Shown here in pieces: positions 1-64,000 of a stretch of DNA of 64,000 bases (its first letter is position 1; each line of letters begins with the position of its first letter). The stretch lies in NCBI GenBank assembly GCA_001770205.1, contig MEQL01000061.1, positions 62,001-126,000 on the forward strand, given 5' to 3'. The position numbers and the translations under genes were made by a program. Below the pieces are notes generated by a model. It did not search any database and had not been told where the DNA came from. It saw only the letters and a program-made list of their open reading frames with translations. Source of the DNA: Bdellovibrionales bacterium RIFOXYD12_FULL_39_22 (lineage in GTDB: Bacteria > Bdellovibrionota > Bacteriovoracia > Bacteriovoracales > Bacteriovoracaceae).

Positions 1-16
1 TCTAGGCCTCCTGATT

Positions 17-685
17 GTGCTGTTTTTTCTCGCTTTTTCAGACAAAATAATTTTGTGGACCACTGGCGCTGCCGCCATGCGTCGAGAGCTTGCTTTGGAG
101 AGTACTCTGGCCAGCTTTCAGGCACAATTAAATATAATGCACATTGATTACTACAGAAGCAGCAAGCGCCAAAACAATATTTTTTTAGTCGCTTCCTTCT
201 TTGGCCGCCCCTCAATAATCATTGGTGACACAATTGCCTCAATTCTTTCACCAGAAGAGTTTCGCCAAATTATATTTTCTGCAATTGCCCGACTTCGATA
301 TGACGCAGTGGCAAAAAAAACTTTTGTAACCACACTGCTTTCGATAATTCTTTGGCCGTTTATCATTACATCGAAAGACCCTCTAGTCATAACTATAAAA
401 AACATCTTAGTTTATTTTTTGATTCCCATTTTTTTTCTTAAGGGAAAAGTTTTTAACGATGTAGATATTGAGAAAATTATTTCCCGAAAAATCAAAATTG
501 TTTTTGGCAGCGATCAGCTTTACAAAGCGGCCATTTATAAAGTTTCAGAGGTAGAAATTAAGCGCACAAATGTCGTTAACTTTCTTGATATCTTAACCAA
601 CGAACTTTCATTAGTTCCCGTCCATACAGGTGATCATATTATTAATGCACTGCAATCGGCACATACAAATTTAAGTGGCCGATGA
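17..685 (+). CDS. Hypothetical membrane protein, weakly HtpX/M48-like but without HExxH; may begin before the window
   Basis: 222-aa ORF with hydrophobic segments; LSPEEFRQIIFSAIARLR resembles the helix that carries HExxH in M48 peptidases. Confidence 0.45.
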   Translation: MLFFLAFSDKIILWTTGAAAMRRELALESTLASFQAQLNIMHIDYYRSSKRQNNIFLVASFFGRPSIIIGDTIASILSPEEFRQIIFSAIARLRYDAVAKKTFVTTLLSIILWPFIITSKDPLVITIKNILVYFLIPIFFLKGKVFNDVDIEKIISRKIKIVFGSDQLYKAAIYKVSEVEIKRTNVVNFLDILTNELSLVPVHTGDHIINALQSAHTNLSGR

Positions 686-728
686 TTTTCGCAATAATTG
701 TAATATTGAATTAACAGGAATTGTAAAA

Positions 729-2618
729 ATGGAATCAGAGGACTCAACAGGAAAAAATAAAACAGATTTTGCTGGGTATTATCCTCTTTTTTTTACGCTC
801 ATTTTTGTTGTGCTCTCCTTTCAATACTCTTTTTCAACGCTAGAGTCGGTGCTATATGATTGGCGTATTGTCTACGACTGGGGCATTAATTTTCATAATG
901 ATATCGTTTTAATTACTTTAGATGATGAAAGTGATGATTTTTTAGGAGAAAAATATCCCTATACTTATGCTTCGCATGAACGTTTTGTTGACCGCCTGGC
1001 CAAAGATCGGCCAAGCATCATTAGCTATTTAGTAAAATTAAACGAGCCAAAATCTGCGCAGGAAAATAGCGATATTGATAAATTTAAAGAGGCAGTGTAC
1101 GCATATAAAAATCATGGGGGAATTTTTCGTTTTGCTACTTTTTTGGAAGACAATAGTGAGATTCTTCCTCCACAAAAACTAAGAGACTTGGGATACTCTT
1201 CTGCCACCATTAATTCTGATAAAACTATTTTTTCCAAAGACGATGTTGCCAGAAGAATGGCACTTAATATCTCGGGCGAGAGTACTCTACACATTTGGAT
1301 TGCAAACACTTATCGCGCAATAAAGGGATTACCACAACTAAATGAGAATTTAATTAAGGGGGCTTATTACGATAAGGAGGCAGATGCGATTTATTCTCTT
1401 TTCCGCTATCACACATCCCCTCTAGAAAACAAGCACCGGATTAGTCGAATTCCTTTTCATCGGGTTGCCGTAGGAAATTTTCCTAAGGGCTTTTTTTCTA
1501 ATAAAATAGTTTTAATTGGTTCTTCTTATTTTTCTAGTCGTGCCGACTTTATGTTAACCCCCTTCAACACCGAAAACAAAGATGTCTCACAACTAACGAT
1601 TCATGCGGAAATGATTGAGTCTTTGATTTTGGAAAAAACAGTTCAACAGCTACCGCAGATGCTTACTAATTTTTTATCTCTGATAATTGCGGTGGTTTTA
1701 TCAATAATAATTTCTAAAGTTCGGCCAACAAGGGGACTTTTGATTACCGTTGGCGTCACTATCGGAATTTTTCTCACTTCTACCATTTTGTTTTCTGTCT
1801 TTGGCCTGTGGCTATATACAGTGCATATTCTTCTGACGGTGGTTATTGTCTATTATATTTTAATTCCCTTCCGGGCAATCAATGAATATCAGCGTCGTTT
1901 TGCAATTCAGGAAGAGACAAAACTTTTACGAAAAGTAGAAAATTTAAAACAAAATTTTATCTCACTTATGAGTCATGATCTAAAAACTCCAGTGGCAAAA
2001 ATTGCAGGAATGGCCGATGTTCTCTTGCAACAGCACAAAAACAATCATCCAGAATTGGCCAAGGGCCTGGTTGGAATAATTGACTCTACTAAGGAGTTAA
2101 ATCGCTTCATAACCTCTATTCTAGATTTAACCAAGGTAGAGTCGCATAATCTAAAGCTAAATCTTGCTTCAAAAGATATAAACACTGTGGTGGAAAGTGT
2201 AGTAGAGGAACTTCGCTTTGAAGCGGCCAACAAAGAAAGCACTCTTTTATTAAAAACCTCTCCTCTTTATCCAATTCAAATTGATGTTGTGCTGATGAAG
2301 CGAGTTATTTCCAACTTGGTGGAAAACGCATTAAAATATTCTGGACGCCAGGCAAAAATTGAAATCGAAACCTGGGATGATGCGGAATGGGTTTATGTAA
2401 AAGTTGCGGATAGTGGACCTGGTATTTCTGCTGAAGACTTAGATTTAATTTTTGATAAATTTTATAGGGTAAAAAATGATGCCAATCACTCTATCAAAGG
2501 TTCTGGTTTGGGACTATTTCTTGTAAAATATTTTGTGGAGCTTCACGGTGGAACTATTTCTGTGGAATCCAAACTGGGTGAAGGAACTGCTTTTAAAGTT
2601 AAATTAAAAAATGTATAA
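729..2618 (+). CDS. CHASE2-domain sensor histidine kinase
   Basis: N-terminal TM, CHASE2-like region (DIVLITLDD, KIVLIG), 3 TM helices, H-box SHDLKTP, N-box NLVENALKY, G-boxes DSGPG and GSGLGL; ATG 729 preferred over GTG 675. Confidence 0.88.
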   Translation: MESEDSTGKNKTDFAGYYPLFFTLIFVVLSFQYSFSTLESVLYDWRIVYDWGINFHNDIVLITLDDESDDFLGEKYPYTYASHERFVDRLAKDRPSIISYLVKLNEPKSAQENSDIDKFKEAVYAYKNHGGIFRFATFLEDNSEILPPQKLRDLGYSSATINSDKTIFSKDDVARRMALNISGESTLHIWIANTYRAIKGLPQLNENLIKGAYYDKEADAIYSLFRYHTSPLENKHRISRIPFHRVAVGNFPKGFFSNKIVLIGSSYFSSRADFMLTPFNTENKDVSQLTIHAEMIESLILEKTVQQLPQMLTNFLSLIIAVVLSIIISKVRPTRGLLITVGVTIGIFLTSTILFSVFGLWLYTVHILLTVVIVYYILIPFRAINEYQRRFAIQEETKLLRKVENLKQNFISLMSHDLKTPVAKIAGMADVLLQQHKNNHPELAKGLVGIIDSTKELNRFITSILDLTKVESHNLKLNLASKDINTVVESVVEELRFEAANKESTLLLKTSPLYPIQIDVVLMKRVISNLVENALKYSGRQAKIEIETWDDAEWVYVKVADSGPGISAEDLDLIFDKFYRVKNDANHSIKGSGLGLFLVKYFVELHGGTISVESKLGEGTAFKVKLKNV

Positions 2619-2666
2619 AGATAAGGAGACGAGCGTCGCGTGCAGCTTAGCTAGGAGCGTAATAAA

Positions 2667-4190
2667 ATGCATAAAGTATTGGTTGTCGATGATGATAAGG
2701 TTTTGCAAGAATCGGTTAAGCAGGCCTTAGAATTTCACCATTTCATTGTAGAAGTTGCCGATAATGGCCGGGAGGCAGTTAACGCTGTTTTGCGCCAAAA
2801 ATATGATCTCGTCGTAATGGACGTAAACATGCCAGAGATGACGGGAATTGAGGCGCTTGTAGAGATAAAAAAACATGATCCCTCAATTATTGTTCTTATT
2901 CTGACCGCCTATTCTAATGTGGGGGATGCGGTAAAGGCCGTCAAAGAAGGGGCCTATAATTACCTAGAAAAGCCAATTCAATCTGACAACCTCGTGGCCT
3001 TAATTAAGCGCGCATTGAAAGCACGATCTTTAGTTGAAACCTCTGCTTTTTCTGCCCCCAAACTTTCTTTGGGTGGGGAATCAAGCGACTCTTTTGTTGG
3101 TGAGTCGCATGAAATGAAAAAAGTTTTCAACATTATTTATAAACTTGCACAAGTCAACACTCCAGTGTTAATTCGCGGAGAATCAGGAACAGGAAAAGAG
3201 CTAGTGGCCAAGGCCATTCATTACAACGGGCCTCGCAAAGACGGGAAGTTTGTAACAATAAATTTGGCGGCAATTCCGGACACTCTTATTGAATCGGAGT
3301 TATTTGGCCATGAAAAAGGGGCGTTCACTGGCGCATCAGAACGCAAAATTGGTAAATTTCAATATGCAGATGGTGGCACTATTTTTCTTGATGAGATTGG
3401 AGATGTTGGCCCACAGATGCAGGTAAAATTATTGCGCGTGTTACAGGAGCGCTCTTTTACTCCTGTTGGTTCCAACCGTACCGTCAATGTGGATGTTCGC
3501 GTTATTGCGGCATCTCATAAACATTTTGAAGAGATGATTAAAGTTGGAACATTTCGAGAAGATCTTTTTTACCGCTTAAATGTTCTTCCCGTTTATCTGC
3601 CACCGTTGCGCGAGAGAATTTCTGATATTTCACATTTGGTTGATTATTATATAAAATATTTCAACAATGTTCACAATCTTAGTATCAAAGGAGTTAGTCC
3701 TGATGCCATGAAGGCCATGACCGATTATGCCTGGCCAGGAAATATTCGCGAGCTTCGAAACGTAATAGAGCACGCTTTCATTGTGGAATATACTGACTAT
3801 ATTGGCCTAATGTCTCTTCCAGAAACTTTACGTAAAAATATAAAAGGCCACCTGGCAGCAGATCCAAATAGTGACACTGAGCGCGACAATAGCGAAATGA
3901 TCGATCTTGATGGAATTAAAAATTCTGTATTAGATAGAGAAGATGGTACAAATACCTCTGGCATCAATACTGGTGATGCGAAGTTCACCTTTACCATTAA
4001 AAATCGCAGCACTGAAGTTTCCATGGATTTTCAAGTTGCCAAAGATATTTTTGAAAAAGAATTCATCATTCAGGCCTTAATGATGAACAAAGGTAAGATA
4101 AATCAAACTGCTTTAAAGGCCAATATTCCCAAAAAGACCCTGCTTCGTAAAATTGAGAAATACGAGATCAACCCCAAGGAATATTATTAG
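2667..4190 (+). CDS. Sigma54-dependent response regulator (NtrC family)
   Basis: REC domain (VLVVDDD, MDVNMP), Walker A GESGTGKE, GAFTGA, FLDEIG, WPGNIREL, C-terminal Fis-type HTH; RBS AGGAG upstream. Confidence 0.95.
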   Translation: MHKVLVVDDDKVLQESVKQALEFHHFIVEVADNGREAVNAVLRQKYDLVVMDVNMPEMTGIEALVEIKKHDPSIIVLILTAYSNVGDAVKAVKEGAYNYLEKPIQSDNLVALIKRALKARSLVETSAFSAPKLSLGGESSDSFVGESHEMKKVFNIIYKLAQVNTPVLIRGESGTGKELVAKAIHYNGPRKDGKFVTINLAAIPDTLIESELFGHEKGAFTGASERKIGKFQYADGGTIFLDEIGDVGPQMQVKLLRVLQERSFTPVGSNRTVNVDVRVIAASHKHFEEMIKVGTFREDLFYRLNVLPVYLPPLRERISDISHLVDYYIKYFNNVHNLSIKGVSPDAMKAMTDYAWPGNIRELRNVIEHAFIVEYTDYIGLMSLPETLRKNIKGHLAADPNSDTERDNSEMIDLDGIKNSVLDREDGTNTSGINTGDAKFTFTIKNRSTEVSMDFQVAKDIFEKEFIIQALMMNKGKINQTALKANIPKKTLLRKIEKYEINPKEYY

Positions 4191-4730
4191 ATGAAACAGA
4201 GGGACAATGGAATAATTAGAGTTGCTATCATATTGGCGGTAATAATCATTCTCGATCAGATTACCAAGATATTTATTAAAACAAATTTTTATCAAGGGGA
4301 ATCCATTCCTGTTCTCGCCAATTTTTTTAGTATTACCTATGTGCGAAATACTGGTGCGGCGTTTGGTTTTTTGGCATCGGCAGGAGAAATTGTTCGCAAA
4401 ATTTTTCTACTGGGAGCGCCAATTATTTTTGGTGTCTGGCTAGGAAGAATGATCTGGCTTTCTCGCAATAATGCTGTTTTTTTAAATACAGGATATACCT
4501 TGATTTTGGCAGGGGGTATTGGCAATTTAATTGACCGCATCGCCTATGGCTACGTAGTAGATTTTCTTGATTGTTTTTATGGTACATATCATTGGCCGGC
4601 ATTTAATGTCGCAGACTCCTCGATAACTATTGGTGCGGCAGTTTTGATTGTTGATTTAGTTTTTTTCCACAAGGCAGAATCATTGGCCTCGACAGATGGG
4701 CCAGTTGCGGAGAATGACAAGGGACAGTAA
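4191..4730 (+). CDS. lspA: Lipoprotein signal peptidase II
   Basis: DQITK, NTGAAFG, GNLIDR, VVDF, FNVAD motifs. Confidence 0.96.
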   Translation: MKQRDNGIIRVAIILAVIIILDQITKIFIKTNFYQGESIPVLANFFSITYVRNTGAAFGFLASAGEIVRKIFLLGAPIIFGVWLGRMIWLSRNNAVFLNTGYTLILAGGIGNLIDRIAYGYVVDFLDCFYGTYHWPAFNVADSSITIGAAVLIVDLVFFHKAESLASTDGPVAENDKGQ

Positions 4731-4734
4731 TTAA

Positions 4735-5487
4735 TTGTATCCCATACTTTTTCAATCACACTTTTTAACTATTTATGCTTATCCACTTTTTCTAGGATTG
4801 GCCTGGGGAATTGCCTATAATTTTGCCAAAAAAATATTAGTAGAAGATCGCACTATTTTGACTTCTCAAAAATTCCATATTTTTTTTGGTGGATTATTTC
4901 TTTCTGGATGGGTTGGAGCAAAAATCGCTTTTTTAATATTTTCGGTTAATGATCGAGGCCAAGCACTACAGCTTTTTTCAAATGATAATTTTTGGCTTGG
5001 TGGTGGATTCGTTTTCTATGGTGGCCTAATGGCCGGAGCACTTTTTCTATTTATTTACAATTTTTTTGAGAAAGTATTAACCCTTGAACTTTTTGCTCAA
5101 ATCACTTTTCCACTGGCACTTGCTCATGCATTAGGAAGGATTGGGTGTTTTTTGGCCGGTTGTTGTTACGGATCTGCTAGCAACGTTCCTTGGTCTATTC
5201 ATCTACATAACGATAATCGGCATCCTACTCAATTATATGAGGCGTTTTTACTGCTGGGATTGGCCTTCGTTTTGCGCCAAAAACTTATTCAAAAAAAGTC
5301 TCCTTCTTTAATTATCTTTTTATATCTTGGGGCATATTCTCTTTTACGTTTTTTTTTGGAGTTTTTCCGAGGAGATATTGTTCGTGGAGTTTACGGACAG
5401 CTCTCTACTTCTCAAATTATTTCTATTATAATTTTATTGGCCACCATTATTTGGCAAAGAGTTGTGAGAAATGAGCAAAAAATTTAA
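4735..5487 (+). CDS. lgt: Prolipoprotein diacylglyceryl transferase
   Basis: MYPILF start, FYGG, GRIGCF, HPTQLYE, RFFLEFFR motifs. Confidence 0.93.
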   Translation: MYPILFQSHFLTIYAYPLFLGLAWGIAYNFAKKILVEDRTILTSQKFHIFFGGLFLSGWVGAKIAFLIFSVNDRGQALQLFSNDNFWLGGGFVFYGGLMAGALFLFIYNFFEKVLTLELFAQITFPLALAHALGRIGCFLAGCCYGSASNVPWSIHLHNDNRHPTQLYEAFLLLGLAFVLRQKLIQKKSPSLIIFLYLGAYSLLRFFLEFFRGDIVRGVYGQLSTSQIISIIILLATIIWQRVVRNEQKI

Positions 5488-6058
5488 ATCAAAAATATAT
5501 ACTAAACGAGGTGACCAGGGAGAGACTTCTTTGGTCTCTGGCACAACAGTTTCTAAAAGCAATTTGCGCGTTGAGGCCTACGGTACTATTGATGAATTAA
5601 ATTCTTTTGTTGGGTTGCTGGCCAGCTCTCTTTCTTCTTATGCGGCACCTTTCGATACTGTTTCTAGCTCATTGCAGCAAATTCAAAATCAACTTTTTGT
5701 TATGGGAAGTCGCTTGGCCTGTGAGATTAAATTTCATGAAAAACATAAATTAAAAAGAATCTCTGAGCAAAATATTCTAGACCTTGAAGAGCAAATTGAC
5801 TTCTTAGATAGTGCGCTGCCACCGCTTTCTAACTTTATCCTTCCGGCAGGAACAAATTCATCATGTCTCTCTCACGTCTGTCGAACGATTTGTCGACGGG
5901 CCGAACGACTACTTATTCGTTTTGGGGAAGAAATCTCAGAAGAGCGCGATGAAATCAATTTAATTTTTATTAATCGGCTTTCTGATTATTTTTTTGTTCT
6001 GGCCAGGTTTTTAAACGTTCAAAAGAGCAACGGCCCAGAAGTTGTTTGGAGAGAATAG
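5471..6058 (+). CDS. ATP:cob(I)alamin adenosyltransferase, PduO type
   Basis: KIYTKRGDQGET, YGTIDELNS, RTICRRAER, NRLSDYFF. Confidence 0.93.
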   Translation: MSKKFKSKIYTKRGDQGETSLVSGTTVSKSNLRVEAYGTIDELNSFVGLLASSLSSYAAPFDTVSSSLQQIQNQLFVMGSRLACEIKFHEKHKLKRISEQNILDLEEQIDFLDSALPPLSNFILPAGTNSSCLSHVCRTICRRAERLLIRFGEEISEERDEINLIFINRLSDYFFVLARFLNVQKSNGPEVVWRE

Positions 6059-6113
6059 AATAAAATAAAATTAAAAAATATAAATATTGGGCCGGCCCAT
6101 TATGGATAATTGT

Positions 6114-6950
6114 CTATTGTTCATTTGAAAATTCTTCAACAATTCTTTTCCCGGCCTTTGTGCTTGCGGCTGATAGTGCTTTGATTATTGTCATCGCAAA
6201 CAAGTTGTTCATCTTTGTCATTTCTGGCCGCTTATGTGTGGCGACATAGTCTGCTAATTCAGAATCAGATAATTCTTTATACGTGAACAAATTACTTATT
6301 ACCACTGTGTTATAAATATTTTTACGCAACCCTGGTACCATTCCGTCTAAAATTGAATCTAGCGCTTGCTGCGTCATGCGCTTATCTTTTGGTAGAGCAT
6401 AATTTATCCCATACATAATCCCAAAGATCATTTCTTTGGCAATTGCAAACCCAATCTCTGTTTGCATTGCCAACAGATCGAGTTCAACAACCAGCTGAGC
6501 ACGTCTCTGGCCAGGAGGATTGGCCTCGAAACCCTCTGCATATTTTACTACTGCTTGTTGTGCAGAAGGTTCTGATGCTATTGATTCAAGCTTGGTAACT
6601 CGCTTCATAAGAGTACTGTTGTATATTGTCAGTATGCTGTTTATTTCTTCAGAAGAAAGTTCCTTTTCAAAGGCATCGCGAATTTGCAGCAATAGCTGAG
6701 AAGAATCAAATGATTCTTCTATGATCTTTTCAAATTTAACAAATTGAGATGAAGACATTTTTGATTTTTCTTTTTGAGCAGAAAGATGGGCCTGTATATT
6801 ATCATCTATTGCCATTATCTGCTTATCCATTCCTGTTGCCAAAAGTAACTTGTCCACAGGCCCCTTTGGGGGAGGAGGGGCAGAGGCGCAAGAAATCGCC
6901 AAGGTCAGGATGAGAAAAGATAACAATTTGCTAAAAAAATTTTCTTTCAT
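6114..6950 (-). CDS. Putative lipoprotein with DUF2059-like helical repeats
   Basis: Lipobox LAISC; two related segments, LSSEEINSILTIYNS and LSDSELADYVATHKR. Confidence 0.6.
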   Translation of the reverse strand: MKENFFSKLLSFLILTLAISCASAPPPPKGPVDKLLLATGMDKQIMAIDDNIQAHLSAQKEKSKMSSSQFVKFEKIIEESFDSSQLLLQIRDAFEKELSSEEINSILTIYNSTLMKRVTKLESIASEPSAQQAVVKYAEGFEANPPGQRRAQLVVELDLLAMQTEIGFAIAKEMIFGIMYGINYALPKDKRMTQQALDSILDGMVPGLRKNIYNTVVISNLFTYKELSDSELADYVATHKRPEMTKMNNLFAMTIIKALSAASTKAGKRIVEEFSNEQ

Positions 6951-7281
6951 TGAATCTCCACAGATATTGGCCCGCGACAGAAGAGAAAAAAGTTAGTACT
7001 GTTGCTGGCATACAAATTGTGCGCCATAAAGATTCTAGAGGAGGAGTTCTCAAATGTCTAAAATTCTATGCGTTATCGCCGGATAGAGCATAATTTGCTT
7101 TTCGAAAGGAGCGCTCAGATAGCAAAAATATTTTTAAAAAAGCTCCGATCTTTTTGGTCAAGTTCGAAGTATTATAAATCCACTTTTTCATTGCATCTGA
7201 CAGACTAATGATATTAGAGATAGTGAACGGAAGAAACAATTCCCCTGTTAAGTTTCTATTAATTCTGTTTTAATTTATTCG

Positions 7282-9981
7282 ATGTCACACTATAAAAATA
7301 TACCCATTGGGGCCCGCTATATTAGCGATACTGAGCCAGAACTGGGCCTGGGAATAATAAAGATGGTCGCCGATAAAAAGGTGTCTCTTTTTTTTCCTAG
7401 TGCTAAGCAAATCAGAACCTATGGCCAAAACAACGCTCCAATCAGAAGAGTTGTTTTTCAAATTGGCGATCGCGTAAAAAATTTAAATGGGGAAGTTATC
7501 GAGATTTTAAAAGTCCTCGGTGGCAATGACGAAATTATCACCTATCTGGGTGATGGCAAAAGTTTTAGTGAAACGGAATTAGACTCTTCTATTCACTTTA
7601 ATCGTCCGGAGGCCCGCCTTTTTAATCTCTCTTTTGATAAATCGGCAATCTTCGGCCTCCGTTATGAGACACTTATGCATGAGCAGCGATTACAGCAAAA
7701 CCCGCTGCGAGGATTTCTCGGTTGCCGTTTAGCGCTTATCCCTCATCAACTCTATTTGGCCAATAAAGTTGCCCAGTATGTTGCTCCGAGAGTTTTATTG
7801 GCAGATGAAGTTGGCCTGGGGAAAACTATTGAGGCCGGACTACTTATCCACAAACTTCTTCTAGACAATCGTGTTAGTCGTGTCCTTATTTTGGTTCCAA
7901 CCGGCCTTACTTATCAGTGGTTTGTTGAAATGTATCGTAAATTTAATTTACGTTTTCGAGTGATTAATCAAGAAGAATATCGCGACGAAGATAAAAATCC
8001 TTTTTTTGAAAGTGAACTTGTAATTTGTAATATTGGATTGCTTAAAGGATCTACCCTGGCATTTGATTTAATCAATGAGGTTGAGTGGGACTTAGTGGCC
8101 GTTGATGAAGCACATCAACTCAAGTGGGGTCGGGATGGCAGCAGCATTGAATACCAAATTGTGCAAAAAATTTCTCAAAAATCTCCTGGCCTAATTTTGC
8201 TAACCGCTACCCCTGAACAATTTGGTATTGAAGGCCATTTTGCAAGATTACATCTTATCGACCCCAAACGTTTTTGTGATCTAGATAAATTTATTGCAGA
8301 ACGAGAAAAATATCGAGAATTGGCGCTACAGATACCTACAATGCCTCATTCGCAAATAGAAAACTTGATTGACCAGTATGGCACTGGCCGCGTATTTTTC
8401 AGAAATAGTCGAACAACAATGGAGGGACAATTTGAATTTTTCCCCCGTAGAATTTTAAAAGAATATCCCATAATTAATAACTCCAAACAAAAGATCGCAG
8501 GCCATGAAAATGATGACTCCTGCACGGTGGCATTTAATTTAAAAAGCAAATGGCTAATTAATTTTTTAAATAATAAAGGCCAAGGAAAGATTTTTTTAAT
8601 TTGTCGCTCCAAAAAGAAGATTCTGCAATTAGAACGCATCTTAAAGGAGAATATTCCTAATATTAAAATTGCCCTTTTTCACAGCGACTTAACACTTATG
8701 GCCCGCGATCGACAGATTGCCTACTTCGCTGAACCCGATGGCGCTACTATTTTGCTTTGTACCGAGATTGGCAGTGAGGGGAGAAATTTTGAATTTGCCA
8801 GTCAGATGGTAATGTTTGATTTACCAAATAATCCCGACATGCTTGAGCAAAGGATTGGAAGACTAGATCGCATTGGACAAAAACGAGATATTTTTATTCA
8901 CCTTCCATACGTCAGCAATAGTTGGGAGGAGACTCTTTTTCTTTGGTATAAAGAGGGACTTGACGCCTTCAGTTACACAGTAAAAGGAAGTGAACAAATT
9001 TTCAATTTATGCCAGCAGCAACTGCATAATGCCTGCTTGGATGATCACAAGGAAAGTCGATCCGCGGCATTATCGAATCTTCTTGTTTATACTAGGGAGG
9101 AATATAAAAAACTGAAACAAGAATTAGAAGCAGGCAAGGATCTTCTTGTTGAACTTAATTCTTTTAACAATGATGTTGCTGCTTCTCTTGTGTCTCAAAT
9201 AAAAGAAAGTGATCGTTCATCAATTTTGAAGATGTATCTCGATAAAGTTTTCCATCATCTTGGAGTAGAGGAGGAGGATCTTGATAAAAGCTCGCATTAT
9301 ATCCGCCCGGGAGATAACATGTATGTTCCTCACTTTCCAGAACTCCCCCACAAGGGAATTACTATCACCTATGATCGTGCTCGCGCTCTAGAGCGGGAAG
9401 ATTTTACTTTTCTATCTTGGGATCATCCTATGGCCGCTGGAGTAATTGAGCTTATTTTAAGTAACGAGTTTGGCAATGTTTCTGTTGGCCGCTGGAAAGA
9501 TAGCAGCGTCAAAAAAATCATCTTTGAGTCTATTTATGTTTTTAAATCTTTGGCCCAAAAAGGAGTTCCCACCTTTCGTTTTTTCCCCACGCAAATTATT
9601 CGCACCTTGACCGACACAGAAGGAAATGACTATTCGAAAAAGTACAGTAAAGAACAAATGGATGAGAAAATTTTAGATATTTCATCTAACGATAAAAATT
9701 CTTTTCTACTTTTGGCGCAAATTCCTAGAGATACAATATTGGCCGCCCTGAAAATCGCAGAGCGCATTGCCATTCAATCACTGCCGTCTATTAAGAATGG
9801 TTTTAGAAACGATGTCGTTTTGTTTCATGATAAAGAGATTTCGCGTCTGCAAGAATTAAGTAAAAAAAACAGTGAAGACAATAGAGATGAAATTTTCTTA
9901 TTGGAGAAGCAGCGCGAGGACTTAATCAGTATTTTGACAAAATCAGAAATGTATCTCGACTCTTTTCGTCTCATTTTTTAA
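7282..9981 (+). CDS. rapA: RNA polymerase-associated SNF2-family ATPase RapA/HepA
   Basis: EPELGLG N-terminus, LLADEVGLGKT, DEAH, TATP, SEGRNF, QRIGRLDRIGQ, FLSWDHP. Confidence 0.93.
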   Translation: MSHYKNIPIGARYISDTEPELGLGIIKMVADKKVSLFFPSAKQIRTYGQNNAPIRRVVFQIGDRVKNLNGEVIEILKVLGGNDEIITYLGDGKSFSETELDSSIHFNRPEARLFNLSFDKSAIFGLRYETLMHEQRLQQNPLRGFLGCRLALIPHQLYLANKVAQYVAPRVLLADEVGLGKTIEAGLLIHKLLLDNRVSRVLILVPTGLTYQWFVEMYRKFNLRFRVINQEEYRDEDKNPFFESELVICNIGLLKGSTLAFDLINEVEWDLVAVDEAHQLKWGRDGSSIEYQIVQKISQKSPGLILLTATPEQFGIEGHFARLHLIDPKRFCDLDKFIAEREKYRELALQIPTMPHSQIENLIDQYGTGRVFFRNSRTTMEGQFEFFPRRILKEYPIINNSKQKIAGHENDDSCTVAFNLKSKWLINFLNNKGQGKIFLICRSKKKILQLERILKENIPNIKIALFHSDLTLMARDRQIAYFAEPDGATILLCTEIGSEGRNFEFASQMVMFDLPNNPDMLEQRIGRLDRIGQKRDIFIHLPYVSNSWEETLFLWYKEGLDAFSYTVKGSEQIFNLCQQQLHNACLDDHKESRSAALSNLLVYTREEYKKLKQELEAGKDLLVELNSFNNDVAASLVSQIKESDRSSILKMYLDKVFHHLGVEEEDLDKSSHYIRPGDNMYVPHFPELPHKGITITYDRARALEREDFTFLSWDHPMAAGVIELILSNEFGNVSVGRWKDSSVKKIIFESIYVFKSLAQKGVPTFRFFPTQIIRTLTDTEGNDYSKKYSKEQMDEKILDISSNDKNSFLLLAQIPRDTILAALKIAERIAIQSLPSIKNGFRNDVVLFHDKEISRLQELSKKNSEDNRDEIFLLEKQREDLISILTKSEMYLDSFRLIF

Positions 9982-10011
9982 TCAAATTTTTCGGCATTTA
10001 GTGAGTTAGTT

Positions 10012-10323
10012 CTATTTGCTTTCGCGAAGTCGCCTTAATTCCAAATCAACATCGCCGATAAGTGCCGTGTGAATCTCCTGAAGTTTATAGTTCATTGCCT
10101 GTTGTGCGCGCCCCAGCCGGCCAGACGAATACTCTTCGATTAAATCCATATAGCGTAACCGCAAATATAGTGATTGTTCGGCCAGCTCTTTAATTCTGTG
10201 CTCAACAGCTTCAGGCGAGTCTATAGAGGAAGAGGCAACGGCCAAGGAGGAGTAAGAAATGGTTGATAAAAACACCATTAAAGCAACACCTAAAAAGGTA
10301 AAGACCAAACTTGATTTTTTCAT
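10012..10323 (-). CDS. Small hypothetical secreted protein
   Basis: From ATG 10323, a signal-peptide-like MKKSSLVFTFLGVALMVFL followed by a helical domain. Confidence 0.5.
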   Translation of the reverse strand: MKKSSLVFTFLGVALMVFLSTISYSSLAVASSSIDSPEAVEHRIKELAEQSLYLRLRYMDLIEEYSSGRLGRAQQAMNYKLQEIHTALIGDVDLELRRLRESK

Positions 10324-10540
10324 AGGCATCAACCTAGCATGTTTTGCTGTTTGGATCAAAAAAGAAATTCAGGAGGTGCCAAGTTGTGAAAAAATTATAT
10401 GTCTCAATTTTCAAATAGGCCGACCGAAGCACTTTTCTTTTGTTATATTTGTTTTTTGTGGGGAAAAAGGGTTTGTCTTATTTTTTTAAAAAGAGATGAT
10501 ATTATCTTAACTAGATCATTTTTAATTTTACGGATCTCAC

Positions 10541-13423
10541 ATGCCACAAATAATGAAAGCAGACAACAGCGCCGATCATCAGGATTTTTTTTCTGAGCAC
10601 CAAAATATTTTTCAAACAATCTTTGAACAATCACCTATTGGCAAGGAACTATATGATAAACAGGGCCGACTACAGCATGCAAATGAAGCATGTCTAAAAA
10701 TTTTTGGCATTGAATCAATTAATGAGGTTGTTGGATTTAATTTATTCGAAGACCCCAACATCCCATTACCAATGATGGAGAGGATGCGCCAAGGCGAGAT
10801 AATTAAATATAACAGTGAGTTTAATTTTGATTTGGTAAAGAAATTAAAACTATACAACACCAGTAGATCCGGAAAAATAGTTCTAGATATTTTTATAACA
10901 CCACTAACAGATACTAATGGCGAAAGAAGCGGATATTTGGTCCAGGTACAAGACATTACTGAATTTAAAAACCGCAGCAATGCTCTTACGAAAAAAACAG
11001 AAGAGCTGGATCGCTACTTTACAAAAAGCTTAGATCTAATCTGTATCGCTAATGTTGAAGGTTATTTTTTGCGTCTTAATCCTGCCTGGACTGAAGTTTT
11101 GGGCCATTCGGTAGAAGAGCTGGTGGGTAGGAAATTTTTTGATTTTATTCATCCAGATGATTTACCATCTACCATCGAAGCGATTTCTACTCTTAAATCA
11201 CAAAAATCAATTCCCCATTTCACAAATCGCTATCTGGCCAAAGATGGTAACTACCGATGGATTGAGTGGCGTTCTTTCCTTGAAGGAGATCTTATTTACG
11301 CAGTGGCGCGCGACGTTACCGAAAATAAGCTAATGGAGATGGCCTTAAATGCTCGTATTGCGCTTTCTGAATATGCTCAGACCCACTCTCTTTCTGCATT
11401 ACTGCAAGAGACCTTAGATATAACGGAAGAACTCACCAACAGTCAAATAGGATTTGCTCACTTCGTTGATGACGACCAGCAAAACTTAACACTTCAGGCC
11501 TGGTCGACAAAAACCATGACTAAGTTTTGTAAGGCAGAAGGCCGCGGGCAACACTATTCAATTGCCGCTGCTGGCGTTTGGGTTGATTGTATTAAAGAAA
11601 GAAGGCCGGTTGTTCATAATGACTACGCAACACTTACCAATAAAAAAGGGTTGCCCTCCGGCCACGCACCAATAATTAGAGAGCTGGTTGTTCCCATTTT
11701 GCGTAACGAAAAAATTGTGGCAGTCTTTGGAGTAGGGAACAAGGCCTGTAATTACACGGGAGAAGATATCAAAGCTACTAAATATATGGCCGATACTGCT
11801 TGGGCAATTATTGAACAAAAAATGGCCGAAGAGCGCTTACAAGAAAGTGAAGAGCGGTGGAAGTTTGCGCTTGATGGTTCTGGTGATGGCGTATGGGACT
11901 GGAATGCTGTAACGAACAAAGTCTATTTTTCTCCTCAGTGGAAAAAGATGTTGGGTTATGATGATACTGACATTGGAAATGATCTTTCTGAATGGGATAC
12001 CCGCGTCCATCCAGAAGATCGCTCCAGCGTTTTCGCTGATTTAAAATTGCATCTTGATGGAAAAACTCCTTTTTATCTAAACGAACACCGAATGCGCTGT
12101 AAAGATGGAACTTATAAATGGATTTTGGATCGCGGAAAAGTTGTTAACAAAAACAGTGCAGGTGCTGTCGTTCGCGTTATCGGCACTCATACTGACATCT
12201 CTGCGCGAAAAAAATTTGAAGAAGAGCAGCGAAAAACCCAGGAACAACTATTTCATTCTTCCAAACTAGCATCCATTGGTACCTTGGCCGCCGGGGTCGC
12301 CCACGAAATAAACAATCCTCTGGCAATTTTGAAAGGGAATATTGTCATTTTAAAAGATGACTATTTATCTAAATGTGTACCAGGAGATGACACTTCTCAT
12401 GTTGAAAAGATTTTGGACCGACAAGATAGAGCGATTGACCGTATTGCAAACATTGTCTCCGGCCTACGCACCTATGCTCGTAACGACACTGACCTTGTGG
12501 AAATTATCTCCCTTAACAAAATAATTGGAGAGGTTCTGGGACTTTGTGAAAATATATATAACAAATCAAATATAGTTGTTAAAACTTTTTTTCACAGCGA
12601 AGAAAACCTTGTAAAACTCAATCACGGAAAATTTCAGCAAGTATTAATGAACCTTTTAAACAATGCTCGCGATGCTATTGTTGAAAAAAAGATCGATGGC
12701 CAAATTACCATCGATGTTTCAACGGTTTCCGAAAAAATCATCTTAAAAATCGCGGATAACGGTACAGGAATTGACAGACAGTATTTATCAAAGATGTTCG
12801 ATCCTTTCTGGACAACAAAGCCGGTTGGCCAGGGAACAGGCCTAGGCCTTAGTATTTCTCAAGCAATCATTCACTCTTTCCAGGGAAAAATTAATTTTGA
12901 AAGTACAAGGGATGTTGGCACTACTGCTACTATTGAACTTCCGCTTTATCGAGAGGAGCGCGAATCTACCATCTTAGTAACAGGAAAAACATCTACCCCT
13001 TCTTCCTTTCCGCGGCCGACCGAATTGCTTGCAAAAATTAAAGGGCGAGTTTTAATTGTTGACGATGAAGAGTTCCTTCGAGATTTGTTGCATCATTTTT
13101 TAGAATTTTTTGGACTAGAAGTTGATGCGGCCAAAGATGGCGTAGAAGGCCTAGAAAAGGCACGCATGGGAATATATGATTTTATTATCACCGACATGAA
13201 AATGCCACGTATGAGTGGAGATAAATTAATTGAAGAAGTTTGCAAATTAAAAACAGTTCGACCTAAAATTTTAGTAATTACCGGTGGAATCTCTTCTGAT
13301 TTTTCTAATGAGCAACTAAACTCTCTGCGAAAAAATGCTGATGGCATAATTACAAAACCATTCACCAAACAACAGCTTTATGAGGCCTTGACTGATCCTA
13401 AATTTGATATTAAAGCGCTTTAG
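10541..13423 (+). CDS. Hybrid sensor histidine kinase (PAS-PAS-GAF-PAS-HisKA-HATPase-REC)
   Basis: PAS motifs (FIHPDD, VHPEDR), GAF region, H-box AHEINNPL, GTGLGL, C-terminal receiver VLIVDDE/TDMKMP; no obvious TM. Confidence 0.92.
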   Translation: MPQIMKADNSADHQDFFSEHQNIFQTIFEQSPIGKELYDKQGRLQHANEACLKIFGIESINEVVGFNLFEDPNIPLPMMERMRQGEIIKYNSEFNFDLVKKLKLYNTSRSGKIVLDIFITPLTDTNGERSGYLVQVQDITEFKNRSNALTKKTEELDRYFTKSLDLICIANVEGYFLRLNPAWTEVLGHSVEELVGRKFFDFIHPDDLPSTIEAISTLKSQKSIPHFTNRYLAKDGNYRWIEWRSFLEGDLIYAVARDVTENKLMEMALNARIALSEYAQTHSLSALLQETLDITEELTNSQIGFAHFVDDDQQNLTLQAWSTKTMTKFCKAEGRGQHYSIAAAGVWVDCIKERRPVVHNDYATLTNKKGLPSGHAPIIRELVVPILRNEKIVAVFGVGNKACNYTGEDIKATKYMADTAWAIIEQKMAEERLQESEERWKFALDGSGDGVWDWNAVTNKVYFSPQWKKMLGYDDTDIGNDLSEWDTRVHPEDRSSVFADLKLHLDGKTPFYLNEHRMRCKDGTYKWILDRGKVVNKNSAGAVVRVIGTHTDISARKKFEEEQRKTQEQLFHSSKLASIGTLAAGVAHEINNPLAILKGNIVILKDDYLSKCVPGDDTSHVEKILDRQDRAIDRIANIVSGLRTYARNDTDLVEIISLNKIIGEVLGLCENIYNKSNIVVKTFFHSEENLVKLNHGKFQQVLMNLLNNARDAIVEKKIDGQITIDVSTVSEKIILKIADNGTGIDRQYLSKMFDPFWTTKPVGQGTGLGLSISQAIIHSFQGKINFESTRDVGTTATIELPLYREERESTILVTGKTSTPSSFPRPTELLAKIKGRVLIVDDEEFLRDLLHHFLEFFGLEVDAAKDGVEGLEKARMGIYDFIITDMKMPRMSGDKLIEEVCKLKTVRPKILVITGGISSDFSNEQLNSLRKNADGIITKPFTKQQLYEALTDPKFDIKAL

Positions 13424-13445
13424 CTAGTATCATTCTGTGCACGGT

Positions 13446-13958
13446 CTAATGTTCTAGATAGCGAATCTTATAGGTGTCACCTTGATAACCAAATCCTTGT
13501 CCATCTAGCTCAATGTACAATTCATAGTTCGGTGCCCCACCCGGAATTCCCGTCATGTTGTAAGGATCAAGTGTACGTAAATCAAATCCGAAAATTAAGT
13601 TATTACCTTTGCGCCCGAATAGTTGTGGCATAAACTGTCCAAATGGTCGATCACTGTTATCTTGGACGCGATATTTTATATTAATCCTTGGCATAGCAAC
13701 AAACTGATTACCAGTGCTGTCCACCAGGCCCTCTACATAAACTTCAAAACAAAAATGTGCAACGGATGCTCTTTGCCGAGTCCAACTGTCAACAGTAATG
13801 CTTCCATTATTTATTCCGTTAGGAGCAGAGCAGGGGGCATATGCTCCGCGTTCTATCATGACTCCAAAATTACCGGCCCATGGCGCAGTAGCAAAGGCCG
13901 AGAAGGATAAAATTAAAAATGCCATTAGTTGTAAAGATACTAGTAAAAATTTTTTCAT
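13446..13958 (-). CDS. Hypothetical secreted protein
   Basis: Signal peptide ending SAFA; RBS AGGAG; WTRQRA...CFEVY segment recalls myxobacterial DUF6209-type proteins (unverified). Confidence 0.6.
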   Translation of the reverse strand: MKKFLLVSLQLMAFLILSFSAFATAPWAGNFGVMIERGAYAPCSAPNGINNGSITVDSWTRQRASVAHFCFEVYVEGLVDSTGNQFVAMPRINIKYRVQDNSDRPFGQFMPQLFGRKGNNLIFGFDLRTLDPYNMTGIPGGAPNYELYIELDGQGFGYQGDTYKIRYLEH

Positions 13959-14080
13959 TTGATTTCTCCTGTTTTAAGAATCGGCGCTATCTTTGCCACC
14001 TTTTATCACAATAAATAATCTTTACAAGAGGGTATGAAAAATTTTCTTTTGTTTTGTTAGAAATATGTCCCGTGAAAAAA

Positions 14081-14608
14081 CTATTTTGCCTCGACCTTTG
14101 TCAGCCAGTTTGGTCGGGCCTCCTCGATAATTGAGTCAGAGGTAATAATTTCATTGATTAAATCCAAAGTGGCCAATCCTTCTGGGGAGTTAATCATTAC
14201 TTTTCCTGGCGTTTTAAAAATGTGTTTTATCTCTAGTTTTTTTTGCTTGGCCCAAGAATTAATTTGCGTCGCAATAATTCCCTTTTTAAATTTTACAATA
14301 ATCCCGCCAGGGAGTGTACGAATCCTTCCTCCGCCATCTGGGGTATCATAAAAAAGTGGAAGAACTTTACTGCTTTTGAACATTCGCTGTGCCTGATTAA
14401 TATTGCTCTTTTTTACTGTCTCAAGTCGGCCCTCGATTTTACCATCACCTTCTCGATCTCCTATAATCAAGCTTTCTTCATCTGAAAGAAAAACGGTTTT
14501 TTTTTCTTTTCCCGTATTATAGCTTAGCGATACTGCCTGCAATCCATATACTGGTAACATTCCCAAAATTAAGAGATAAAAAATTAAATGGTTCCTTTTA
14601 ATGGCCAT
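14081..14608 (-). CDS. Secreted protein resembling a free-standing subtilase propeptide/external chaperone
   Basis: Signal peptide; C-terminal half LPGGIIVKFK...IEEARPNW matches the S8 pro-domain/I9 pattern; overlaps the protease gene by 11 bp. Confidence 0.65.
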   Translation of the reverse strand: MAIKRNHLIFYLLILGMLPVYGLQAVSLSYNTGKEKKTVFLSDEESLIIGDREGDGKIEGRLETVKKSNINQAQRMFKSSKVLPLFYDTPDGGGRIRTLPGGIIVKFKKGIIATQINSWAKQKKLEIKHIFKTPGKVMINSPEGLATLDLINEIITSDSIIEEARPNWLTKVEAK

Positions 14609-16217
14609 ATATCTTTAACCCCCAATTAATAAAAGTTCCTGTCGTACTTGCGGAAACTCCTTTGGCCTTAACTTTGATCACCCAATTTCCTTCGGGATTT
14701 TCCATAAAATGGCGGGCCACTCCGAAAGTGAATAGACCAGAATAGACCGGACAGGTTCTACGCATATAGCTCAGGCTATAGCAGTAGTGTTCAGAGGCCA
14801 ACTGATCAGAAATATTTTCTCCATCTCGCGCCAAAACAATATCTAAACGGCCCCAATTGTCATAATTTATTTCCACCATGACATCCACATACTCAATATG
14901 CGTGATAGAACTATTGCTTATTGTAATTGTAGAACTAACGAGATTGTCGCTTCCAATAATTGGCAAATTAACCGTTTGTACTCCTGCGCTTGGATAACTT
15001 TCTGTTACCAGCGTAGGAAAATATGCCCAGTTCGTGGCCAGAAGAGTGGCAGAAGTTGCATCAACAACCCCAAAGCCATACTGGGGATTAACAAAGATTC
15101 CGGCGCCATTACGCTGCCACTCTTCATCACCTGGATCATTTCTGCGCGCAGATCTGGCCAAGACCCCTTTAACATCTCTCCACGATAAATTCGGGTTGGC
15201 CTTCAAAATAAGTGCGGCAACTCCTGCTACCACCGGCGCAGAGGCCGAGGTCCCCAAAAAAGAGTTGGTATAGTTATAATTGGGATAATCCCCAATTGCC
15301 TCCGCCACATTGTATCCACGATCATCACCTACCAGATCAGTGGTAGTTATCTGAGCATCTTCCAAATTACCGGAAGGAGCAGAAATCCAAAGATTGGCCC
15401 CTTTCTCCGAATAAAAAAGATGCTTTCCATTATTATCTACGCTCGCAACAGAGATTACTCCAATATGCGAATCATATGGATCGTAAATAGATAATTCATT
15501 ACGCTCTCCTCCATTTCCCGCGGCCCAAACATAGATTGTTCCTCGTCCTTCACGATTGTTGTTCAATCCTTCCCAAATGGTATCACTAAAGGTTGAATCC
15601 ATTTCGTAAAAATGGCCAAGGTCGTAATTCCCCCAGCTATTATTGGAGACATCTACATCTCGCGTAAGAGCATCTTCTTGATGAGTATCTGTAAAACTAC
15701 TAAGTAGTGTGAACCCCACAATTTCAGCATTTGGTGCTACTCCCTTCACTCCTACCGAAGTATCATTGGCGGCAATTACTCCGGCCACAGAAGTTCCATG
15801 AGAATCATAGCTGTACGAAGGTGTCGGATCATCGGTTGATTTTGAATAATTATAGCTGCTGGCAGTTTGCGAAATGTTTTTTACCAATCCAGGATGGGCC
15901 ACTTCTAATCCATCATCAACAATCCCAACCGTAACATTTTCTCCCCGGTTTCCACTGGCCCAGACATCTTCAACATTAATATCTTCCCCGGGTGTACCTC
16001 CAAACTGTCCGTTGTTTTTTAGATGCCACTCATACTGGTAATATGGATAAGAAAATTTTCCTGCTCCATTTTTTGCTGAAACAGTATCAGTACTCTGTCC
16101 GCAAGAGTAAAACAGCAAAAAGCTGACAAATATAGACGTGATAGTGGTTAGTTGATTGCCGGCCATACGCTGACTGTTCGGTACTATTTGGCCAAGACTG
16201 AGGGATATTTTCTGCAA
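14598..16217 (-). CDS. Kexin/furin-like S8 serine protease with P-domain, lipoprotein, no propeptide
   Basis: Catalytic VDDG, SHGT, GTSASAP, oxyanion AAGN; C-terminal P-domain ending WGLKIYG; lipobox FYSC; start may be ATG 16166. Confidence 0.92.
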   Translation of the reverse strand: MQKISLSLGQIVPNSQRMAGNQLTTITSIFVSFLLFYSCGQSTDTVSAKNGAGKFSYPYYQYEWHLKNNGQFGGTPGEDINVEDVWASGNRGENVTVGIVDDGLEVAHPGLVKNISQTASSYNYSKSTDDPTPSYSYDSHGTSVAGVIAANDTSVGVKGVAPNAEIVGFTLLSSFTDTHQEDALTRDVDVSNNSWGNYDLGHFYEMDSTFSDTIWEGLNNNREGRGTIYVWAAGNGGERNELSIYDPYDSHIGVISVASVDNNGKHLFYSEKGANLWISAPSGNLEDAQITTTDLVGDDRGYNVAEAIGDYPNYNYTNSFLGTSASAPVVAGVAALILKANPNLSWRDVKGVLARSARRNDPGDEEWQRNGAGIFVNPQYGFGVVDATSATLLATNWAYFPTLVTESYPSAGVQTVNLPIIGSDNLVSSTITISNSSITHIEYVDVMVEINYDNWGRLDIVLARDGENISDQLASEHYCYSLSYMRRTCPVYSGLFTFGVARHFMENPEGNWVIKVKAKGVSASTTGTFINWGLKIYGH

Positions 16218-16238
16218 TAATTTGCGCGAAAAAACAGA

Positions 16239-18548
16239 CTAAAAAGCTCGTTTAAGCAAGACCTTCACAATTTGCATTTTAAAGCGGTTTTTTGCTAATG
16301 GTCGGGCCTCCTTGATCGCAACCTCTGCCGCCATGCTTGCGATCTCTTCCGAGGTAGATTGGCCCTTTAAATATTTCTCGACCTCATACATCCTAAGCGG
16401 AAGAGGGGCCACTGCTCCCAAAACTATTTTGGCATTTGCAATTATTTTACTTTTTCCTTTTTCATTATAACTTAACACCGTCGCCAAACTTACAATAGGA
16501 AAGTCTATCGCATTGCGAATTCTAAATTTTTGATAACGCTGTTCACTTCCAAATTCGGGAGTAGGAATTTCTATTTCTCTTACTATTTCATCTTGCTCTA
16601 AAATTTGTTCCGCGGAGAAAAATTCTTTTGCTTCAATCACTTTTTTAGTTGTTCTAATTTTGGCATCAAGTGCTAGCAGTACCGGGGCCAAATCGGAAGC
16701 ATTAACCGCGATACAACCACAATTTAGACACCGATTAACTTCTGTGGCCACTTCTCCAGTTCTTTCACTTTTATTATAACAACTGCTGTGCGTTTCTAAA
16801 AACTCTCCCAGATTGGAAGCTATCATTTTTGCTTGTGTCTTAGTTTTTCCTTTTCCTTTTGTTCCCGATAAAAAGCTATCAATACTGCTGGCCGCCAGCC
16901 GGCCGGCGGCAATAGCATCAATAACTGAGGCCGGCCCATGGGTAACATCTCCACCAGCAAACACCCCTTTTAAATTAGTCGCCTTACTCTTTGCATCGAC
17001 AACGATCAGCCCTCGCTCAACTCTAACCATTTTATCTGCATAACAAAGATCCGTGTTCTGGCCAATTGCTAGTATAATTTGATCGGCAGCAATTTTTTCT
17101 TTTTGCGATTGATCAAAGCTGGGATTAAAACGCCTTTCTTTATCAAAAACATTTAAGCATCTGACAAACTCAATCTCGGTTAATTTTCCATCTCTCTCAA
17201 TAATATTATGTGGCCCCCAAGAATTCATGAGTTTTATTCCTAAAGAAAGCGCCTCCTCAATCTCTTCCGTAAACGCCGGCATAGTTGCTCTATCTTCTAA
17301 ACAGGCCATAACCACCGAGGCCGCGCCAAATTTTTTAGCAGAGATGGCCACATCAATTGCCACATTTCCTCCACCAATAACAACTATCTTCTTTCCTTTG
17401 ATTGTTTTTTTCTGTTCATCAATGTTAACAAGAAAATCTATTCCGGAGGAGAGATGCTCTGATTTTTCCATCTTCAAAGTTTTTTGCTTCCATGCCCCTG
17501 TGGCCAAAAATAGTGCGCTAAATTTTTTCCGCAACTCTTTGAGCGTTTTTCCGCGAGGGCCGATCTCTACACCCAATTCAAACTTTATACCCATTTTCTC
17601 TAGAGCATTAATCTGTTTAATGACTAATTCTTTTGCTAAGCGATAGTCGGGAATCCCATATGTAAGCATCCCTCCGGCCTTGGCCATTTTATCAAACACC
17701 GTTACGCGATATCCTTGCACTCTCAAATAATAGGCAGCAGATAATCCCGCTGGCCCGGCCCCAACAATGGCCACTGTTTGGGCCTTTTGTTTTTTGGGGG
17801 CCTTCATTAATTTCCGAGTATTGGCCAAAATATAATCCCCTAAAAATGACTCTACTGATCTAATGGAAACTGGGGCGTCCCAATCTTTTCTATTACACGC
17901 CGACTCACAAAGATGTGGACAAACTCTTCCGGTCATTGCGGGCAACGGGTTATTCAATAAAATTGTTGCCGCAGCATCGACAGTTTTTTTGCTGCGCATT
18001 TGACTCATATAAGGAGCAATTTCCACATTGCCTGGACATGAATTAGTACACGCCGGATTACCTACTCGCACGGCACCAAAGATTGAGTGATAACGATTAT
18101 CGCCTAGAGCGGCACCACATTTAGTTCCACCTTTTCTTAGGCAATGGAATTGATTATCTGGCGCCCGATAGTACCAACAGCGTGGTTCTTGACAAATATT
18201 TCCCCCAATTGTCCCCATGTTTCTAATCTGGGGAGAGGCCACGGTACGTGCGGCCTGTGCCAGCATTATAAATTTTTCTTTAACTATTTTGTTAGAAATT
18301 ATTTCGTCTAAAGTGGTGAGTGCGCCAATACGCAAAACTTTTTTATCTTCTCTTATGTAATTAAGGCCAGGAATAGTTTTTAAATCAACAACCGTCTCTG
18401 GGAGTTCGGGATGAATTTTATCTTTTAGCGTTCCCAGTAAATCCGTTCCTCCGGCCATAACTTTTATCGTTTTTTTACTTTTCTCTTTTGCTAATTCGCT
18501 GGCGGCCTGTTGAAGAGAGGTAGCAGCGATATATTTAAAATTTTTCAT
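16239..18548 (-). CDS. Molybdenum hydroxylase FAD subunit (CoxM/PaoB type) with inserted GltD-like Fe-S flavoprotein module
   Basis: AGGTDL, QIRNMGTIGGN, Cys-rich loop; insert with CTNSCP, GRVCPHLCESAC, GAGPAG, YGIP, GGGNVAID, FAGGD; resumes at CIAVNASDL with a CO-dehydrogenase flavoprotein C-terminal domain. Confidence 0.85.
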   Translation of the reverse strand: MKNFKYIAATSLQQAASELAKEKSKKTIKVMAGGTDLLGTLKDKIHPELPETVVDLKTIPGLNYIREDKKVLRIGALTTLDEIISNKIVKEKFIMLAQAARTVASPQIRNMGTIGGNICQEPRCWYYRAPDNQFHCLRKGGTKCGAALGDNRYHSIFGAVRVGNPACTNSCPGNVEIAPYMSQMRSKKTVDAAATILLNNPLPAMTGRVCPHLCESACNRKDWDAPVSIRSVESFLGDYILANTRKLMKAPKKQKAQTVAIVGAGPAGLSAAYYLRVQGYRVTVFDKMAKAGGMLTYGIPDYRLAKELVIKQINALEKMGIKFELGVEIGPRGKTLKELRKKFSALFLATGAWKQKTLKMEKSEHLSSGIDFLVNIDEQKKTIKGKKIVVIGGGNVAIDVAISAKKFGAASVVMACLEDRATMPAFTEEIEEALSLGIKLMNSWGPHNIIERDGKLTEIEFVRCLNVFDKERRFNPSFDQSQKEKIAADQIILAIGQNTDLCYADKMVRVERGLIVVDAKSKATNLKGVFAGGDVTHGPASVIDAIAAGRLAASSIDSFLSGTKGKGKTKTQAKMIASNLGEFLETHSSCYNKSERTGEVATEVNRCLNCGCIAVNASDLAPVLLALDAKIRTTKKVIEAKEFFSAEQILEQDEIVREIEIPTPEFGSEQRYQKFRIRNAIDFPIVSLATVLSYNEKGKSKIIANAKIVLGAVAPLPLRMYEVEKYLKGQSTSEEIASMAAEVAIKEARPLAKNRFKMQIVKVLLKRAF

Positions 18549-18557
18549 AAGCAACCT

Positions 18558-20915
18558 TTATGCTTTGCCCAAGGCCACAAGAACTTTCTCTGGCTTAATG
18601 GGGATATCGTTAATTCTAACGCCTATGGCGTTATAGATAGCATTTAAAACGGCCCGCGGAGTACAGGTAACGGTTCCTTCACCAATACCGCAAGCACCAT
18701 ATTCACCGGCACCTTTCCACACTTCCATTAGCACTGGTTCAATTTCTGGCATGTCGGCCATCGTGGGAATTTTATAATCTATCAAATTAAAATTTAGTGG
18801 AACTCCGGTGGCCTCATCGTATATGATCTCTTCTGTTAATGCCTCTCCTAATCCCATGCACTGGCCACCAATTTGCTGCGCCTCTGCTCCGGAGGCAAAC
18901 ATAACGGTTCCACAATCGTTGAGCACCACCAACTTTAACACCTCCACCTTCCCTGTTTCCGTATCCACTTCTACTTCCGCAAAAGTTGCGATGTATGGTA
19001 CTCCTGTTTTTTCGCTATTGGGAGCTCGGCCGAGCCGAATAACAATCGGAATTAGATCTCCCGAATTCATTAATTCCTTCACTGTCATGCTGGCCCTTTT
19101 TGAGTTTTTTAGAAAAACATTGCCCTCTAGAATATCTAGATCCTCTATTTTTTGCTTCATCACCTTTGCCGCTTTTTCCAATAACCTAATTTTCAAATCT
19201 CGAGCAGCATGTGCAATCACCTCTGATTGCAAATAGGCAACTGCACTATCGGTTTGCACACAATCTTTTAAGCTCGTCTCGGTATCCACAACGTGTGGCC
19301 ATAAAATATCTGAAGGGGTGATTCCTAAAAAGCTAAGGGCCTCCGCGCAACCTAATACATTGCAGGTGTTCGAACCAGTTCCTGTTTCTACGGTGGGTGC
19401 TTCTAACATGACTGTGCAATCGGTATTTAAAGTTATACCAACTTGAATTTCTCCACGCCGTGCTTCCTGCCACTCAGCATGCCAGGCCGGGTGAAAAGAA
19501 AAACCCACACCCTGTTTTTTAACGCCGGGATATTTTCCGGGTTTATGTCGTTTACTCTTCCAGCCAATCCTTTCAGCTCCCTCTTTTAAAACGGCCAACA
19601 AACTTTTATCTGGCCGCGAGCCCCACTCATGGCCAAAATTTTTTATTGCCAAATCAATGGGATCCATTACTAACTTTTCGGCCAGCATATCCACCATATG
19701 GCCAAAGATCAGATTAAATTGCGAATTGCCAACTCCTCTCATCATGCAAGCAGGAAGCTTATTGGTGTAAACGCCATAGGATTCCATTTTAATATTGGGA
19801 ATGTGTGCCAACGCCACTTCGGTGATTTCCGTTGGCGCAAATTTTAATGCGAACATGGTATGATCTGCGTAGGCACCCGCATTGCCAATAGATTTAAACT
19901 GCATGGCAGTTATCGTTCCATCTTTTCGGGCCCCCATTTTTCCTCGATAAATTGCAGGTTGACGAGAATCATGAAAACTGTCGCGACGAGTATGTCTAAA
20001 TTTTACCGGACATCCTGTTTTTTTTGACAAGAGCGCTGTAAAAAGAAAAAAAGGTTGATCTCCAGTATCACCTCGTCCAAACTGTCCTCCCACGTAGGAA
20101 CTAATGATTCTTACTTTGTGAATGGGAATATTGAGCATCTCACTGATATGCATTCGAGACTGATCGGCCTCAAAAGAATTTGAACGTACAGTTATTTTAT
20201 CATCCTTCCAATCTACTAAGCAGCACCAATTATCCAACGATGCTTGAGTAGCATTGTGATGGATAGAGGTATCCTCTACCACGATATCTGCTTCGGCAAA
20301 CGCATGATCTACGTTGCCTCGATTAACAAAAACATCCTCTCCTCCAATGATATCTTTGGGCAAAATATTATTAGGTGAAATATCTGCATGGATAATTGGA
20401 GCACCAGGTTTCATTGCTTCCAATGGATCAAGCACAAACGGCAAAACCTCCCATTCCACTTTTATTAGTCGCAATGCCTCTTCTGCGATCTCTTCACTTT
20501 CAGCGGCCACCACCGCGCCAACCTCATCTGTGGCCCAACAAGCGTGATCACCCAAAACACGGCGATCACGAAAATGTCGCCACATCATACGATCATATGA
20601 AACAGTGTCCACACCATCGGTCCAACCCGCATTGGTCACACGTAGTGAGGCAAATTCTGGATCCTGGTAAGTTAAAATGGCCCGCACTCCCGGCAAGGCC
20701 GCCGCTGCACTGGTATCCATGCTTTTAATTTTGGCATGGGCATAGGGACTCCGCAGAACTTTGGCATAAAGCATATCAGGGTAATTACTTTTCAGAGTAA
20801 TATCGTCTACAAATTTCACTTTTCCAGAGGCCTTCTCTTGGCCGTCTATGCGTGGACGATATCCTCCAATAAACTTGCGAGGAGTTCGTGGAGTGTATGG
20901 CCTCGGATTATTCAT
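18558..20915 (-). CDS. Xanthine dehydrogenase family molybdopterin-binding subunit
   Basis: RSPYAHAKI hammerhead domain, AEVEVDTETGKV, QQIGG, DYKIPT, GIGE, NAIYNAIG. Confidence 0.93.
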   Translation of the reverse strand: MNNPRPYTPRTPRKFIGGYRPRIDGQEKASGKVKFVDDITLKSNYPDMLYAKVLRSPYAHAKIKSMDTSAAAALPGVRAILTYQDPEFASLRVTNAGWTDGVDTVSYDRMMWRHFRDRRVLGDHACWATDEVGAVVAAESEEIAEEALRLIKVEWEVLPFVLDPLEAMKPGAPIIHADISPNNILPKDIIGGEDVFVNRGNVDHAFAEADIVVEDTSIHHNATQASLDNWCCLVDWKDDKITVRSNSFEADQSRMHISEMLNIPIHKVRIISSYVGGQFGRGDTGDQPFFLFTALLSKKTGCPVKFRHTRRDSFHDSRQPAIYRGKMGARKDGTITAMQFKSIGNAGAYADHTMFALKFAPTEITEVALAHIPNIKMESYGVYTNKLPACMMRGVGNSQFNLIFGHMVDMLAEKLVMDPIDLAIKNFGHEWGSRPDKSLLAVLKEGAERIGWKSKRHKPGKYPGVKKQGVGFSFHPAWHAEWQEARRGEIQVGITLNTDCTVMLEAPTVETGTGSNTCNVLGCAEALSFLGITPSDILWPHVVDTETSLKDCVQTDSAVAYLQSEVIAHAARDLKIRLLEKAAKVMKQKIEDLDILEGNVFLKNSKRASMTVKELMNSGDLIPIVIRLGRAPNSEKTGVPYIATFAEVEVDTETGKVEVLKLVVLNDCGTVMFASGAEAQQIGGQCMGLGEALTEEIIYDEATGVPLNFNLIDYKIPTMADMPEIEPVLMEVWKGAGEYGACGIGEGTVTCTPRAVLNAIYNAIGVRINDIPIKPEKVLVALGKA

Positions 20916-21453
20916 GGCATTCTCCTTTGTTTGCTATTTTTTCTCCTGCATGCATAACCGCTTGGGCCACTCCCGAATAACAACCACAACGACAAATGTG
21001 TCCAGAAAGAGCTTCTTTGACTTCTCCAATATTTGGCCGCGGATTTTCCTTAAGCAGTGCTTTCGCGCTCATAACAAACCCGGGAGTACAAAGGCCACAT
21101 TGCAAGGCCGTCCCATATCCGGGCGCACATTGCTGTGCAAATGCCTCTACAACCGGATCATTTTTTTCTAGTCCTTCTATTGTAACTACTTCATGGCCCT
21201 CTGCCTGCACCGCCAACATCATGCACGATAACACCGTTTTTCCATCCATTAAGATCGTACAGGCACCGCAGGCCCCTTCATTGCAAGCTACTTTGAGTCC
21301 GGTAAATCCCAATTTTTCTCGCAAAAAATATGATAGCGTCATTGTAGGATTAATTTCACAGGAAGAATCCGTTCCCAGTGAAAACTCTCGCCAATTCCCA
21401 TTTATTTTTATTCGCACACTATTTCTATTTTGACTGGATAACTTTTTTGCCAT
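20908..21453 (-). CDS. Xanthine dehydrogenase family 2x[2Fe-2S] subunit
   Basis: CNEGACGAC...C and QCGLCTPG...CRC; ATG 21453 preferred (ORF track starts at 21510). Confidence 0.93.
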   Translation of the reverse strand: MAKKLSSQNRNSVRIKINGNWREFSLGTDSSCEINPTMTLSYFLREKLGFTGLKVACNEGACGACTILMDGKTVLSCMMLAVQAEGHEVVTIEGLEKNDPVVEAFAQQCAPGYGTALQCGLCTPGFVMSAKALLKENPRPNIGEVKEALSGHICRCGCYSGVAQAVMHAGEKIANKGECHE

Positions 21454-21567
21454 GATAATTTCCCTGATAATTTTTTTGTTGATAAATTGTCGTACCGTTT
21501 TAATCCGCATGTCAAGGTTATGAGAAATTAAATGCGTAGGTCCTGTTTTGAAAAGACAAATAACAGA

Positions 21568-23277
21568 CTATGCAATCTGTACAACAGTAATCGGCTTATA
21601 TCCCAAAATGTTGTTGGCAAACTTACGAATAGCAATTCGCAACGTTTCTTCTAAGGCCGCTATTTCTTCTTCTGATCCTGCGATTGAAGCAGAGATCAAA
21701 TCATCTTTAATTTTATAGGCCATTTCTCGAATATTTTCTTGATAGGTGTTAAACATTTCGGGCAGGCCTAAAAATTTAATTTTGGCAAAGCTCGCATTAT
21801 TTAAATTCTCTCTGCCTTTGCCGTTATTGTTCTTGTTTTTACTGTTGCTATTTCTATTACTATTGCTTAATTTTGCGACACTAATTGCCAAGACAATCAG
21901 CCCTGACTCTGCAATTTTTCGCTTCTGAGAGATGGCAGATGATTCTATTTCAAGATCATTACCATGAATAATAGTTAGTTTGGGGCCAACATTTCTTTCT
22001 ATGTTAACTTCTAATTTCTCTGTTAATGACAATTCATCAAATGCCCGCAGACCGATCGCGGAGATATTCATTTGCAAAGAGTCAATAAACTCTAAATGTC
22101 TTTTAATAAAATAGTGTGTCCCATGCACTGGGATAGCATGAGTGGGTTGAAATGCCCCATACAACTGTCGCAACTCTTCTTTGGATGGGTGGCCAGTTGA
22201 GTGGATTTCATATTCATTAGCGGTGTAGATAAAACATCCTGCCTGACAAATTTCATCTACGATGGCATTAACCTTACTCTCATTTCCTGGAATGGCCCGC
22301 GAGCTAAAAATAAAAGTATCACTTGGACACATTGTAAACGTTGAGTCATTCCCACTAGTCACTCGTTTAAGGGCCCCTTTAAAATCTCCCTGACAGCCAG
22401 AGGCGAAGATAACAAGATTTTTTGCGGTGGGATCTTTCAATTCGTCAATTTTAGTAAGATGGTAAGATGTGTCCAGTAGCTTTAATTCTTGGGCCGCTTC
22501 GATATAACTTATTACGGATCTCCCATGTGGCACGACTCGTTTTTTTTGCGCTTTAGCTATTGATAAAATTGTCTTGATTCGTGCAATATTGGAGGGAAAG
22601 GCGGTAATAAATATCCGGCCAGGGGCCTGAGCAAAAATCTTCTCCAAATTTGGCACTATTTCAGCTTCCGTTGGCCCTCGTTTATCCATCAAAATATTGG
22701 TGCTATCTGCAAAAAGTAACCGTACTTTAAACTTAGCAACTAACGAGGAAATATTATCGAGATTAAATTTCTGGCCGAAATAATTGGCCGGATCTGTTTT
22801 AAAGTCTGAAACATATAGCAAACAGTATGAATTTTTCTGATCGAAGACAAAAAGGCCAAAGGAATCAGGAATAGAATGATTTACGCGAATTGGCCTAATT
22901 GCTAGTTTTCCAATATTAATATCTACCATTTCTGAGTAACTAGAGATGGTTCCCTTCAATTTTTTTTCATGTAGTTTGCGCTGAATAAGACTTTGTGCAA
23001 AAGGTGGAGCATAAACCAGAAGCTGCGGAAATTTTTTTATTACCATGTGAATAGCACCGATATGATCTTCGTGTGCATGAGTGACAATTAGTGCATCAAT
23101 CCGCTCAATTGATGAAAGATCGGGAAGTAGGAAATCCACCCCAAAGACATCTTCTCGAGGAAAGAGCATTCCGGCATCAATTAAAACTACCGTCTCGCAA
23201 GTTGTGAGCAAGAACATATTGGCGCCAATTTCACCGATGCCGCCCAGGGGTTTTATTGTAATCAGATTTTTATCCAT
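21568..23277 (-). CDS. rnj: Ribonuclease J
   Basis: PLGGIGEIGAN, THAHEDHIG, HSIPDS, IPGNE, HSTGH, PVHG; ATG 23277 preferred. Confidence 0.92.
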   Translation of the reverse strand: MDKNLITIKPLGGIGEIGANMFLLTTCETVVLIDAGMLFPREDVFGVDFLLPDLSSIERIDALIVTHAHEDHIGAIHMVIKKFPQLLVYAPPFAQSLIQRKLHEKKLKGTISSYSEMVDINIGKLAIRPIRVNHSIPDSFGLFVFDQKNSYCLLYVSDFKTDPANYFGQKFNLDNISSLVAKFKVRLLFADSTNILMDKRGPTEAEIVPNLEKIFAQAPGRIFITAFPSNIARIKTILSIAKAQKKRVVPHGRSVISYIEAAQELKLLDTSYHLTKIDELKDPTAKNLVIFASGCQGDFKGALKRVTSGNDSTFTMCPSDTFIFSSRAIPGNESKVNAIVDEICQAGCFIYTANEYEIHSTGHPSKEELRQLYGAFQPTHAIPVHGTHYFIKRHLEFIDSLQMNISAIGLRAFDELSLTEKLEVNIERNVGPKLTIIHGNDLEIESSAISQKRKIAESGLIVLAISVAKLSNSNRNSNSKNKNNNGKGRENLNNASFAKIKFLGLPEMFNTYQENIREMAYKIKDDLISASIAGSEEEIAALEETLRIAIRKFANNILGYKPITVVQIA

Positions 23278-23342
23278 CTTTCCTGCCAATTTAAATATTT
23301 TTCTACCAATCTGAGATAGAGTATAGTAGATCGTCTCTGATT

Positions 23343-24329
23343 ATGAAAGACGAGATCTTCTACACAATTGTTGTTTCTAAAATGGCCGCCGATATTACTG
23401 CGGCAAAAAAGATGGCAAAACTGACCGAATTGGCCATGCAGAAGTTTGGTTGTAATGGCGTTGAAGAATTTTCACTAGATGAAGTTTCTATCGATAATAT
23501 TATTGGCGCCGACGCCTATGCGAAGGATGTTCTTCCGGCCAATGTTGTTGAGCGAATTGTAGAAAGCGAAAAGTACAACAGTAGCGCAGTAAAGTTTTTC
23601 TTCTATGGTACCGATTGTGAGCACAATGTCGAAAAGTTTAGAAAATATTTGCTGCAAAAAAACTTTTTTTTTCAAGAAATATCTACTCTCTCTTCCGATT
23701 GGAATGCTGAATGGAAAAAACACTACTCGCCAATTAAAATTTCCGACACTCTTTTCATCATTCCTGAATGGGAAAAAAGCAACTATCCATCTTCGGGCCA
23801 TATTTTCATCAATCCGGGGCAGGGTTTCGGCACCGGAAATCATGAAACAACTCACCTCTGCTTACAACTTTTAGATGAACTTTTTCTGCCAAAAAACCCC
23901 ATGGTTTTGGATTTTGGTTGTGGCTCTGGAATTTTAGGCATTGCAGCGATTAAACTTAAAGCGGCACTCGTAGATTTTTGCGATATTGATCGCCAGGCCC
24001 TAGACAACTGCAAAGAAAACATTGCTCTTAATTTTGAACTAAGTACGCTTAGCGGCTCTTCCATTGTTATTCGCCCTCGCTTAAATTTAGGGAAAAAATA
24101 TACATTGGTTTTTGCCAATTTACTTTATCCCATAATTCGCGAGGAGCAAAAAATTTTGGCCTCTTTCGTGGCCGGTGGGGGATATTTAATGCTTTCAGGA
24201 ATTTTAAATGAGCAAGTCGATGACACGCTGGCCCTTTTTTCTACTTCCGACTTTAAACTAATAACACATCGAAAGCGACAAGATTGGTCGGCACTCCTTT
24301 TACAGAAAACAGGAGCAGTAGTTTTATGA
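23343..24329 (+). CDS. prmA: Ribosomal protein L11 methyltransferase
   Basis: DWNAEWKK, INPGQGFGTGNHETT, LDFGCGSGIL, LSGIL. Confidence 0.93.
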   Translation: MKDEIFYTIVVSKMAADITAAKKMAKLTELAMQKFGCNGVEEFSLDEVSIDNIIGADAYAKDVLPANVVERIVESEKYNSSAVKFFFYGTDCEHNVEKFRKYLLQKNFFFQEISTLSSDWNAEWKKHYSPIKISDTLFIIPEWEKSNYPSSGHIFINPGQGFGTGNHETTHLCLQLLDELFLPKNPMVLDFGCGSGILGIAAIKLKAALVDFCDIDRQALDNCKENIALNFELSTLSGSSIVIRPRLNLGKKYTLVFANLLYPIIREEQKILASFVAGGGYLMLSGILNEQVDDTLALFSTSDFKLITHRKRQDWSALLLQKTGAVVL

Positions 24330-25057
24330 GAAGCGTCTATCTTCCCCAGCTTTGTCCGGAAGGGGAGAGCGTTATTATTACCGAGCGAGAACAACTGCAT
24401 CATCTTTCTACGGTAGTTCGTTTGCGGCCTTGTGAGAAAATTTTGGCACTAAATGGTGCTGGCCTAAAAGTTTTTTGCACGGCAACTAGTATTGAAAAAA
24501 ATGCCATAACCCTAACTATAAACTCTCATGAGGTCGTAGCACCTTTGTCTCAATTAGATCTGCTGCTTGCCCCACCTAAGCGGCCAGCTTTAGAAGAGAT
24601 TGTTCGCCAATCTACAGAACTAGGGATCGGAAATATTTTTCTTCTTCAATCTCAATTTGCTCAAGAGGTTGAAATTGGAGAAGGAAAAAGTCGTTTTTTA
24701 AAAATTATAGAGAGCGCCATGATCCAATCTAATAATCCCTTTTTTACTAAATTCGAGCAAACTATCCCTTTTGCCGACCTAGAGATATTTCTTAAGCAGG
24801 CAAAGTATGAAAAAATTTTTTACTTTACTTCTCTTGCTTCGACCGCGGCCTTTCCCTCTCCTGCGCTACCTTTAACCAAAAAAGATAAAACTCTTTTTAT
24901 TATTGGCCCCGAGGGGGGATTTTCCACCGAGGAGGAGAGCTACTTTTCTAACAATCCTCAGATTTCAAAACATCATTTAAATAGTTACATTTTGAAGGCC
25001 CAAACAGCAGTTGTAGCGGCAGCAGGATTTCTATTGGGATCACAATCTAATGAATAA
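24326..25057 (+). CDS. rsmE: 16S rRNA m3U1498 methyltransferase
   Basis: HHLSTVVRL, TELG, IGPEGGF, ILKAQTA; ATGA overlap with the prmA stop. Confidence 0.9.
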   Translation: MRSVYLPQLCPEGESVIITEREQLHHLSTVVRLRPCEKILALNGAGLKVFCTATSIEKNAITLTINSHEVVAPLSQLDLLLAPPKRPALEEIVRQSTELGIGNIFLLQSQFAQEVEIGEGKSRFLKIIESAMIQSNNPFFTKFEQTIPFADLEIFLKQAKYEKIFYFTSLASTAAFPSPALPLTKKDKTLFIIGPEGGFSTEEESYFSNNPQISKHHLNSYILKAQTAVVAAAGFLLGSQSNE

Positions 25058-25154
25058 AAATGTTTTTGCTCTTTCTAACTTTTAGAAAATTTGAAAACAG
25101 CAAAAACAAATTATAATTTGCTTTTATCCTGCGAATGCTTTATTTTTTTCTTAT

Positions 25155-25985
25155 ATGGAAAATAATGAATTTTTTAATGCCACAAATACCTCTTCTATTA
25201 AAACAACCATGCCCATTAACTTCCCGGCCGACGAAATCGACTTGGATGATATTTCTTTTATGCCGATGACCGATGGCCTGGGCTTTCATAATGATCCCCA
25301 TAAAAACTTTTCTAAGGCCCAACTAAAGTCTTCAAAAAGTGTAAAATCTTCTGCCGCCATATCCAGGGGAAATATTCCACAAGTTCCCATTGCTACTTTT
25401 GATCCACAAATTCAGCAAAATAGCCTGCGTAATTTTTATGACTTTAACCAAAAAGACACTGTTGGCGAAAAGCAGCGTGAGCGTGACCATGCTCGGATTG
25501 TTCATGCCCAGAGCATCACTAGCGCCAAGGCTCGTGAAACTAAATTGGCAAATATGAAAATCAAATATATTAATCAACCACTGGCCTGGATCGTTGATGT
25601 CCTGATAATTGCCCTGGCCGTAGTCACTACTTTTTTCTTTTTCTGGCTAGCAGCAGATATCCAACTTTCTGCTCTCGGCAAAATTATTGCGGCCCAAGAG
25701 ATTTTAATTTTTTCGGTGGCGATGTTTGTACTTTATTATCTCATTTATTTTTCAATTCTTGAACTGTCTGCTACTCCTGGTAAGGCACTTTTAAAAATTC
25801 GCCTGGCCAAAACAGATACTCAAGACCTGGCCATTAAAAATAGTGCAACTCGTGCAGTAATTACGCTACTATCATTTTTAGTCGGCGGCCTTCCTCTCTT
25901 TATGGATTTTCAAGGAAAACTATCTGACACCTGCGTAGAAAAAAAACTTCCAGAAAATAGCGAGGATAATGGCAAAAATGTTTGA
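25155..25985 (+). CDS. RDD family membrane protein
   Basis: AWIVD...TPGKALLKIRL...KLSDT pattern after a low-complexity N-terminus. Confidence 0.75.
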   Translation: MENNEFFNATNTSSIKTTMPINFPADEIDLDDISFMPMTDGLGFHNDPHKNFSKAQLKSSKSVKSSAAISRGNIPQVPIATFDPQIQQNSLRNFYDFNQKDTVGEKQRERDHARIVHAQSITSAKARETKLANMKIKYINQPLAWIVDVLIIALAVVTTFFFFWLAADIQLSALGKIIAAQEILIFSVAMFVLYYLIYFSILELSATPGKALLKIRLAKTDTQDLAIKNSATRAVITLLSFLVGGLPLFMDFQGKLSDTCVEKKLPENSEDNGKNV

Positions 25986-26445
25986 ACTCTCTGCCGCCGC
26001 CCAAACCTTTCTTTCTGCCGCCAGATCTCAAAAGAAAAAAATTGTTTTCACCAATGGCTGTTTTGACATTTTACACGCCGGACACATTCAATATTTAAAC
26101 GAAGCTCGCTCTCTAGGCGATCTGCTTTTTGTTGGTTTAAATGCAGATATTAGCGTTAAAAAACTCAAAGGAGATGGCCGGCCAATTAACGGAGAGGCGG
26201 AGCGTAAGTTCGTTTTAGAAAATTTAAAGGCAGTAAGTTTTGTGGAAATTTTCACTGAGGAAACGCCCCTTTCTCTGATTGAAATAGTTAGACCGAATAT
26301 ATTAGTTAAGGGTGGAGATTGGAAAGTTGAGCAGATTGTTGGCCATCAAATTGTTTTAAACAGTGGGGGAGAAGTAAAAAGTCTCTCTTTTGTTGAAGGA
26401 TTTTCCACCACCAACACTATCGCTAAAATTATACGTAAATCCTAG
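25969..26445 (+). CDS. rfaE2: D-glycero-beta-D-manno-heptose 1-phosphate adenylyltransferase
   Basis: VFTNGCFDILHAGH, VGLN, LVKGGD, STT. Confidence 0.93.
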   Translation: MAKMFELSAAAQTFLSAARSQKKKIVFTNGCFDILHAGHIQYLNEARSLGDLLFVGLNADISVKKLKGDGRPINGEAERKFVLENLKAVSFVEIFTEETPLSLIEIVRPNILVKGGDWKVEQIVGHQIVLNSGGEVKSLSFVEGFSTTNTIAKIIRKS

Positions 26446-26545
26446 GTTATTTTAACGCTCTATAAAATCAGATAATTATAAATTAGTTGACCGTTTTGGT
26501 CGGGCTAAATCATTGAAAAAACTGGGTTTTTTCCGCAAAAAGCAC

Positions 26546-26572
26546 TTAAGTATTCTTTTAAAACGACGAAAG
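26546..26572 (+). promoter_or_regulatory. Putative sigma28 (FliA) promoter of flagellin 1
   Basis: TTAAG-N14-GACGAAAG; same CTYAAGTAT start and spacing as upstream of the other two flagellins. Confidence 0.5.
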
Positions 26573-26712
26573 GTTGGGTGAAAGAAGCAAGCTTGGCAAC
26601 CTGCAAAAAGCAAGCGGCCACAGAGTGCTTCTCTTGGGGAATACACCGAAATAAACATGGTTGTTTATTTCATAATAACTACACGGATGACTTTTTTATT
26701 CGAGGAGTTTTT

Positions 26713-27546
26713 ATGGGATTGACAATCAACACTAACATTCCTTCTTTGTCTTCACAAAGAAACCTGACAAAAGTAACACAGGAAAAAGACAACGCCATGG
26801 AGCGACTAGCTTCTGGTGTGCGCATCAATCGCGCTGCCGATGATGCGGCCGGCCTTGCTATTTCTGAGAAATTGAAGGCCAATATTAGAGGCGGTATCCA
26901 GGCAAAGCGAAATGCTGGCGACGGTATCTCTCTAATTCAAACAGCAGAAGGTGGATTAGGAGAAGTTTCTAATATCTTAATCAGATTAAGAGAACTATCT
27001 ATCCAGGCCGCTTCAGATACTGTTTCTGATAATGAGCGCGGATTTACCAATCTAGAGTATCAGAACTTAACTGAAGAAATTGATCGAATTTCACAATCAA
27101 CAAACTACAACGGCAGAACTCTACTAAATGGAGAAGGTGAGACCCTAGAGTTCCAAGTTGGAATTTTAAATAGCGAAGCAAATGACCGTTTAAAATATTC
27201 ACCGCAAAATAGCAACGTAACCACATCCGCACTGGGAATTGGTGGTTCCACCGTCTCTACAAAAGTAGATGCTCAAGGTAATTTGGAAAAAATTGATAGC
27301 GCAATAAATGTAGTAAACGCTAGCCGAGCAGGACTAGGTGCTCTTCAAAACAGGTTGACCTCAACCATCTCTAACTTGGATGTTAAAGTAGAAAATCTTT
27401 CTGCTGCAAACTCTCGAATTAGAGATACTGATATTGCCGCCGAGACCTCCGAGCTTGCTAAAGGTAACATTTTAAGCAGCTCGGCCACTGCAGTATTGGC
27501 GCAGGCAAATATGTCTCAAAGTGGGGCATTAAAACTGATCGGATAG
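26713..27546 (+). CDS. fliC: Flagellin (277 aa)
   Basis: INTN, RLASG.RINRAADDAAG, QNRL, SRIRDTD; RBS GAGGAG before ATG 26713, which gives the same length as the paralogs. Confidence 0.96.
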   Translation: MGLTINTNIPSLSSQRNLTKVTQEKDNAMERLASGVRINRAADDAAGLAISEKLKANIRGGIQAKRNAGDGISLIQTAEGGLGEVSNILIRLRELSIQAASDTVSDNERGFTNLEYQNLTEEIDRISQSTNYNGRTLLNGEGETLEFQVGILNSEANDRLKYSPQNSNVTTSALGIGGSTVSTKVDAQGNLEKIDSAINVVNASRAGLGALQNRLTSTISNLDVKVENLSAANSRIRDTDIAAETSELAKGNILSSSATAVLAQANMSQSGALKLIG

Positions 27547-27750
27547 TCCGAGCGGTAGATGGTAGATAAGTTTTAATCTGGGCCTACCTCGAATGGGCAC
27601 AGTTTAGAATATGTGAAAGTATGTACGAATTGTTGGTAGTTGGGAGTGTATTTAGGTAGAGCGTTCAAGATTTTGGACTCTCTACCACCCCTCCAACCAA
27701 TTGATAATATTGTGATTTTGTATTTTTGTTGATGTGTTTGAATTTTTTAC

Positions 27751-27777
27751 TCAAGTATTTTAGGCAAACTCCGAAGC
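27751..27777 (+). promoter_or_regulatory. Putative sigma28 (FliA) promoter of flagellin 2
   Basis: TCAAG-N14-TCCGAAGC. Confidence 0.55.
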
Positions 27778-27835
27778 GTGCAGTACTGGAGCTTTATAGT
27801 CCAGTTTTTTACTAACGCGAATTAAGGAGTGTGCC

Positions 27836-28669
27836 ATGGGCCTTAGAATTTTGACCAATGTTGCCGCAGAGGCGGTAATGAAGAATTTAAGGGAGAGCTC
27901 AGAGAATACCAGTGCCGAGCTCGAAAGATTATCCTCCGGAAAAAGAATCATTCAGGCATCTGACGATGCGGCAGGTCTGGCCATCGCCACCAATCTTCAC
28001 GCTCAAACATCAGGACTAAAACAGGCAACTCGAAATGCCAATGACGGTATCTCTTTTGTTCAAACCGCCGAGGGCGGACTAAACGAAGTCTCCAACATAT
28101 TAATCCGACTAAGAGAACTGGCAATCCAATCGGCATCCGATACTGTCGGCGCTCAGGAGCGAGGATTTTTGGATGAAGAGTATCAACAACTCACCACCGA
28201 AATTGATCGCATCTCGGGCTCCACCAAATTTAACGGAACAACACTACTAGATGGAAAAGGTGGTGGGGTGTTAGATTTTCATATTGGCGCCTTCTCAGAA
28301 AAAAATAACACTATTCAATTTGACTCTCGCGAAGCGGATGTTTCCACTGCCGCTATTGGAATTTCTGGAACGGCGGTTAACGCCAAAGGCCAAGCACTCG
28401 ATGCTGTCAACAATCTAGATGATGCAATCAATACAGTAAGTGGATATCGCGCCAAGCTTGGTGCAATTCAAAATAGATTGCAGTCAACTGTTTCAACTCT
28501 AGAAACACAAACACTCAATCAAGATGCCGCACGCTCTACCATTGAGGATGTTGATGTTGCAGACTCCACTGCAAAATTGGCCTCTGCACGAATCATCAAT
28601 GCTGCAGGCGTTTCCACTTTAGCACAGGCAAACGCAATTCCCAGTTCAGCACTCAAGTTGATTGGCTAA
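27836..28669 (+). CDS. fliC: Flagellin (277 aa)
   Basis: Flagellin N- and C-terminal motifs; RBS AAGGAG. Confidence 0.96.
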   Translation: MGLRILTNVAAEAVMKNLRESSENTSAELERLSSGKRIIQASDDAAGLAIATNLHAQTSGLKQATRNANDGISFVQTAEGGLNEVSNILIRLRELAIQSASDTVGAQERGFLDEEYQQLTTEIDRISGSTKFNGTTLLDGKGGGVLDFHIGAFSEKNNTIQFDSREADVSTAAIGISGTAVNAKGQALDAVNNLDDAINTVSGYRAKLGAIQNRLQSTVSTLETQTLNQDAARSTIEDVDVADSTAKLASARIINAAGVSTLAQANAIPSSALKLIG

Positions 28670-28966
28670 CGTTGCTCATTGGCAAATTGTTAATTTAAAA
28701 ATTGTAAGAACTTTTATAAATTCTTGGCCACTATAAGAGGAGGGAGGTATGGCGCAACTTGTGCGTATGGATTCTTCTTAATTTTTTCATTGATAAAATC
28801 ATTTTTTATCTTATTTTATTTTATCTTACTTTGTTTTTTATCTCTGCCATTGATCTTTGCTGGTGGCATTAATAGTTGACTAGAAAAATAAGAAAAAAAA
28901 TGATGTGTAACTAATTAAATTATTTTGGTTTTTGCATTTTTTTCTTAATCTCACAGACAAAAACCC

Positions 28967-28993
28967 TCAAGTATTTTTCGACTGCTCCGATAG
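28967..28993 (+). promoter_or_regulatory. Putative sigma28 (FliA) promoter of flagellin 3
   Basis: TCAAG-N14-TCCGATAG, close to the FliA -10 consensus GCCGATAA. Confidence 0.65.
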
Positions 28994-29068
28994 GTTAAGC
29001 AACCGAGCAAATGAGTCGGGAAATGGAAAGCGGTTCATAACGAATCGCTCTTAACAAGGGGTTTAGGT

Positions 29069-29902
29069 ATGGGCTTAAGAATTTCAACGAACATCGCTTC
29101 TTTAGCGGTTCAAAGGAACCTAAAAGAAACAACCGGAGCTGCACAAGATCAATTAGAAAAACTATCTTCAGGAAAGAGGATTACTAAAGCAGCTGATGAT
29201 GCTGCCGGATTGGCCATTGGGACAAACCTTCGGGCACAAACCAGAGGTATTAATCAGGCCGCACGAAATGCTAACGACGGTATTTCTCTAATCCAAACTG
29301 CTGAGGGTGGACTGAGCGAAACCTCTAACATCTTAATCAGATTAAGAGAGCTTTCTGTTCAAGCGGCCTCAGATACTGTTGGTGCTCAAGAGAGACAACT
29401 TCTCGATAATGAGTATCAACAACTAACTACAGAAATTAATCGAATTTCACAATCTACTGTTTTCAACGGAACTTCTCTTTTAGATGGAAAGGGTGGTGGA
29501 TCATTGGACTTCCAAGTTGGCGCTTTCGCTGGAGAGCAAAACATTATCCGTTTTGACACGGGCGGAACTGATGCTTCGGCGGCCTCCATTGGGGTTGAAG
29601 GATCGTCTATCACTGAAAAAAGCAGTGCACTTAGTTCAATTGCTAGTGTAGACAGCGCCCTGAACTCCATAAGCGGATTCCGTGCAAAACTAGGCTCAAT
29701 CCAAACTAGATTGAAATCGACAGTAAATAACCTAGAGACGCAAGCACTCAATCAAGAGGCTGCGCGCTCAGTCATTGAAGATGTGGACGTTGCTCAAGCA
29801 ACCGCCAAGTTGGCCTCTGCCAGCATCATCAACAGTGCCGGCGTAACAACTCTAGCACAAGCTAATGCAATTCCAAATAATGCGCTACGATTGATTAACT
29901 AG
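29069..29902 (+). CDS. fliC: Flagellin (277 aa)
   Basis: KLSSGKRITKAADDAAG, QTAEGGL and flagellin C-terminal motifs. Confidence 0.96.
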   Translation: MGLRISTNIASLAVQRNLKETTGAAQDQLEKLSSGKRITKAADDAAGLAIGTNLRAQTRGINQAARNANDGISLIQTAEGGLSETSNILIRLRELSVQAASDTVGAQERQLLDNEYQQLTTEINRISQSTVFNGTSLLDGKGGGSLDFQVGAFAGEQNIIRFDTGGTDASAASIGVEGSSITEKSSALSSIASVDSALNSISGFRAKLGSIQTRLKSTVNNLETQALNQEAARSVIEDVDVAQATAKLASASIINSAGVTTLAQANAIPNNALRLIN

Positions 29903-30015
29903 AATGACTATAAGTAAAAGTAATTTGATACGAAGGCCAGAGAGCGAATATCTCCCTGGCCAATGAAAGATGATAAAATATTTTAAAAGATTTGAGAGGT
30001 AAATTCTTCTCAAAC

Positions 30016-30066
30016 TTAAGCCCAGCCCTCCTGATAATAGTGTCGGGAGGGTGGCTTAAATTTTTT
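30016..30066 (+). terminator. Intrinsic terminator after flagellin 3
   Basis: TTAAGCC..CCCTCCTGATA/TGTCGGGAGGG.GGCTTAA stem followed by a T-tract. Confidence 0.65.
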
Positions 30067-30090
30067 GCTTTCCCCAGGCGGTAATCGCAA

Positions 30091-30786
30091 ATGAGCAAAG
30101 GAAATATACAAAATATTTCAGTGATAATTAAAAAGCTCCAAGAGTCCAGGGAAAAGATGATGGCCTTTTATTCCTTTGATCATCATTTGCTGCAAGCAGA
30201 AGTTGTGCTCTCCTCTTACAAAAGCGACAAAGATTCTTTGCTTTTTAAGTTTGACGAGCGCGCGGCATACTATCTACGGGAGATGATTTCTGGAGACAAT
30301 CGCATCAATCTTTTTATTCCCAGCAAATCAATAACCATCATTACGACATTTAAAGAAATATCTACCGACGGCATTTTAACAACCTCTTTTCCTCAAAAGA
30401 TTATTAAGTTTGACCGGCGCAATACCAAGCGAATTTTGCCTAATAGTGTTATTGAAATTAAGGCCACCTCCAAGGGACGATCTTTTATTGAGCGTTGTTT
30501 TGATATCTCTCCTCGCGGCCTCTCCATTATTACGGCAAATAAGATTTTGTCCAAACTTCCCCTGGGGAGTTTATGCACAATGGAAATTAGTATTTTGCGC
30601 ACCAAGTTTATTGTCCGCGCTCAACTAATTGCCGTAAACAAAGTTGAGATGTTTACAGACAAAAACACTCCCTATGGAAATCAGCGCTTAGCTTTTAAGT
30701 TTGAAAATCTTAATGCTGAGGGGGAGCGATTTTTAGAAGATTTTGTGAATGGACATCTGGCCATTTTTCGTGGCAGTGTTGTTTAA
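30091..30786 (+). CDS. PilZ-domain c-di-GMP-binding protein (YcgR-like architecture)
   Basis: RxxxR (RRNTKR) and DxSxxG (DISPRG) motifs; adjacent to the flagellins. Confidence 0.8.
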   Translation: MSKGNIQNISVIIKKLQESREKMMAFYSFDHHLLQAEVVLSSYKSDKDSLLFKFDERAAYYLREMISGDNRINLFIPSKSITIITTFKEISTDGILTTSFPQKIIKFDRRNTKRILPNSVIEIKATSKGRSFIERCFDISPRGLSIITANKILSKLPLGSLCTMEISILRTKFIVRAQLIAVNKVEMFTDKNTPYGNQRLAFKFENLNAEGERFLEDFVNGHLAIFRGSVV

Positions 30787-30793
30787 AATTGTT

Positions 30794-31561
30794 ATGAATC
30801 AATCAATAATATTCTCCGCTATTTCTGATCTGCACATAACCGGCCCGCAAGATCCGGCCTATGCCCTTCTGCTAAAGTTTTTAAACTCTCCCGAGGTTTC
30901 TATTTCTCAAGAGATTTTCCTTTTAGGTGATATTTTCGATGTAATGATTGGAGATCTTCCAGAATATCTTTCGCTATATGATTCTTTTTTTAAAAAAACA
31001 CAACAACTACTTGATGAAAAAAAAACCATTCATTTTTTTGAGGGTAATCATGATTTCCACTTAAGAAGATTATTTCATCGGGCATTTTGCCAGCGGCCTG
31101 ACCTAATTAGCAATTTTCATTACTATTTCGACGGCATAAGACGCGAATTTAGCGGAAAAACTTATTATTTTGGCCACGGTGATGATTTACTAAGCAATGA
31201 TTCCTTTTATTTTCTATATCGCACAATCATTCGCTCTTGGCCTTTTCGTCTGTTGGCAGAACATCTCCTCACTTATCAGGCCATAAATAATATTGCCAAA
31301 TTTTTATCCTCTTCCTTCGGAAAAAATCGACGCCCTTTTGATAGTAAAAATGAAAAAATTATCTCGCATTATCGTCGCCTAGCTTCTGACTCTTTTCAAA
31401 AAATGAAAATTGATACCATTATTATTGGCCATTCTCATGTTATGGACCTGGCAAAATTGAGAGACGGCCAGCGTTATATTAATCTTGGCCATGGGGGGCG
31501 CGATAAGCAATTTCTTTTTGCAGAACACGGTAACTTTTATTTGAAAAATCTTTCTCTCTAA
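30794..31561 (+). CDS. lpxH: UDP-2,3-diacylglucosamine hydrolase-like metallophosphoesterase
   Basis: ISDLH, LLGDIFD, EGNHD, HGD, GHSH. Confidence 0.82.
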   Translation: MNQSIIFSAISDLHITGPQDPAYALLLKFLNSPEVSISQEIFLLGDIFDVMIGDLPEYLSLYDSFFKKTQQLLDEKKTIHFFEGNHDFHLRRLFHRAFCQRPDLISNFHYYFDGIRREFSGKTYYFGHGDDLLSNDSFYFLYRTIIRSWPFRLLAEHLLTYQAINNIAKFLSSSFGKNRRPFDSKNEKIISHYRRLASDSFQKMKIDTIIIGHSHVMDLAKLRDGQRYINLGHGGRDKQFLFAEHGNFYLKNLSL

Positions 31562-31645
31562 GTTGGTTGAAATCTTAAAATGCCCTGCCGCAGTGCTCAG
31601 AAAAAGAATGACGTACCTTACCAATAGAGGTATTTTTATTGCTGT

Positions 31646-31960
31646 ATGGGATCTGAAAAGAAAAACAACACGATCGTTGAACTTTTAAATCAAGTGCGGC
31701 GGGCCAACAGCGATGAAAAGTTTTTAGAACTTCTAAATTTAGGAGGCAATGCCTGCGCGCTGGAAATCGCCAAATCACAAAATGCCACACCGTCTATTTT
31801 AGATTATCTATTGCGCTTTCGCCCAGTGGCAATTCGCCATGCTGTGGCAAAAAATAACAACACTTCAATTTCCACCCTGGAAGCACTCACCTCCGATTCC
31901 GAAATGTTGGTACGAGATAGCGCTAAGGTCAATCTACTTCTCCGCGCTTCCGTCCGATGA
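31646..31960 (+). CDS. Small LRV/HEAT-repeat-like protein
   Basis: IAKSQNATPSIL and VAKNNNTSISTLEAL repeats; RBS GAGG upstream. Confidence 0.6.
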   Translation: MGSEKKNNTIVELLNQVRRANSDEKFLELLNLGGNACALEIAKSQNATPSILDYLLRFRPVAIRHAVAKNNNTSISTLEALTSDSEMLVRDSAKVNLLLRASVR

Positions 31961-32989
31961 TTTGTGCAAATCACGCCAGCTTTTTCCAACTCGATTAGCG
32001 CGCTCTTTTTGAAACTTATTAACTGCTGCCAAATGATCTTTATAACGTTCCGTAAAAACATGATGGCCATCATTTTGACTAACAAAGAAAAGATAATTAT
32101 GTCTGGCCGGAGACAAGACCGCCGAAATGGCCTCTACCCCGGGATTACAAATCGGCCCTATCGGTAAGTCGCTAGTCGTGTAGGTATTATAAGGGGTACT
32201 GGCAAGCAAATCGGCTTTGCGTAAATTACCATTAAAGTTTTCATAGATCCCATAAATAGTCGTAGGATCTGATTGCAGTCGCATTTTTTTTATCAGTCGA
32301 TTCCAAAAAACCCCAGCGATAACTGGGCGCTCAGAACTTGCCCCGGTCTCCTTTTCCACAATAGAGGCCAGTGTCACCACCTGATGTTTTGATAAAGAGG
32401 TAACTGAAAAATCCAAGTTGGCAGTTTTTTCGTTAAAGCGCCGAACCATGGCCTGAATTACTTGTGGCGGTGTAGACTCTGGCGAAAATTGATAGGTGTC
32501 AGGGTAAAGATACCCTTCAATTCGCTCGGCGCTAACTCCTAAATGTTCAGCAAAATTGGCGTCCTTGGCATAACGAATAAACTGTTCATATGAAACAATT
32601 CCTTGTGCTTCTAATATTTTCCCAATTTCAAAAATATTTTTTCCTTCGGGAATAGTTACCCTAGCTGTAACCGGTGCTCCTAAAATTAAAATATTAATCA
32701 ACGAGTCCATATTAGTTTTGCTGGGAATTTTGAAGTGGCCACTTTTAAACTTTGTCATTATCTCTTTGAATTGTGCATAACGATGAAATGTTTTGGTACT
32801 ACTGATTAACCCTTCCTTTCCCAAGCGATAGTTTATAGAAGAAAAACCCTCTCCGGGAGAAATTTTAAATATCTTCTCTTCCCCAGCGTACTGCCACGAA
32901 TATATATTGTAATACAGGCGCACGCCAACCATTATGGCGCCCACAAGTGGCGCCCAAAAAAGAAATAACCACAACGTTTTTTTTAACAT
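31934..32989 (-). CDS. mltG: Endolytic transglycosylase MltG
   Basis: N-terminal TM, TIPEG, EGYLYPDTY, LASIVEKET, LQSDPT, YNTY. Confidence 0.96.
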   Translation of the reverse strand: MLKKTLWLFLFWAPLVGAIMVGVRLYYNIYSWQYAGEEKIFKISPGEGFSSINYRLGKEGLISSTKTFHRYAQFKEIMTKFKSGHFKIPSKTNMDSLINILILGAPVTARVTIPEGKNIFEIGKILEAQGIVSYEQFIRYAKDANFAEHLGVSAERIEGYLYPDTYQFSPESTPPQVIQAMVRRFNEKTANLDFSVTSLSKHQVVTLASIVEKETGASSERPVIAGVFWNRLIKKMRLQSDPTTIYGIYENFNGNLRKADLLASTPYNTYTTSDLPIGPICNPGVEAISAVLSPARHNYLFFVSQNDGHHVFTERYKDHLAAVNKFQKERANRVGKSWRDLHKSSDGSAEK

Positions 32990-33015
32990 AGTTTCTGCCC
33001 TGTTTTTTACTCTAG

Positions 33016-33501
33016 TTATGGCGCATTGATAGAGAACTTAACCAGTCTCTCCGCCCGAATAAAATCCTCAAGAATTATTGCCGCAGCGAACGCATCTAGC
33101 TTTTCCTTGTTAACTTTAAAATTATATTGAGGAGACTCTTTCATGCGCGCCTCCGCCTCTACCGAAGTTAGTGTCTCGTCTTGTAGAAAAAATTGGCACC
33201 CTGCTATTTTTAACGAGAGGCCAGCAGCAAATTCGCGCACCCGCAGAGTCATCTTACTCTCATTGCCATCAAGGTAATGAGGGAGGCCCAACACTACAAC
33301 CTCCACAAATTCCTCATCAATGACGCAAATAATCTCCTCAACAAGTCTTTCATCACTAATGTACTTTATCTGCTTAAAGGGAGTAGGATAGGGATCTCGG
33401 CCGGGACGATAGGTGGCCAGACCGGCCTGTTTAGTGCCAAAATCGATGGCCAAGATCGTTTTATTTAAAAAGGTGTTATAGTTCTTATAGGTTATGTACA
33501 T
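33016..33501 (-). CDS. ruvX: YqgF/RuvX nuclease
   Basis: LAIDFGTK, VLGLP, DETLTS, DAFAAAIIL. Confidence 0.92.
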   Translation of the reverse strand: MYITYKNYNTFLNKTILAIDFGTKQAGLATYRPGRDPYPTPFKQIKYISDERLVEEIICVIDEEFVEVVVLGLPHYLDGNESKMTLRVREFAAGLSLKIAGCQFFLQDETLTSVEAEARMKESPQYNFKVNKEKLDAFAAAIILEDFIRAERLVKFSINAP

Positions 33502-33716
33502 CTTGGGCAGTGATTTTACCTATCAAAATATTTTATTCAAGAGATTTTATAATTTCATAAATGATTCTTGACAAAATAATGGAAGCAGATAATATGAAAG
33601 AGTATAAACTTTAAGTTTAGAATATTCCCAACAACATTAGGCCTAGATTTTCATATAAAAAGTTATTTTGTGATTTTACCAATCGATCGGTTATTATTTA
33701 TCAGGAGAAATGATTA

Positions 33717-34964
33717 ATGCATCTTAATGATCTTAGAGAAAAAGACATCGTTGAACTAACACAACTTGCCACAGATATGGCAGTCGAAAATCCCGGCGCA
33801 CTTCGGCGACATGAGCTGATTTTTGCTATTTTAAAAACACACTCCCAAAATGATGAAGAAATTTTTGGCGAAGGCGTTTTAGAAATATTGCCTGACGGTT
33901 TTGGATTTTTGCGCTCCCCTGGCTATAACTATTTGCCAGGTGCTGACGATATCTATGTTAGCCCCAGTCAAATTCGCCGTTTTGGTTTGCGCAAAGGCGA
34001 CTCGGTAACTGGCCAAATTCGCCCACCCAAAGAGGGTGAGCGCTACTTCGCCCTGCTCAAGGTCAACGAAGTAAATTTCCACTCTATGGAAGATCACAAA
34101 AAGACGGTGCTATTTGATAACTTAACACCGCTTTTTCCTTCTAAAAAAATTCAACTTGAGTTTCACCCAACCAATTATAATACTCGCATCATTGATCTTT
34201 TCGTACCCCAGGGCTTTGGCCAACGCTGTTTAATCGTTGCTCCTCCCAAGGCCGGAAAAACTGTTTTGCTAAAAGATATGGCCAATGCCATTACCTCTAA
34301 TCATAAAGATGCCTTTGTTATTGTACTTCTAATCGATGAGCGGCCGGAGGAAGTAACAGATATGCGTCGAAGTGTTCAGGCCGAAGTGGTTTCTAGTACT
34401 TTTGATGAGCCGGCCAATCGTCACGTGCAAGTTGCGGAGATGGTAATTGAAAAGGCCAAGCGTCTAACCGAGGCCGGAAAAGATGTCGTTATTCTTCTCG
34501 ATTCAATTACTCGCCTGGCCCGCGCTTATAACACTGTTGTTCCACCGTCGGGGAAAATTTTATCTGGAGGAGTGGATTCTAATGCTCTTCATAAACCTAA
34601 GCGTTTCTTTGGTGCAGCTCGCAATATAGAAAATGGTGGATCACTTACTATCATTGCCACTGCCCTTATTGATACTGGCTCTAGGATGGATGAGGTTATT
34701 TTCGAAGAATTCAAAGGAACAGGTAACTCTGAAATTCAGCTGGATCGTAAGCTTCTAGAGAAAAGAATTTATCCATGTCTCGATATTAATAAATCGTCCA
34801 CTCGAAAAGAAGATCTGCTAATGACAGATCAAGATCTACAGCGCGTAATTTTGCTACGAAGAGTTCTACATCCAATGAACACTATTGACTCCATGGAATT
34901 CATGCTAAGCAGAATTGTGAAGACCAAAACTAATGATTCTTTCCTAGAATCCATGAATGGTTAG
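33717..34964 (+). CDS. rho: Transcription termination factor Rho
   Basis: [35 protein letters not shown]. Confidence 0.99.
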
Positions 34965-34974
34965 GCACTAATTT

Positions 34975-36078
34975 ATGAATGATCTCAACAAACAGTTCAC
35001 CTCCATTGGTGGCCAGGCCGTCATTGAGGGTGTTATGATGCGCTCTCCTCACTCTTTTGTCGTGGCAGTTCGTCATCCAGAGGGACAAATTAGACTTCGC
35101 CGCGATCAATGGTTTGGGCTCTCGGCCCGTTTTAATTTCTTAAAAAAACCTTTTTTGCGGGGAGTGTTAATCCTTATTGAGACCATGGCAAACGGAATTG
35201 TGGCACTCAATTATTCGGCCTCTATTGCTATGGATGAAGAGCTAAAGCAAGAAGCTCTCAAAAAGGGAATTTCTGCGGAGGATTACGAGAAAAAAAAGAG
35301 CGAGAAGGAAAAAGTTAGTTTTGCAACCTTCTTAACCATTCTTGTTTCGTTTGCTTTTGGAATTTTACTCTTCGTTGCAGTTCCTCATATGTTAACGGCA
35401 ATTCTGGAAAAGTCTGCCGGAGCACAATGGGGATTAGATGGATATCAATTCCATTTGATAGACGGAATAATCAAGGCCTGTATTTTTATCCTTTATGTTT
35501 ATCTCATCAGTTTCTTGCCGGACATTAAGCGTGTTTTTCAATATCACGGGGCCGAGCACAAAGCGATCTCCACTTTTGAGGCCCGCGAAGCTTTAACGGT
35601 GGAAAACGCCAAAAAATATAAAACCTTCCACCCCCGCTGTGGAACAACTTTCATTTTTTTCCTACTTTTTATTTCCATTATTATCTTTTCAGCACTTTTT
35701 ACTGTTATCTCCGTTGGGGCCAATCAACATTTTTTGATCAAGCATCTTTTGGCAATTTTAATTAAAATTGCGCTAACCTTTCCCGTGGCCGGTCTCTCTT
35801 ATGAATTAATTAAAATTTCTGGAAAATACGCCAATACTTTGTGGGGGAAAATTTTAAGCTATCCCGGAATGCTTTTACAGCGTTTAACTACAAAAGAGCC
35901 TGATGATCAACAACTGGAAGTAGCTCTGGCCTCTATCAAAATGGTTTTATTTTTAGAAGAAAAATATAATCTCAAAGATGCCAAAGAAAAAGTAATTGCC
36001 ATTGATGAGGTGGACATTAAAAACCTTAGCGAGGTGGAAGTTTCTAACTTGCAAATTAGAGACTTCTTAGAACACTAA
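34975..36078 (+). CDS. DUF1385 family membrane protein
   Basis: IGGQAVIEGVMMR, FQYHGAEHK, HPRCGT, QRLTTKEP. Confidence 0.92.
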   Translation: MNDLNKQFTSIGGQAVIEGVMMRSPHSFVVAVRHPEGQIRLRRDQWFGLSARFNFLKKPFLRGVLILIETMANGIVALNYSASIAMDEELKQEALKKGISAEDYEKKKSEKEKVSFATFLTILVSFAFGILLFVAVPHMLTAILEKSAGAQWGLDGYQFHLIDGIIKACIFILYVYLISFLPDIKRVFQYHGAEHKAISTFEAREALTVENAKKYKTFHPRCGTTFIFFLLFISIIIFSALFTVISVGANQHFLIKHLLAILIKIALTFPVAGLSYELIKISGKYANTLWGKILSYPGMLLQRLTTKEPDDQQLEVALASIKMVLFLEEKYNLKDAKEKVIAIDEVDIKNLSEVEVSNLQIRDFLEH

Positions 36079-37145
36079 TGTTTAACAAACTAGATGCCGT
36101 TGTACAGCGTTTTGAACAGTTAACTGAGAAGTTGGCAGACCCTTCCATCTATGACCGACAAGAGGAATTAAAAAAAGTATCTGAAGAACGGGCCAATATT
36201 GAACCAATTGTTGAAGCGTATAAGCACTATAAAAAAGTTAAGCAAGAACTAGAAGAATCAAAAGATCTAATCAAAAGTGAAAAAGATGGGGAGATGATTG
36301 AGCTTCTCAAAGAAGAAATTGCCGAAAAGAATAAGGCCATTCCTAACCTCGAAAGTGAACTTAAAGTACTACTTCTTCCCAAAGATCCTGATGATGATAA
36401 AAACGTCATGGTGGAAATTCGCGCTGGAGCAGGAGGGGATGAGGCCTCTATTTTCGTTGGCGATGTCTATCGTATGTATCAAAATTTTTTAAAAGAACTA
36501 GGATTTAAATCTGAACTAGTTTCCGTCAGCAAAGGTGATGAGGGGCTTAAAGAAATTATTTTCAGTATCAACGGCCCTAAAGCATTTTCTATGTTTAAAT
36601 ATGAAGGTGGAGTTCACCGCGTTCAGCGCGTTCCCAAAACGGAAGCGCAAGGACGTATTCACACCTCAACTATTACCGTGGCCGTTATGCCCGAGGTTGA
36701 TGAGGTTGAGTTTGAACTTAATATGAATGAAGTACGCATTGATGTTTATCGCTCCGGAGGATCTGGTGGACAGTCTGTTAACACCACTGATTCGGCAGTG
36801 CGCGTCACCCATCTTCCTACGGGAATGGTGGTGGCCATACAGGATGAAAAATCACAAATAAAAAACAAGGCCAAGGCGCTTAAAATTTTGCGCAATCGCA
36901 TTCATGATCAAATGATTCAAGAGCAAAAGGCCGCGGAAGATGCTAAGCGACTAGGAATGGTCGGACGAGGTGACCGCTCCGAACGTATTCGTACCTATAA
37001 TTTTCCACAAGGAAGACTTACTGATCATCGCATCGGCCTAACTCTATATTCCCTAGATAAAATAATCGAAGGCGATATGCGCCCAGTGATTGATGCCCTG
37101 ATTGCTTACAATCAAGCGCAACTACTTAAAGGCCAAGAAGATTGA
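36078..37145 (+). CDS. prfA: Peptide chain release factor 1
   Basis: PKT anticodon-mimic tripeptide, GGQ, RTYNF. Confidence 0.98.
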   Translation: MFNKLDAVVQRFEQLTEKLADPSIYDRQEELKKVSEERANIEPIVEAYKHYKKVKQELEESKDLIKSEKDGEMIELLKEEIAEKNKAIPNLESELKVLLLPKDPDDDKNVMVEIRAGAGGDEASIFVGDVYRMYQNFLKELGFKSELVSVSKGDEGLKEIIFSINGPKAFSMFKYEGGVHRVQRVPKTEAQGRIHTSTITVAVMPEVDEVEFELNMNEVRIDVYRSGGSGGQSVNTTDSAVRVTHLPTGMVVAIQDEKSQIKNKAKALKILRNRIHDQMIQEQKAAEDAKRLGMVGRGDRSERIRTYNFPQGRLTDHRIGLTLYSLDKIIEGDMRPVIDALIAYNQAQLLKGQED

Positions 37146-37149
37146 TCTT

Positions 37150-38013
37150 ATGTCCACAAAAACCTATGAGGCCTTGGCAGAGTTTTTCGAAACTCACCAG
37201 CAAAATCTAATACAATTTTATCCAGGATTAACACTGCGACGTCTAGAGCAAGAGTGGAGCCTTTTTTCTCGAATTACCTCTCAACCGCTCTCACTTTTTT
37301 TGCAAAAACTAAAACAAGGAATTCCTCTTGCATATATTTCTGGTAGCTCCTATTTTTACAAGGCCGAATTTTTTATTACTCCCGATGTTTTAATTCCTCG
37401 CTATGAGACCGAGATTCTTGTGGAAATGGGCGTGAAGGAAATTTTTAAAATAGCGCAAGGCCCAAACTCCATTATAAGGATCGCTGACATGGGTACAGGA
37501 AGTGGGGCCATTATTCTCTCCTTGTTACAAGATTGCACTCTCATTAAAAATCAAATAGAGGCGACCGCCACCGACATTAGTCAAGCGGCCCTAAATGTTG
37601 CTAAAACAAACTACGACTCCCTTCGCACACATCTGGCCTCAAATCATAAGCTGACTTTTTTACATGCAGATCGTTTAACAAAGCTTTCCACTCCACAACA
37701 ACTAATTATTACCAATCCACCATATATAAAAGCAAAGGAAGATCTTTCCACGGTTCATCCAATGGTAAAAAAATTTGAGCCAGAACTGGCCTTATTTTTG
37801 AAAGATGATGAATATGAAAATTGGTTTGAAAATATGTTTATCCAAGCATACAATCTGTTGCAAATGGAGGGTGTTTTCTTAATGGAAGGCCACGAAAATC
37901 ACCTTCCACTTCTTTCAAAAATAGCAGCACACTGTGGCCTTTCCCAAATTACTATCCATCCTGACTTAACGGGGCGGAAGCGATTTTTACGAGCATGTCG
38001 AATAAAGGAGTGA
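37150..38013 (+). CDS. prmC: Release factor glutamine methyltransferase
   Basis: VLIPRYETE, DMGTGSG, NPPY; directly after prfA. Confidence 0.92.
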   Translation: MSTKTYEALAEFFETHQQNLIQFYPGLTLRRLEQEWSLFSRITSQPLSLFLQKLKQGIPLAYISGSSYFYKAEFFITPDVLIPRYETEILVEMGVKEIFKIAQGPNSIIRIADMGTGSGAIILSLLQDCTLIKNQIEATATDISQAALNVAKTNYDSLRTHLASNHKLTFLHADRLTKLSTPQQLIITNPPYIKAKEDLSTVHPMVKKFEPELALFLKDDEYENWFENMFIQAYNLLQMEGVFLMEGHENHLPLLSKIAAHCGLSQITIHPDLTGRKRFLRACRIKE

Positions 38014-38020
38014 TTATCAA

Positions 38021-39292
38021 ATGGATAAATTATTAATCGAAGGCCCTGCTAAACTATCTGGTATCGTAAAAATCTCTAATTCAAAAAACGCCTATCTTCC
38101 CATTTTGGCCGGAGTTTTACTTTCCTCTAAACGTGTCCGCCTAAAAAATCTTCCCGCGCTTCGAGATATTCGCACCATGGTAAAATTGCTAGAAAATTTA
38201 GGCGTTAAAAGTACTCCCGATATCACAAAGGCCAATTATTCTTTTCTGGCCGACAATATAACTTCGCTTGAAGCAACTTATGATCTAGTTAAAACAATGC
38301 GTGCATCTGTTTTGGTGTTAGGCCCTCTCTTGGCCCGCTACAAGCGTGCCAAGGTTTCTCTTCCAGGAGGTTGCGCGATTGGAACACGTCCTATTGATAT
38401 TCATCTTTCTTGCATGAGTAAACTGGGAGCGAAAGTACAACTAGAGGGCGGCTACGTAGAAGTTTCTGCAGAAAAATTAATTGGCACTCGCATCGTATTG
38501 CCCTTTCCCTCCGTGGGGGCCACTGAGAATGTAATGATGGCCGCAGTATTAGCACAAGGAGAAACAGTTATTGAAAATGCTGCAATGGAACCAGAGATTG
38601 AAGATCTAGGAAATTTCCTCATCGCTATGGGCGTAAAGATTGAGGGGCTTAAAACTTCTAGTATAAAAGTTCAAGGAACTACCGTTTCTAATCTTAAAGA
38701 GGTTGAATATGAAGCAATACCGGATCGAATAGAGGCCGGAACTTATCTGATGGCCGCCCTGGCCACACACTCCGAAATCACCATAGAAAATGCCATTGCT
38801 TCTCATCTTGATTGTGTTATTGACACCTTGAAAAACATGGGGGCCAAACTCGAAATAGGCAAACGCCAGATTAAAGTTTTTGCCAGCACATTAAAGGGCG
38901 TTAATATTGACACGGCACCCTATCCCGGATTTCCGACGGACCTACAGGCACAACTAATTGCTTTGGCAACTCAGTCCAACGGACAATCTATTATCTCCGA
39001 GCATATTTTTGAAAATAGGTTTATGCATGTTCCAGAATTAAATCGCCTAGGCGCAGGTATAGTTTTAAAAAGCAATGCTGCCATCATTCCTGGAAATTTA
39101 CAGCTGAAGGCCGCTCCCGTTATGTGTACTGATTTGCGCGCTAGTGCTGCCTTGGCAATCGCCGCCCTGGCCGCCCACGGAACCACCCAAATGCAGCGAG
39201 TTTATCACCTAGACCGCGGATATGACGGCCTAGATATCAAACTTAAAAATCTAGGAGTTAATATCTCTAGAAAAAATGATTCCGAAGAATAA
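38021..39292 (+). CDS. murA: UDP-N-acetylglucosamine 1-carboxyvinyltransferase
   Basis: MRAS, LPGGCAIG, SVGAT, PGFPTD, FENRF, DLRA. Confidence 0.98.
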   Translation: MDKLLIEGPAKLSGIVKISNSKNAYLPILAGVLLSSKRVRLKNLPALRDIRTMVKLLENLGVKSTPDITKANYSFLADNITSLEATYDLVKTMRASVLVLGPLLARYKRAKVSLPGGCAIGTRPIDIHLSCMSKLGAKVQLEGGYVEVSAEKLIGTRIVLPFPSVGATENVMMAAVLAQGETVIENAAMEPEIEDLGNFLIAMGVKIEGLKTSSIKVQGTTVSNLKEVEYEAIPDRIEAGTYLMAALATHSEITIENAIASHLDCVIDTLKNMGAKLEIGKRQIKVFASTLKGVNIDTAPYPGFPTDLQAQLIALATQSNGQSIISEHIFENRFMHVPELNRLGAGIVLKSNAAIIPGNLQLKAAPVMCTDLRASAALAIAALAAHGTTQMQRVYHLDRGYDGLDIKLKNLGVNISRKNDSEE

Positions 39293-39312
39293 TTTAAATA
39301 GGGAGGAGCGCA

Positions 39313-39663
39313 ATGCATGATGATAAAAATTGTATCTTTTGCAAAATTATTAGCGGAGAAATACCTGGTAGCAAAGTCTACGATGATAAAAACGTCATCG
39401 CATTTAGAGATATTCAACCTGCTGCCGAACTCCATCTGCTATTTATTCATAAAGAACACACCGTTAACATTAATGAGATGATGATGAAACATCCAAAACA
39501 ATTAATAGAAATTTTTGAGGCGATTAATCAATTTACCAGCGAAAACGATTTGATTAATAAGGGATATCGTATTATTTCTAACGTTGGAAAAAATGCCGGC
39601 CAATCCGTTTTCCACACACATTTCCATTTGTTGTCTGGAAAACGGTTGGGCGGCATTAACTAA
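39313..39663 (+). CDS. Histidine triad nucleotide-binding protein
   Basis: CIFCKI and HTHFH. Confidence 0.93.
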   Translation: MHDDKNCIFCKIISGEIPGSKVYDDKNVIAFRDIQPAAELHLLFIHKEHTVNINEMMMKHPKQLIEIFEAINQFTSENDLINKGYRIISNVGKNAGQSVFHTHFHLLSGKRLGGIN

Positions 39664-39680
39664 GCTACTTCTCATTAATC

Positions 39681-41414
39681 TTAGAACGTTCCTGTTTTAT
39701 AAACCTCTCCAGTAAATTCATACTTGGTTTGATCAACATGTGGTTTAGGTGTTAATTCATAACTTTCTGTCCGAAAATTTTCAAGACGTAAGTATCTACA
39801 CTTGCTCCATCGCTGAAAACCTAGACTCATTTTTTTATTGTCAACAACTGTTGGCATAATAATTTCGATACTGTGATTTTTCCCAAGAACATTTGGATAG
39901 AAATGCAATCTTAGCATCATTTCTGAACCCTTTTTGTAAATTACCTTACCATTCTTTGGAAGAAGATCGCTAATCTTAACTTCCTTACCACCTATTCTTA
40001 CATTAAGATGTTTGCCAAAATTACTATTGTTAAAAATCAATGGCGAGGTTGTAGTTTTAACTAAAACTTTATCATATGCTTGGCAACTTCTCATTGTGTT
40101 TTCATAGACAATAACTGGAACATCAATTTTTGATTCCTTGTATGTTGAAGAAGTAATGGTTGCAGACAATGATAGCATCACCTCATCATCTCCATTAATA
40201 TTTTCAATGGCTATTTTGCCATTTTTAACTTTCCCAGTAGAAACAACTGACGTTACTCTACTGCTAGCATAGAGTTCAGATCCCAGGGCATACGTAATAA
40301 TCAAAGTTTTTTCCGGAGAAATTGTTTCGAAACTATCTGTTTCCGTAAACGTACCATCATTTTGGCCAAATATTTTCCAAATTCCTAAGAGAGAATTAGT
40401 GGCCGAAAAATTTATCCAGTCCACTGGTAAATTTAATGAATTTTTTAATTCATATAGTGTGGTTACTTGTCCGTATTCATTAAAAGAGACTGCTGCATCT
40501 AGCGTTGTAAGAAAAGTTCGAATATCTTTAAAGTTTTTAACATATAAAACTTCCGTGTATGACGGCATCGAAATTATTACTTTACAATATTCTGTTTGCA
40601 AACTTTCTTTCAATTCATTGTAACGAATAATGTCTCCATCTTTTGTCGCCATGACAAAATTATTGATGGTGATGGCCTGAGATTTATCATGAGTAATACT
40701 ATCTTTTACAACCTGCGCCGATAAATTCTGTGCCTCCGCAGTATAAAAGGGGCGAAGTGAATTACTGTTTTCAATTTCAATTTTTTCAGCAGTCAATTCA
40801 CTTTGCATTAGCATGCTATTTCTAATTTGAAGCAACCTTTGTGTATTAACATCATAAATAGATGATGATAGCTCAATTGCAGAAAATGACTCTAGTCCTT
40901 CCGTATTCTTGTGAGAAAATGAAAAATCAATGGCCACAAGGCCACTATCTTGAATTAAATTCTGCAAACCACTACCGTATAAATTTTTTTGAAAGGGAAT
41001 TGCTAACGTACTACTCCAGGATGGAAATATATAAGTATCTTCATCGCTTTCGGAAAGAAGATCTGTTATCTCATAATTTTGGGAGGCAATAGACTTTTGG
41101 GTTAGTCTTAAAATCTTTTGCCTAAGCAGTGATCTAACTTCTGCCGAACTATTTTCCGAGAGAGATTTAACAGAGACGTTTCCATCTAGTTCAGAAACTT
41201 GAAAGCTGGCACGGCGTGATAGCATTTTCTCTACTTGAATTTTAGGAAGGCGTAAAATGTTTTCATTTTTTTCAGTAGATTTAATCGCTTCACGAGAATC
41301 ATCAATAAAAGGACGCCCATCTTGATGGTGAGGGGCAACAACCGGAAGGCCTTTGCCACAGGAAGAGAGAAGAATAAGGGCCAGTAAGGCCAGAAAATTT
41401 TTCATAATTTGCAT
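39681..41414 (-). CDS. Hypothetical lipoprotein (577 aa)
   Basis: Lipobox LSSC; RBS AAGGAG; no family recognised. Confidence 0.7.
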   Translation of the reverse strand: MQIMKNFLALLALILLSSCGKGLPVVAPHHQDGRPFIDDSREAIKSTEKNENILRLPKIQVEKMLSRRASFQVSELDGNVSVKSLSENSSAEVRSLLRQKILRLTQKSIASQNYEITDLLSESDEDTYIFPSWSSTLAIPFQKNLYGSGLQNLIQDSGLVAIDFSFSHKNTEGLESFSAIELSSSIYDVNTQRLLQIRNSMLMQSELTAEKIEIENSNSLRPFYTAEAQNLSAQVVKDSITHDKSQAITINNFVMATKDGDIIRYNELKESLQTEYCKVIISMPSYTEVLYVKNFKDIRTFLTTLDAAVSFNEYGQVTTLYELKNSLNLPVDWINFSATNSLLGIWKIFGQNDGTFTETDSFETISPEKTLIITYALGSELYASSRVTSVVSTGKVKNGKIAIENINGDDEVMLSLSATITSSTYKESKIDVPVIVYENTMRSCQAYDKVLVKTTTSPLIFNNSNFGKHLNVRIGGKEVKISDLLPKNGKVIYKKGSEMMLRLHFYPNVLGKNHSIEIIMPTVVDNKKMSLGFQRWSKCRYLRLENFRTESYELTPKPHVDQTKYEFTGEVYKTGTF

Positions 41415-41624
41415 AATGTACTCCTTTGCTTTGTTATGCGGTTTATTCGTTCACGGCCGCCGAATGCCGCTGAACAGAAGAGCATTAGTACTAAATATCT
41501 ATGCTTTTTGAAGTTAAATGGACTCAAAGAATGGCCTTTTTTCACTTTTGAACTCCTTGTCCTTGGCAATAAAAATAGATAAAGAAATGATGTGTCTATA
41601 CCGATAGTATTATCCAGATGAGTT

Positions 41625-42587
41625 ATGAATTATTTCCAGGAGGCCTTAATGAAAAAGAATTATCTTTTCTCGTTTCTAATAGCGTTACCGATTCTTTTCC
41701 TTTCTACGGCAACGGCCGAAGATGATTTTTCTTGCTTGGGCAAAAGTGGTAATAACACCTTTCCTGGAAAATTTCGTGATAGACTATTTCTTATTGATTT
41801 GCTTCCAAAGCAAGAGCAGGAATCTCAGCTGCGCGGGACTTTTGATTTTATTTATAAAGCTCTTATTGAGCGTTGCGATTGGAGCACCTCACTTGAAATG
41901 CACACCACTTGTTCATCTATGTGTAGCAGTATCTCTAACGACAACTCCTTCGAAGGATTTGATGGTATCATCGAGGCCATAAAATATACACTCCCTCAAA
42001 ATCCAATTGAAAAAATTAAAATCATCTGTAACGACGCTTGCCTGCAGGCCAAAACCTCGATGGATAAGGACAAAGACGGCAAAAATCAAAAAACAATTGT
42101 AGAAAAGCACGTCGAAATGGCCAAGGCACGTGGGATCAGGGAACGAGATGCAATTGTTAACACTCCCGGTTTTTGTGAAGATGGGGCAATGAATAAACTC
42201 AACACTCAGCTGCAAAAATATCAGGCAGAAGACGGTTATGCGAAACGTTTTGCCCCTTCATTGTTGAGTATTTATAAAAAAAAATTGCAAGCTGAAAAAG
42301 AACTCAACGAACTAATTTTGCGTATTCCTAAAACTGCTGCAGAAAAAGGAAGAAAAAATTATTTGGAAAATGTGATAGTTGAATACGCCAAACAATCTGA
42401 TTTTCTTTATACACTGCAGGCAGAATACAATGGTGCTTTTAAAGCGGAGTATGAGAGAATTTATAGTCCTGAATTTATCACAGAACATTGCGGGGATACT
42501 AAAAAAATTAATGATAATTCTGAAGCAAAAAACCCTCCGATATTTGAAAAAAATACAGAACCTTCTTCGCAAGGGCAACATAAGTAA
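41625..42587 (+). CDS. Hypothetical secreted Cys-containing protein
   Basis: Signal peptide ending ATA; RBS AGGAGG favours ATG 41649; CxxxC pairs. Confidence 0.7.
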   Translation: MNYFQEALMKKNYLFSFLIALPILFLSTATAEDDFSCLGKSGNNTFPGKFRDRLFLIDLLPKQEQESQLRGTFDFIYKALIERCDWSTSLEMHTTCSSMCSSISNDNSFEGFDGIIEAIKYTLPQNPIEKIKIICNDACLQAKTSMDKDKDGKNQKTIVEKHVEMAKARGIRERDAIVNTPGFCEDGAMNKLNTQLQKYQAEDGYAKRFAPSLLSIYKKKLQAEKELNELILRIPKTAAEKGRKNYLENVIVEYAKQSDFLYTLQAEYNGAFKAEYERIYSPEFITEHCGDTKKINDNSEAKNPPIFEKNTEPSSQGQHK

Positions 42588-42802
42588 TTACGAAAAGCAA
42601 TTACTGAAATGAATTTCAATTTGCGAAACACAATTTTGCCACACTTTATAGTCGGTCAGCTTTAAAAACATTTCACTAATGCTACCAACTAACGCCTTGA
42701 ATTGATTGTAGTTATTCATGTTTTGGGCAGTTTTGCTGCCCAACAAAATCACTTAAGGTTTATCATAAATAATAACGATAAGTTGTAAACCAAGGATTTT
42801 AT

Positions 42803-45800
42803 ATGAAAAAAAATAACTTTAGGAAAATTCTAGCAACTACACTTTGCTATTCGCTTTTTATAACTTCTTTGCCACTACTACCATCGACCGCAATTGCTAC
42901 AACGGAGGGGAGTGGAAACTCTAATGTAGATGCTCACTTACCGGTCGCCGGAAATAACAATCCATCGGCAAGTGTAACAGATACAAATGGCCCTGTTGCT
43001 CTTTGCACCGAAACCTATTCTTCTGCAGAGATTCTTGCAATGCAAGCAAGCAATCGGAATACGGCACAGGCAAAAATTAACGCCGCCTATACTGCGTTTG
43101 GCGAGGCAGTTATTGCTTTGAAGTTGCAACGCTATTTAGAAGGAGATGGCTGGCCAGAAGCAATTTCAACTGTGGCCGCACCCTCTATGTCTGAGCTAGA
43201 AGCAATTATTGCGAATATTCGAGGTGCCGGGATCACATTAATTGGTACTATGCAAACTGCTTCTAGAGAGAGTTCTCAAGCGGTCGAGGCCACCGCTACA
43301 ACCAATACAGCGAATGAAGCGGTTGTCGGTCAAAATCAAACAACGCAGGCCAACTACGACAGCAAAGTGGCAGCGTTGCAAGCGGATATTGATGCTGCGC
43401 AGGCAAAACATAGCACCTGTCAAAGTGAATATACGGCAATGGGATGTAATGGATCAAATCTTAATCTTGGAAATGGAGGAATAAGTTGCGAAGAAAAACA
43501 AAATGAGTGTCAGGTTAAACAGCAAGCTATTAACTCTGCCAACGCCGCCTACAATGATTTTAAAAATCCCCAAAATGGAATCGCAGTGAATATGCAGCAA
43601 GCGCAAGTAACAAACTATTCCACTATGTCTGGAAGCATGGCCAATAACCAGTCGACGACAGCAGACTCGGCGGCCGCCACCCAAAGCATGGTATCGCAAG
43701 AAATTGTTTTGGAAGGAACTGTGGAAAATTATAAGCGCGTACATAATGCTGCTGCCGAGGTTGCCATTCAGAAGGCAACACTTGCTCGACAAAAGGCCAT
43801 TGATGCTATTAATGAATTTGGATCACCCAACGCCGCTTATGATAAAACAGAAGCGATGAGTCTTATCTCCTTAGTCGGTTCAGATGTTTCGCGCGCACCA
43901 GAGGATTTGGCCTTTATTGAACAAATTTCTCTAACCTCGGCCGGTGCCTTTGAGGTTCAATGTACAGATGTTACAAACAGTGATGTTCGTTGTATTTCTT
44001 ATCATCTCTATGTGGCAGCATCCGCCGTATATCTTGCTTCGATGATTGTTGAGACTGGCGAATATAACAAAAACATGGCAGCTATTATGTGCCTTGAGAG
44101 AGCAACTGGATATAATGATCAGGTGTGGAATTTAGAACGGGCAGCTCTTTTGGCACGCGAAGTTTCACGCATTGCTGACATGCGCTCAAGCAGCAATGCT
44201 GTGTTGCTTGATATGTACAACATTGTAGACAAGATGGCACAAATTGAATTAGACGGCAAAATGGCACGAATCGAGGCCGCCCAACGCCGACTAGCAGCAG
44301 ATGCAGAAAGTATTCAAAATAATGAAGAAGCGGAAGGAACCTTTAACATGCTAAAGATGATCATGATGGCAGCGGGAATTGCCTTGATCGCGCTGGGATT
44401 GTTTCATACGCAGATGGGTGAGGCCTTGATTGCTAAAGGCATGGCCTGTTCTCCGAGCATATGTTCTGCCATGGTTGCTGCTGGAAAAGCACTGGTTCTT
44501 CTTGGGGGCGTCGAAAGTGAAAATGGAACATACTGGAAAGCGGTCATCGCAGGAGTAATTTTGGCCGGGGTTGCCATGTTTTTTGGTAATGAAAAAGATA
44601 AGGCAAAAGAAAATCAAAAACGATCTCAAGAAGAATTAAATCGTGCCATGGCCCATACCCATATGAACTGTATAAAGGAATTTTCGGCGCGTGCACCAAC
44701 ACCTCTTCCACTTCCTAATGAACCATTGAACTCTTCGGGTGGATTTCCTCCAAACGGATCTACTCCGCTACCCATTGGAAGTCCTCCATCCTCTGCATCT
44801 AACTGGACATTAGGTAGCAGCTTTTTATATGCTCTGAATTTACTGTTTGATCTTCTAATTCCCAAGGCCTTTTCTTCCGAAAACATCATTTCTCAAATTG
44901 CTAGCTTGGATGATTTACAAGGTGCAATTGGAATTCTAGATAGTACCGAGGCAAATCGTTTTTTTACCAGTCATGAAGATATCGTTGCCGATCGCGCGGT
45001 ACAAAACTTCCCAATTCCTGAAACAAGGGTTAATTTTACTGGAGGTGTTTTACTTCCTGGTGCAAATGGCGCACTCCTTTCCATAACTGGAGAGAGTGGT
45101 GAAATATCAACCTCTGATGCACATTTGGATGATTACGTGCATATTTTAAATACAGCTTATACAGAATTTGAAGAGGCACCAACCAATCAACAAGGCGTTA
45201 TTCCCTCAGACGCCGCCAGAGGTGACAATCAAACACGATCTGCTGATAATGCGGTTGTTGGCGGAGGAATGCAGGCCGGATTCAACGTCAAAGTACCCGA
45301 AGGAAGTATCAGCACAGGTAAAAATTCGACCAACACAACTAATAAAAATACCACACTGGTAAGCAACACCCAGGGAGGAAGTTTGGGGTCCAAGGGAGAA
45401 TTAGAAGGAAAAGATTCTGCGACAAGAAAGTTAACAACGAAAGAACGTAAAAAATCAATATTGGATAAATCTAAAAAGAAAAATGATTCTGCAAATTCTT
45501 CTCCCATGCTTGCAGAAATTCGCTCTAAGGCATTACAGACATATCGTTCTGGCGGACCTAAACTAGCAGATGGTAGTGCTAAATCCAATCTACTTGCTTC
45601 AATTAGAGGAATCAAATTAGATAGTACTTCCCTGGCCAAACCATCTCCGGCCAAAAAGTCTTCCCGCGAGGACCTTGGCCAGGAACAAAATAGTGCCACT
45701 TCTCTTGTTTCTTTCCGGCCTGGCACTCTTCCTGAAATGATAGAGAATAATGAAAAACAAGAAGCAATTTTGCCAATAAGCACTGCCGACAATAGTGCGG

Positions 45801-45961
45801 CAGAACGAGCCTATTTGGATAAAATGAGATCACGAGACAAAAGCCGTTATAAGGAAGAAAAAGATGATATTGTTCGTGACCGGGATACAAATCTTTTTAA
45901 GATAATTTCTTTGCGCTATAAAAAAACCGCAATTCCTCGCTTTTTTGATAAAGTAAACTAA
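42803..45961 (+). CDS. Large hypothetical exported protein (coiled coils, hydrophobic helices, low-complexity tail)
   Basis: 1052-aa ORF, RBS AAGGA, signal peptide, central hydrophobic Gly/Ala helices, C-terminal LFKIISLRY. Confidence 0.8.
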   Translation: MKKNNFRKILATTLCYSLFITSLPLLPSTAIATTEGSGNSNVDAHLPVAGNNNPSASVTDTNGPVALCTETYSSAEILAMQASNRNTAQAKINAAYTAFGEAVIALKLQRYLEGDGWPEAISTVAAPSMSELEAIIANIRGAGITLIGTMQTASRESSQAVEATATTNTANEAVVGQNQTTQANYDSKVAALQADIDAAQAKHSTCQSEYTAMGCNGSNLNLGNGGISCEEKQNECQVKQQAINSANAAYNDFKNPQNGIAVNMQQAQVTNYSTMSGSMANNQSTTADSAAATQSMVSQEIVLEGTVENYKRVHNAAAEVAIQKATLARQKAIDAINEFGSPNAAYDKTEAMSLISLVGSDVSRAPEDLAFIEQISLTSAGAFEVQCTDVTNSDVRCISYHLYVAASAVYLASMIVETGEYNKNMAAIMCLERATGYNDQVWNLERAALLAREVSRIADMRSSSNAVLLDMYNIVDKMAQIELDGKMARIEAAQRRLAADAESIQNNEEAEGTFNMLKMIMMAAGIALIALGLFHTQMGEALIAKGMACSPSICSAMVAAGKALVLLGGVESENGTYWKAVIAGVILAGVAMFFGNEKDKAKENQKRSQEELNRAMAHTHMNCIKEFSARAPTPLPLPNEPLNSSGGFPPNGSTPLPIGSPPSSASNWTLGSSFLYALNLLFDLLIPKAFSSENIISQIASLDDLQGAIGILDSTEANRFFTSHEDIVADRAVQNFPIPETRVNFTGGVLLPGANGALLSITGESGEISTSDAHLDDYVHILNTAYTEFEEAPTNQQGVIPSDAARGDNQTRSADNAVVGGGMQAGFNVKVPEGSISTGKNSTNTTNKNTTLVSNTQGGSLGSKGELEGKDSATRKLTTKERKKSILDKSKKKNDSANSSPMLAEIRSKALQTYRSGGPKLADGSAKSNLLASIRGIKLDSTSLAKPSPAKKSSREDLGQEQNSATSLVSFRPGTLPEMIENNEKQEAILPISTADNSAAERAYLDKMRSRDKSRYKEEKDDIVRDRDTNLFKIISLRYKKTAIPRFFDKVN

Positions 45962-46040
45962 CGTGAATAACGGATGTTACAAAAAAAAGAGTTCATCAAT
46001 TAAAAAGAGTATGGTACAAGTACGCCATTAAATACTATTC

Positions 46041-46117
46041 GCAGCCGTAGCTTAGCTGGATAGAGCACCTGACTACGAATCAGGAGGTCATAGGTTCGAC
46101 TCCTATCGGTTGCGCCA
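46041..46117 (+). tRNA. tRNA-Arg(ACG)
   Basis: Acceptor stem GCAGCCG/CGGTTGC, D-loop with GG, anticodon arm CCTGA-CTACGAA-TCAGG, GGTTCGAC T-loop, encoded CCA. Confidence 0.97.
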
Positions 46118-46131
46118 TCTTCATCATTAAT

Positions 46132-46166
46132 AAAAAAAGGCCCAATTATTGGGCCCTTTTTGTTTT
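46132..46166. terminator. Bidirectional intrinsic terminator between tRNA-Arg and atpE
   Basis: A-tract, GGCCCAA/TTGGGCC stem, T-tract, between convergent genes. Confidence 0.8.
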
Positions 46167-46186
46167 ACTTGTCTTTAAATTAAAAA

Positions 46187-46483
46187 CTATACAACGAAAG
46201 TTGAAATCAGAGTAAAAATTACCAATGATTCCATAAATGCTAGAGAGAGAAGCATTGGGGTAAAAATTTTATCTGCAGCGTTTGGATTTCTAGCGATTCC
46301 TTCAAGTGCAGCAGAAGCTGCGCGAGACTGGCCAATTGTTCCACCTAGTGCCGCTAGGCCCATTGCTAGAAAATAACCAAAATTTTTCAAATACGTTGTC
46401 CCCTCGGCCATGGTGTGGCCTTCTTGGGCGAATGCAGAAACTGCTCCTAATGCTAAAACTAAGATCAGACCTAACTTTTTCAT
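46187..46483 (-). CDS. atpE: ATP synthase F0 subunit c
   Basis: ARNP loop, essential Glu in FMESL; N-terminal extension. Confidence 0.95.
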
Positions 46484-46501
46484 AATATCTCCTTATGGTT
46501 G

Positions 46502-47323
46502 TTAATGATGGGCCGCTTGATGATGTTCATCATGATCGTGATGAGCATTAGCAACCAGTCCAATGTAAACTATCGAAAGCATTGTAAAAACAAATGCTTG
46601 AATAAAACAAACTAACATCCCTAAAAGAAAAAAGGGCATGGGGGCCAATACGGCCATAATTTGATTGGCAATGGGAGGTAATTTATTTGGAATGATTTCC
46701 GAAAAAACTTGAAGTACCAGGTGATCTCCCATCATATTTCCTCGCAACCTCAATGCTAGAGTAAATGGTCGGAAAATATTAGATACTATTTCTAGTGGAA
46801 AAATTAAAACGGCCGCATACCATACTGGGCCTGCGAAATGTTTTATATAGTTAATAACTCCTTGTTCCTTACAGCCAATGTAATTGTAATACAAGAAGGA
46901 AATAACCCCCAACGCTAGTGTAGTGCTTAAGTGGTCTGTTGGTGGAATAAGGCCAGGAATTAATCCCAACAAGTTAGAAGCAAAAATCAAAATAAAGAAA
47001 GTTATCATTAAGGGAAAATATTTTTTGGCATTATTCTCTCCCATAATTGCCTGACATTGATTATAAATAAATTGCCCTAGCGCTTCCACAATATTGCGCG
47101 TTGTAATTCCCTTGTCTGGAATTATAATATTTTCGACCTTTGATAATTTTAATCTATAAACCACGCCTAGCGCAGTCAGCATAATACCGACCAAAACTAA
47201 TGCTAATACGTGTTGAGGAATATGAAAGTGATGAGAAATTGGTCCTAACCAGGTAAATCCACCTTCTGATGCTAACAACTGGCCAGAGAAAAGGAAGAAA
47301 AACAGAGATGTTATTAACTTCAT
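46502..47323 (-). CDS. atpB: ATP synthase F0 subunit a
   Basis: NLLGLIP, RPFTLALRLRGN, IQAFVF. Confidence 0.96.
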   Translation of the reverse strand: MKLITSLFFFLFSGQLLASEGGFTWLGPISHHFHIPQHVLALVLVGIMLTALGVVYRLKLSKVENIIIPDKGITTRNIVEALGQFIYNQCQAIMGENNAKKYFPLMITFFILIFASNLLGLIPGLIPPTDHLSTTLALGVISFLYYNYIGCKEQGVINYIKHFAGPVWYAAVLIFPLEIVSNIFRPFTLALRLRGNMMGDHLVLQVFSEIIPNKLPPIANQIMAVLAPMPFFLLGMLVCFIQAFVFTMLSIVYIGLVANAHHDHDEHHQAAHH

Positions 47324-47685
47324 TGTACCTCAACTTTCTTTACGCTATAAGCTAAGACGATAATTAAAATGACGTAGTTAAGTAAAGGTATTATTACCCT
47401 TTTCCCCATAAAATGTACACCTAAAGATATCCCAAACAACAAAACGGCCATTTTACCTATTATCAGTAAAAGAATTCCCAAATTACCCTTGGGGCCTCCG
47501 CTTATTTTACTTAAATAGTTTTCTGTTCCTCGTACTAACATCAGCTGATTTATAATGGTGATTAAGTATATTCCCATAATAACGGCCAGCTCAACTGAAT
47601 TTTTGGCCAAACTCATGGCAATGGCCGTTGATGGGGCAGAGAGAATAAAATATTTTGGATAATTAATCTTTGCTTTTAATTGCAT
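47320..47685 (-). CDS. AtpI-like membrane protein
   Basis: About 4 TM helices, directly upstream of atpB with overlap. Confidence 0.6.
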   Translation of the reverse strand: MQLKAKINYPKYFILSAPSTAIAMSLAKNSVELAVIMGIYLITIINQLMLVRGTENYLSKISGGPKGNLGILLLIIGKMAVLLFGISLGVHFMGKRVIIPLLNYVILIIVLAYSVKKVEVQ

Positions 47686-47869
47686 ACCAAACTATCAGAA
47701 AAAAAATGTTAAAAACTATCGCCAAAAACAAAATTACCGCTAACCACTTGGGAATATATCCCTCTTTCATTAGGCCCATGGTTAAAATAGCACTGCCGAT
47801 AATTGTAGATGGAAGACTAAGAGTAAGCCCTAAAACTTTCATCCACTTTTTTTCAATTAATGGGCCCAA
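47663..47869 (-). CDS. Small 2-TM ATP synthase accessory protein (AtpZ/AtpQ-like)
   Basis: 68 aa, two hydrophobic helices, first gene of the F0 block. Confidence 0.55.
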   Translation of the reverse strand: MGPLIEKKWMKVLGLTLSLPSTIIGSAILTMGLMKEGYIPKWLAVILFLAIVFNIFFLIVWYAIKSKD

Positions 47870-47875
47870 TTTAAA

Positions 47876-48679
47876 TCACCGCTTTCTTGCGACTTTCCGT
47901 TCATAAATAGAATTTAATCTTTTGCGAATTACGTCAGAGTTGGGATATTCACCCAAAATTGAGTAATATATATCATAGGCCTTCTTTAACCTATCATCAT
48001 TTTCATAGGCGTTTGCTTTTAAAAACTTTGCTTGTGCGATATTGTCTTTGCGCGTTTCACCCTTAATATACTCATTAAAAAAATAGACTGCCTTGGGCCA
48101 ATCTTCCTTTTCAAAATATGCCAGTCCCATATAATATGCCGAACGGATAAAATACTCATGTTTTTCGTTATTTCTTATTGCTAAAAAAGTTTCTACCGCT
48201 TTATCTATCTCCCCATTTTTTAAATAAGAAATCCCAAGACGATTCTCAAAAAAATCTACGCTTTTTAGGCGCGGAACAAAACTTGAAAGTTTTTTATAAC
48301 TAGAAATTGCCGCCACATAATCTTTTAGGTAGGTAAAATTTAATTCAGCAATCTTCTCCTCGGCGCGAACAGTCCACAATGGTACGGAGGCCTCATTTTT
48401 AATTTTTTCGTAATAGAACAGGGCCTTTTTATGATTTGCTAAATAGGTCGAATATAGTTCTCCTAGTTGATAGTATATTTTTACCTTAACTCCCGGCGGG
48501 GGATTGCTAGTCAATACCTTTTCATATTCGTAAATGGCCTTCTGATATTTTTGTTCTGCAATATAGTTTTGCGCATCTAAAACACGCTTTTGTCGGCGAG
48601 GTGTAAAATCACAAGAAATCATTAGTGATAGTGAAAGAAGTACAGAAATTATAAACGTACAATTGGCAGTACTATTCAT
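47876..48679 (-). CDS. TPR-repeat lipoprotein
   Basis: Lipobox-like MISC; several TPR-like repeats ([16 protein letters not shown]); overlaps the gyrA stop. Confidence 0.8.
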
Positions 48680-51221
48680 CTACCTTGTTATTACTCCCAT
48701 CTTCTTTTTTGTTTGTATTTTCTGCCGCAGTATCATTATTTTCATTGTGTTCAGCTTCAGCAATTTTTTCTACTGCTACCACCTTTTCACCTTCTTTAAC
48801 TTTAATTATGCGCACACCTTGAGTAGTGCGCCCCATAAGCGAAATCCCCGCAATACTAGTACGAACCACCTGGCCCTTATCAGTGATAATCATCAGGTCA
48901 TCTTTATCCGTAACAGGTTTTATGTCTATGATATCGCCATTTTTTTCTGTCAGCTTCATGGCAATTATTCCTTTTCCGCCACGACTCTGTTTGCGATAAT
49001 CAGCTGAGACTGTTCTCTTCCCGTATCCATTTTCCGTTATAGACAGAATTTCTACATTGTCGTCAATTATCTCCATCCCAATAATTTTCTCATCTTCTTC
49101 GATAGAAATTCCTTTTACTCCTTGTGATACTCTGCCAAGAGGACGACAATCTGTTTCTGGAAAACGAATAATTTTACCCGCGGTGGAACAAAGCAAAACA
49201 TCTTTTAGGCCGTCTGTTACCCGTACACTTACAATATAGTCGCCATCCTGCAGCTTTAACGCTCTAATTCCATTTTGCTTAATATTGGTATATTCCGATA
49301 ATTCAGATTTTTTAACCACTCCTTTGGCAGTAGCAAACATCAAAAATTTATTTTCAATTTCTGCTGGTAGACATAGAACTTCCATGATTTTTTCGTCGGA
49401 AGGAATGGGGATCAAATTAGCAATATTTCTTCCCTTGGCAGTGCGAACTGCCTCTGGAATGTTATATACATGCTTGGCAAAAACCATTCCCCTGTTGGTA
49501 AAAAATAAAATTATTGCGTGTGTATCAGCAATAAAAATTTTATTATAAAAATCATCCTCTAGCGCATCCGCTCCTTTTACTCCTACTCCTCCGCGTTTTT
49601 GCGTTTTATAGGTATCTATGGCCATGCGTTTTATGTAGCCTTTATGTGTGGTAGTAACAATGACATCTTCTTGTTTGATCATATCGACAATGTCTATGTC
49701 GTCTACCTGGCCAACAATCTCTGTTCTTCGTTCATCGCCATGTTTTTCTAATATTTCTTGAAACTCTCGCTTCATTTCTTGTTTGATTAATTCCTCGCTG
49801 GCAAGTAATCTTTCCAATCCTTCAATTTCACGCAACGTATCTTCATAATCTTTAACAATCCTATCTCGCTCTAGGCCAGTCAATCGCTGTAGGCGCATTT
49901 CTAAAATGGCCTGTGCTTGTTTCTCTGAAAGTTTATATTGGCTCATCAACTGATCGCGCGCTTCCGTTGGCCCCTCTGCTGATTTAATTAATCTAATAAT
50001 TGGATCAATATTCTCAACAGCTATTTTCAATCCCTCTAAAATATGTGCTTTTGCTTTGGCCTTATTTAAATCAAAAATCGTTCTGCGGATGATAATTTCT
50101 CGCCGGTGTTCTAGAAAACTGGAAAGGATTTCCTTTAGGTTCATCACCTTGGGAGCGCCATTATGAATTGCCAAAAAGATAATTCCAAAAGATTCTTGCA
50201 TCTGAGTGTGTTTAAAAAGACGATTTACTACTACTGCAGGAATCTCTCCTTTTTTCAAATCAATACAAACTCTAATTCCTAGACGATTTGATTCATCCCG
50301 AATTCCCGAAATTCCTTCGATGGTTTTTTCATTAACTAATTCCGCAATTCGTTCAATTAACTTTGCTTTAATGACCTGATAGGGGAGTTCGGTAATTACA
50401 ATTCTTTGCCGATCTGTCTTTCCAATTTCCTCTATCTCATACTTAGATCTAATTTGAATTACTCCTCGGCCTGTACGATACGCTGAGCGAATTCCTTCTA
50501 CTCCATGAATAGCTCCCGCGGTTGGAAAATCTGGCCCGGGGATAATTTTTATTAATTGTTCAATAGAGGTATTGTTGTCATCAAGTAGCGCAATCAGTCC
50601 TTGAGTTATCTCTTTCAAATTATGCGGTGGAATATTGGTGGCCATTCCAACAGCAATTCCTGTAGAGCCATTGATTAAAAGGTTCGGTATCTTTGCTGGC
50701 AAAACCGCTGGTTCTTTTCGTGAATCATCATAGTTGGGTTGCCAATCAACAGTTTCTTTTTCTAAATCGGCCAACATCTCTTCGGCCATCTTCTGCATAC
50801 GAATTTCTGTATACCTCATGGCAGCAGCACTATCACCATCAATAGATCCAAAGTTTCCTTGGCCATCAACCAGTGGATAACGCAAAGAAAAATCTTGGGC
50901 CATGCGAACAATTGTATTATATACCGCAGAATCACCATGTGGATGATACTTACCGATAACATCTCCGACTACCCTGGCAGATTTCAAAAAAGGTTTATTA
51001 TGATAGTTGCCTAGATCATGCATTGCATATAGTACTCGTCGATGAACTGGTTTTAATCCATCTCGCACATCCGGAAGCGCCCTGCCAATTATTACCGACA
51101 TCGCATAGTCGATATAGCAGCTTTTCATTTCATCTTGAATTAAAACGGGAAAAACTCCATCTACGTTTTTCTTCTCTGCTTTAACCGTTTCGTTGTTATT
51201 ATTGTCTGTTGAATCTGTCAT
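48672..51221 (-). CDS. gyrA: DNA gyrase subunit A
   Basis: [15 protein letters not shown], GyrA-box QKRGGVG. Confidence 0.98.
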
Positions 51222-51236
51222 CTAACTAACCTCAAA

Positions 51237-54817
<3,581 letters not shown>

Positions 54818-55936
54818 CTATTGTATTTTTAGTGGCATAACGATACTTAAAAAATGTGGCAAAGAAGCCGATCGAACAAGGAATGGCGTTAATTTATTAT
54901 TAAATTCAACCGAAATATCTCCATCTTCGTATGTGGTTATGGTTTCCATTAAATATTTAGCATTAAATCCAATTTCTGTTTCTTCTCCGTTGTATTCAAC
55001 ACTTACTTTTTCACTGGCCTTCCCGTAAAGTGGATGATTGGCAGAAATAACCATTTCATTGTTCCAAAACTTCAAAATAACTCCATTTATTTTTTCATTG
55101 GACATTATTTTGACTCTCTTGATGGCGTTTAAAAGAGATATTTTATCAACTATTAACCCGTGTGCTGTTTTGCTTGGAATTAATGTTTGATATTTTGGAA
55201 AATCACGAGCAATAAGGCGAATAGAAATAAAGTATTTATTTAATACGTTCGTGTATAAAAACGAATCATCAATGGATATATTAATTGTCTCATTGCGAAA
55301 ACTATCTGTTATTTTTTTTAATTCAAAAACGCCTTTTCTTGGAATAATTATTCCGTTTATTAATGAGTCGTTATTTGTTTCGGTTATCTCTGCTTCTATT
55401 AACGATAGACGACATCCGTCAGTGGCCACTGCGCGTAATTTTGAATCAATTTCTTGTATAAAAAGGCCTGTTAATGCTGGCCTGGTTTCATCTATCGAAA
55501 TAGCATGTGATGTTCTATTTATTATTTCTGAGAGTTGGTCGGTATTAACAGTAAAGCCATTTTTGCTATTTTCAAAATTTATTACTGGAAAATCGTTACT
55601 GCTGTTAATAAGTAAAGAGTATTGAATATTATTTCCAGATATTTTTAATACTTTTTCTTCTATATTTGATTCTAGTTGTATTGAGTTGTCTGGAAACTCT
55701 CTTATTATATCGAATATATTTTTAGTATTTACACAAAAAACACCATCATTTTCCACATTTGCACTTATTATTATCTTAACCGATACCTCAAGATCGGTTG
55801 CGATTAGTTCAAGTTGTCTGTTTTTTGCGATTAGAAGGTTTAATGTTAGGATTGGACGAGAATTTTTTCGGTCAATCACGGATAATATCTTTCCAAGAGC
55901 ATCACGAAATTCTTCCGTTGAAACATTAGCAATCAT
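54818..55936 (-). CDS. dnaN: DNA polymerase III beta clamp
   Basis: ATDLE, ATDGCRL, IIPRK, GFNAKY, VMP. Confidence 0.96.
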   Translation of the reverse strand: MIANVSTEEFRDALGKILSVIDRKNSRPILTLNLLIAKNRQLELIATDLEVSVKIIISANVENDGVFCVNTKNIFDIIREFPDNSIQLESNIEEKVLKISGNNIQYSLLINSSNDFPVINFENSKNGFTVNTDQLSEIINRTSHAISIDETRPALTGLFIQEIDSKLRAVATDGCRLSLIEAEITETNNDSLINGIIIPRKGVFELKKITDSFRNETINISIDDSFLYTNVLNKYFISIRLIARDFPKYQTLIPSKTAHGLIVDKISLLNAIKRVKIMSNEKINGVILKFWNNEMVISANHPLYGKASEKVSVEYNGEETEIGFNAKYLMETITTYEDGDISVEFNNKLTPFLVRSASLPHFLSIVMPLKIQ

Positions 55937-55974
55937 TAAATGACTTCCATTTTTTTAGTAAAACAAAGTATAAC

Positions 55975-56325
55975 AAAGCTTTTAATATATATAATATATA
56001 ATTAATAAATATAATAATAAATAGATGTGGATATGTTAATTACTAATTTCTGTCCTAATTATAACACGTTAATAAAGCAATAAAATGTGTTTATATGAGT
56101 AATTTTATAAAAATTCTTCCCTTTATACGCATATTCTTTTTTTACTAAGATTTTTTTTATTTTTATTAACACCTTCTCCACATAGTTATTAACATTATTT
56201 TTAAACAGCACCTTTCACATAAGAAAAACGTAATTTTTTTAATTTTTATCCACAAAGTTATTAACATGTTAATAACTTTTTTCCACATTTCTTATTATTC
56301 CACATTTTTATTTATCCACAATGTT
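55975..56325. other. Chromosomal replication origin (oriC)
   Basis: dnaA-dnaN intergenic region; perfect DnaA boxes TTATCCACA at 56246-56254 and 56312-56320, near-matches at 56026, 56174, 56279, 56296; A/T-only stretch at about 55980-56023. Confidence 0.88.
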
Positions 56326-56418
56326 TATAATGTTCAATATTCTTATTAATATACCGTTTTTATTAGATAAAAACATAATCGCAAAATGTGTATTTTTTGT
56401 GGGAAAGTGGAATAATTC

Positions 56419-58020
56419 TTATAGCGTATTTTCAATCAAAGATACTTCTTTAGAAGTAGCTCCGTTTGTACTGATTAGTTCTTTCACTTTTCGAATAGCA
56501 TGAATAATTGATGTATGATCACGGCCACCATAAAAGGCACCAATTTCTTGCAAGGTGGCGCCAATTATCTTATGAGACAAATACATGGCGACATGGCGCG
56601 CCATAGTAATTTCTTTGCTACGTGTTTTTGACTTTAAATCTGCAACATGAACTTTATAGTGTGATGCACAGGCCTTAGAAATTGTATCAAGTGAATGTTT
56701 TTTTTGTTCGCCATTGCTATTTATGGCCAATAACTCTTTAACAATATCTGCGTCTATTTCAACATTCATCACGTCTGAGTACGCGGAAAGTTTTACAAGC
56801 GCTCCCTCTAGTTCGCGAATACTATCTCTAGTATGCTGGGCAATTAGCTGGAAAAGATCATCGTGTATAAAGAGATCAATTTCATAGGCCTTCTTTTTTA
56901 AAATAGCAATTCTAGTCTCTAAATCAGGCTTTTGAATATCAATAACCAGTCCCCACTGAAGCCTAGTTTTAATTCGCTCTTCAATACCGTCAATTTCTTT
57001 TGGTGTCTTATCTGAAGTAAAAATTAACTGCTTCCCTTTAATATAGAGTTCATTAAAGATATGGAAGAATTCATTTTGTGTTCCCTTTTTATTTTTTAAT
57101 TCATGAATATCATCAATCATTAAAACGTCGACTTTTTCTGAATATTTTTTTTGAAAAGAAGTTATGTCATTGCGCAAAGTTGCCGCAACCATTTCATTTT
57201 GAAAATCGCGAGCGGTTATTAAACAAATAGTCAAAGAGGGAAAGTTTTCTTGGATACCGTTAGCAACAGCGTGCAACAGATGTGTTTTTCCTAGGCCCGA
57301 ATCGCTATATATATATAATGATGGATATTTGCCGGCCTTTCCTGGACTTCCAGATATGGCACGAGCTGTGGCGTATGCTAAATTATTTGAAGGGCCGATA
57401 ATAAAGCTATCAAAAGTTTTTTTCTTATCAATAACGACACCCAGGTCAGAAGGCCGCAAATGTTCTAGGTATTTGGATTCAACTTTTAAATTTAAATCAT
57501 CTTTTGTTGGCACTAATGTTTTTGGTAGAGAAAACTTAACTTCTTTAGCTTGTTTTGGTCTGTCTAATTCACCTTTTTTTTCTTGCAGGGAATGAAGAAT
57601 ATTATCCTGATTAGAACTAGGGGAGGAATTGGTCTTGGCGACAGAAATACTGAAGGCAAACTCTTTTCCCAAAGTACCAATAATTGCCTCATTAATATTA
57701 GGCATATAATGGCGCTCTAAAATTGTCTTAATAAAAGGAGTTGGAACGGAAAACTCTATTCTTCCACTTCGAATTGTTTTTAAAGAAAAATTATTATCAA
57801 AATATGCAGAAAATTTTTGAGATGAAACTGAATTTTTAAGATGCGATAAAATATTCCGACTAATTTCTTCTGCTTCATGGGCCAGCATTGATTCTTCCGC
57901 AGTATTTTCTGTCTTCTTGGCGGCGGAAGTTTCCTTGATAATGGTGTTGGCAAGATCTAATGTTTTAAGGTTTTTCGCAGATGAATTTAAAAAAAGCTCA
58001 AAAGGAAAATCTTGACTCAT
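56419..58020 (-). CDS. dnaA: Chromosomal replication initiator DnaA
   Basis: TFDSFIIG, SGLGKTHL, IDDI, RELEGAL, GGRDHTS; ATG 58020 preferred over TTG 58047. Confidence 0.97.
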   Translation of the reverse strand: MSQDFPFELFLNSSAKNLKTLDLANTIIKETSAAKKTENTAEESMLAHEAEEISRNILSHLKNSVSSQKFSAYFDNNFSLKTIRSGRIEFSVPTPFIKTILERHYMPNINEAIIGTLGKEFAFSISVAKTNSSPSSNQDNILHSLQEKKGELDRPKQAKEVKFSLPKTLVPTKDDLNLKVESKYLEHLRPSDLGVVIDKKKTFDSFIIGPSNNLAYATARAISGSPGKAGKYPSLYIYSDSGLGKTHLLHAVANGIQENFPSLTICLITARDFQNEMVAATLRNDITSFQKKYSEKVDVLMIDDIHELKNKKGTQNEFFHIFNELYIKGKQLIFTSDKTPKEIDGIEERIKTRLQWGLVIDIQKPDLETRIAILKKKAYEIDLFIHDDLFQLIAQHTRDSIRELEGALVKLSAYSDVMNVEIDADIVKELLAINSNGEQKKHSLDTISKACASHYKVHVADLKSKTRSKEITMARHVAMYLSHKIIGATLQEIGAFYGGRDHTSIIHAIRKVKELISTNGATSKEVSLIENTL

Positions 58021-58235
58021 AATTAGTATTATCCAGATTTTTTGCAATTAGTTTTGCGGGGGCCATTATGTAGCATTAAGATTAATTCTTAGCAACAATA
58101 CTTTAAGTCTTTTAAAATTATTTTTTATCATGCTTTCATAATTTTCAATATTGACCTTTTCTCTTTTGCTTTGTAGAAGGGTTAGTTACTTCTATTTAGT
58201 GAAAATATTATAATTTTTTCAATAAGGATTGAATT

Positions 58236-58388
58236 ATGAGCAAAAGAACATGGCAGCCCAAAAAGGCCAAGCGTGCTAAAGTACATGGTTTTTTAAAGAG
58301 AATGTCTACTGTTGGTGGCAGAAATGTTATCAAGAGCAGGCGGGCCAAGGGCAGAAAAAGATTGGCGATTGAAGTTTCTGGAAAATAA
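58236..58388 (+). CDS. rpmH: 50S ribosomal protein L34 (not in the ORF track)
   Basis: Manual translation [58 protein letters not shown]. Confidence 0.97.
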
Positions 58389-58761
58389 GGCAACAAAAAC
58401 AAACTGTTATTTGAAAAAGTATCGGCTTTTATCAAAAGCTGATTTTGACTTTATGAAAGCCGATGCGCAGCGGTCTGATTTTTTTTCAATGAGAGTTTAT
58501 TATAAAAAAGGATTAAGTGCCAACGGTTGCACCAGAATTGGCATTAGTGTTTCAAAAAGAGTTGGAAACGCAGTGAAGCGAAATCGAATAAAAAGGTTGA
58601 TACGTGAATTTTTTAGGAAATCTTCCCAAAAAATGAATGGATATGATTTGTTGTTTTCTGTATCCAATAAAATTATGAACTATTCGGCGGAAAAACGAGA
58701 GCAATTTTTGCAACGGGATTTTATTTCTTTTTTTAATTCTTTTTTGAGGAGAATAGAGTGA
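58369..58761 (+). CDS. rnpA: Ribonuclease P protein component (start uncertain: TTG 58369 or 58411)
   Basis: [28 protein letters not shown] motif; follows rpmH. Confidence 0.92.
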
Positions 58762-58994
58762 TCGCTCGGCCAATTATTTGGTTGATTCGTGTATATCAAT
58801 TCTTAATTTCTCCGCTTTTGGGAAATCGTTGTCGTTTTTATCCTTCCTGCTCACATTATGCGGCTGAGGCATTTTCAGAACTTAATATTTTTTTTGCTAT
58901 CAAATTAGTACTAATTCGTCTTTCTAAATGTCACCCTTTTCATCCAGGCGGATTTGACCCCATACCAGTTACTACAGGAAAAAAACATGAATGA
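58758..58994 (+). CDS. yidD: Membrane protein insertion efficiency factor
   Basis: CRFYPSCS, KCHPFHPGGFDP. Confidence 0.95.
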   Translation: MIARPIIWLIRVYQFLISPLLGNRCRFYPSCSHYAAEAFSELNIFFAIKLVLIRLSKCHPFHPGGFDPIPVTTGKKHE

Positions 58995-60474
58995 TCAAAA
59001 AAGAACCTTTTTAGCAATTGCTTTATCTGCGCTAGTTATTTTTGCTTGGCAATATTATTTTACATCGACAACACCAGCTTCAAGCGAGTCCGCTAGTAAG
59101 CAGACTGTTTCCAAAGATATTGATACAACAATGATTCCTGTTAAAGATGACTCTTCAAAGTCACCTTTACCGGCAGAGGAGGCAGTAGCTGGTGCTTCTC
59201 TGGTGGTTAGTGATTTTGTTGTAGCAGGTGATAGAGTTAATTTTCTTTTTGCTTCTGATTTTTCTATTTTGCGAGTAGATGGAAGAGAGGATCCTAAGCA
59301 AACGTTTTCTGAAATTGTAGTTTCTAAAAATCCCTTTCTTCGGATTTCGGTTATAGAAGGAGATAAAGTTCGTCCCTTAAATTTGACCATTCTTTCTAAA
59401 GATAATTCATCTTATTTGCTGACTGATTCTTCGCTGGGTGTAAAAGTTTCTTTAAATTTTGATAAAAAAGATAAGCTACAGTATGTAATTGACTCTGCTC
59501 GGCCATATCAATATCAGATCGAAATGAATGCGAAAGAGACAGCAGAGAATCCCACCCAGCAGTTTTCTACCTATCTTTATAACGGTGCAAGTGTCGAGAG
59601 AATTGTTATTGGCAAGGACGATGTCGAGAGCGAAGAGCCAATTAGATGGGTGGGGATTGATTACAATTATCAACTTCTTTCCATGGTTTTTGTGGATAAA
59701 ATTTCGGCAAAAGTTAATATCGCCAAGGAAGGGCCAGCAATTATTCGATTGTTGGAAGCAAAAAACAATCTCAGCGGCTTCTTTGTTTATAAGCGAAAAG
59801 ATTATGACGATTTAAAAGCGCTTGGAGGCCAATTACATTTGGCAGTTGATTTTGGAATTTTTGGAATCGTGGCAGTTCCTATTTTAAAGGGACTTAAGTT
59901 TTTTTATAAAATTTTCCCTAACTTTGGTGTGGCAATAATTTTAATGACGATTTTGATTAAGATTATAACCTTTCCTCTTCAATATAAGTCTTATCAAAGC
60001 ATGAAGAAAATGCAGCAAATTCAACCTGAATTGAATAAGTTAAAGGAAAAATATAAAGATGATGCCCAAGCAATTCAGCGTGAAACGATGGCGCTTTTTA
60101 AGCGGGCGGGCGCAAATCCTATGGGGGGTTGTTTGCCAATTTTGGCACAATTTCCAGTTCTCATTGCATTTTATAAGGTTTTATCCGCCGCAGTTGAATT
60201 AGTTAATGCTCCTTTTTATGGATGGATCCATGATTTGAGCGTTAAAGATCCTTACTATATATATCCAATTGCCATGACGCTTTCGATGGTTATACAACAG
60301 AAATTTACCCCTCAATCAACCACTGATGAGACACAAAAAAAGATTATGATGTTTATGCCATTTTTTGTTGGCTTTATAATGAAGGATCTGGCGGCCGGGC
60401 TGGTAATTTATATGTTTGTTTCCACATTATTGGGGATGATTCAGCAATATTGGCAGATGAAGATGGCGGATTAG
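58987..60474 (+). CDS. yidC: Membrane protein insertase YidC
   Basis: N-terminal TM, NFGVAII, NPMGGCLP, WIHDLS.KDP; ATG 58987 preferred. Confidence 0.96.
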   Translation: MNDQKRTFLAIALSALVIFAWQYYFTSTTPASSESASKQTVSKDIDTTMIPVKDDSSKSPLPAEEAVAGASLVVSDFVVAGDRVNFLFASDFSILRVDGREDPKQTFSEIVVSKNPFLRISVIEGDKVRPLNLTILSKDNSSYLLTDSSLGVKVSLNFDKKDKLQYVIDSARPYQYQIEMNAKETAENPTQQFSTYLYNGASVERIVIGKDDVESEEPIRWVGIDYNYQLLSMVFVDKISAKVNIAKEGPAIIRLLEAKNNLSGFFVYKRKDYDDLKALGGQLHLAVDFGIFGIVAVPILKGLKFFYKIFPNFGVAIILMTILIKIITFPLQYKSYQSMKKMQQIQPELNKLKEKYKDDAQAIQRETMALFKRAGANPMGGCLPILAQFPVLIAFYKVLSAAVELVNAPFYGWIHDLSVKDPYYIYPIAMTLSMVIQQKFTPQSTTDETQKKIMMFMPFFVGFIMKDLAAGLVIYMFVSTLLGMIQQYWQMKMAD

Positions 60475-60484
60475 TTATTTATGT

Positions 60485-61933
60485 ATGAATAGTTTTATTG
60501 ATCCGATTATTGCGTGTGCTACCGGTCTGGGGACTAGGTCGGCAATAGCGATTATTCGGATAAGTGGTTTTGCTAAAATCGATCTTTTTTTTAATTATTT
60601 TTCAAAAAATTTTACTTTGATTGCTCCACGAATTTCAACATTAGTTGATCTGTTAGATAATGGTGAAATTTTAGATAATGTGCTGGCAACTTATTTTCCT
60701 GCCCCACATAGTTATACGGGCGAAAACATTTTAGAGATTTCGACTCACGGTAATCCAATCATTGTTAATCGTGTAATTAATTTATTTATTACTCAAAAAT
60801 TAGCTCGGCAGGCAACTGCCGGGGAATTTACTTCGCGAGCTCTCGCAAATAAGAAATTGACACTTAACCAGGTAGAGGGCCTCGAGCTGTTGCTTAATGG
60901 CAGAAATGAGTTAATGTGCACTCAGGGCCAACGGGCATTGCGCGGAGAATTGTCTTTAGAGTATGAAAGGCTTTATGATGATTTTAAAAATATTAAAATG
61001 GCAGTAGAGCTATCAATTGATTTTTTGGAGGACGTGGGTGAACAGGCGGCGACACATAATTTGGATTTATATATTAAACGCTACTTGTCAAATTTATTAC
61101 TTCTTTATAATCGAGCTAATTTTTTAAAAGGAAGCTTTTATTCGCCGCAGATTGTACTTATTGGAGAAACTAATGCTGGAAAGAGCTCTCTTTTTAATAA
61201 TATTTTAGCGCAGAATCGATCTATAGTTTCTCAAGAACGAGGAACTACCAGAGACTATATTTCTGAAGTTGTTACTATTGGAGAGGCAGATTTTGTACTA
61301 ATTGATACCGCCGGATTTCGAGATGAGATTAATAGTGCTGTTGAGCGGGAGGGGGTTAATCGTTCTGACTTATTATTTTCCTCCGCCTATTTTAAAGTAT
61401 TGGTAATTAATCCCACAGAGGTATTAGACCATAAGAATAAAATATATTTGCAAAACTATGATTTAATTGTTTTCACTCATGCGGACCTGCCAAATTTTGT
61501 TGATAATATTCAGGCGCTTAATTTAAATGTGCGTGCTAAAAATGCTATTTATCTGACGAATTCAAGCAATGCTGGTTCTATAGGACCAAAAACTATATCT
61601 GGTTCTATAGGACCAAAAATTTTGCATAAGGGTTTTGGTCCTATAGAACCGGCCATTAATCCTGCAGAGACTATAAAGCAGAGTGTTTTACAGAAGTATC
61701 GAGACGATATTGCAAAAAATCCGATCATAATTACTCGTCATCAGGAAGTCATTAATCGAGTTTTTGATTTGTCTGAGCATTTTTTGTCGGACTCACAACT
61801 TTTATCTTCTGATATCTCTATTCTAGCTTCTAATTTAGCGTTGATTGAGAAGGAGATTGCTAGTTTAATTGGAATTATTACAGTCGATGATCTTCTTTCT
61901 TCTATTTTTTCGAATTTTTGTATAGGTAAGTAG
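60485..61933 (+). CDS. mnmE: tRNA modification GTPase MnmE
   Basis: IIRISG, SYTGEN, GETNAGKSS, GTTRD, DTAG, C-terminal FCIGK. Confidence 0.95.
   Translation: MNSFIDPIIACATGLGTRSAIAIIRISGFAKIDLFFNYFSKNFTLIAPRISTLVDLLDNGEILDNVLATYFPAPHSYTGENILEISTHGNPIIVNRVINLFITQKLARQATAGEFTSRALANKKLTLNQVEGLELLLNGRNELMCTQGQRALRGELSLEYERLYDDFKNIKMAVELSIDFLEDVGEQAATHNLDLYIKRYLSNLLLLYNRANFLKGSFYSPQIVLIGETNAGKSSLFNNILAQNRSIVSQERGTTRDYISEVVTIGEADFVLIDTAGFRDEINSAVEREGVNRSDLLFSSAYFKVLVINPTEVLDHKNKIYLQNYDLIVFTHADLPNFVDNIQALNLNVRAKNAIYLTNSSNAGSIGPKTISGSIGPKILHKGFGPIEPAINPAETIKQSVLQKYRDDIAKNPIIITRHQEVINRVFDLSEHFLSDSQLLSSDISILASNLALIEKEIASLIGIITVDDLLSSIFSNFCIGK
61572..61651. repeat. Three copies of a near-palindromic 16-mer inside mnmE (two direct, one inverted)
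   Basis: CTGGTTCTATAGGACCAAAAA at 61572-61592 and 61599-61619; inverted TTTTGGTCCTATAGAACC at 61633-61650. Confidence 0.95.
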
Positions 61934-61937
61934 ACCT

Positions 61938-63800
61938 ATGAATTTTGATGACTCTTTTGACATTGCTGTTGTTGGTGCGGGCCATGCCGGAATTGAGGTG
62001 GCTTGGATTGCGGCGCAGTTAAATATGCGCGTGGCACTTTTTTGTCTTCCCGATGTTGCTATTGCCTCTATGCCTTGCAATCCTTCTATCGGTGGCGTTG
62101 GAAAGGGCCAGATTGTTCGCGAGTTAGACGCTTTAGGCGGGTTGATGGGAGTTTTGGCAGATAGATGTGCTATTCAATATCGTACTCTTAACGAGTCTAA
62201 GGGGCCGGCAGTTAAATCTACTCGCTGTCAAGTCGATAAGGAGAAATATTCTGCACTGGCCGAGCAGTTTTTGGCACAGTCATCAAATATTAGAATTTTA
62301 AAACTCAAAGTTTCTCTCATTTCTCGTCAATGTACTGATAATTATTTTATTATTTCTTCAGATGATCGGACTTTTTTGAGTCGTACATTGGTTATCACCG
62401 CAGGTACATTTTTGGATGGCAAAATACATATTGGCGCAGATAAGTTTTTGGGTGGAAGAAATATGCATGATTCGGCGCCTGCTCTAAATGATCTCTTCAA
62501 TAACGTGCCGTTTGTTAAAAAGCGCTTTAAGACAGGAACTCCTGCAAGGCTTGTTAAGTCGACTATTAATTTTTCAAACTTAGAAGAGCAGATTTCTGAT
62601 CCCAAGACTCGTTGTTTTCACCACCAAAATGCAAATGGTGAGCGTTTTTTGCGCCAAACTAGTTGTTTTTTGGCACATACAAATGATGTGACACTTCAAA
62701 TAATTAGATCAAATCGTGAACGTTCGCCCCTTTTTAATGGACAAATTTCAGGCGTGGGGCCGCGCTATTGTCCCAGTATTGAAGACAAGGCATTTCGTTA
62801 CCCAGATCGTAATACTCATCATGTTTTTTTAGAACCAGAAGGACTTGAACTGGATACAATTTATCCTAATGGTCTCTCCACTTCTCTACCTAAAGATGTT
62901 CAACAAGCTTTTATAAATTCTATTGTTGGGTTGGAAGAGGCGATGATCGCAAATTATGGATATGCAGTCGAATATGATGTAATTGATACAACTTTTTTGC
63001 ATCCAACTTTAGAACATTCACAGATTCCAAATCTTTTTTTTGCTGGACAGGTTAATGGTACCTCTGGTTATGAGGAAGCAGCAGCACAGGGGATTGTTGC
63101 GGGAATTAATGCCGCTTTTAAGTTGTTGGGTTTTGCCCCTTTTGTTTTACTCAGATCAGAATCATACATTGGTGTTTTGGTAGATGATCTTGTTTCGCGC
63201 AATGTTGACGAACCTTATCGGTTATTCACGGCGCGAGCAGAGAATAGACTTTTTATTCGCGAAGACAATGTCGTTTTGCGCATGGCCAAGTATCGAAAAC
63301 TATTGGGTTTGTCCGCAGAAATTGATTTTTATCATGAGAAATTTGTTAATAATTTTGATATATTATTTCAAGTTGTATCAAGTTTTACCTATCGCCCGTC
63401 ATTGCAAATTAAAGAGAGATTTATTAGATTTAATTATGGAGAGATTTTTGAGAATTTAACCATGGCAGAGCTTTTGCGCCGCAGCAATCTTGATCCGGTC
63501 TCAGTTCTTGGTTTTGAGTTGGTAGAAAATGGGATTTTTTTTCATTCAGATGTTGTTGCTGCTGTGGCAACTACAATTAAGTATGAGGGTTATATTGCGC
63601 GTAATTTTGTCGAGAATATGCGCTTTGACAATATTTTGCGTAAAAAAATTAATTGGCAGCAGCTAATGTTATCAAATAATATTTCAAATGAGTGTAAGCA
63701 GCGTATTGGACAAGAGCGGCCTGAAACTTTTTTGCATCTTACAAAGATTAATGGCATTCGTCCGGCAACATTAGCTTATGTGGCGGGGACATATTGTTAA
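61938..63800 (+). CDS. mnmG: tRNA uridine-5-carboxymethylaminomethyl modification enzyme
   Basis: VGAGHAG, MPCNPSIGG, FKTGTPAR, GPRYCPSIEDK, GYEEAAAQG. Confidence 0.98.
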   Translation: MNFDDSFDIAVVGAGHAGIEVAWIAAQLNMRVALFCLPDVAIASMPCNPSIGGVGKGQIVRELDALGGLMGVLADRCAIQYRTLNESKGPAVKSTRCQVDKEKYSALAEQFLAQSSNIRILKLKVSLISRQCTDNYFIISSDDRTFLSRTLVITAGTFLDGKIHIGADKFLGGRNMHDSAPALNDLFNNVPFVKKRFKTGTPARLVKSTINFSNLEEQISDPKTRCFHHQNANGERFLRQTSCFLAHTNDVTLQIIRSNRERSPLFNGQISGVGPRYCPSIEDKAFRYPDRNTHHVFLEPEGLELDTIYPNGLSTSLPKDVQQAFINSIVGLEEAMIANYGYAVEYDVIDTTFLHPTLEHSQIPNLFFAGQVNGTSGYEEAAAQGIVAGINAAFKLLGFAPFVLLRSESYIGVLVDDLVSRNVDEPYRLFTARAENRLFIREDNVVLRMAKYRKLLGLSAEIDFYHEKFVNNFDILFQVVSSFTYRPSLQIKERFIRFNYGEIFENLTMAELLRRSNLDPVSVLGFELVENGIFFHSDVVAAVATTIKYEGYIARNFVENMRFDNILRKKINWQQLMLSNNISNECKQRIGQERPETFLHLTKINGIRPATLAYVAGTYC

Positions 63801-63801
63801 T

Positions 63802-64000
63802 ATGGATATTCGAGAATTTTCTGATTTATATAATGATTTTCTTTTTTTGGGGCCATTAGCAGGAATTAATCTCACGGCAATTTCTGGAAAGGATGATTTT
63901 TTTTCACGTCAAATTATAGATTCTGTTTTACCCTTTGAGAAAAGTAACATTATAACTACACTTCTTTTAAGCGGAGAATACGCCGTAGTTGATATTGGCT
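63802..64000 (+). CDS. rsmG: 16S rRNA m7G527 methyltransferase, truncated by the window end
   Basis: Manual translation MDIREF...GINLTAI...QIIDSVLP...VVDIG; directly after mnmG. Confidence 0.85.
   Translation, partial: MDIREFSDLYNDFLFLGPLAGINLTAISGKDDFFSRQIIDSVLPFEKSNIITTLLLSGEYAVVDIG

Follow-up and report, generated by a model that had tools for sequence, protein, structure and literature searches.

The origin region of Bdellovibrionales bacterium RIFOXYD12_FULL_39_22, a member of the Bacteriovoracaceae, carries a cluster of 16-bp palindromic sites that adds to the canonical parS site and does not replace it. We propose, with a probability of roughly 0.55, that these are candidate loading sites for ParB2, a second ParB-family protein of this lineage, and that they would make up a second centromere interleaved with parS.

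A repeated word within the mnmE gene

The DNA analysed here (the window) is a 64,000-nucleotide stretch marked as origin-proximal by the dnaA gene (56419..58047, minus strand). The repeats lie in mnmE (60485..61933, plus strand), whose 482-aa product matches Pfam families TrmE_N, MMR_HSR1 and MnmE_helical. This gene is followed by mnmG (61938..63800, plus strand) and by the 5′ part of rsmG (63806..64000, plus strand), which continues past the window end. Beyond that point, in window-equivalent coordinates, are found a canonical parS site (64392-64407), parA1 (64478-65341), parB1 (65356-66288) and a bactofilin gene (66311-66673).

Direct reading of the sequence bore out the original prediction that mnmE harbors three copies of the same word: TGGTTCTATAGGACCA at 61573..61588 and again, 27 bp further on, at 61600..61615 (both plus strand), and an inverted copy 36 bp past the second, at 61636..61651 (minus strand; TGGTCCTATAGAACCG on the plus strand). 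Both offsets keep the MnmE reading frame, as had been stated, the copies being read as GSIGP, GSIGP and GPIEP. At all positions but the last, the third copy reads as the reverse complement of the first two. While the repeat proved real, the exact word common to the three sites is longer than first described, measuring 18 nt (GGTTCTATAGGACCAAAA, twice direct and once inverted). An A/T tract said to accompany each copy on one side is indeed present at the three window copies but is not kept in relatives. All sites fall within MnmE residues 309-394, a poorly aligned stretch between the GTPase and C-terminal helical domains; with MnmE 3gee, only residues 7-308 and 395-482 could be aligned.

With the 14-mer core and up to two mismatches allowed, six strand matches (three sites) were counted in the window; the expected number was 0.30, and six was attained in none of 100 shuffled windows. 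The entire 3,947,588-base assembly contains just four exact copies of the 14-mer, all on contig C61 and three of them in mnmE. The fourth, CGGTCCTATAGAACCA (window-equivalent 74563-74578; 14-base core at C61:136564-136577), lies 13 kb downstream of the mnmE copies within a 728-aa ORF, where it reads GPIEP. Thus, the four copies fall inside 13 kb spanning parAB1. Among 29 near-palindromic 14-mers in the genome (at least five G/C, at least three copies), clustered copies were found for this one only. The shuffles, the genome-wide count and this unique clustering led us to reject a chance origin of the repeats. A one-mismatch copy on contig C31, located inside a 1171-aa ORF and with its A/T flanks reversed, is itself probably due to chance.

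A motif confined to the origin region throughout the family

Comparison among relatives defined the consensus TGGTYCTATAGRACCA, a palindrome of parS size as anticipated in the original prediction, with a looser half-site TG[GC][TC][CT]C[TC]A. Although the search pattern did not include it, a flanking T/A accompanied 197 of 216 half-sites, which sets the site length at 16 bp. Of the 24 other genera of the family, 22 had the pattern GGTYCTATAGRACC, which was absent from all 16 genomes of other families. With GGTYCYATRGRACC, matches were obtained in 141 of 150 other Bacteriovoracaceae genomes, representing 67 of 69 genera, at 1-11 copies each. In a sample of the phylum, the motif was present in 49 of 51 family genomes versus 17 of 199 outside; the latter matches were nearly all single, and the reversed-pattern control gave a similar level, so that they amount to about background. 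A four-copy GGTCCCATAGGACC-like cluster in one genome from another family (G324) is a probable coding repeat: its copies are spaced by 90 and 135 bp, their flanks are not T/A and the contig differs from that of ParB1. Family genomes lacking a strict match (G020, G100, G155 and G086) show variant half-sites at the same place, one variant being the perfect palindrome TGCCCCCATGGGGGCA. As this example illustrates, changes in one half-site are mirrored in the other. Some lineages with an intact ParB2, such as G086, are down to 0-3 strict or relaxed matches, which weighs against ParB2 as the binder.

The predicted clustering around mnmE-mnmG-rsmG-parAB was found in all of the 27 family loci fetched, where sites lie within the dnaA-yidC-mnmE-mnmG-rsmG-parA-parB-bactofilin-atp block or just past it, always inside one region of at most 18 kb. 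With a relaxed pattern, 167 matches were obtained across 552 kb from origin loci, compared with none across 211 kb of loci surrounding the second parAB operon (see below). A de novo survey of palindromes in 25 origin loci returned only two conserved families, canonical parS and the present motif. The motif appears in no paper within the open-access text searched, in agreement with the suggestion that the site was undescribed.

Selection acts on the DNA word

Mapping of 108 motif instances placed 63 in mnmE, 5 in mnmG and 28 in intergenic or short-ORF DNA, the rest lying in other genes: dnaA, yidC, rsmG, parA1, the N-terminus of parB1 and the 728-aa ORF. Altogether, the motif is hosted by nine genes in addition to intergenic DNA, with some copies occurring singly. 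Seventy-four instances are in frame 0, five in frame +1 and one in frame +2. The mnmG gene, which has no site in the present genome, carries sites in another reading frame in five relatives. In MnmE, the copies form in-frame tandem units of 24 to 54 bp, as many as nine in one gene.

When 24 MnmE ORFs were searched for the peptide rather than for the DNA, 62 of the 65 matches turned out to be encoded by the DNA word. The glycine codon was GGT in 65 of 65 cases and the isoleucine codon ATA in 56 of 58, each of these codons having a genome-wide usage of 21%. The genome under study contains the peptide eight times; the word is used in all four origin copies and in none of the four others. Hence, selection acts on the DNA word and not on the peptide, as originally proposed, since the word is kept in other frames, in several genes and between genes, and its synonymous positions are invariant. 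The argument initially offered for this conclusion, namely that the inverted copy alters the peptide while preserving the DNA, is correct as to the peptide change but weak, because a near-palindrome read from either strand in the same frame yields G[PS]I[GE]P anyway. Taken as a whole, the sequence data make it very probable that the motif is a selected site for a DNA-binding protein.

Canonical parS and ParB1 are retained

The original prediction noted no canonical parS in the window and suggested that the lineage may use a ParB with altered DNA recognition. The window itself is indeed devoid of canonical parS (no match at up to three mismatches), but 392 bp past its end, just before parA-parB, the 3′ end of rsmG contains a perfect site, TGTTCCACGTGGAACA. 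Canonical parS was also detected, with at most one mismatch, in 23 of 24 other family genomes, and it adjoins parAB in the fetched origin loci. A check for parA and parB after rsmG, suggested at the outset, found both genes there (parA1 and parB1, above). The helix-turn-helix (HTH) contact residues of ParB1 (G170, K171, R173, N178 and G201) are canonical and the same in the family and in neighbouring families without the motif. Position 179 of the family's ParB1 is F or Y, and F is also found in the motif-less genome G025. Thus, since canonical parS is present and the ParB1 HTH is canonical, no centromere swap has taken place in the lineage, and replacement of parS by the motif is ruled out. 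The coexistence of canonical parS with a canonical ParB dismisses replacement and leaves a second class of sites standing. Likewise, the idea of a ParB with altered specificity and a new parS does not apply to the ParB encoded at the origin, but the lineage does possess a second ParB with an altered recognition helix.

In many genomes the motif lies 88-700 bp from canonical parS. The two share 10 of 16 positions (TGGTCCTATAGGACCA versus TGTTCCACGTGGAACA); nonetheless the motif does not match the canonical parS consensus and is missed by parS searches at up to three mismatches. A search for NBS-like sites in this genome gave just scattered matches at 2-3 mismatches.

A second parA-parB operon specific to the family

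The genome encodes two ParB_N proteins. The second, ParB2 (Pfam ParB_N, E = 2.8e-15), is specified by a gene immediately downstream of parA2, which has a KGGVGKT Walker A motif; the two form an operon in all 26 loci inspected. Orthologues of ParB2 were identified in 147 of 150 family genomes and in all 110 of high quality; the motif-bearing genomes without a ParB2 match (G087, G123 and G166) are all 68-82% complete. In the phylum sample, parA2-parB2 was found in 51 of 51 family genomes and in 0 of 199 outside. A plasmid origin of ParB2, through which a known site might have been acquired along with it, was considered and rejected, the closest PLSDB matches being generic ParBs with less than 40% identity. 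A second ParB in Bacteriovorax or Halobacteriovorax is not described in the open-access literature searched, including the available part of PMC11789641.

ParB2 has the attributes of a ParB-family protein. In the GERRxR and ENxxR motifs, residues G95, E96, R97, R98, R100, E130, N131 and R134 are invariant in 21 orthologues. HMMER aligned residues 51-217, HTH included, to Myxococcus xanthus ParB and Bacillus subtilis Noc, and Foldseek ranked Noc, ParB and KorB highest, with some 200 aligned columns comprising the N-terminal domain and the HTH. The Pfam HTH_ParB and ParB_C models gave no match in ParB2, whose 40-60 C-terminal residues, where a ParB would have its dimerisation domain, are poorly conserved and modeled with low confidence. 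The HTH, 'SERKI..ALGISKSEVHRSL.IAK', is near-invariant and diverged from that of ParB. According to the available text of PMC7383237, specificity in ParB and Noc is set by positions 173, 179, 184 and 201, which are RTAG in ParB and QKKR in Noc. In the HMMER alignment ParB2 has K, S, K and Y at these positions, and R in place of N178. A serine/cysteine polymorphism at position 179 of the ParB2 HTH marks a clade with fewer strict sites; it follows the phylogeny and proves nothing. No covariation was seen between the half-site variants TGGTCC, TGGTTC and TGCCCC and substitutions in the ParB2 recognition helix.

The parB2 gene is 260-690 kb from the motif sites, and lies with them on one contig in G003, G009, G019, G044 and G094. 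Neither the motif nor any shared palindrome was found within about 4 kb of parAB2 in the 25-26 loci surveyed for palindromes. Partition proteins usually adjoin their own sites, and the distance separating parB2 from the motif counts against ParB2 as the binder.

Candidate proteins for binding the motif

We consider ParB2 the most likely ligand of the motif, on the grounds of one shared phyletic boundary and of the elimination of alternatives. Kin not being independent, this boundary effectively represents a single evolutionary event; and with both ParB2 and the motif near-universal in the family, a test of co-occurrence by independent losses has no power. The candidate binder would be the product of a family-confined operon on the same replicon. 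Dimers of ParB2 may recognise the palindrome through the diverged HTH and, by analogy with ParB, Noc and KorB, close as CTP-dependent clamps, giving rise at the origin to a second complex for partition or organisation. This complex might then be acted on by ParA2, or by an interplay with ParB1, which would load a few hundred bp from it. Genes being densely packed around the origin, sites inside ORFs would be tolerated only in frames that can accommodate them, presumably those reading G[PS][IM][GE]P or xSYRT, and could multiply as in-frame tandem units of the sizes seen in the permissive MnmE linker. We infer that ParB2 binds the motif, loads and spreads with CTP, and that the resulting complex serves either segregation or organisation of the origin.

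Could ParB1 bind both parS and the motif, the latter being a second class of parS? The common 16-bp frame and the proximity of the two kinds of sites would be compatible with this scenario, as would the F or Y at position 179 of ParB1, one of the specificity positions in the available text of PMC7383237. However, the ParB1 contact residues do not differ from those of motif-less families, F179 itself occurs in a genome devoid of the motif, and the palindrome departs from parS at position 3 and at its center, where ACGT is replaced by YATR. Furthermore, in the accessible portion of PMC10547168, B. bacteriovorus ParB is reported not to accumulate even on Caulobacter parS, which indicates that ParB specificity is narrow in the phylum. 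With canonical parS retained, a second site class for ParB1 would also be unneeded. Dual recognition by ParB1 thus appears quite unlikely. We regard as still more improbable that the repeats function at the RNA or protein level, as an mnmE-mnmG mRNA hairpin or a G-P-I-G-P peptide repeat, or that they are a small mobile repeat. As RNA, the three copies of the window are able to form a long hairpin (-41.3 kcal/mol, z = -6.5), and most mapped copies, 63 of 108, lie in mnmE as in-frame tandem units. Against this, copies also occur singly, between genes, in another reading frame and in at least eight other genes; the synonymous positions are invariant, and outside the origin region this genome encodes the same peptide with other codons; half-site changes preserve palindromy; and no Rfam match was found. 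Copies at other genomic places, expected of a mobile repeat, were likewise not found.

A less improbable alternative, though one that we still think unlikely, is that the motif is bound by some other protein: one anchoring or regulating the origin in the manner of RacA at ram sites, or a factor like that blocking the clustering of ParB by parS in attack-phase Bdellovibrio. In the available text of PMC10547168, 242-330 bp around parS suffice to prevent the formation of ParB foci in B. bacteriovorus through a Bdellovibrio-specific factor, which shows that the phylum does have cis elements adjoining parS. A candidate is P0123, a 136-aa protein encoded about 4 kb past the fourth site, with an N-terminal stretch that by eye resembles an HTH and has no family match, and a coiled coil (weak NUDE_C and DUF3972 matches). 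In 15 family genomes, homologues of P0123 are encoded at a distance of 10-20 kb from parAB1; the one of G014 lies between two motif sites. Yet with this query homologues were detected in just 16 of 24 family genomes, being missed in the site-rich G009 and G017, and they were present in 11 of 16 motif-less genomes from other families; their phyletic fit is therefore much worse than that of ParB2. No DNA-binding family was detected in P0123, and a non-systematic look identified no other family-specific candidate.

Relation to known chromosomal site systems

The motif resembles the canonical parS bound by ParB/Spo0J (TGTTNCACGTGNAACA) in being a 16-bp palindrome with the outer frame T-G-.-T-C-C ... 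G-G-A-.-C-A. Like parS, it is present in few copies per genome, grouped some 10-15 kb or less from parAB and oriC and frequently in ORFs, and is conserved in its clade. It differs from parS at 6 of 16 positions, with YATR instead of ACGT at the center and G or C at position 3. It also differs in sharing a stretch of a few kb with canonical parS, in having as its presumed binder a paralogous ParB encoded far away, and in forming in-frame tandem arrays of up to nine copies in one gene.

ParB2 itself can be compared with Noc and its NBS sites. NBS sites are scattered along most of the chromosome, and Noc is not known to have a ParA partner; the motif, by contrast, is restricted to the origin, and ParB2 comes with a ParA2 of its own. 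As described in the available text of PMC7383237, Noc of the Firmicutes is, like ParB2, a ParB paralogue present beside ParB on one chromosome, and it recognises a different 16-bp palindrome by virtue of few changes in the HTH; K184 of ParB2 is as in Noc. ParB2 additionally departs from ParB and Noc at residues on which the two agree, with I/L for K171, R for N178 and L for R204. Bacteria with multipartite genomes, such as Vibrio (ParB2/parS2) or Burkholderia, have separate ParABS systems with distinct parS sites, each serving its own replicon. Here too there are two ParA/ParB pairs per cell, but both classes of sites are at one origin. In B. subtilis, RacA acts at ram, a family of non-ParB palindromic sites around the origin, as a second kinetochore-like system specific to sporulation. 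The motif resembles ram as a palindromic site family of the origin area; ram sites, however, are GC-rich 14-mers scattered over hundreds of kb, versus the region of at most 18 kb occupied by the motif.

Implications for predators of the family

A fuller model, to which we give slightly less than even odds, envisages one origin with two interleaved centromeres and two ParB-family CTP clamps, ParB1 on parS and ParB2, with its own ParA2, on TGGTYCTATAGRACCA arrays 0.1-0.7 kb away. The ParB2 complex might function as another kinetochore or gate the loading and spreading of ParB1, in adaptation to a polyploid, non-binary predator cycle, and the arrays could represent a sequence-defined counterpart of the cis-acting factor near the Bdellovibrio parS. 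The sites would persist as in-frame tandem blocks of codons in ORFs.

Cultured members of the family exist (Bacteriovorax stolpii, Halobacteriovorax sp.), so the ParB2 hypothesis is directly testable. In MnmE, a DNA-binding site appears to have shaped a protein, which in this family contains anywhere from zero to nine G-P-I-G-P blocks for no other reason than a requirement for the DNA word at that place. If ParB2 does bind the sites, this would be, as far as we are aware, the first chromosome on which the sites of two distinct ParABS-type systems intermingle at one origin. Such binding would also reveal a natural, family-wide new DNA specificity of ParB (KSKY, versus RTAG in ParB and QKKR in Noc) and would provide a handle on how the origin is organised and counted in predators with filamentous, multi-copy growth.

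A repeated word within mnmE of the source genome

The window ends in an origin block comprising dnaA (minus strand), rnpA, yidD, yidC, mnmE, mnmG and the start of rsmG. Within mnmE (60485-61933, 482 aa), the direct form of the motif, TGGTTCTATAGGACCA, occurs at 61573-61588 and 61600-61615, reading GSIGP both times, and the inverted form, TGGTCCTATAGAACCG, at 61636-61651, reading GPIEP. The two direct copies and the inverted one share an exact 18-nt word, GGTTCTATAGGACCAAAA, and their spacings of 27 and 36 bp preserve the reading frame. A search of the window for the 14-mer at ≤2 mismatches returned six strand matches (0.30 expected), a number reached in none of 100 shuffles. The three in-frame copies of the original prediction were thus confirmed and lie far above chance. 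The window covers positions 62001-126000 of contig C61. Across the 3.95 Mb assembly (62 contigs), the exact 14-mer has four copies, three of them inside mnmE; the fourth lies 13 kb downstream, at positions 136564-136577 of contig C61, and reads GPIEP in a 728-aa ORF for which a search for family matches found none. A one-mismatch copy on contig C31 was discarded, because its flanks are wrong and the large ORF around it is unrelated. Among the 29 near-palindromic 14-mers of this genome (≥5 G/C, ≥3 copies), the motif is the only clustered word. Its host segment in MnmE (residues 309-394) is unaligned to solved MnmE structures.

Because the copies are inverted, the mnmE mRNA can be folded into a long hairpin at 61560-61665 (−41.3 kcal/mol, z = −6.5), which might influence translation through the array. 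As a separate observation, the 16-mer AAAAAATGCATTTTAT is found at seven places in the source genome, mostly ≤30 bases from contig ends (C4:25, C11:28, C22:1, C29:15, C46:25 and others); a repeat or insertion sequence that breaks the assembly probably ends in this word.

The canonical centromere is retained

As originally predicted, no canonical parS is present in the window (≤3 mismatches). The accompanying proposal, that the centromere of this lineage had been replaced through an altered ParB, did not hold. A perfect parS, TGTTCCACGTGGAACA, lies 392 bp beyond the window end (C61:126392-126407, equivalent to 64392-64407), within the terminal (3′) part of rsmG, 71 bp upstream of parA1; it is the sole match in the whole genome at ≤2 mismatches. 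The genes that follow are parA1, parB1, a bactofilin gene and the atp operon. ParB1 carries ParB_N, HTH_ParB and ParB_C domains, and its HTH (GKERS.[IV]AN[FY]LR ... GH[AG]K) keeps the residues contacting parS in the Caulobacter structure (G170, K171, R173, N178 and G201 in the available text of PMC7383237), both in this family and in those that lack the motif. Canonical parS (≤1 mismatch) was found in 23 of 24 other family genera and in 13 of 16 genomes from other families of the phylum. Since parS is kept and the ParB1 HTH is canonical, the centromere of the lineage has not been replaced. The bactofilin gene lies directly 3′ of parB1 across the family (L006:3311-3673 and relatives); bd3904 is a bactofilin gene reported in the same place in B. 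bacteriovorus (available text of PMC10547168).

Distribution and placement of the motif

The pattern GGTYCTATAGRACC was found in 22 of 24 other family genera and in 0 of 16 genomes outside the family. A related pattern, GGTYCYATRGRACC, matched 141 of 150 genomes (67 of 69 genera) in a sample confined to the family, and 49 of 51 family genomes versus 17 of 199 others in a phylum sample. Family genomes carry 1-11 copies, and a reversed-pattern control gave 0-2; matches outside the family are almost all single, at about the control level. In four genomes without a strict match (G020, G100, G155 and G086), the corresponding positions hold sites with a variant half-site, TGCCCC[TC]A; G020 has three of them in tandem, spaced by 24 bp, and G100 has a perfect palindrome, TGCCCCCATGGGGGCA. 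A looser half-site, TG[GC][TC][CT]C[TC]A, matched 167 times in 552 kb of origin loci, and 211 kb of control loci contained no match. One genome of another family that lacks ParB2, G324, has four GGTCCCATAGGACC-like copies at 90- and 135-bp spacing (G324:C39:54247-54620, locus L086); their flanks are not T/A, their contig is not that of ParB1, and the cluster is probably a coding repeat.

Origin regions were fetched for 27 family genomes. They show the conserved order dnaA-yidC-mnmE-mnmG-rsmG-parA-parB-bactofilin-atp, and all motif copies found in them lie within this block or just past it. Most genomes have one canonical parS at the mnmE-mnmG junction, some 0.3-0.4 kb away from the mnmE array, and another in rsmG; additional motif copies are located past the atp operon and in the spacer separating parB1 from the bactofilin gene. 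The parB1-bactofilin spacer holds copies in several genomes, up to five in G013. parS falls inside the span of motif sites in 14 of 22 parS-containing loci; the source genome has the rsmG parS only, 2.8 kb from the mnmE array. In G012, mnmE, yidC and dnaA (L046, G012:C16) are on a contig separate from parAB1; the copies remain with mnmE and dnaA, and no canonical parS was found beside mnmE. For G014, the contig with the sites has none of the marker genes but carries a homologue of the gene for a 136-aa protein, located downstream of the origin block in other genomes.

Selection on the DNA word

At ≤1 mismatch, 108 motif instances were mapped: 63 in mnmE, five in mnmG, two in the parA1 C-terminus, one each in dnaA, yidC, rsmG and the 728-aa ORF, six in long ORFs outside reference matches (an extended mnmE ORF in G019 and an N-terminal extension of parB1 in G016), and 28 in DNA whose longest open frame is <200 aa, mostly the parB1-bactofilin, rsmG-parA and post-atp spacers. 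Instances in long ORFs are read in frame 0 in 74 cases, giving G[PS][IM][GE]P, in frame +1 in five and in frame +2 in one; read in the third frame, the core includes TAG. Frame +1 instances read xSYRT/xFYRT in MnmG, three of them at one conserved position. A site at that position (xSYRT/xSYRS) was seen in three genera (L040:10085, L047:8859 and L050:14956) and is absent from MnmG of the source genome. The G016 extension (L061 8968-9089) has three copies at 54-bp spacing, with AKEKSGSIGPKKESG repeats. T and A flank the 14-mer in 197 of 216 half-sites, although the flanks were not part of the search pattern; the site is therefore a 16-bp palindrome, TGGTYCTATAGRACCA.

To remove ascertainment bias, the peptide G[PS][IM][GE]P was searched for directly in 24 MnmE ORFs, where the copy number ranges from 0 to 9 and the unit length from 24 to 54 bp. 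All 65 occurrences use GGT, 56 of 58 Ile codons are ATA, and 58 of 65 occurrences use CCA; genome-wide, GGT (Gly) and ATA (Ile) each account for 21% of the codons for their amino acid. The peptide occurs eight times in the source genome, and the word is used by the four origin copies and by none of the four others. Together, these sequence data indicate that selection acts on the DNA.

A second ParB specific to the family

A de novo palindrome survey of 25 origin loci returned exactly two shared families, canonical parS (core in 17 loci) and the motif (10-14 loci). The source genome encodes exactly two ParB_N proteins. The gene for ParB2 (259 aa, contig C39) immediately follows that of a ParA (KGGVGKT) and is followed in turn by one for a 287-aa protein; the three genes occupy L030:169-2739 on the minus strand. 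The 287-aa protein has no Pfam or NCBIfam match, its N-terminal region looks hydrophobic by eye, and its gene is kept beside parB2 in many relatives, not all. Each of the 26 loci inspected contains parA2 and parB2 as a pair. ParB2 orthologues (54-65% identity) were found in 147 of 150 family genomes and in 110 of 110 high-quality ones, the three genomes without a match being 68-82% complete; cultured Bacteriovorax stolpii and Halobacteriovorax sp. both have one. In the phylum sample (E ≤ 1e-25), ParB2 occurs in 51 of 51 family genomes versus 0 of 199 others. No close plasmid relative was found in PLSDB.

ParB2 retains GERRxR and ENxxR, matches M. xanthus ParB and B. subtilis Noc in alignments that include the HTH, and gives an AlphaFold model (pLDDT 75.5) whose best structural matches are Noc, ParB and KorB. 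Its HTH is near-invariant (SERKI..ALGISKSEVHRSL.IAK). With positions numbered as in PMC7383237 through alignments to ParB and Noc, ParB2 has K173, S179, K184 and Y201, where the available text of that paper gives R, T, A and G for Caulobacter ParB and Q, K, K and R for Noc; it also differs at K171, N178 and R204, residues common to ParB and Noc. From these HTH changes, ParB2 would be expected to have a new DNA specificity. No motif or shared palindrome was found within about 4 kb of parAB2 in the loci examined; thus, ParB2 is without a local site and the origin motif without a known binder.

Candidate binders

We consider, with a probability of about 0.9, that the motif copies form a selected cluster of protein-binding sites at the origin. 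That they instead reflect an RNA, a peptide or a selfish repeat seems very improbable: the hairpin is a by-product of paired palindromes, and an Rfam match was looked for and not found. As for the binder, we lean slightly towards ParB2, whose sharp phyletic boundary matches that of the motif, whose HTH is conserved and diverged, and which has no site of its own, the motif having ParB-type geometry. Against ParB2, its co-occurrence with the motif amounts to one evolutionary event, no covariation between the two was seen, in genomes where parB2 shares a contig with the sites the distance between them is 260-690 kb, and some lineages retain ParB2 with few sites.

Binding of both parS and the motif by a ParB1 of dual specificity would be a distinctly poorer candidate, given its canonical HTH. 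Another binder, such as the HTH-like, coiled-coil 136-aa protein encoded near the block, appears less doubtful than a dual ParB1 but still unlikely; the distribution of this protein fits poorly (16 of 24 family genomes, 11 of 16 outside). Its gene lies at L006:15732-16142 (C61:140732-141142), the N-terminus looks HTH-like by eye, the protein also has a coiled coil, and homologues lie 10-20 kb from parAB1 in this and other families of the phylum. It is possibly an origin-associated DNA-binding protein.

The motif was not found in openly accessible published main text, nor was a second ParB or second site in the Bacteriovorax, Halobacteriovorax and Bdellovibrio literature, including the available text of PMC11789641 and PMC10547168. 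According to the latter, a stretch of 242-330 bp surrounding each B. bacteriovorus parS blocks ParB clustering in attack phase via a species-specific factor; ParB2 was ruled out as this factor because none of the 199 sampled genomes outside the family has it. That work shows a role for cis elements next to parS in this phylum. In the Bacteriovoracaceae, the canonical system would share its origin with a second, ParABS-like centromere whose site, the motif, is new and whose ParB probably has a new specificity as well.
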